Shown: positions 1 through 15,805 of the stretch, one piece after another | How positions within the stretch are numbered: the first letter of the stretch is position 1 | How the letters are laid out: every line of letters starts with the position of its first letter | Assembly: GCA_965223155.1 (NCBI GenBank) | Contig: CBDCVR010000002.1 | Coordinates: forward strand, 1-15,805 | Direction of reading: 5' to 3' | From: Candidatus Multivoradales bacterium | GTDB taxonomy: Bacteria; Acidobacteriota; Thermoanaerobaculia; Multivoradales; JAHEKO01 | Length of the DNA stretch: 15,805 nucleotides | The notes under the pieces: model-generated | Databases searched by the model: none | What the model was told of the DNA's origin: nothing | The model's input: the letters and a program-made list of their open reading frames with translations, nothing else | Translations under genes and position numbers: made by a program

Positions 1-1
1 C

Positions 2-838
2 ATCCTCGAGAACGAGACCGTGACCCCGCTCGGGGGGACGGCCACTAGTACCTCCACCCTCGCCTACCTGACCACCGACCACCTCGGCACCCCGGTCCTC
101 GCCACCGACGACTCCGGCATCACCACCTGGGCCGGAGGCTTCGCACCCTTCGGGGACGACTGGCAGGCGCAGGCCGGTACCGGGGCGAGTGAGGCGGGGG
201 TCTTTCTGAGGTTTCCCGGGCAATGGGACGATGCGGCCTGGGGCGGGGCGGGAGCGGGGGCGGGGGCCGCCAGCGCCTCAGACCCGGGCCTCTACTACAA
301 CGTCCACAGGTGGTATGAATACCAGACCGGGAGGTACTCAAGAGCTGATCCAGTAGGCCTTCAAGAAGACGATCACTCGCTCTACGGTTACGGGATCCTC
401 AATCCCATCTTCAACGCCGATCCTTTCGGCCTCGCCTCGCTCGCGCCGGGCCAAAAGTGCAAGCGATTTGAAAAGGCCAAACGGAAATTGCAGAAGCTCC
501 TCCCAAACTGTGAGTGCCTAAAGTATTTCCGCGACGAACTTGGGGCGGATCTACCGGAACTAATCAACGGACCACTACCTCAAGTCAAGATCAGGCAAGG
601 CCCTGGAAGCGCCAGCACCCCGTGCGGTAAGGACCCTGGGGCTATCTGGATAAACCCCCGGTTCTGTGGCCTCGGCTACACAAAGACATTGCGCAATATT
701 CTGCTTCACGAGCTAGCTCATTTCGCGGACTGCGATAGGCAGAGATTTCCTCCCGGCGGTCCCACTGAAGAGGGTGCCGAAGCAGAACGAGCGTGCTTTG
801 GGAAGTCCATTGATTCAAAAGCCCGACCTAGGTCATGA
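2..838 (+). CDS. Rhs core C-terminal part plus C-terminal toxin with HExxH zinc-metallopeptidase-like motif (5' end lies outside the window)
   Basis: Rhs-associated core motifs YLTTDHLGTP, LRFPGQW, YYNVHRWY, GRYSRADPVG and DPFGL (419-433). These are followed by a 134-aa lower-GC tail containing LLHELAHF (HELAH at 707-721). The frame is open back to base 2. Confidence 0.92.
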   Translation: MLENETVTPLGGTATSTSTLAYLTTDHLGTPVLATDDSGITTWAGGFAPFGDDWQAQAGTGASEAGVFLRFPGQWDDAAWGGAGAGAGAASASDPGLYYNVHRWYEYQTGRYSRADPVGLQEDDHSLYGYGILNPIFNADPFGLASLAPGQKCKRFEKAKRKLQKLLPNCECLKYFRDELGADLPELINGPLPQVKIRQGPGSASTPCGKDPGAIWINPRFCGLGYTKTLRNILLHELAHFADCDRQRFPPGGPTEEGAEAERACFGKSIDSKARPRS

Positions 839-1374
839 CAACTAGACACAAACTTGCTGGCCTTCTTTTTTTGGCCGTCGGCACGTTCACAAGCACTGGT
901 TGCTCCGCATTTCAGCCGGACCAAATCAACACGACAGGGCTGACGATTGTTCTCTCGGTCCGTGCTAACAGCGAGTCTCCTAGCCCTGTGGCTCGAATCG
1001 AAATTGAGAACGTATCGGAGCGGCAAGTTGCGTTCTCAAAGACATTCGGCATTACAAATGGGCCTTGGCTTCGGCTCCATATCGAAGCTAGCGACGGGAG
1101 ACGGATCTATTACCCCATGGAAGTCGACTTGTTCGACCCGCCCTCCTATCGTTGCCTGTCTCCAGGCGAGCGGATCGTGTGGGAAATTGACCTTCTGGAC
1201 TGGAATGTGGAGGTCGGAGGCAAGGCAAGAGGAGAGGAGAATTTGAGCTTTGATCTACCGCCGGGCCAATACCGAGCCCAGGCGTCCTATTCAGAGCCAG
1301 CGGGAACACGTGCACGCTGCGCCGCTATTAACGGCGTGTCGAAATCGGATTGGGTGCTATTCGAAACGGAGTGA
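835..1374 (+). CDS. Putative cognate immunity lipoprotein
   Basis: ATGA overlap with the toxin stop (835-838). The N-terminus MTTRHKLAGLLFLAVGTFTSTGC has basic residues, a hydrophobic stretch and a lipobox-like Cys. The body is beta-rich. Confidence 0.78.
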   Translation: MTTRHKLAGLLFLAVGTFTSTGCSAFQPDQINTTGLTIVLSVRANSESPSPVARIEIENVSERQVAFSKTFGITNGPWLRLHIEASDGRRIYYPMEVDLFDPPSYRCLSPGERIVWEIDLLDWNVEVGGKARGEENLSFDLPPGQYRAQASYSEPAGTRARCAAINGVSKSDWVLFETE

Positions 1375-1409
1375 TTCCCGTAGGGTCCGAATTCAGATCC
1401 CGCCGGAAA

Positions 1410-1483
1410 GACTGCGGTGCGTGTTTCCGTAACTGCAGGAACAACGGCGGAAATGGCCGTCCGACAAATGCCCGCTACCATGA
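1410..1483 (+). pseudogene. Possible remnant of a Cys-rich toxin C-terminus
   Basis: Reads DCGACFRNCRNNGG, then after a 1-nt frameshift near 1452 WPSDKCPLP-stop. The TGA at 1481-1483 overlaps an ATG at 1480, the same ATGA coupling as the intact toxin/immunity pairs. Confidence 0.4.
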
Positions 1484-1544
1484 GCACCGAGAACTCAACC
1501 GAAGCCGAATGGCTAGAGTGGATCGAGGTCCAGAAACTGCGTAG

Positions 1545-2054
1545 TTTTTTCAACCGCTTCGTCACTGGCTCGGAGTTCTTTTCGTTTTGCTCGCAGGGTG
1601 CTTCCACCTCGCATGCGTCGTGGCCAAGTCCCCATCCGCAGGTTATTTCTCTTCGCTGGACTACCAGGCCTGCGACACCTTGCGACAATCTCTCTTCAAG
1701 GAAGACCTGTCGCTTCTCTCCAACGAGGAGATCGAGATCATCCTGTCTTCCAAGATCGAGCTGCCGCGTGACGCGCGGTTGGCGCTGCTTCAACTAGGCG
1801 GGGATCCTCACGTGTTGGTACTGCCGGCGCCGGATGCCGAGGAGGACCAATCTCTGGCGGCGCTGTTTGAACGTCTTGCAGCCGCCGAGCGCCTTTCATC
1901 GGTGACTCTCCTGCCGTCGCTTCTGGTTCCTTCGACGCTTTCCGTTGCGAAGCTACGGGAAGCCGCCGCGCGCTTTCAAGCGGACCTCCTCTTCAGCTAC
2001 CGGACGCCCTGCCAGCAGTATCACCGAAATCGCTTCCTCAGGGAAATCCGCTGA
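1545..2054 (+). pseudogene. Lipoprotein gene lacking a proper start, possibly also C-terminally truncated
   Basis: The frame upstream of the listed TTG (1587) reads FFQPLRHWLGVLFVLLAGC, a signal peptide with an LAGC lipobox. It is closed by an in-frame TAG at 1542-1544 with no start codon before the hydrophobic stretch. Confidence 0.5.
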
Positions 2055-2117
2055 CAGGATACCTATTTCAAGGGAAGAATCCGGCCGCAAAGGGACACTC
2101 GAAATATGTATCCTTCT
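2052..2117. repeat. Imperfect inverted repeat whose right arm is the IS insertion site
   Basis: Left arm TGACA-GGATAC-C-TATTTC (2052-2069). Right arm GAAATA-T-GTATCC-(TTC)-TGTCA, completed only when 2101-2117 is joined to 3477-3480. Confidence 0.75.
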
Positions 2118-2131
2118 ATGAGTCGGTCGGT
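2118..2131. repeat. Sub-terminal inverted repeat, right end (IRR)
   Basis: ATGAGTCGGTCGGT, the exact reverse complement of 3456-3469. Confidence 0.93.
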
Positions 2132-2134
2132 TGG

Positions 2135-2160
2135 CGTCAAGAGTTTCGTTTCTTCTTTTT
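2135..2160 (-). promoter_or_regulatory. Outward-facing -35 hexamer with A-rich upstream tract, a candidate half of a circle-junction promoter
   Basis: The minus strand reads AAAAAGAAGAAACGAAACTC-TTGACG just inside IRR. The best -10 candidate across the junction (TAGATG, 16-nt spacer) is weak. Confidence 0.45.
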
Positions 2161-2370
2161 GTAGTTTTCCTTAGGTTTGGATCGAGGCTTGGGACGAGCT
2201 TCTATTCGCACTCTGTAGGGTTCTTCTTTGAACCGGTGCATGGTGAGTTTTGCGTCCGTTTAGGAATCGATGCTCCCATCTGTCACACGGTGTCGGGGCC
2301 ACCAAGGATACTTTCGGAGTCATCGAACCTCTCAATCCGTCCTTGCTTGTTGGTCGTCTAGTTATCTCTT
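2160..2370 (-). ncRNA. Putative bridge/seek RNA of the IS1111-group element (ends approximate)
   Basis: Unit 1 (2326 to 2267): ucgaug-a-cucc-gaaa-GUAUCCUU-ggug-loop-cacc-gu-GUGACAGA-ug-ggag-caucga, where both 8-mers match the IS flanks. Unit 2 (2257 to 2192): ggacg-caaaacucaccau-gcac...gugc-gaAUAGAAGcu-cgucc, with a partial match to the element end. Confidence 0.85.
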
Positions 2371-3384
2371 CTACGCTGCCTTGGGAAAGGCTCGGAAGCT
2401 CTCACCTGTCACCCACAGCCTGTGGAGCAACACCGCGATCTTCCTAGCTAGCGCGACCACGGCCTTGCCCTTACCCAGCCTCTCGACCAGGCCCTCAGCC
2501 CATCTCTTGAGTGACGACTCTTTGCGACAGTTCAACGCCGCATGAGCTGCCTGCACCAAGAGTCTGCGCATCTCCGAGTCGCCCTCGCGAGTGATCCGGC
2601 CCCTGACCTCATGCCCTCCTGAGCTGCGAAGCGACGGTCTCAAGCCCAGACACGCTCCGACGTCGCGGCTTTTCTCGAACCGATCCGGACGATCCATCCA
2701 GCCGACGAACGCAAGGCTCACCAGAGGCCCCACACCAGGAACCGTCTGCAGCCGACGGACCAGCTCGTTTGATCTCGACTCGGAGATGAGGTCGTCTTCG
2801 AGATGGTGGATCCGATCGGTCAGCTCGCCGATTGTCGTTACCAGAGGTTCGAGCGCTCCCAACAGGCCGGCTTCGACCGACATCGACGCGTACCGAGCCA
2901 CGAAGCTCTTCGCCGGACATGAGGGCACTCGGTAGCCCTGTGCCCGCAGCGTTCCGCGTACGGAGTTGATCAGCGAGGTCCTGGTCTTCACCAGACTCGT
3001 TCGGACCCGAAGACGCGTCCGAAGCTCTTGGGCCTCACCTGTGCGCTGGTAGACTGGTCGAAGCAAACCCAGATCCAACCGGCTCAAACGAGCCAGGATC
3101 TCGGCGTCGATTCCGTCCGTCTTCAGGGTCGATTCCGCGATCAGACGTACCCGGCGTGGATTGACCACCATCACCTCATGGCCGAGCTCAGACAGCAGTC
3201 GATAGACCCAGGGTGTGACCGGACCGCTCTCGAGCGTCACCTGCGAGCGTTCCCGATTGGCGAAGAACCTTCGCAGGCCCGTCTCGGTCGTCGGAACCCG
3301 CCGGCGAACCGTCACCTCACCGTCTTCTGATACGCCACACACCTCGCTGTACTTCGAGTGAACATCGATGCCAAGATACTCCAT
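2371..3384 (-). CDS. IS110-family transposase/recombinase, 337 aa
   Basis: RuvC-like DEDD residues (GIDVH, TLES, KTDGIDA), TVPGVG motif, and the Tnp-domain serine motif GLRPSLRSSGG followed by GRITREGD. Start placed at ATG 3384 (MEYLGIDV) because AAAGGAG lies just upstream. Confidence 0.96.
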   Translation of the reverse strand: MEYLGIDVHSKYSEVCGVSEDGEVTVRRRVPTTETGLRRFFANRERSQVTLESGPVTPWVYRLLSELGHEVMVVNPRRVRLIAESTLKTDGIDAEILARLSRLDLGLLRPVYQRTGEAQELRTRLRVRTSLVKTRTSLINSVRGTLRAQGYRVPSCPAKSFVARYASMSVEAGLLGALEPLVTTIGELTDRIHHLEDDLISESRSNELVRRLQTVPGVGPLVSLAFVGWMDRPDRFEKSRDVGACLGLRPSLRSSGGHEVRGRITREGDSEMRRLLVQAAHAALNCRKESSLKRWAEGLVERLGKGKAVVALARKIAVLLHRLWVTGESFRAFPKAA

Positions 3385-3462
3385 GGTCGGTCTCCTTTCT
3401 CGGCTCTGATGCCGATTCTTGGTTATCTCCAACTGGCACAGTGTCCCAGCTGGAGACCGACC
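3385..3462 (-). promoter_or_regulatory. Transposase RBS with an anti-SD inverted repeat
   Basis: GGTCGGTCTCC (3385-3395) and GGAGACCGACC (3452-3462) form a perfect 11-bp inverted repeat. On the minus-strand RNA it covers the GGAG Shine-Dalgarno up to the ATG. Confidence 0.7.
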
Positions 3463-3469
3463 GACTCAT
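3456..3469. repeat. Sub-terminal inverted repeat, left end (IRL)
   Basis: ACCGACCGACTCAT, the reverse complement of 2118-2131. Confidence 0.93.
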
Positions 3470-3507
3470 CTCATCTGTCACCGAATTCGCGAGCAAAGAA
3501 TGTAGAA

Positions 3508-3807
3508 ATGCCAGTAGCCCTACTCTACGTGATTCAATACTTCGTCTGGTTTGGTGGCCTCGCTGTTTGGCCAACGCTGCGACTGTTGCAAGGGACGAGC
3601 CGGGCAGAAGACCTCCTGCTCGGATCAATCTTCTTTCTGCACATTGTGGCCCAGACTTGGGCTCTCCGCCTGGTTGCGTCTTGTCGGGACACTACGCCCG
3701 ATTGGCTGCATTGCTTGATCGTCCCATTCTTGGTTGGCGTTCTCTCTATTATCGCTTCAGCGGTCGTCTTAGGGGTTACGCGCCACAAGCGTAAATCCCC
3801 GAAGTAG
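3508..3807 (+). CDS. Small membrane protein (about 3 TM), possible orphan immunity protein
   Basis: MPVALLYVIQYFVWFGG... has three hydrophobic segments and a basic tail. The longer listed ORF (from 3358) starts inside the IS, so ATG 3508 is preferred. Confidence 0.55.
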   Translation: MPVALLYVIQYFVWFGGLAVWPTLRLLQGTSRAEDLLLGSIFFLHIVAQTWALRLVASCRDTTPDWLHCLIVPFLVGVLSIIASAVVLGVTRHKRKSPK

Positions 3808-3867
3808 CCACAGTTCCCGACGACCCGTAGGACGAATGAACGCTCGGAAAGTTTCGTCGTCATCGGG

Positions 3868-4086
3868 ATGCTGAGCATCGCGTTGCCACTCGCGAGCGTC
3901 GCGCTCGTACTGGTAAGAGCTGCCTTTCAACCGAGTGAGCCAGTACCTAGAATCGGCAATTTCATGCTGCTTTCTTATGTGGTCTTCTTTCGTCTTCTTT
4001 CTCCTGCAATACGCACACGCGATTTGGGTCGCTCGAGGCATCTACTGGTACCTCAATATCTGGAAAGCAGTGGCGAAGAAAAGTAG
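3868..4086 (+). CDS. Small hydrophobic protein, possibly 5'-damaged
   Basis: Two hydrophobic segments. The hydrophobic reading continues upstream (FVVIG), and an out-of-frame ATG at 3836 could be the original start. Confidence 0.35.
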   Translation: MLSIALPLASVALVLVRAAFQPSEPVPRIGNFMLLSYVVFFRLLSPAIRTRDLGRSRHLLVPQYLESSGEEK

Positions 4087-4115
4087 CATTCGGCACTCAC
4101 TCTGATGTGCGTTGC

Positions 4116-4574
4116 ATGAAACAAGCGCGAAACATCGCGAGAAGTGTCGCAGCCTTGCTACTCCTTCTTGTTTCGATACTCGCTTGTTCCACTCGCTGGG
4201 ACGACCCCGAGCTCACTGAACTGTTGAAGCAGCTGGACTCCGGACAAGTAGAAATTTCGGCTTCAACAACGAACTCTCTTTCAAGAGAGGAGGTGGCTGA
4301 GTTTCTCGATCGTCTAGTCTTGCTGGCTCCCGCTCCTAGCATTGGCCGGGTCAGCGCGTGGCACGAGTTCTGTCGATTCACGGTCGAAACAGAAGAATCC
4401 GAATCGCTTTTGATCAAAGTGGCAACGAGGGACTCCCTGAGTGGTCAGTCCATCGTTATTGTTAGAGATCAACGCAGCAGTTCGCCAAGGATGAGCTTCC
4501 ATGCTGGCGCATCTTTCCATGCTTGGCTCGTTGGCAGGCATCTTTGTCCTACCAAGTTGCAGCAACAACGCTGA
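4116..4574 (+). CDS. Putative lipoprotein, orphan immunity candidate
   Basis: MKQARNIARSVAALLLLLVSILAC signal peptide with an ILAC lipobox, 152 aa. Confidence 0.68.
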   Translation: MKQARNIARSVAALLLLLVSILACSTRWDDPELTELLKQLDSGQVEISASTTNSLSREEVAEFLDRLVLLAPAPSIGRVSAWHEFCRFTVETEESESLLIKVATRDSLSGQSIVIVRDQRSSSPRMSFHAGASFHAWLVGRHLCPTKLQQQR

Positions 4575-4633
4575 ACACGTGCCCAGTCCCTCAGACCCAA
4601 GGGGTCATCCAGGCGGGTGACCGGCCCCTCTCG

Positions 4634-5104
4634 ATGAGGCAGTCCAGTTTCACTCGGACGTTCGGCTTGGTGGCATTGCCCGTGTCGTGCTTTATGACAC
4701 TGGTTGCCGTTCTTAATGCGATTCTCATCTGCTTGTTCGAGCCCGACATCAATTCTTCAGATGCGAGCTTCAGTTCCGGGGCATCTCGGTTCGTCATCGA
4801 TTACCTTGAGGTATTCCTCGGGGCTTTTCTTCTGTATTCCATTCTGGGACTCGTGGGATCGATCGGATTGGTCCGGGGCCGCAGGTGGGGGCGACTTGTC
4901 TGGATTGTCCTACTCAGCCTAGGAATTTTCTGGTGTCTGAGCGCCGTCCTGCTTGAGATCCTGTACTTCCCGGGCCCCAACATTTCGCCATCGTCCGGGC
5001 TTCGCTCCCTAGACCCCGCGCTCTTTCAGTGGGTCATCGTTGCGTTCGGCCTAGCGTTGGCAGCTTCTCTTTCCTGGCTACTATCTCGTCTCCTGAGGAA
5101 TTGA
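4634..5104 (+). CDS. Integral membrane protein (about 4 TM), orphan immunity candidate
   Basis: Four hydrophobic helices with a GLVRGRRWGR loop. ATG 4634 is preferred over the overlapping upstream start. The stop lies immediately before the Rhs homology begins. Confidence 0.65.
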   Translation: MRQSSFTRTFGLVALPVSCFMTLVAVLNAILICLFEPDINSSDASFSSGASRFVIDYLEVFLGAFLLYSILGLVGSIGLVRGRRWGRLVWIVLLSLGIFWCLSAVLLEILYFPGPNISPSSGLRSLDPALFQWVIVAFGLALAASLSWLLSRLLRN

Positions 5105-5129
5105 GGACCCTTCGAGCGGCAAGGCCCGC

Positions 5130-8100
5130 GTGACCTCGATTGCGGGCGACTGCCCGGCCTGCGGCCTCGGACCCAACAGCCAGCTCGTCTACGACGACCC
5201 GGACCATCCGCTGCTCCCTACCCGCTCGATCGACGGCCGCGGCACGGTCACGGCCATGGCCTACGACGCCAACGGCCGCATGACCTCGAGGACCGAAGCC
5301 CTCGGCACTCCTGAGGAGCGCACCACGGCTTGGAGCTACGACGATCCGGCCTTCCCGGCCGTCGCCACCACAATCGAAGAGCCCTCGACAACTGCCGGAG
5401 CCAGTGGAGCCAGTGGAGCCAGCCGCACCACGACCCTCGTTCTCGGCGCCGACGGCCATCCCACCACCCGCACCGTCTCGGGGGTCGAGGCCGCAAGCGC
5501 CTTCTCGCTTACCACCACCACCACCTACACCGCCGAGGGCCAGATCGAGACGATCGATCCGCCCGGCTTCGGCACCGACGACGTCACCGTCTTTACCTAC
5601 GACCCCGCCCGGGGCGGCCAGATCCCGCTCTCCCGCACCGACCCCGTCCTCGGCAGCCTTCCGAACGGAGGCGCCACCACCTACGCCTACGACCCCTTCA
5701 ACCGCCGAACCTCGGTCACCGACCCCAACGGCGTCGAGACCGTCACCGCCTACGACGCCGCCGACCGCGTGACCTTCGTCACCCACAAGGGCACGACCGC
5801 CGCCGAGGACCTCGTCACCGAGAACCGCTACAACGCCTTCGGGGACCTCGCCCTCACCATCCTGCCTCAAGGCAACGCCATCGAGTACGCCTACGACTCC
5901 GCCGGACGCCTGACCTCGATCGGGCGCGGCCCCGCCCCCGGGGCCCTCCTCGAAAGGACCCTCTACGAGCTCGACGCCGCCGGCAACCGCACCCGCGAGA
6001 CGCTCCAGGGCTTCGACGGCTCGGCCTGGACCACCGCCTCCGAGACCGCCTACCTCTACGACTCCCGATGCCAGCTCGACAAGATCGTCCGCGCCCCCGG
6101 AACCCCCCAAGAAGCCGTCACCGAGTACCGCTACGACTGCAACGGCAACCTCGAATCCCTCTGGGACGCCAACCACTCCTCGGCCTCCGATCCCCCGACC
6201 CAGAGCTACACCTACGACCGCCTGGACCGGTTGACCGGGATCGACCAGCCCTGGGCAACTGGGCAACCAGGAGAGATGGCAACCACCACCTACGCCTACG
6301 ACGTCCAGGACCACCTCGTTGCCGTCACCGACGCCGAGGGCAACACCACCGCCTACGTCTACTCCGACCGGGATCTTCTGACCCGCCAGGACTCCCCAGT
6401 CTCCGGGGCCTCGACCTTTGCCTACAACGACCACGGCGAGCTCGTCTCCGAAACCGACGGCCGCGGGGTCACCACCACCCGGACCATCGACGCCGCCCGC
6501 AGGGTGACCTTCGTCGATTCCGAAGAGAACGCCCTCGATACCGCCTACACGTACGACGACCCCGCCGTTGCCTTCTCGGCCGGACGCTTGACCGCTATCT
6601 CCCGCAACGGCCACTCCATCGACTACGCTTACGACCGCTTCGGACGCACCATCCAGGACGGCACCCTCGCCTACGCCTACGACACGAACGGCAACCGCAC
6701 CGCAGTCACCTACCCAGGCGGCGTCACCGCCACGACCACCCACGACTACGCCGACCGGGAGGAGACCCTGGCCGTCACGGATGGCGGCAGCGGAGGAGGC
6801 ACCACCAACCTCGTGACCGCCGCCGCCTATCTCCCCTCGGGCCCCCTCACCTCCCTCGCCCTCGGCAACGGCTTGGCCGAGACCCGATCCTTCGACTCGA
6901 GGTACTTCCCGGCCGGCATCACCGTCCCCGGACGACTCGACTGGACCTACTCGACCGACACGATCGGCAACATCCTAGAGATCGCTGACACCGGAGGAGG
7001 AGGCGACCGAACCTACACCTACCAGGACGTCCACTACTTCCTCACCTCGGGCACCGGACCCTGGGGCAGCCTGGCCTTCACCTACGACAAGATCGGCAAC
7101 CGGTTGTCTGAGACCCGGGACGCCGGCGGTTCTCCCCAGAACCGGCCCTACGCCTACCCGGCTTCGCCTTCAGGAGGCAACCTCCCCAAGCTCGCCTCGA
7201 TCACGGACCCCGCGGGAGACCGTCTCGAGCGCTTCTTCTTCGACGACGCCGGCAACCAGACCTACCGCGCCACTCAGACCGCCAAGCACCGGCTGAGCTA
7301 CGATGCCCTGGGACGGATGAGCCAGATCAAGACCGACTCGGACGAGACCGCCGGGGCCCTCGTCACCCTCGCCTACGACGGCAGAAGCTTCCTCCGGGAG
7401 GCCACTCGAAGCCCCTTCCCCGGCCAGCCCGCCACCGTCACCACCAACCCCACCTACAGCTCCGACGGGCGCCTCATGCACAAGGCGACGAGCGAGGTGC
7501 TGGGACCGGACGACCCGAGAGGCGAGGGGAGTGCCACCAGCGACGCCTACGTCCTCTACTTCGCCGGCAGGCCGGCCGGCATCCTCGACAATGAGACCGT
7601 AATTCCACTCGGTGGACCGCCGACCAGCACCTCGACCCTCACCTACTTGACCACCGACCACCTCGGCACCCCCGTCCTCGCCACCGACGCCAGTGGAGCC
7701 AGTACCTGGAGTGGAGGCTTTGAGCCCTTCGGGGACGACTGGCAGGCGCAGGCCGGTACCGGGGCGAGTGAGGCGGGGGTCTTTCTGAGGTTTCCCGGGC
7801 AATGGGACGATGCGGCCTGGGGCGGGGCGGGAGCGGGGGCGGGGGCCGCTAGTGCCTCAGACCCGGGCCTCTACTACAACGTCCACAGGTGGTACGAGCC
7901 GGGGACGGGGAGGTATGGGAGGGTCGATCCGCTGGGGTTGGTTGCTGATATCCATCTCTATCGCTACGCGAAGCAGGACCCCTTGACTTGGATCGATCCT
8001 CTCGGGTTGCAGCTTGTGAAACCTCCTGACATTCCCTACTTTGAGCCACCTGGTGACAACCTACCCCCCAACTGTTCGGCTGGACCCTGGGTCTTCGATG

Positions 8101-8456
8101 ACTTCGGCGTTCGGAGTGAACCCCAAGAAATGCAATGGGTGCTCCGGCGCGCTCAGCGAAAATGGGTGCGGATCCCACCTGCTTTTGGCATAGCACTACC
8201 AATCCCGACCGGCAGTTGTGACTGCTTCTATGTTCCGAGAGGCCTCATTCAGCCCCATCAGCGAGTAGAGCGGTGGAAGCGTCGTCTGGAATGCGACGGC
8301 TGCCCCGCCGGAGAAGAAACGCGGCTACGGGATGCAGCAGAACCGGAAAGTCAGTGGGAAGACAGAGTTCCTGTCCTACCTGCGAATGGTGTTCGGAAGA
8401 CGACTGCTCCGGGCTGTCTTTGCCAACCAATTCTGACTGAAGCCCCGCCGTCATGA
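5130..8456 (+). CDS. 5'-truncated (orphan) Rhs/YD-repeat cassette with an unrecognised Cys/Pro-rich C-terminal toxin
   Basis: Many YD repeats, a complete core terminus (DHLGTP, RFPGQW, DPLGL at 7995-8009) and a 148-aa tail. DNA homology to the long copy begins abruptly at 5106 (equivalent to 11518), so the GTG at 5130 is an internal Val codon. Confidence 0.92.
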   Translation: MTSIAGDCPACGLGPNSQLVYDDPDHPLLPTRSIDGRGTVTAMAYDANGRMTSRTEALGTPEERTTAWSYDDPAFPAVATTIEEPSTTAGASGASGASRTTTLVLGADGHPTTRTVSGVEAASAFSLTTTTTYTAEGQIETIDPPGFGTDDVTVFTYDPARGGQIPLSRTDPVLGSLPNGGATTYAYDPFNRRTSVTDPNGVETVTAYDAADRVTFVTHKGTTAAEDLVTENRYNAFGDLALTILPQGNAIEYAYDSAGRLTSIGRGPAPGALLERTLYELDAAGNRTRETLQGFDGSAWTTASETAYLYDSRCQLDKIVRAPGTPQEAVTEYRYDCNGNLESLWDANHSSASDPPTQSYTYDRLDRLTGIDQPWATGQPGEMATTTYAYDVQDHLVAVTDAEGNTTAYVYSDRDLLTRQDSPVSGASTFAYNDHGELVSETDGRGVTTTRTIDAARRVTFVDSEENALDTAYTYDDPAVAFSAGRLTAISRNGHSIDYAYDRFGRTIQDGTLAYAYDTNGNRTAVTYPGGVTATTTHDYADREETLAVTDGGSGGGTTNLVTAAAYLPSGPLTSLALGNGLAETRSFDSRYFPAGITVPGRLDWTYSTDTIGNILEIADTGGGGDRTYTYQDVHYFLTSGTGPWGSLAFTYDKIGNRLSETRDAGGSPQNRPYAYPASPSGGNLPKLASITDPAGDRLERFFFDDAGNQTYRATQTAKHRLSYDALGRMSQIKTDSDETAGALVTLAYDGRSFLREATRSPFPGQPATVTTNPTYSSDGRLMHKATSEVLGPDDPRGEGSATSDAYVLYFAGRPAGILDNETVIPLGGPPTSTSTLTYLTTDHLGTPVLATDASGASTWSGGFEPFGDDWQAQAGTGASEAGVFLRFPGQWDDAAWGGAGAGAGAASASDPGLYYNVHRWYEPGTGRYGRVDPLGLVADIHLYRYAKQDPLTWIDPLGLQLVKPPDIPYFEPPGDNLPPNCSAGPWVFDDFGVRSEPQEMQWVLRRAQRKWVRIPPAFGIALPIPTGSCDCFYVPRGLIQPHQRVERWKRRLECDGCPAGEETRLRDAAEPESQWEDRVPVLPANGVRKTTAPGCLCQPILTEAPPS
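5397..5423 (+). repeat. 9-bp tandem repeat GGAGCCAG(T/C) x3, encoding GAS x3
   Basis: Three units here versus one unit at the homologous site 11809-11817. Confidence 0.9.
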
Positions 8457-9232
8457 AGCGAATCTGTCTCAGCATAGCTCTTCTCGCTACCTTGTTGACC
8501 TGGGGTTGTGAGCGCCCAGGGCCATCGCAAGCAACCTCCGCGCCCTCCTACAAGCTCGGCGACAAGGCCCCTCTCGAACTGAGTTCCTTCCCGTCCGGCG
8601 TCTGGCCTCGTGCAGCAAGTCTCTTTGAGAGCTTTTGGAATGGAGATCGCGCAGCGGGGAGGTCGCTCACCCAACTTTACGAGGAGAAGGGATTCGTCAC
8701 GTCCGCCGCGGTCATCGCGTTTGCGCTCGACCAAGAGCTTCCCGGTCAACTAAGTCCTCGTTTCATGTGGTCTGAGAAGTCCTTCACCCCTGAAGTCGAG
8801 TCGATCCAGCGCCAGGGGGCTCGGAGAATCTCAAGAGCTGTGTGGAATTCTGAGTTCGATGATGCCGTTGCTCTCGGCGAAGAGCTACTGAGACCCGGGG
8901 AGACCATTCTCCAGATTCCTGTCGAGTGGGCAACTGCAGCCTTTGCTCAGGCAGCCGCAACCCACGGCCTGAACTCGGTCAACTTCTCTCGGCTGGAAGC
9001 AGCCTTCCGAACGTACACTACTCTGGTGGGTGAAACGGCTACGATACCGATCAGTCTTCGAGGGAATAAAGACATCTGGGCTTGGATTTCCTTGTCCACT
9101 GCGTTGGCAGATCTCTCTCAGCCCAAGATGGCTGCTGCCGTTCTTGCCGTTGGCGTGTCGTTGAACGAAGATTCTGATCGCTCTCTCAAGAAGAGGGTGC
9201 AGAAACGAATTCGGCAACTCCTAGAGACTTGA
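8453..9232 (+). CDS. Putative cognate immunity lipoprotein, alpha-helical
   Basis: ATGA overlap with the toxin stop. MKRICLSIALLATLLTWGC signal peptide with a lipobox-like Cys. Confidence 0.78.
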   Translation: MKRICLSIALLATLLTWGCERPGPSQATSAPSYKLGDKAPLELSSFPSGVWPRAASLFESFWNGDRAAGRSLTQLYEEKGFVTSAAVIAFALDQELPGQLSPRFMWSEKSFTPEVESIQRQGARRISRAVWNSEFDDAVALGEELLRPGETILQIPVEWATAAFAQAAATHGLNSVNFSRLEAAFRTYTTLVGETATIPISLRGNKDIWAWISLSTALADLSQPKMAAAVLAVGVSLNEDSDRSLKKRVQKRIRQLLET

Positions 9233-9283
9233 CGACGAGCGATCGTCGAGGTCTGCTCGCAAAGCCTTGTGCACCCCAAGGAG

Positions 9284-9584
9284 CGGAACCCCCCAGGAGG
9301 CCATCACCGAGTACCGCTACGACTGCAACGGCAACCTCGAGTCCCTCTGGGACGCCAACCACGACTCCGCCTCCGACCCCCCGACCCAGAGCTACACCTA
9401 CGATCGGCTCGACCGCCTGACCGCCATCGCCCAGCCCTGGGCAACTGGGCAACCAGGAGAGATGGCCACCACCACCTACGCTTTATGGAACACGTTCCAG
9501 GACTGCAATCAGAAATGTGGCAAGCTATGCGGCCCGGATGAGCCTTGCTCAGATCAATTTCAGTCAGTAGCTGCAGGCAACTGA
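9284..9584 (+). pseudogene. Internally deleted Rhs cassette: 198-bp core fragment fused to a Cys-rich toxin tail
   Basis: 9284-9481 aligns with 6098-6295 (GTPQEA...MATTTYA). It then continues in frame into unrelated LWNTFQDCNQKCGKLCGPDEPC...-stop. Confidence 0.8.
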
Positions 9585-9587
9585 CAA

Positions 9588-9851
9588 ATGCGTGCTCGAC
9601 CTGCTTCTTGGCTGTCTCCACGAAGTGCTGTTGTTGTGCTTGTCCTTGTATTCCTCGCCGGCTGTTGGTGGCGTATGGGACTGCTAGAGAAGGCTCTCGT
9701 CCTTCGCGATGTGGTCGGCATTGAAGTGGAGAAGCTGGACACAGCGCTGGATCGCGTGTGGTTTGTGGTTGGCTCGCCTTTGGCGTTCCTGGCTATTGGC
9801 CTGGCACTCTTGGGACTAGCGCACATCCTGCTTCGTGTTCTGTCTAGATAA
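9588..9851 (+). CDS. Small 2-TM protein, probable immunity protein of the deleted cassette
   Basis: Starts 3 nt after the remnant's stop. Two hydrophobic helices, the first ending in FLAGC. Confidence 0.6.
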   Translation: MRARPASWLSPRSAVVVLVLVFLAGCWWRMGLLEKALVLRDVVGIEVEKLDTALDRVWFVVGSPLAFLAIGLALLGLAHILLRVLSR

Positions 9852-9880
9852 GCGTCGCTGCTCGTGGAGTGATGCTCTTT
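9851..9880 (+). terminator. Possible intrinsic terminator or hairpin
   Basis: AGCGTCGCT/AGTGATGCT 9-bp stem with two G-U pairs, followed by only CTTT (weak U tract). Confidence 0.3.
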
Positions 9881-9987
9881 AGGTGAGGCCCGACATGCTG
9901 AGATGTCTAGGCCTTCGAGTTGCATCGATCTCGAAAAGGCTGCTCAACCATCGACCGACCATCCCATCCGCCACCTCAATCGTCGAA

Positions 9988-12900
9988 TTGCGTTTCCGCG
10001 AACGCGCCGGCCGGCGCCGCCAGGCGGCCCGGCTGTTGCTCCTCGCGGCGAGCGGGATCGCCTTCCTCTGGGCCACCCCGGCGGCGGCCCAGAACAACTG
10101 CTTCGGGGACGTCACCTGGGGCGGCGACGTCGACTCGACGATCGCAAAGCCCGAGAACTGCACCGCGGACACCCGCTGCTATCCACCCGAGCTTGCCGGC
10201 TCGGGAGTTTCGTTCGCTCCGGGCTGCGACCCATCGGCCGGGCCCTGCGACGTCACCGTCACGGCCCAGCTCCGCTTCCCCGGCAACCGGGACAACGAAG
10301 ACTTCGTCGATGCCTCGGGCCTCGCCTACAGCTTCGCGACCTTTGCCGTCTTCGACAACACCGGCTCCGGCGTCGGCGGCTGCGGTGTTGCCGGCGCGGT
10401 CATCCAATGGGACACCGGCACCGCGACCATCCGCGGCCAGGCCAAGAAGGGCGACATCTTCACCATCGTCGCCCGCGCCTGCCCGTGCTCGCCCGAAGGC
10501 CTCTGCCCCCTGTGCGAGAAGACCGAGTCCTTCGTCATCCCGATCGGCAGCCCGCCGCCCCAGGACGACTGCGACGACTGCAAGGCCTGCCCGCTGCCGG
10601 GCGCTTCGGCCGGCGGCGGCGGGCCCAAAGGGACCACCGAAACCAACTCCGGCCCCGAGACGCTCGTCTACTACACCGCCGGCGGCACGGGCGCGCCCGG
10701 CACCCCCGGCGCCGACGAGCACGCGGCCACTCTCGGCCACGGCTTTGCCCACAACTTCTCCGAGCGGCTCGTCGCCGTCCCCGACGACCCGTACGACAGC
10801 GACCGCATCTGGATGCTGACCCGCAAGGGCACCTTCCGCCAGTTCTGGAACCTCCAGGGCGGCGAGTACCTGGGCACCGCGCCCTCGGACGAGTACCGCA
10901 CGCTCTTTGCCACGGCCGCGGGCTACGAGCTTCGCGGCCTCGACGGCACGGTCCAGAGCTTCGATGCCGCCGGCGTCTGGACCGGCACGGCCGACGCCTC
11001 GGGCAACGCCACGACCCCTGCCTACGACGCCTCCGGTCTTCTCACCGCGGTCGCTCTCCCCGACGGCAGACAAGAGACCTTCACCTACCACCCGGCCGGC
11101 TCCGGCCAGGACGGCAAGCTTGCCTCGATTGCCGAGGTCGGCATCGACGGCACCTCGACCCTGACCTGGACCTACACCTGGTCCGGAGACACCCTCGTCC
11201 GGATCGACGCCCCGGACGGCACCGCTCTCGCCTACGGCTACGACGACCCGCGCCACCCGGGCTTTCGAACTCTGACCGAACGGATCGGCACCGACGCGAG
11301 CCGCCGCGTCGAGCGCGGCTACGCCTACGACGACGAGGGCAACGTCGTCCAGACCTGGAGAGGCGATACCGTCCCCGCCGTTGCCGGAGTGAGCGCTTCG
11401 CTGCCCGGATCGAACGCTGTCGATCACGAGACCTTCGCCTTCGACGACCCGGTCAACCCGACCGTCACCACCAGGACCGACGCTCTCGGCAAGATCGCGA
11501 CCTACGCCATCGGCCGCGACCCTTCGAGCGGCAAGGCCCGCGTGACCTCGATTGCGGGCGACTGCCCGGCCTGCGGCCTCGGTCCCAACAGCCAGCTCCT
11601 CTACGACGACCCGGACCATCCGCTGCTTCCCACTCGCTCGATCGACGGCCGCGGCACGGTCACCGCCATGACCTACGACGGCAACGGCAGGATGACCTCG
11701 CGCACGGAGGCCCTCGGCACCCCCGAGGAGCGCACCACGACCTGGAGCTACGACGATCCCGCCTTCCCGGCCGTCGCGACCACCATCGAGGAGCCCTCCA
11801 CAACTGCTGGAGCCAGCCGCACCACCACCCTCGTTCTCGGCGCCGACGGCCACCCCACCACCCGCACCGTCTCAGGGGTCGAGGCCGCTAGCGCCTTCTC
11901 GCTGACCACCACCACCACCTACACCCCCGAGGGCCAGGTCGCAACGATCGATCCCCCCGGCTTCGGCTCCGACGACGTCACCGGCTTGACCTACGACCCC
12001 GCCCGCGGAGGCCAGATCCCGCTTTCCCGCACCGACCCGATCGTCGGAAGCCTTCCCAACGGCGGCGCCACCACCTTCGGCTACGACCCCTTCAACCGCA
12101 GGACCTCGGTCACCGACCCCAACGGGCTCGAGACCGTCACCGCCTACGATGCCGCCGACCGCGTGACCTCCGTCATCCAGAAGGGCGCGACCGCCGCCGA
12201 GGATCTCGTCACCGTCCATCAGTACACCGCCTTCGGCGACTTGGAGCGCACCATCCTCCCCGAAGGCAACGCCATCGAGTACGCCTACGACTCCGCCGGA
12301 CGCCTGACCTCGATCGGGCGCGGCCCCGCCCCCGGGGCCCTCCTCGAAAGAACCCTCTACGAGCTCGACGCCGCCGGCAACCGCACCCGCGAGACGCTCC
12401 AGGGCTTCGACGGCTCGGCCTGGACCACCGCCTCCGAGACCGCCTACCTCTACGACTCCCGATGCCAGCTCGACAAGATCGTCCGCGCCCCCGGAACCCC
12501 CCAAGAAGCCGTCACCGAGTACCGCTACGACTGCAACGGCAACCTCGAATCCCTCTGGGACGCCAACCACTCCTCGGCCTCCGATCCCCCGACCCAGAGC
12601 TACACCTACGACCGCCTGGACCGGTTGACCGGGATCGACCAGCCCTGGGCAACTGGGCAACCAGGAGAGATGGCAACCACCACCTACGCCTACGACGTCC
12701 AGGACCACCTCGTTGCCGTCACCGACGCCGAGGGCAACACCACCGCCTACGTCTACTCCGACCGGGATCTTCTGACCCGCCAGGACTCCCCCGTCTCCGG
12801 GGCCTCGACCTTTGCCTACAACGACCACGGCGAGCTCGTCTCCGAAACCGACGGCCGCGGGGTCACCACCACCCGAACCGTCGATGCCCTAGACCGGGTG

Positions 12901-14801
12901 ACCTTCGTCGATTCCGAAGAGAACGCCCTCGATACCGCCTACACGTACGACGAGGCCCGCCGTTGCCTTCTCGGCGGGCAGGCTCACGGCCATCACCCGA
13001 GACACCCAGTCGATTGACTACGCCTACGACCGCTTCGGACGCACCATCCAGGACGGCACCCTCGCCTACGCCTACGACACGAACGGCAACCGCACCGCAG
13101 TCACCTACCCAGGCGGCGTCGCCGCCACGACCACCCACGACTACGCCGACCGGGAGGAGACCCTGGCCGTCACGGATGGCGCAACCTCGACCAACCTCGT
13201 GACCGCCGCCACCTACCTTCCCTCAGGCCCGCTCACCTCCCTCGCCCTCGGCAACGGCTTGGCCGAGACCCGATCCTTCGACTCGAGGTACTTCCCGGCA
13301 GGCATCACCGTCCCCGGACGACTCGACTGGACCTACTCGACCGACACGATCGGCAACATCCTAGAGATCGCTGACACCGGAGGCGGCGGCGACCGCACCT
13401 ACACCTACCAGGACGTCCACTACTTCTTGACTTCAGGCACCGGACCCTGGGGCAGCCTGGCCTTCACCTACGACAAGATCGGCAACCGGTTGTCTGAGAC
13501 CCGAGACGCCGGCGGCTCTCCCCAGAACCGGCCCTACGCCTACCCGGCTTCGCCTTCCGGAGGCAACCTCCCCAAGCTCGCTTCGATCACGGACCCCGCG
13601 GGAGACCGTCTCGAGCGCTTCTTCTTCGACGATGCCGGAAACCAGACCTACCGTGCCACTCAGACCGCCAAGCACCGGCTGAGCTACGATGCCCTGGGAC
13701 GGATGAGCCAGATCAAGACCGACTCGGACGAGACCGCCGGGGCCCTCGTCACCCTCGCCTACGACGGCAGGAGCTTCCTCAAGGAGGCGGCGAGAAGCCC
13801 CTTCCCCGGCCAGCCCGCAACCGTCACCACCAACCCCACCTACAGCTCCGACGGGCTTCTCATGCACAAGGCCACCAGCGAGGTGCTGGGACCGGACGAC
13901 CCGAGAGGCGAGGGCACCGCCACCAGCGACACCTACGTCCTCTACTTCGCCGGCAGGCCCGTCGGCATCCTCGAGAACGAGACCGTGACCGACTTGGACG
14001 GCGGCACCTCCTCGAGCTCGACGTTGACGTACCTCACCACCGACCACCTCGGCACCCCCGTCTTGGCGACCGATGAAACGGGGACTACCACCTGGGCCGG
14101 AGGCTTCGCACCCTTTGGAGCAGACTGGCAGGCCGAGACGGGTACCGGGGCGAGTGACGCCGGAGTCTTCCTGCGCTTCCCCGGCCAGTGGGACGACCCG
14201 GCCTGGGGTGGGGCCGGGACGGCGGGCACTAGCGCCTCAGACCCGGGCTTCTACTACAACGTCCACAGGTGGTATGAGCCGGGGACGGGGAGGTACGGGA
14301 GGGTTGATCCGTTGGTTCGATTCTCAGAGCTACCAGACTACTACGTCTACGCTGGCGCCGAGCCCCTTACATCAATAGATCCGCTCGGTCTCCTTAGGGT
14401 CGACTGCGAAAGTTGCGAGAAGATCCAGAGGGCAAGAGAGAATGTAGCGAAGCGAATCTTCCTTCTCCGCACTACAGGCACTGCGATCGATCCCTCCGGA
14501 ACCAACGTGCCGACAGCCGTTACGAATTGTGCAGAAATTCGCGTCGGCAGTGCTTCTCTTACCGACACCTTCACACAGCGACAGGAAGGTAGATTCCCGG
14601 AGTCTCCCTGTGTCTTTCTATGCACCGGAGTCCACGAACGGGTCCATCGTCGAGCGTGCACACAACTCGGCGCATCTGTCTACAATGGCCTGACAGAGAG
14701 CGAGAGAGAGCTTCCCGCCTACAACGAGCAGCTCAAGTGTTTGTTGGCTGCTTGCAGCTGGCAGCAGCTTAGGCCTTACCCGAGCGGGAGTAACTCCATG
14801 A
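9988..14801 (+). pseudogene. Full-length Rhs toxin gene with signal peptide and HExxH C-terminal toxin, frameshifted as sequenced
   Basis: ORFs 9883-13017 and 13199-15259 join into one frame if one G at 12954/12955 is removed (GAG-G-CCC versus GAC-CCC in the 5130 copy). The N-terminus RERAGRRRQAARLLLLAASGIAFLWATPAAA-Q is a signal peptide. DPLGL is at 14378-14392 and HERVH at 14633-14647. The start (TTG 9988) and the end (TGA 14801) are inferred. Confidence 0.82.
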
Positions 14802-15259
14802 GATCTCGAACAGTGCAACTAGTCGTTGTCGTTCTTGCATGCCTGACTTTCCCCGCACTATCCTGCTTCCGCGACACAGCGACACAACGATCGGGCTCTA
14901 CTCCACGTGGACAGCGAACGGATGTCTTTGGTGCGTCCGAGTCTAGAGGCCCTTCACCAGAGATTGACGCGTTGGAGATACCTAGGCTCGAGTACGAGCC
15001 GGACATGCTTGCTGTGTTGGTCGCCAGCATACAAGCAACTGTAGGGGGGCGGGCAATCGAGGTTAGGTACAAGGTGCTCGAAGACGGCTCCGTCCGTGAT
15101 TGCTCGGTCGTACGCGTCGGTGGATCAGAAGATCTGATCTCAGAACTGTCGGCGAACGACAGAGACCGCCTCTGTAGAGCCGTTGAGCTAAGACGGTACG
15201 CAGCACCACCAGAAATGCTCACGGTTAGCTTCCAATTCGGCACGCCAGCATACGGCTAG
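14798..15259 (+). CDS. Putative immunity lipoprotein with a TonB-C-terminal-like region, in frame with the toxin as sequenced
   Basis: GGGAG lies 7 nt before ATG 14798. MRSRTVQLVVVVLACLTFPALSC signal peptide. IEVRYKVLEDGSVRDCSVV resembles the TonB_C pattern by eye. Confidence 0.68.
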   Translation: MRSRTVQLVVVVLACLTFPALSCFRDTATQRSGSTPRGQRTDVFGASESRGPSPEIDALEIPRLEYEPDMLAVLVASIQATVGGRAIEVRYKVLEDGSVRDCSVVRVGGSEDLISELSANDRDRLCRAVELRRYAAPPEMLTVSFQFGTPAYG

Positions 15260-15284
15260 ATCTACAACCCCTTCAATTCTGACC

Positions 15285-15805
15285 GCCGAGACCCGATCCT
15301 TCGATGCCCGGTACTTCCCGGCAGGCATCGCCGTCCCCGGACGACTCGACTGGACCTACTCGACCGACACGATCGGCAACATCCTAGAGATCGCAGACTC
15401 AGGAGGCGGCGGCGACCGCACCTACACCTACCAGGACGTCCACTACTTCTTGACTTCAGGCACCGGCCCCTGGGGCGCTCTCGCCTTCACCTACGACAAG
15501 ATCGGCAACCGGTTGTCTGAGACCCGGGACGCCGGCGGCTCTCCCCAGAACCGGCCCTACGCCTACCCGGCTTCGCCTTCCGGAGGCAACCTCCCCAAGC
15601 TCGCTTCGATCACGGACCCCGCGGGAGACCGTCTCGAGCGCTTCTTCTTCGACGACGCCGGCAACCAGACCTACCGCTCGACTCAGACCGCCAAGCACCG
15701 GCTGAGCTACGATGCTCTGGGACGGATGAGCCAGATCAAGACCGACTCGGACGAAACCGCGGGGGCTCTCGTCACCCTCGCCTACGACGGCAGGAGCTTC
15801 CTCCG
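15285..15805 (+). pseudogene. Start of another orphan Rhs cassette, running off the window
   Basis: Near-identical to 13262 onward (AETRSFD...LAYDGRSFL). It begins 25 nt after the preceding stop with no canonical start codon. Confidence 0.88.

Follow-up and report, generated by a model that had tools for sequence, protein, structure and literature searches.

A two-loop RNA downstream of an IS1111-type transposase gene probably guides insertion into a 12-bp site of a repeated host element in an Acidobacteriota genome

The window analyzed here (a stretch of 15,805 nucleotides of Candidatus Multivoradales bacterium, positions 1 to 15,805 of contig CBDCVR010000002.1) carries an insertion sequence of IS1111 type whose downstream non-coding end appears to specify a guide RNA. 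We put at about 90% the probability that an RNA of ~160 nt with two loops (positions 2179 to 2338) guides a DEDD/Ser recombinase to a 12-bp site in the manner of IS1111 elements. An initial annotation of the window had already recognized one of these loops as the target-binding loop of an IS110/IS1111-type RNA, and this central reading is supported by the protein family, by the hallmarks of IS1111 elements found here, and by the covariation between guides and flanks among related elements. The evidence comprises a folded structure whose stems covary, the matches of its loop to both flanks, an insertion site fixed to the nucleotide, and guides that change together with the flanks. The coordinates of the features are collected in Table 1.

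Table 1. Features of the IS1111-type element, its predicted RNA, and its insertion site (positions in the window)
Feature	Positions	Strand	Description
Whole IS1111-type insertion sequence	2115-3476	-	1362 bp
3-bp extension	2115-2117		Outward of the right subterminal repeat
Right subterminal inverted repeat	2118-2130		13 bp, perfect match to 3457-3469
Left subterminal inverted repeat	3457-3469		
7-bp terminal extension, left end	3470-3476		Includes the shared CT (3475-3476)
Transposase gene	2371-3384	-	337 aa plus stop; ATG start at 3384, GGAGA before it
Structured RNA, probable extent	2179-2338	-	160 nt; helix 2331-2338/2179-2186 brackets both loops
Target-binding loop hairpin	2267-2326	-	Outer stem 2316-2326/2267-2276, inner stem 2300-2303/2289-2292, apical loop 2293-2299
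5' side of the target loop	2304-2315	-	GAAAGUAUCCUU
3' side of the target loop	2277-2288	-	GUGUGACAGAUG
Predicted donor-binding loop	2192-2257	-	Outer stem GGACG/CGUCC, inner stem GCAC/GUGC, apical hairpin
TTGACG, -35-like hexamer	2135-2140	-	Faces outward near the right end
Left flank GTATC-CT	2108-2114	+	One half-site of the 12-bp target, with the shared dinucleotide
Right flank GTCAC	3477-3481	+	Second half of the target
Repeated host element bearing the target at its tips	2041-2114		~70 bp, imperfect inverted ends

The genome to which the window belongs (4.0 Mb in 15 contigs) contains 14 full-length copies of the element and, beyond these, a copy interrupted by another insertion, a sister element (81.8% nucleotide identity to the element of the window) in two copies, and a 42-bp fragment. 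Eleven of the 13 other full copies are identical to that of the window across 1362 bp, and the remaining two differ by a single substitution (at the equivalent of window position 2458) and by a 1-nt indel (near 2179), respectively. For two copies, the corresponding uninterrupted locus was found in near-identical flanks (C11 versus C14:574424 and C7 versus C14:366091). Both comparisons gave the same result: read in the orientation of the transposase, the empty site is GGTGAC-AG-GATAC and the filled site is GGTGAC-AG-ATGAG...CATAGA-AG-GATAC, a net gain of 1362 bp, with AG (CT on the + strand of the window) as the sole sequence present at both junctions and without target duplication. Since the junctions share only CT, the target measures 12 bp (5 + 2 + 5) and reads GTATC-CT-GTCAC. 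By convention, the shared dinucleotide was assigned once, to the left end, and the filled and empty sites then place the element at 2115 to 3476 rather than at 2118 to 3476, as was initially annotated. The same comparisons replace the target of ~15 bp that had been rebuilt around a TCT core (GTATCCT-TCT-GTCAC) with one of 12 bp around CT, and the 15-mer in question, GTATCCTTCTGTCAC, has no occurrence in the 4.0-Mb genome. The description of the element as intact was borne out, and we would add that it was recently active, as the presence of filled and empty versions of matching loci in one assembly points to recent movement. A blastn search of a plasmid collection with the element gave no match.

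Site and orientation are uniform among the full copies (14/14), the + strand reading GTATCCT, then the element from TCTATGAG to CTCATCT, and then GTCACC; the left flank is GTATCCT in 13 of the 14 and GCATCCT in the other one. The sequence GTATCCTGTCAC is present 17 times as an empty site, and 18 uninterrupted sites in the genome contain ATCCTGTCAC, so that, together with the 14 that are occupied, 14 of 32 sites are filled. The target lies at the tips of the repeated host element of Table 1, whose far tip (~2052 to 2065) has a second copy of the target, with one mismatch and in inverse orientation. What the insertion sequence colonizes is, in other words, a repeated host element with dyad symmetry.

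The transposase has the two Pfam domains PF01548 (residues 5 to 148; E value, 8.6e-25) and PF02371 (residues 211 to 290; E value, 4.5e-21), and it passed the NCBIfam model NF033542, "IS110 family RNA-guided transposase," with 241 bits (cut-off, 140), so the annotation model of NCBI already calls this protein family RNA-guided. Residues D7, E52, D91, and D94 align with the catalytic acidic positions of the solved ISCro4 and IS621 chains in alignments that are weak (E values of 3e-10 and 6e-10, respectively), and GLRPSLRSSG fits the GL-P----S(T)G motif, which puts S255 at the nucleophile position. The five catalytic positions of a DEDD/Ser recombinase are all present. The nearest plasmid-borne relatives found by tblastn with the protein have at most 37% identity and are labelled just "IS110 family transposase."

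The anatomy of the element is that of the IS1111 elements for which seekRNAs have been described (ISEc11, ISPa11, ISKpn4, and ISPst6). According to the accessible text of Siddiquee et al. 2024 (PMC11187229), these have a DEDD transposase of 330 to 350 aa with the GL-P----S(T)G motif, subterminal repeats of 11 to 13 bp that are extended outward by 7 bp (left) and 3 bp (right), a long non-coding region downstream of the gene, and insertion in a single orientation without duplication. Here the protein has 337 aa, the repeats (13 bp) fall within this range and both extensions have exactly these lengths, the non-coding region covers 256 nt downstream of the gene (2115 to 2370) versus 92 nt upstream (3385 to 3476), and the 14 copies are inserted in one orientation with a dinucleotide alone shared between junctions. 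At the sequence level, the element agrees with the IS1111 group in every feature that could be tested.

Folding of the minus strand of 2267 to 2326 reproduced the hairpin first described, namely, an outer stem UCGAUG-A-CUCC/GGAG-CAUCGA and an inner stem GGUG/CACC separated by an internal loop of 12+12 nt. This fold is present in the minimum-energy and centroid structures of both the whole 253-nt end (2118 to 2370) and a 66-nt piece. [quoted passage not shown] On the 5' side, GUAUCCU (2311 to 2305) complements AG-GATAC, which in transposase orientation is the right half of the target, and U2304 complements the element's final base. On the 3' side, GUGACAG (2286 to 2280) has the sense of the left half, GTGAC-AG, and would pair with the bottom strand, followed by AUG (2279 to 2277), the first three bases of the element beside the shared dinucleotide. 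Because these adjacent letters (U and AUG) match the terminal bases of the element itself, their pairing would be possible only after strand exchange. Both guides cover the shared dinucleotide; the two halves stand 18 nt apart, on opposite strands and symmetrically within the internal loop between conserved stems. From 5' to 3', the top-strand match comes before the bottom-strand match, with which it overlaps, and this is the order given for IS1111 seekRNAs by Siddiquee et al. and the reverse of that in IS110-type elements (PMC11187229, accessible text).

When the mononucleotides of the 256-nt non-coding end were shuffled 200,000 times, 14 of the shuffles contained both 7-mers and only 1 had them in the correct order within 60 nt. 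Folding energies were undistinctive, with a z-score of -0.76 for the whole end, of -1.28 and -2.41 for the target loop and the second loop, respectively, and of -1.52 for the two loops combined, as is to be expected from RNAs dominated by large internal loops. An Rfam scan of positions 1900 to 3700 with an E-value threshold found no family at its gathering score, and the sole hit was a snoRNA model inside the transposase gene at chance level (14.9 bits for a gathering score of 39; E value, 0.62).

The non-coding end contains another loop, which had been missed initially and which we predict to be the donor-binding one. Its 3' side, AUAGAAG (2205 to 2199), has the sequence of the element's right end followed by the shared AG, and its 5' side, CUCACCA (2247 to 2241), is complementary at five of seven positions to AG-ATGAG at the left end. 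The two mismatches, one of which falls on a core base, are identical in all relatives. In the window's element, the core dinucleotide is read by the target loop on both of its sides and by the donor loop on its 3' side. Across seven close relatives, the donor loop is constant and the ends of their elements are equally constant, so no covariation signal is to be had there. In the more distant L025 (53% amino acid identity), the left end is ATGGG and not ATGAG and the loop has the sequence CCCACCA, a matched change that was read by eye.

A helix that is present in the minimum-energy fold of the whole end brackets both loops, and the segment that it closes (2179 to 2338) is probably the extent of the structured RNA, an assignment with moderate support: the helix is 81.1% paired across 7 relatives, with three pairs changed on both sides. 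In the alignment of the RNA of the window with those of seven relatives (7 distinct sequences), the 14 pairs of the target-loop hairpin are 100% paired, and one pair each of the outer and inner stems has undergone compensatory change. For the 28 pairs of both modules, 99.0% of the cells are paired and four pairs change on both sides, giving a covariation score of 0.121 versus 0.056 in shuffles (0 of 500 shuffles reached 0.121), although the relatives are closely related (transposases with 78 to 87% amino acid identity), which implies few independent events and means that the shuffle statistics overstate the significance. Sliding the pair partners by 1 to 3 columns made the pairing fall to 34 to 45%. 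With the closing helix included, there are 36 pairs, of which 95.2% of the cells are paired and seven pairs are changed on both sides.

The covariation of loop and flanks in homologous elements, proposed as a check in the initial annotation, was examined in relatives from several sources (the sister element of the same genome, genomes of the same genus, an Acidobacteria metagenome-assembled genome [MAG], and metagenome contigs) and proved positive. Nine insertion events could be scored, as both junctions and the non-coding region were present: the window's copy, the two copies of the sister element, and L020, L023, L053, L054, L055, and L057. Each guide fits its own flanks. For the right half plus the dinucleotide, the Watson-Crick matches to the element's own flank number 8, 7, 9, 8, 8, 8, 9, 9, and 8 of 9, and for the left half plus the dinucleotide 7, 7, 6, 7, 7, 7, 7, 7, and 7 of 7, with seven distinct guides on the 5' side and three on the 3' side. 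Set against the flanks of those seven elements whose guides are unrelated to it, the guide of the window matched at only 2 to 3 of 9 positions. A loop that stayed unchanged while the flanks differed was seen in none of the nine scored events. The guides of the sister element are AAAAGGGU and GUGCCAG, and the site that they predict, AAAGGGTGGCAC, was found uninterrupted, in a repeated context shared with one of the sister copies. Three relatives whose contigs stop short of the non-coding region or the 3' junction were excluded (L052, L056, and L065, with the 5' flanks GGTGACAG, GGTTCCAG, and GGTTCCAG, respectively), as was L024, a duplicate of L020; L021, L026 to L051, and L058 to L067 fell outside the comparison (at most 42% identity or partial). 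L025, on a 1561-nt contig, was also left out of the nine. Its first module is larger than that of the window, and by eye its right-half guide gives seven Watson-Crick matches and one wobble of nine, the left half being one base out of register.

These data bear on whether the target might be recognized by contacts between transposase and DNA alone, with the downstream structure acting as a 3'-UTR stabilizer or attenuator and its matches to the flanks being incidental or inherited. The left half of the target varies little (three variants at one to two positions), which could reflect contact with the protein. However, the seven right-half guides fit their own flanks at 7 to 9 of 9 positions while the transposases stay 78 to 87% identical, both 7-mers arise together in just 14 of the 200,000 shuffles mentioned above, and the family is RNA-guided in experiments described in the accessible text of PMC11187229, all of which makes recognition by protein alone very unlikely. 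As to the initial description of the guide as potentially reprogrammable, it is natural variation that argues for it.

The strand of the RNA can be approached from the deviations. Three guide-flank deviations are wobble-compatible only with an RNA in the sense of the transposase (rU.dG in both L053 and the GCATCCT copy, and rG.dT in L057) and two only with an RNA of the other sense (one in L020 and one in the sister element's C13 copy); pointing both ways, these wobbles alone do not fix the strand. A functional transcript of the + strand, antisense to the 3' region of the transposase gene and either pairing with the opposite DNA strands or regulating the transposase, would be compatible with those two deviations and would fold nearly as well (-19.9 versus -21.5 kcal/mol). 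On that strand, however, the G.U pairs of the stems (two of the four inner-stem pairs in L020, and U.G pairs in the closing helix of three sequences) would become A.C, which favors transposase-sense RNA, and the seekRNAs of IS1111 elements are of transposase sense in the accessible text of PMC11187229. Taken with the three deviations that fit only that sense, we regard an antisense transcript as less probable still than recognition by the protein alone.

The least probable of the alternatives is that the end of the element merely holds a copy of the target, captured or gene-converted at the DNA level, without a guiding role. A target that lies in a many-copy repeated host element offers opportunity for such exchange, but the two halves are not contiguous, lying 18 nt apart on opposite strands in a symmetric position of the internal loop, and the same arrangement is repeated for seven different targets. 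For these reasons, the captured copy was rejected.

In the guide RNA reading, the proposed cycle would begin with the excision of the element as a circle, a step modelled on IS621 and on ISEc11 and its relatives. Joining of the ends would bring TTGAC (2136 to 2140, minus strand), which is kept in the right ends of 9 of 9 relatives amid varying surroundings, to a distance of 18 nt (17 in most relatives) from a GAAGAT formed at the junction, and together they would make a promoter. A scan for sigma-70-like promoters on the minus strand inside the element found none, and a terminator scan found none after the loops. The junction promoter would drive the transposase gene and, by read-through, the RNA downstream, which would then be supplied by co-transcription with that gene and subsequent processing. 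In the target loop, GUAUCCU would pair with the top strand of AG-GATAC and GUGACAG with the bottom strand of GTGAC-AG, so that the two guides, which overlap on the dinucleotide, would between them read both strands of the 12-bp site GGTGAC-AG-GATAC; the donor loop would read the joined ends of the excised circle likewise. With recombinase dimers seated on both loops, the target and the joined ends would be held and their strands exchanged at the dinucleotide that they share. The extra loop letters would pair once the exchange had occurred, which would favor insertion, and the circle would be inserted in one orientation without target duplication. For the production of the RNA, its binding by the protein, and the chemistry of strand exchange, this scheme follows what is described for the family.

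A different use of the overlap may be seen in the sister clade, formed by the 81.8%-identical element of the same genome together with L023, L053, and L055. There, the second base of the overlap differs between the sides of the target loop, with AC on the 5' side and AG on the 3' side. Left junctions have AG, the dinucleotide of the donor, in 9 of 9 cases, and the right junctions of the sister clade have AC in 4 of 5. This pattern fits, as read from the junctions, a crossover with one base common to target and donor, whereas random resolution of a two-base heteroduplex does not fit these counts. Among the uninterrupted L023 targets in the genome of L023, the overlap is AC in two, AG in two, and GC in one, none of them in a shared repeat context. 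The two halves of the site also differ in their freedom: the left half-site barely varies (GTGAC, GTGCC, and GTTCC) and the right half is freely different, so that retargeting has taken place nearly entirely via one guide arm (seven right-half variants versus three near-identical left-half ones). One might suppose that in the sister clade target and donor overlap by a single base, with the 3' guide reading five donor bases, and that a factor other than the RNA constrains the left half-site; we offer this as a tentative suggestion that is, on balance, unlikely. If true, the sister clade would depart from the rule of IS621, in which one identical core dinucleotide is found in all four guides.

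Comparison with IS621, whose bridge RNA is described in the accessible texts of Durrant et al. 2024 (PMC11208160), Hiraizumi et al. 2024 (PMC11208158), and PMC13626964, shows the same logic in a different layout. As described there, the IS621 bridge RNA has target and donor internal loops that each read both strands and overlap on the core dinucleotide, extra letters adjacent to the guides that pair only after strand exchange ("handshake guides"), and one donor guide with a discontinuous match, all of which have their counterparts in the predicted RNA of the window, save that its 5' donor side mismatches one core base. IS621 also has a -35 box in the right end, with a promoter formed on circularization, which we infer here as well (junction promoters are known for IS621 and ISEc11, according to the same accessible literature), and a repeated palindromic host element as target. 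In contrast, the structured RNA lies here downstream of the gene and that of IS621 in the left end, upstream; the guide order is reversed, IS621 having the bottom-strand LTG 5' of the top-strand RTG, again in the accessible texts; and the window's element has long subterminal repeats and only a weak protein match to IS621 (E value, 6e-10). The element would thus work like the bridge RNA system of IS621, by analogy, and yet by its layout belongs to the IS1111 seekRNA group. The accessible text of Durrant et al. (PMC11208160) predicts a bridge RNA in 93.0% of the IS1111 elements of ISfinder, at the right end, and that of PMC11187229 gives 82 to 96 nt for published seekRNAs and describes a "long" form too. 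With respect to the IS1111 seekRNA elements, the differences are another host phylum (with an Acidobacteria MAG as the closest named record), another target, and the distance already noted to the nearest plasmid-borne relatives (at most 37% protein identity), and the member in the window is known from its sequence alone. By description only, in the accessible part of the literature, the choice of a short target in a repeated, dyad-symmetric host element resembles that of IS4321/IS5075 and ISPpu9/ISPpu10, IS110-family elements that insert into the inverted repeats of other elements or into REP sequences.

RNA-guided elements of this class have been known since 2024, and the element of the window is a well-supported new example of them and not a new type of system; the literature already covers the class of mechanism, the layout of the loops, and the placement of the RNA downstream in IS1111 elements, and the element itself opens no new question. 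A search of full texts, with ISfinder and the supplementary tables of 2024 outside its scope, found among the matches listed no paper linking Acidobacteria with guide RNAs of IS1111/IS110 elements. What the element adds is a compact (337 aa) and evidently active RNA-guided recombinase from the Acidobacteria, and its short target in a repeated host element with dyad symmetry gives it many equivalent "safe" sites. Its relatives have near-identical scaffolds, donor loops, and ends and yet read seven different right half-sites, a naturally retargeted series that provides engineers of bridge RNAs and seekRNAs with a ready map of the free and fixed positions of the loop.

The insertion sequence (IS) lies within an array of Rhs-repeat proteins, which resembles a polymorphic-toxin locus carrying orphan tips and is paralogous to C15:950-982 kb at 90 to 97% identity (C numbers denote contigs of this genome). 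The small open reading frames interspersed among the Rhs-repeat genes of the window had no family match.

The 12-bp target of the IS is contained in a dyad-symmetric repeat element of the host, found at window positions 2041 to 2114 and at further sites in the genome, with the consensus gaaATa.GTATCCTGTCACCG.aTt. This host element is frequently present as an inverted pair with a spacing of about 45 bp, resembling a tiny element with inverted ends. Short tandem repeats often follow downstream of the target site, as at C14:304868 and C7:5516, and reiterate the half of the site that contains CACC; half-sites are duplicated also in the flanks of relatives from other genomes (loci L023, L053, L054, and L057).

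In both copies of the sister element and in its clade members elsewhere (L023, L053, and L055), the two target guide halves overlap on a dinucleotide and conflict at its second base (AC versus AG). The dinucleotides at the junctions consistently show this same difference. About 125 bp away from the C13 copy of the sister element there is a solitary left-end fragment of the IS, flanked by GGTTCCAG.

Coordinates of the Rhs array and of repeated elements in the genome
Feature	Location	Strand	Remarks
Rhs-repeat protein array	window 2-838, 5130-8456, 9883-13017, 13199-15259	+	PF05593, PF03527
Different repeated element, 1372 bp	C7:11411-12782, C11:5664-7035, C13:299686-301056, C14:571680-573051, C15:374675-376045		
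Sister element copies	C13:297857-299161, C15:372320-373624		
Solitary left-end IS fragment, 42 bp	C13:299287-299328		97.6% identical

One IS copy on C7 is interrupted by the different, 1372-bp repeated element. The two halves of this split copy overlap by 8 bp (query 392-399), which looks like a target duplication made by an insertion sequence of another family.

Three small contigs, C2 (which carries the window), C7, and C11, repeat parts of the large contigs C13 to C15 at 94 to 99.8% identity and appear to be allelic alternatives or strain variants within the assembly. Their IS content differs from that of the large contigs, with the same site found filled in one version and empty in the other, which suggests recent transposition of the IS in the population that was sampled.

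What the first reader, a model, noticed from the sequence alone, without database searches (positions are those of the whole stretch)
2192..2257. Second loop is a candidate donor-binding loop with one clear and one irregular guide
Seen: a second stem/loop/stem unit (ggacg/cgucc outer, gcac/gugc inner, gguuc/gaacc apical). One loop side contains AUAGA, complementary to TCTAT, which is the core plus the first bases of IRR in the predicted circle junction ACTCATCTCA-TCT-ATGAGT. The other side, ACUCACCAU, fits the left donor ACTCATCTCAT only with a bulge and a mismatch. Inference: the RNA is bispecific, but donor recognition may rely more on the protein binding the 14-bp inverted repeats.
Basis: partly seen in the sequence, partly recalled or inferred. 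Interest (0 to 1): 0.75.

Follow-up and report, generated by a model that had tools for sequence, protein, structure and literature searches.

The report
IS1111 bridge RNA donor-binding loop
This stretch is the part of a jumping gene's guide RNA that matches the element's own two ends, an ordinary but well-documented example of the recently discovered RNA-guided (bridge/seek RNA) insertion sequences.

Summary
Window 2257-2192 (minus strand) lies in the 3' non-coding region of an IS110-family, IS1111-group insertion sequence. The IS is 2115-3474 and its transposase is 2371-3384(-). The genome holds 15 copies.

The flagged unit is real. A conserved hairpin is flanked by two short single-stranded guides.
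- The 3' guide AUAGAAG (2205-2199) matches the right end plus core 7/7.
- The 5' guide CUCACCA (2247-2241) matches the left end plus core 5/7, with no bulge needed.

Seventeen empty sites and two exact occupied/empty pairs show that the duplicated core is CT, not TCT.

Across 38 related elements:
- The 3' guide equals the right end in 31 of 35.
- The 5' guide is imperfect in every one of 28. Its last core position never pairs.
- Both guides change together with the ends, 2 and 3 times on the transposase tree.
- Loop 1 follows the insertion sites instead.

The hairpin shows compensatory changes. The outer stem GGACG/CGUCC is strongly favoured in this copy but is not conserved.

Verdict: this is the donor-binding loop of a known kind of RNA. 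Whether the loop is required is open, because a target-loop-only RNA sufficed for ISEc11. No expression or circle-junction data could be obtained.

The parts
2115..3474 (-). Insertion sequence proper (1360 bp), IS110 family, IS1111 group
   Evidence: 15 left and 15 right junctions of this IS in the genome. Two exact occupied/empty pairs fix the boundaries.
2113..2114 (+). Core CT copy at the junction next to the RNA end of the element (AG on the transposase strand)
   Evidence: Empty site GTATC-CT-GTCACC against occupied GTATC-CT-[IS]-CT-GTCACC.
3475..3476 (+). Second core CT copy
2371..3384 (-). Transposase/recombinase, 337 aa
   Evidence: Pfam DEDD_Tnp_IS110 (9.4e-25) and Transposase_20 (4.7e-21). 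GLRPSLRSSG fits the GL-P----S(t)G motif (motif as given in PMC11187229).
2118..2131 (.). Subterminal inverted repeat, arm at the RNA end (ATGAGTCGGTCGGT on +)
3456..3469 (.). Subterminal inverted repeat, arm at the transposase-start end
2115..2117 (-). 3-bp terminal extension (AGA on the transposase strand). With two bases of the repeat and the core it is the site matched by the 3' donor guide.
3470..3474 (-). 5 bp of the left terminal extension (ATGAG on the transposase strand; 7 bp with the core). This is the site matched by the 5' donor guide.
2175..2345 (-). Approximate extent of the bridge/seek RNA fold. The RNA ends are not known.
   Evidence: Folds at -51.3 kcal/mol, z -2.44, 2 of 200 shuffles as good.
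2305..2311 (-). Target guide GUAUCCU (5' side of loop 1)
   Evidence: 7/7 identical to GTATC-CT of the + strand target. Varies with the flank in relatives.
2280..2286 (-). Target guide GUGACAG (3' side of loop 1)
   Evidence: 7/7 complementary to CT-GTCAC. The 81% relative has GUGCCAG with the flank GGTGCC-AG.
2253..2257 (-). Outer stem 5' strand GGACG (local). A second GGACG at 2342-2338 could compete for the same partner.
   Evidence: Pair probability 0.91-0.99 in this copy. Not conserved.
2241..2247 (-). 5' donor guide CUCACCA (the 'irregular' one)
   Evidence: 5/7 to CTCAT-CT. Position 2 follows ATGAG/ATGGG in 28 of 28 elements. Position 7 pairs in 0 of 28.
2208..2240 (-). Conserved hairpin: U.G, GCAC/GUGC, C-G, apical GGUUC/GAACC
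   Evidence: GCAC/GUGC nearly invariant (the G-C pair kept in 27 of 28, the other three in 28 of 28); apical stem with compensatory changes.
2199..2205 (-). 3' donor guide AUAGAAG (the 'clear' one)
   Evidence: 7/7 to the right end plus core. Exact in 31 of 35 relatives. Its A/G position follows the end in 35 of 35.
2192..2196 (-). Outer stem 3' strand CGUCC
2135..2140 (-). TTGACG, a -35-like hexamer in front of the inverted repeat. Followed after 16 nt by TAGAAG (2118-2113), which spans the extension and core.
   Evidence: My own reading; CTTGAC or GTTGAC is present in 12 of the 13 relatives printed there (not in the truncated L027). The consensus promoter scan did not list it.

Best explanation
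The flagged unit is the donor-binding module of the bridge RNA (seekRNA) of an IS1111-group insertion sequence.

The RNA is read from the transposase strand, downstream of the gene. A conserved hairpin (2240-2208) is presumably held by the recombinase. It presents two single-stranded guides.
- The 3' guide AUAGA-AG pairs with one strand of the element's right end (two bases of the repeat, the 3-bp extension and the CT core).
- The 5' guide CUCAC-CA pairs, imperfectly, with the other strand of the left 5-bp extension and the first core base.

Loop 1 does the same for the target GTATC-CT-GTCAC. Recombination then takes place at the CT core between the joined ends of the excised circle and the target, as worked out for IS621.

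Shown here: the boundaries, the core, the guide matches, their covariation with ends and flanks, and the hairpin covariation.

Inferred from the family: that the RNA is made, binds the protein, and pairs with DNA during recombination.
For: 1. The element is an IS1111-type IS.
- Pfam domains.
- A 14-bp subterminal repeat, 7-bp and 3-bp terminal extensions, and a long 3' non-coding region (the hallmarks are as stated in PMC11187229).

2. Exact boundaries and the CT core come from 17 empty sites and two occupied/empty pairs.

3. In the window, three of the four expected guide words are exact. None of 20,000 shuffles had 3 or more.

4. Across 38 related elements (41-87% transposase identity):
- The 3' guide equals the right end plus core in 31 of 35.
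- The 5' guide matches 5/7 in 21 and 6/7 in 5 of 28.
- Sliding the register by 1-4 nt drops the mean matches from 6.86 and 5.07 to at most 2.4 and 3.0.

5. Covariation.
- AUAGAAG goes with the end CATAGA, and AUGGAAG with CATGGA, in 35 of 35 elements.
- CUCA.. goes with ATGAG, and CCCA.. with ATGGG, in 28 of 28.
- On a tree of 33 transposases these are 3 and 2 changes, and the RNA follows every time.

6. Relatives whose extension is CCCAT carry CCCA in the guide although their repeat still ends in CTCAT. The guide therefore reads the extension, not the repeat.

7. Loop 1 follows the many different insertion sites. The best match to the flank in the RNA stretch upstream of the donor guide is 7/7 for the 3' target guide in 18 of 28 and for the 5' target guide in 10 of 35.

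8. The hairpin has compensatory changes.

9. A copy of IS4321 at 28% identity has the same layout, with AUAGAUU equal to its right end plus flank and CUCAU on the 5' side.

10. Durrant et al. 2024 (PMC11208160, passages) predict bridge RNAs in the right end of 93% of IS1111 elements.
Against: - No evidence of expression. No RNA run holds the stretch.
- No circle junction was seen in public contigs.
- Rfam has no matching family.
- The 5' guide is only 5/7. Its last core position pairs in 0 of 28 elements, so the donor loop does not meet the IS621 rule that all four guides include the core.
- The covariation rests on few events (2 and 3). The sign test cannot reach significance, p 0.5.
- For ISEc11, an IS1111 member, an 82-nt RNA holding only the target matches supported transposition at 42% (PMC11187229). 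The module may therefore be dispensable for at least one pathway.
- Folding energy does not tell which strand is the RNA. The + strand folds with z -2.21.
Confidence: 0.78

Rival explanations
1. The loop exists and matches the ends, but donor recognition is done mainly by the recombinase binding the 14-bp subterminal inverted repeats. Under this reading the RNA module is accessory. It might tune efficiency, or be needed for only one of two pathways, such as circle formation as opposed to direct transfer.
For: - An 82-nt target-loop-only seekRNA sufficed for ISEc11 movement (PMC11187229).
- IS1111 elements have long subterminal repeats that IS621-type elements lack.
- The 5' guide is degenerate in all 28 elements.
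- A preprint reports a direct-transfer route that works with target-loop-only RNA, while circle formation needed the full RNA in an IS110-group element (10.1101/2025.10.25.684509, passages).
Against: - The hairpin and both guides are kept down to 41% transposase identity, and in IS4321 at 28%.
- The guides change when the ends change.
- That is hard to explain if the pairing were unused.
Confidence: 0.3
2. The hairpin is only a protein-binding scaffold or an RNA-processing signal. The similarity of its flanks to the element ends is a relic, for example of an ancient duplication of end sequence, and involves no RNA-DNA pairing.
For: - The inner stem and neighbouring bases (AUGCACCG...GAGUGCG) are nearly invariant, as expected of a protein contact.
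- There are few independent covariation events.
- Short and long RNA species are known in this family.
Against: - The end-like words sit at a fixed register next to the hairpin. They follow the ends in all 5 changes on the tree.
- The layout mirrors loop 1, whose pairing role is shown by many different targets.
Confidence: 0.08
3. The functional transcript comes from the + strand (antisense to the transposase), or the stretch acts at the DNA level as an internal pseudo-end.
For: - Both DNA strands of target and donor are matched, so complementarity alone does not fix the RNA strand.
- The + strand folds as well (z -2.21).
Against: - A conserved U.G pair closing the hairpin would be A.C on the other strand. 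It is U.G in 10 of 10 sequences, and the same letters are visible in 27 of 28 rows.
- In the studied IS1111 members the RNA maps to the 3' non-coding region of the transposase transcript (PMC11187229).
- No inverted repeat accompanies the internal end-like words.
Confidence: 0.03

Closest known systems
seekRNAs of IS1111-family elements ISEc11, ISPa11, ISKpn4 (Siddiquee et al. 2024, PMC11187229)
   Same: - DEDD transposase of about 340 aa with the GL-P----SG motif.
- Subterminal inverted repeats.
- 7-bp and 3-bp terminal extensions.
- RNA in the 3' non-coding region.
- The match complementary to the top strand of the target lies 5' of the bottom-strand match.
- Site-specific insertion into a repeated sequence.
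   Different: - That paper assigns only the target matches. It leaves end recognition and the role of the long RNA open (discussion read).
- Here a second module that matches the ends is traced by comparison.
- There is no experimental evidence for this element.
IS621 bridge RNA (Durrant et al. 2024, PMC11208160; Hiraizumi et al. 2024, PMC11208158)
   Same: - Two modules, each with two guides reading opposite strands around a CT core.
- A 5' guide identical to one strand and a 3' guide complementary to it.
- One donor guide is irregular in IS621 too (a discontiguous pairing).
- The position next to the core on the left donor is mismatch-tolerant in IS621, and it is one of the two mismatches here.
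- The two bases after the 3' target guide (AU, 2279-2278) are complementary to the donor bases next to the core, as for the IS621 handshake guide.
   Different: - The RNA lies after the gene, and the guides are inverted relative to the transposase.
- Long subterminal repeats are present.
- The 5' donor guide never pairs with the outer core base (0 of 28).
- In distant relatives the donor guides sit in a multiloop rather than an internal loop, as Durrant et al. note for many IS1111 elements.
IS4321/IS5075 (IS1111 family, plasmid-borne; copy read here in locus L077)
   Same: - The same order: 5' word CUCAU, hairpin, two-base spacer, then AUAGAUU equal to the right end plus flank.
- The same AGA right extension.
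   Different: - 28% transposase identity.
- A different repeat and a different target.
- I had no empty site for it, so its core is not fixed here.

Membership tests
IS110 family, IS1111 group | DEDD (RuvC-like) N-terminal domain plus the PF02371 C-terminal domain | tested here: met
   PF01548 at 9.4e-25 and PF02371 at 4.7e-21.
IS110 family, IS1111 group | C-terminal GL-P----S(t)G motif (as given in PMC11187229) | tested here: met
   GLRPSLRSSG in the translation.
IS110 family, IS1111 group | Subterminal inverted repeats of about 11-13 bp | tested here: met
   14 bp, at 2118-2131 and 3456-3469.
IS110 family, IS1111 group | Asymmetric terminal extensions, 7 bp left and 3 bp right (PMC11187229 introduction) | tested here: met
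   AGATGAG and AGA on the transposase strand, once the boundaries are fixed by empty sites.
IS110 family, IS1111 group | Longer non-coding region downstream of the transposase gene | tested here: met
   About 240 nt from the stop codon to the repeat, against about 70 nt upstream of the start.
IS110 family, IS1111 group | Insertion at one specific sequence in one orientation | tested here: met
   14 of 15 left flanks end in GTATCCT (one in GCATCCT). All 15 right flanks of this IS begin CTGTCACC.
IS110 family, IS1111 group | Circular intermediate with a promoter formed at the junction | not testable with these tools
   No joint in public contigs. The promoter scan lists nothing on the minus strand. 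TTGACG-16-TAGAAG is only my own reading.
Bridge RNA / seekRNA | A target loop with two guides matching opposite strands of the target, including the core | tested here: met
   GUAUCCU and GUGACAG, 7/7 each. They follow the flanks in relatives.
Bridge RNA / seekRNA | A donor loop with two guides matching opposite strands of the joined ends, including the core | tested here: inconclusive
   The 3' guide is 7/7. The 5' guide is 5/7 and pairs with only one of the two core bases; its last position pairs in 0 of 28 elements.
Bridge RNA / seekRNA | Guides covary with the target and with the donor across relatives | tested here: met
   The donor side rests on only 2 and 3 changes.
Bridge RNA / seekRNA | The RNA is expressed and bound by the recombinase | not testable with these tools
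   No RNA run is listed as holding the stretch.
Bridge RNA / seekRNA | Match to a curated RNA family model | tested here: inconclusive
   No Rfam 15 family matched at E up to 1, apart from a chance snoRNA hit inside the gene. The library may hold no model for this RNA.

The most novel reading that the evidence does not exclude
In IS1111-type elements the donor module is built to be lopsided. The guide for the right end is exact. The guide for the left end is kept degenerate: it never pairs with the outer core base, and it is often mismatched next to the core. The long subterminal repeats bound by the protein may make up for the weak side. Such an asymmetry could set which junction reacts first, or could bias insertion over excision. 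It could also explain why a target-loop-only RNA can move ISEc11 while the donor module is still conserved.
Probability: 0.2. Interest if true: 0.55.

Novelty: new member of a known kind. Interest (0 to 1): 0.35.

Why it matters
For this genome, the work gives an exact annotation of an active-looking IS family. It has 15 copies, 17 free target sites, and two insertions that appear both occupied and empty in the assembly. A co-resident relative carries the same donor module but a retargeted target loop.

For the field, the result is a clean comparative case that IS1111-type elements keep an end-matching module beside the target loop. That bears on a question the literature states openly: how the donor is recognised when a target-loop-only RNA is enough (PMC11187229; 10.1101/2025.10.25.684509).

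It does not reveal a new kind of system.

Tried and rejected
- **Rfam scan of 1900-3700:** no relevant family.
- **The search for related loci in genome contigs:** gave only 2 loci. The order-wide protein search and a phylum-wide pattern search gave the comparative set.
- **Phylum pattern search:** it left the five guide bases free but found only AUAGAAG and AUGGAAG, so no further variants were gained.
- **Public runs:** no RNA holder is listed. Contigs of 4 runs showed no joint across the element ends and none that skips the element; they break at the IS borders.
- **Promoter and terminator scan:** nothing on the minus strand.
- **Folding the opposite strand:** it folds as well, so energy does not decide the strand.
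- **First attempt to parse the target-loop guides with fixed anchors:** it failed for most loci and was replaced by a best-match search.
- **Automatic parse of right ends:** it mis-read L028. One search shows ATAGAAG, and the parse was corrected.
- **Distal pairing of CGUCC with the second GGACG (2342-2338):** the consensus fold of 10 relatives chose it. I rejected it for this copy, where forcing it gives -42.7 against -51.3 kcal/mol. It remains open for relatives.
- **The idea that the G092 element multiplied without the donor module:** rejected. Only 1 of its 4 copies is truncated there.
- **Earlier notes of this scan:** none for this place.
- **Supplementary files of the papers:** not seen. 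The supplements of PMC11187229 (long seekRNA folds) and the extended data of PMC11208160 (IS1111 guide assignments) may already show equivalent donor guides for named elements.

Full report
**What is at the coordinates.** Read on the minus strand, 2257-2192 is GGACG-CAAAACUCACCAU-GCAC-...-GUGC-GAAUAGAAGCU-CGUCC.
- The 66-nt unit folds in that way at -14.8 kcal/mol, z -2.0, with 6 of 200 shuffles as good.
- A 171-nt stretch (2345-2175) folds into a closing helix that holds two stem/internal-loop/stem arms. Its energy is -51.3 kcal/mol, z -2.44, with 2 of 200 shuffles as good.
- In that ensemble the outer stem of the flagged arm has pair probabilities of 0.91-0.99.

**The surroundings.**
- The unit lies just downstream of a 337-aa gene on the same strand (2371-3384). 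The protein carries the Pfam domains DEDD_Tnp_IS110 and Transposase_20.
- It also carries GLRPSLRSSG. This fits the GL-P----S(t)G motif that Siddiquee et al. give for IS1111 transposases (PMC11187229, section read).
- The assembly holds 15 copies of the element. It also holds two copies of a relative that is 81% identical in DNA.
- 14 of 15 left flanks end in GTATCCT, and one in GCATCCT. All 15 right flanks begin CTGTCACC.

**Boundaries and core.**
- The word GTATCCTGTCACC occurs 17 times without the element. By my own arithmetic about 0.1 occurrences are expected by chance in 4 Mb.
- For two copies on small contigs, the same 25-nt left flank and the same 20-nt right flank are found abutted elsewhere in the genome with a single CT between them.
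- Insertion therefore reads GTATC-CT-[2115-3474]-CT-GTCACC. Only CT is duplicated, at 2113-2114 and 3475-3476.
- On the transposase strand the element has a 7-bp left extension (AGATGAG, counting one core copy), a 14-bp subterminal inverted repeat (3469-3456 and 2131-2118), and a 3-bp right extension (AGA).
- The repeats, the 7/3 extensions and the downstream non-coding region are the features by which the IS1111 group is told from the IS110 group (PMC11187229, passages and section).

With the CT core, the joined ends should read ...CTCAT-CT-TCTAT..., which is 3 nt longer.
With the corrected junction it matches over 7 nt (AUAGAAG, 2205-2199).
- The 5' side aligns without any bulge. CUCAC-CA (2247-2241) lies against CTCAT-CT, 5 of 7. 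The mismatches are at the base next to the core and at the outer core base.

**Loop 1 against loop 2.**
- Loop 1 carries GUAUCCU (2311-2305), identical to GTATC-CT. It also carries GUGACAG (2286-2280), complementary to CT-GTCAC.
- The spacing of guides and stems is parallel in the two loops. Each has a few unpaired bases, five guide bases plus two core bases, then the inner stem on the 5' side. On the 3' side each has about two spacer bases (GA in loop 2), five plus two, two more bases, then the outer stem.
- Three of the four expected 7-nt words are exact in the 240-nt non-coding region. None of 20,000 mononucleotide shuffles had three or more, and 17 had two.
- The 81% relative in the same genome keeps loop 2 and both ends. 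Its loop 1 reads AAAGGGU and GUGCCAG, and its two copies lie in GGTGCC-AG...AG-CCTTT and GGTTCC-AG...AC-CCTTT.

**How the comparative set was built.**
- A protein search of 300 genomes of the same order found matches in 48 at E 1e-40 or better, this genome included, and gave 30 loci.
- One further locus came from the search for related loci.
- Eleven came from a pattern search of 401 genomes of the phylum.
- Rows dropped: L026 (the same sequence as L022); L027, L044 and L052 (no 3' motif found by my expression; L027 is a truncated copy); L062 (no transposase hit); L054 (from an unpublished genome, neither read nor used).
- This left 38 elements at 41-87% transposase identity. The right end could be read in 35 and the left end in 28.

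**Comparative evidence for loop 2.**
- The 3' guide equals the last five bases of the element plus the core in 31 of 35 elements. It matches 6/7 in three and 5/7 in one.
- Two of the exceptions (L025, L032) differ only at the core positions, where the flank instead matches the loop-1 guide.
- The 5' guide matches 5/7 in 21 elements, 6/7 in 5, 4/7 in 1 and 3/7 in 1. By position the matches are 27, 28, 28, 22, 12, 25 and 0 of 28.
- Sliding either guide by 1-4 nt lowers the mean matches from 6.86 and 5.07 to at most 2.4 and 3.0.
- Where the right extension is GGA instead of AGA, the RNA has AUGGAAG instead of AUAGAAG (35 of 35 concordant).
- Where the left extension is ATGGG instead of ATGAG, the RNA has CCCA.. 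instead of CUCA.. (28 of 28 concordant).
- All four combinations of the two states occur.
- On a maximum-likelihood tree of 33 transposases these are 3 and 2 changes, and the RNA follows each. With so few events the sign test cannot reach significance (p 0.5).
- Elements with the extension CCCAT still have a repeat ending in CTCAT. The 5' guide therefore reads the extension, not the repeat.

**Comparative evidence for loop 1.** Loop 1 follows many different flanks. The best match to the flank within the RNA stretch upstream of the donor guide is 7/7 for the 3' target guide in 18 of 28 elements and 6/7 in 8. For the 5' target guide it is 7/7 in 10 of 35 and 6/7 in 14. In most elements these matches lie at a fixed spacing of 23-25 nt; in several of the weaker ones they do not.

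**Structure across relatives.**
- In a 28-sequence alignment of the unit, the consensus fold keeps only the hairpin.
- GCAC/GUGC and the next C-G pair are nearly invariant (the first G-C pair is A-C in 1 of 28).
- Four apical pairs show both-side changes in 11, 11, 5 and 3 sequences.
- The outer stem is not in that consensus.
- A consensus of 10 closer relatives pairs CGUCC with a second GGACG at 2342-2338, upstream of loop 1. That would place the donor guides in a three-way junction.
- The more distant relatives have no local complement at all.
- In single-sequence folds of the 38 elements, the strand after the 3' guide pairs locally in 9, distally in 12, elsewhere in 11, and not at all in 6.
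- For this copy the local stem wins clearly, at -51.3 against -42.7 kcal/mol when the distal pairing is forced.
The conserved unit is guide-hairpin-guide.
- Durrant et al. remark that in many IS1111 elements the donor-binding bases sit in a multiloop (PMC11208160, passage).

**A distant named relative.** A copy of IS4321 on a Klebsiella plasmid has 28% identity to the transposase. It shows the same order...AACUCAUCGA, a hairpin, GG, then AUAGAUU. Its right end is ...CCATAGA followed by TTCC, and its left end is ...TAATGAG before the repeat. I had no empty site for it, so its core is not fixed here.

**Comparison with what is known.**
- In IS621 each loop has a left guide that pairs with the bottom strand and a right guide that pairs with the top strand, and the CT core is included in all four. 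One donor pairing is discontiguous, and the left-donor position next to the core tolerates mismatch (PMC11208160, passages; PMC11208158, passages).
- The present RNA has the same logic seen from the RNA. It lies after the gene, so the order of the matches is inverted relative to the transposase, as Siddiquee et al. report for IS1111 elements (abstract, section).
- The two bases after the 3' target guide (AU, 2279-2278) are complementary to the donor bases next to the core (AT), like the IS621 handshake guide. The corresponding two bases of loop 2 (CU) do not fit this element's target, though they fit the target type of its relatives.
- The difference from IS621 is that the 5' donor guide never pairs with the outer core base.

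**What remains open.**
- Nothing here shows that the RNA is made or that the loop is needed.
- Siddiquee et al. found that an 82-nt RNA with the target matches moved an ISEc11 mini-element at 42%. They left the role of the longer RNA and the recognition of the ends open (sections read).
- A preprint poses the resulting question directly and reports a direct-transfer route for target-loop-only RNA in an IS110-group element (10.1101/2025.10.25.684509, passages).
- No RNA run was listed and no junction-spanning contig was found, Rfam has no matching family, and folding energy does not decide the strand.

**Verdict.** This is a correct call of a donor-binding loop in a new member of a known kind of element. 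The core and junction are corrected. The 'one clear, one irregular guide' pattern turns out to be a property of the whole lineage.

Noticed in passing
window 2050-2063, and 17 places in the genome: The target word belongs to a longer repeat family whose flanks are shared between sites. An inverted near-copy (GCTGACAGGATACC, one mismatch to the target) lies 44 nt (2064-2107) from the occupied site and overlaps the stop codon of ORF 1587-2054. This looks like a REP/REPIN-type doublet, a usual target of this IS family.
   Followed up: partly
L016 (G000:C13:297851-299225) and L017 (G000:C15:372319-373687): A second lineage, 81% identical in DNA, lives in the same genome. It has identical ends and an identical donor module but a retargeted target loop (AAAGGGU / GUGCCAG). 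Its recombinase-RNA complex could in principle act on the ends of either lineage.
   Followed up: partly
G000 contigs C7 and C11 against C14 (places): Two insertions are present on small contigs, while the same flanks are abutted and empty on a large contig. This is either a duplication or a mixed population in the assembly, that is, recent movement.
   Followed up: partly
window 2140-2113 (minus strand): TTGACG, 16 nt, then TAGAAG, spanning the end of the element and the core. CTTGAC or GTTGAC stands before the repeat in 12 of the 13 relatives printed. It may be the outward promoter that would read into the transposase gene after circle formation. The consensus scan did not list it.
   Followed up: partly
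window 2198-2197 and 2279-2278: Candidate handshake bases. AU after the 3' target guide fits the donor. CU after the 3' donor guide does not fit this target, but it fits the GG of the relatives' targets. In the distant clade, AC fits its target GT in 9 elements listed.
   Followed up: partly
L027 (G092:C4:803436-807443): One of four copies of a 79% relative is cut off inside the 5' donor guide and continues into sequence that I read as the end of another transposase gene. The other three copies are intact.
   Followed up: yes
G000:C13:297800-307800: A cluster of several copies and fragments of the two IS lineages and of empty target sites lies within 10 kb.
   Followed up: no

Follow-up and report, generated by a model that had tools for sequence, protein, structure and literature searches.

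A putative two-loop bridge RNA with a handshake-like extension in its target loop, from an IS1111-type element of a Multivoradales bacterium

Introduction

The bridge RNA of IS621 contains two short handshake guides (bases 81-82 and 166-167). As described in the accessible parts of two reports, these lie 3' of the right-half guides (RTG and RDG) and of the core-pairing bases, and they pair with positions 6-7 of the non-cognate top strand (PMC11208158; PMC13626964). According to the accessible text of the second report, pairing of the handshake bases with cognate DNA blocks strand exchange, and the wild type goes from one pair before exchange to three after it (PMC13626964). In IS621, the handshake guides govern how efficiently bridge recombination runs and whether it goes toward insertion or excision. 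In bridge RNAs for genome editing, they count as a design parameter. In the portions of the literature available to us, handshake guides are linked to IS621 or to the IS110 group, and IS1111 appears in introductions, tables and reference lists (PMC11208158, PMC13626964, PMC13604230; their supplements may hold more).

Elements of the IS1111 group have a non-coding region, with the RNA, downstream of the transposase gene, and they have subterminal inverted repeats, going by the available parts of two papers (PMC11187229; PMC11208160). These repeats are given as 7-17 bp in what we could consult of PMC11208160. The accessible portion of PMC11187229 adds a mark of the group, the motif GL-P----S(T)G, and a rule for the RNA: the match to the top strand of the target lies 5' of the match to the bottom strand.

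Here we analyze a stretch of 15,805 nucleotides (the window: contig CBDCVR010000002.1, positions 1 to 15,805) from a Candidatus Multivoradales bacterium. An earlier, sequence-only reading of the window had picked out two strings, at 2199-2205 and 2277-2286, and had proposed that both are guides that reach two bases into the partner DNA, around a TCT core.

Results

An IS1111-type element in 15 copies

The window contains a previously undescribed member of the IS1111 group of the IS110 family, with a bridge RNA or seekRNA of the known kind. It is 1,362 bp (window 2113-3476), and its transposase is on the minus strand. Features inside it, apart from the RNA, are:

2371..3384, minus strand: transposase ORF (ATG at 3384, stop codon 2371-2373, 337 aa), with a DEDD RuvC-like domain and a Tnp domain
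2118..2131, no strand: subterminal inverted repeat, arm at the RNA-gene end (14 nt, 100% complementary to 3456-3469)
3456..3469, no strand: subterminal inverted repeat, transposase-proximal arm (pairs with 2118-2131)

The transposase has the N-terminal DEDD RuvC-like domain and the C-terminal Tnp domain of the IS110 family (PF01548 or DEDD_Tnp_IS110, 9.4e-25; PF02371 or Transposase_20, 4.7e-21), and it scores 241 bits against the NCBIfam model for "IS110 family RNA-guided transposase" (NF033542, cut-off 140). Its relatives in the PDB are ISCro4 (9t56) and IS621 (8wt6). In the C-terminal domain, GLRPSLRSSG fits the GL-P----SG motif of the IS1111 group. The arms of the inverted repeat lie 3 and 5 nt inside the core, and their length is within the range given for IS1111. 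Downstream of the transposase gene is a long non-coding region with RNA elements (2192-2326) on the same strand as the transposase. A scan of 1800-3800 against Rfam (E up to 1) found no bridge-RNA family; the sole match was a chance snoRNA.

The genome contains 15 copies of the element at about 100% identity (14 intact and one interrupted), and the 15 left and 15 right junctions have common ends. There is also a sister element, with 81% DNA identity, in two copies. We note that one copy of the window element (C7:11414-12782) is split by 1,369 bp of inserted DNA, and element positions overlap briefly on either side of the insert. (Contigs of this genome are given C numbers, and relatives of the element L numbers.)

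In Logan contigs of public runs, the depth is about 70 over the element vs about 2 over the flanks. Contigs from four DNA runs that cover the region had no joints, and neither an excised form nor a circle was seen in them; loose contig ends at about 2103-2110 and 3477-3490 fit no more than a repeat boundary. Strings for the circle junction and the tandem junction had no match in the element's own genome. The sequencing runs listed for the region include no RNA run.

Two other features lie near the ends. First, there is an 11-nt perfect inverted repeat (3385-3395 / 3452-3462), which is kept in relatives and through which the inner portion of the end repeat pairs with the ribosome-binding region that directly precedes the start of the transposase (GGAGACCGACC-ATG). 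This pairing could mask the start site of the transposase in read-through transcripts. Second, the minus strand at 2135-2140 reads TTGACG, which is an outward-facing -35-like hexamer about 17 nt inside the RNA-gene end; it is kept as CTTGAC in all of the relatives inspected. In a circle, where the two ends meet, the hexamer could become part of a junction promoter that drives the transposase, of the kind described for other IS1111 and IS110 elements. A promoter scan of the linear sequence did not list this hexamer.

The crossover core and the target sites

All copies of the element in its own genome occupy one short motif. In the orientation of the element, empty sites read GGTGAC-AG-GATAC (found as GTGACAGGAT 18 times in the genome) and occupied sites read GGTGAC-AG-ATGAG...CATAGA-AG-GATAC. 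Two loci are present in both states (C11 vs C14 and C7 vs C14), with flanks that are identical at 45/45 positions on each side, so the duplicated core is 2 nt, AG, which is CT on the plus strand. The crossover core CT is common to target and donor, and the boundaries of the element follow from the same observed sites:

2115..3474, minus strand: body of the insertion sequence (1,360 bp; 1,362 with one copy of the core)
2113..2114, no strand: core CT (AG in element orientation), copy at the RNA-gene end, from empty vs occupied sites
3475..3476, no strand: core CT, transposase-proximal copy, from empty vs occupied sites
2108..2112, no strand: target half-site GTATC (GATAC in element orientation), flank
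3477..3482, no strand: target half-site GTCACC (GGTGAC in element orientation), flank

As an uninterrupted string, the target site is GGTGACAGGATAC.

We considered a TCT core and rejected it, as the third base is missing from the empty sites (18 sites and the two exact locus pairs); an empty site with TCT as the core has no match in the genome. The apparent TCT (2115-2117 and 3474-3476) results from CT and a neighboring element base, which follows CT at one junction and precedes it at the other. The guides had been offered as independent support for TCT and for the boundaries that go with it, and that argument fails: the empty sites give a CT core and a body of 2115-3474.

Loci that are empty in the large contig C14 (C14:574430 and C14:366086) are occupied in two small contigs, C11 and C7. 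The presence of both states in one assembly suggests that, in the population sampled, the element has transposed recently or still does.

The target is one arm of a palindromic REP-like repeat (window 2043-2112 and 3477-3488). A second half-site, GCTGACAGGATAC at 2050-2062, is unoccupied, slightly degenerate, and in reverse orientation. Elsewhere in the genome, sites are found as inverted pairs about 70 nt apart, with stems that covary around a conserved loop. In two relatives (L039 and L050), the end of an element is directly followed by what resembles the start of a member of its family (CTCATAGA-G-ATGGG and CTCATGGA-AG-A-ATGGG). The arrangements are reminiscent of a tandem or a junction, with one base missing or one extra.

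Two loops in the non-coding region

On the transposase strand, the non-coding region is predicted to fold into two loops, one for the target and one for the donor. We compared the loops to those of relatives from 300 genomes of the same order, 15 further regions of those genomes, and 120 metagenome stretches. The parts of the target loop are:

2267..2326, minus strand: target-binding loop, with the basal stem UCGAUG-A-CUCC / GGAG-CAUCGA (from the fold and from covariation in relatives)
2305..2311, minus strand: 5' target guide GUAUC plus CU, complementary to the core AG and the right flank GATAC (2108-2114)
2288..2304, minus strand: distal hairpin UGGUG/CACCG between the target guides, with a compensatory change from U-A to A-U in the 81% sister
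2282..2286, minus strand: 3' target guide GUGAC, the sense of the left flank GTGAC (3477-3481 of the plus strand)
2280..2281, minus strand: core-pairing AG of the 3' target guide (A48 and G49, invariant in 71/71 aligned relatives)
2277..2279, minus strand: handshake-like extension AUG, which matches the first three bases of the element at its transposase-proximal end (3474-3472)

And those of the donor loop are:

2192..2257, minus strand: donor-binding loop, with basal stem GGACG/CGUCC, stem UGCACC/GAGUGCG and distal hairpin GGUUC/GAACC
2241..2247, minus strand: 5' donor guide CUCAC plus CA, which pairs with +2 to +5 of the element (transposase-proximal end) and with the core G; +1 is mismatched
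2199..2205, minus strand: 3' donor guide AUAGA plus core-pairing AG (CTTCTAT on the plus strand)
2197..2198, minus strand: positions equivalent to the handshake guide of the IS621 donor-binding loop or DBL (RNA CU), which fit no target base here

In an alignment of 71 relatives, the basal stem of the target loop has double changes at columns 4/98 (38 of them), 7/95 (29) and 12/91 (6). The donor-loop stem UGCACC/GAGUGCG is invariant in 71/71 relatives, and the hairpin above it is variable.

Along the RNA, the target loop reads GUAUC-CU, the distal hairpin, and then U-GUGAC-AG-AUG; the 3' side of the donor loop reads A-AUAGA-AG-CU. GUAUCCU is the complement of the top strand in element orientation and lies 5' of GUGACAG, which is the order of matches described for IS1111 RNAs. 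To map the RNA onto IS621, we took the plus strand of the window as the top strand (core CT), so that the target is ...GTATC-CT-GTCAC... and the donor circle would read ...CTCAT-CT-TCTAT.... With this choice, the 5' guide of each loop corresponds to LTG or LDG, as it has the same sense as the left half and the core, and the 3' guide corresponds to RTG or RDG, as it is the complement of five right-half bases (positions 10-14). The 3' guide is followed by the core-pairing AG, by 2-3 unpaired bases, and by the basal stem.

The complementarity of the 5' target guide to the junction extends by one base, into the first element base at 2115 (2304-2311 vs 2108-2115; AAGGATAC vs GTATCCTT). The extra U doubles as part of the U.G pair that closes the distal hairpin and is missing in many relatives, so this additional match is probably due to chance.

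Guides follow targets and element ends

Both target guides are replaced in the sister element: GUAUCCU becomes AAAAGGGU, and GUGAC becomes GUGCC. The two sister copies (C15:372319-373687 and C13:297851-299225) lie within GGT(G/T)CC-AG...A(C/G)-CCTTT(T/C). Their left flanks are GGTGCC and GGTTCC, and AAAAGGGU fits the sister's own flank, (A)ACCCTTTT. AUG and AUAGAAG are unchanged in the sister, and the distal hairpins of both loops have compensatory changes. Because guides and flanks changed jointly, in what amounts to a natural retargeting, this comparison identifies the bases of the target guides. In 91/112 relatives, the RNA carries the complement of the core and of the first five bases of the right flank, with 6 or all 7 positions matching, and in 34/43 the 3' target guide fits the left flank at 4 or more of 5 positions.

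In one of the sister copies, the core place of the right junction is AC, which fits the sister's own 5' guide (GU). It seems, then, that on one side the element tolerates a target whose core is not CT.

The donor guides follow the ends of the element instead. The third letter of AU(A/G)GA tracks the element end CAT(A/G)GA in 98 of 99 unique junctions (A-A in 25 and G-G in 73), within a collection whose metagenome part was drawn with a pattern that fixes the donor guide and is thus biased to one kind of donor end. In the 5' donor guide, the letter opposite element position +4 tracks the element in 47/49 unique relatives. As donor-guide letters track the element ends, 2199-2205 is the donor guide AUAGA with the core-pairing AG. 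Judging from these sequence comparisons, both loops are programmable: the target guides change with the target, and the donor guides follow the element ends.

The target-loop extension

Both of the strings in the earlier reading are where it had placed them: CATCTGTCAC is found at 2277-2286 and at 3472-3481, and CTTCTAT at 2199-2205 and 2113-2119. CATCTGTCAC has no third place in the window, and 0.01 matches were expected; two matches were reached in 0/200 shuffles. On the RNA, 2277-2286 is GUGAC-AG-AUG, that is, the target guide, the core, and a 3-nt extension. The match of this string to the recombination product was thus correctly noticed, but the length of the extension was not, as the core is CT and the extension is 3 nt rather than 2 (CAT on the plus strand, 2277-2279). 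The RNA matches the integrated junction over 10 nt vs 7 nt for the empty target. Within the window alone, a 3-nt extension has a chance of 1 in 64.

In the register of IS621, A and U of the extension face donor positions 7 and 6 (T3474 and A3473), and G faces position 5 (C3472), for 3/3 pairs. At the same register in its own target (C2112, T2111 and A2110), 0/3 pair. If we consider just the two positions that are handshake guides in IS621, then A and U (2279-2278) fit the donor's T and A, and they fit the target's C and T at 0/2. The window element goes from one pair before exchange to two after it, or three if the third extension base is counted.

We also asked how widely this holds, with the three extension letters as h1, h2 and h3. 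Across 84 unique relatives, h2 is U in 79, h1 is A in 51 and G in 31, and h3 is G in 37. (Relatives were counted if their loop could be parsed and their 5' guide fitted their own right flank; they are related sequences, mostly from the set drawn with the pattern that fixes the donor guide.) At the four handshake-equivalent positions, they have a mean of 0.58 Watson-Crick pairs with cognate DNA vs 2.49 with non-cognate DNA, and 82/84 gain pairs; in this count, element positions +1 and +2 were taken as AT where the locus stopped short of the end. For 40 unique elements, the end was located via the inverted repeat and the guide via the left flank. Here h1 is the same as +1 in 31 (and is G opposite T in 8 more), h2 as +2 in 33, and h3 as +3 in 15, with a few mis-hit rows included in the counts (the parse of the target loop failed or mis-hit in, for example, L033, L046, L050, L061 and L118, and these rows were retained). 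Since h3 is G in just 15/40 and 37/84, the match of the third base in the window may be due to chance.

The tip of the element, ATG, is nearly invariant in relatives down to about 34% protein identity, so covariation is rarely visible. The RNA does follow the tip in the three relatives with variant tips (3/3, three cases only): L090 (CTGGG, with CU), L119 (GTAAA, with GU) and L172 (AATGGA, with AA). L099, which is a sister of L090, has the tip ATGGG and AU in the RNA. Among elements with an ATG tip, h1 is C in 1/39 and h2 is A in 1/38. The conservation of the extension and these three covarying cases are observations; so is the assignment of the guides above.

Could the extension instead be a conserved part of the scaffold, either read by the transposase or needed for the fold, with its identity to the tip frozen by descent and without any pairing to DNA? 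Neither the tip nor the AU of the RNA varies much, so their agreement is mostly uninformative about covariation, and only the three variant tips test the pairing. Also, h3 is variable, and several relatives have a mismatch at h1 or h2 under an unchanged ATG tip: CUG in L028, AGG in L029, and AGU in L045, L048, L185 and L186. But the three relatives with changed tips have the matching letters C, G and A, of which C at h1 and A at h2 are rare among ATG tips; two of these relatives also have a change in the 5' donor guide, which is independent of the extension (..CCAG-C in L090 and UAUAC-C in L119); and the extension is at the same place as the tested handshake guide of IS621. We consider a scaffold role without pairing to be unlikely, and we prefer a handshake-like role for the extension.

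In a more distant relative (L181, 33% identity), the tip is CATTCG, and by eye, its +1 base is common to target and donor, so that cognate and non-cognate pairing cannot be separated. In one clade, h1 is G and equals the element's own target base R1, which is a cognate match and would hinder exchange in IS621.

We also observed that in one clade of metagenome loci (such as L071, L082, L095 and L113), G follows the core-pairing AG in both loops and the first right-flank base of the target is also G, so that the target loop matches its own target one base further.

The donor loop

The other string, CTTCTAT, also occurs at 8225-8231 of the window. With 0.66 matches expected, and three reached in 5/200 shuffles, this 7-mer match is not beyond chance when taken alone. 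It had been read as including two target-derived bases, CT. These bases belong to the core, and as the donor also has the core, the string contains no extension. As CT is present in the donor circle, the string is not specific to the product. The proposal to swap 2199-2200 as handshake bases misses its aim for the same reason: these bases are core-pairing.

The donor-loop positions that do correspond to a handshake guide are 2198 and 2197 (RNA CU). A symmetric second handshake would need GA at these positions; CU does not pair with target positions 7 and 6 (C2112 and T2111), so in the window element, a donor-loop handshake in the sense of IS621 scores 0/2. The U can pair with cognate donor position 6. 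The handshake reading of the guides therefore holds for the target loop, where the bases are at the IS621 handshake place, and not for the donor loop.

Among 71 unique elements, the first donor-loop letter after the core-pairing AG (k1) equals the first target base (R1) in 40 vs 23.6 in shuffles, which ignore kinship. When k1 is A or G, it is found almost solely with R1 of A or G, and when k1 is C, it is found with any R1. We do not claim this association as covariation: on a tree of guide-masked RNA scaffolds there were 4, 2 and 1 independent pairs that differ in R1, which is too few for power, and k1 was mostly unchanged in them.

In the subfamily of the window element, CU lies opposite targets that start with CC in about half of the members (both copies of the sister, L023, L026, L028 and L029). 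With such targets, the C of CU pairs and the U can wobble. The targets of the window element and of L024 begin with GA... and GC... instead. The simplest reading is that these two elements appear to have been retargeted without a change at the donor-loop CU.

A model for strand exchange

We think it quite probable that this is an IS1111-type element with a two-loop bridge RNA, in which AUG of the target loop acts in a handshake-like way, CTTCTAT is the donor guide and core, and the handshake positions of the donor loop do not fit the target.

In our model, the complex of transposase and RNA would bind GGTGAC-AG-GATAC, in the hairpin-loop motif, via both target guides, and the circular element would be bound via both donor guides. 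Cleavage would occur beside CT, the top strands would be handed over, and the ...CAT-CT of the donor would then pair with AG-AUG of the target loop. AUG cannot pair with the target and fits the CAT of the element end, so it should be able to pair only following hand-over of the donor's top strand, or at the junction once integrated. This pairing may stabilize the exchanged state. With the integrated junction fully paired with the RNA over 10 nt, insertion would be favored and excision disfavored, as in IS621. The boundaries and guides in this scheme are observed, but the role of AUG in strand exchange and in its direction is our interpretation of how they fit together.

A different possibility is that the extension aids excision: the RNA would find the element's own end via the 10-nt match to the junction (3472-3481), and a circle would form, in keeping with the weight that seekRNA work on IS1111 elements gives to end recognition. 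The better fit of the RNA to the integrated junction than to the empty target speaks for this, and the accessible text of PMC11187229 reports that flanking target halves and the RNA are needed for minicircle formation by IS1111 and IS110 elements. In IS621, however, handshake bases that pair with the substrate before exchange inhibit the reaction, excision included, according to the available part of PMC13626964, and no circle or tandem junctions were found in the genome. We think that a role in excision is quite improbable, and we favor the exchange model. Finally, a TCT core with symmetric 2-nt extensions on both guides is hardly credible: TCT is present at both junctions (2115-2117 and 3474-3476) and both strings match junctions, but the empty sites lack the third base, CTTCTAT is expected in the donor circle as well, and the next RNA bases, CU, fit at 0/2.

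Comparison with known systems

The window element resembles IS621 in having a DEDD/Tnp recombinase, a CT core, and a two-loop RNA in which each loop reads both strands (PMC11208160). It shares a 5-nt guide for the right half, followed by core-pairing bases and then by 2-3 bases that fit the non-cognate DNA. The number of pairs before and after exchange is 1 and 3 in IS621 vs 1 and 2 in the window element (3 with h3). Unlike in IS621, the RNA and the transposase gene are encoded opposite to the CT strand, with the RNA downstream of the gene; this opposite-strand encoding is the "reversed order" that the accessible part of PMC11187229 notes for IS1111 elements. Also unlike IS621, the window element has long (14-nt) subterminal inverted repeats, left-type guides of 5+2 nt, a 3-nt target-loop extension, and no donor-loop handshake. 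ISCro4 (PDB 9t56) is the best-scoring solved relative of the transposase (E 3.3e-10), but it is distant, and the similarity is mostly in the C-terminal domain.

Among IS1111 elements with a seekRNA, ISEc11, ISPa11, ISKpn4 and ISPst6 share the downstream non-coding region, the inverted repeats, GL-P----SG, the order of matches in the RNA, and insertion into a repeated palindromic target, as far as the available text of PMC11187229 describes them. For these four elements, that text describes two target matches and neither a donor loop nor a product-specific extension. The window RNA is unrelated to these elements at the DNA level, and no Rfam family matched it.

The corrected core and boundaries matter for anyone who would reprogram or assay this element. 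It also offers a natural case in which 15 active-looking copies have just the target-loop handshake in place. More speculatively, the handshake principle might be older than the split between IS110 and IS1111 and be one-sided here, with the target loop fixed as AU to suit AT and with donor-loop bases that are not rewritten upon retargeting; this is possible, but we hold it only tentatively. If it were true, then a single handshake would be enough for strand exchange, and its strength would tune the spread of a retargeted element.

Overall, the comparison of sequences supports an extension of the handshake principle to the IS1111 subgroup, on one side only. The RNA of an IS1111-type element, although encoded on the opposite strand, has the same register as that of IS621 (a 5-nt guide, the core, and bases that fit the partner), which supports a common mechanism.
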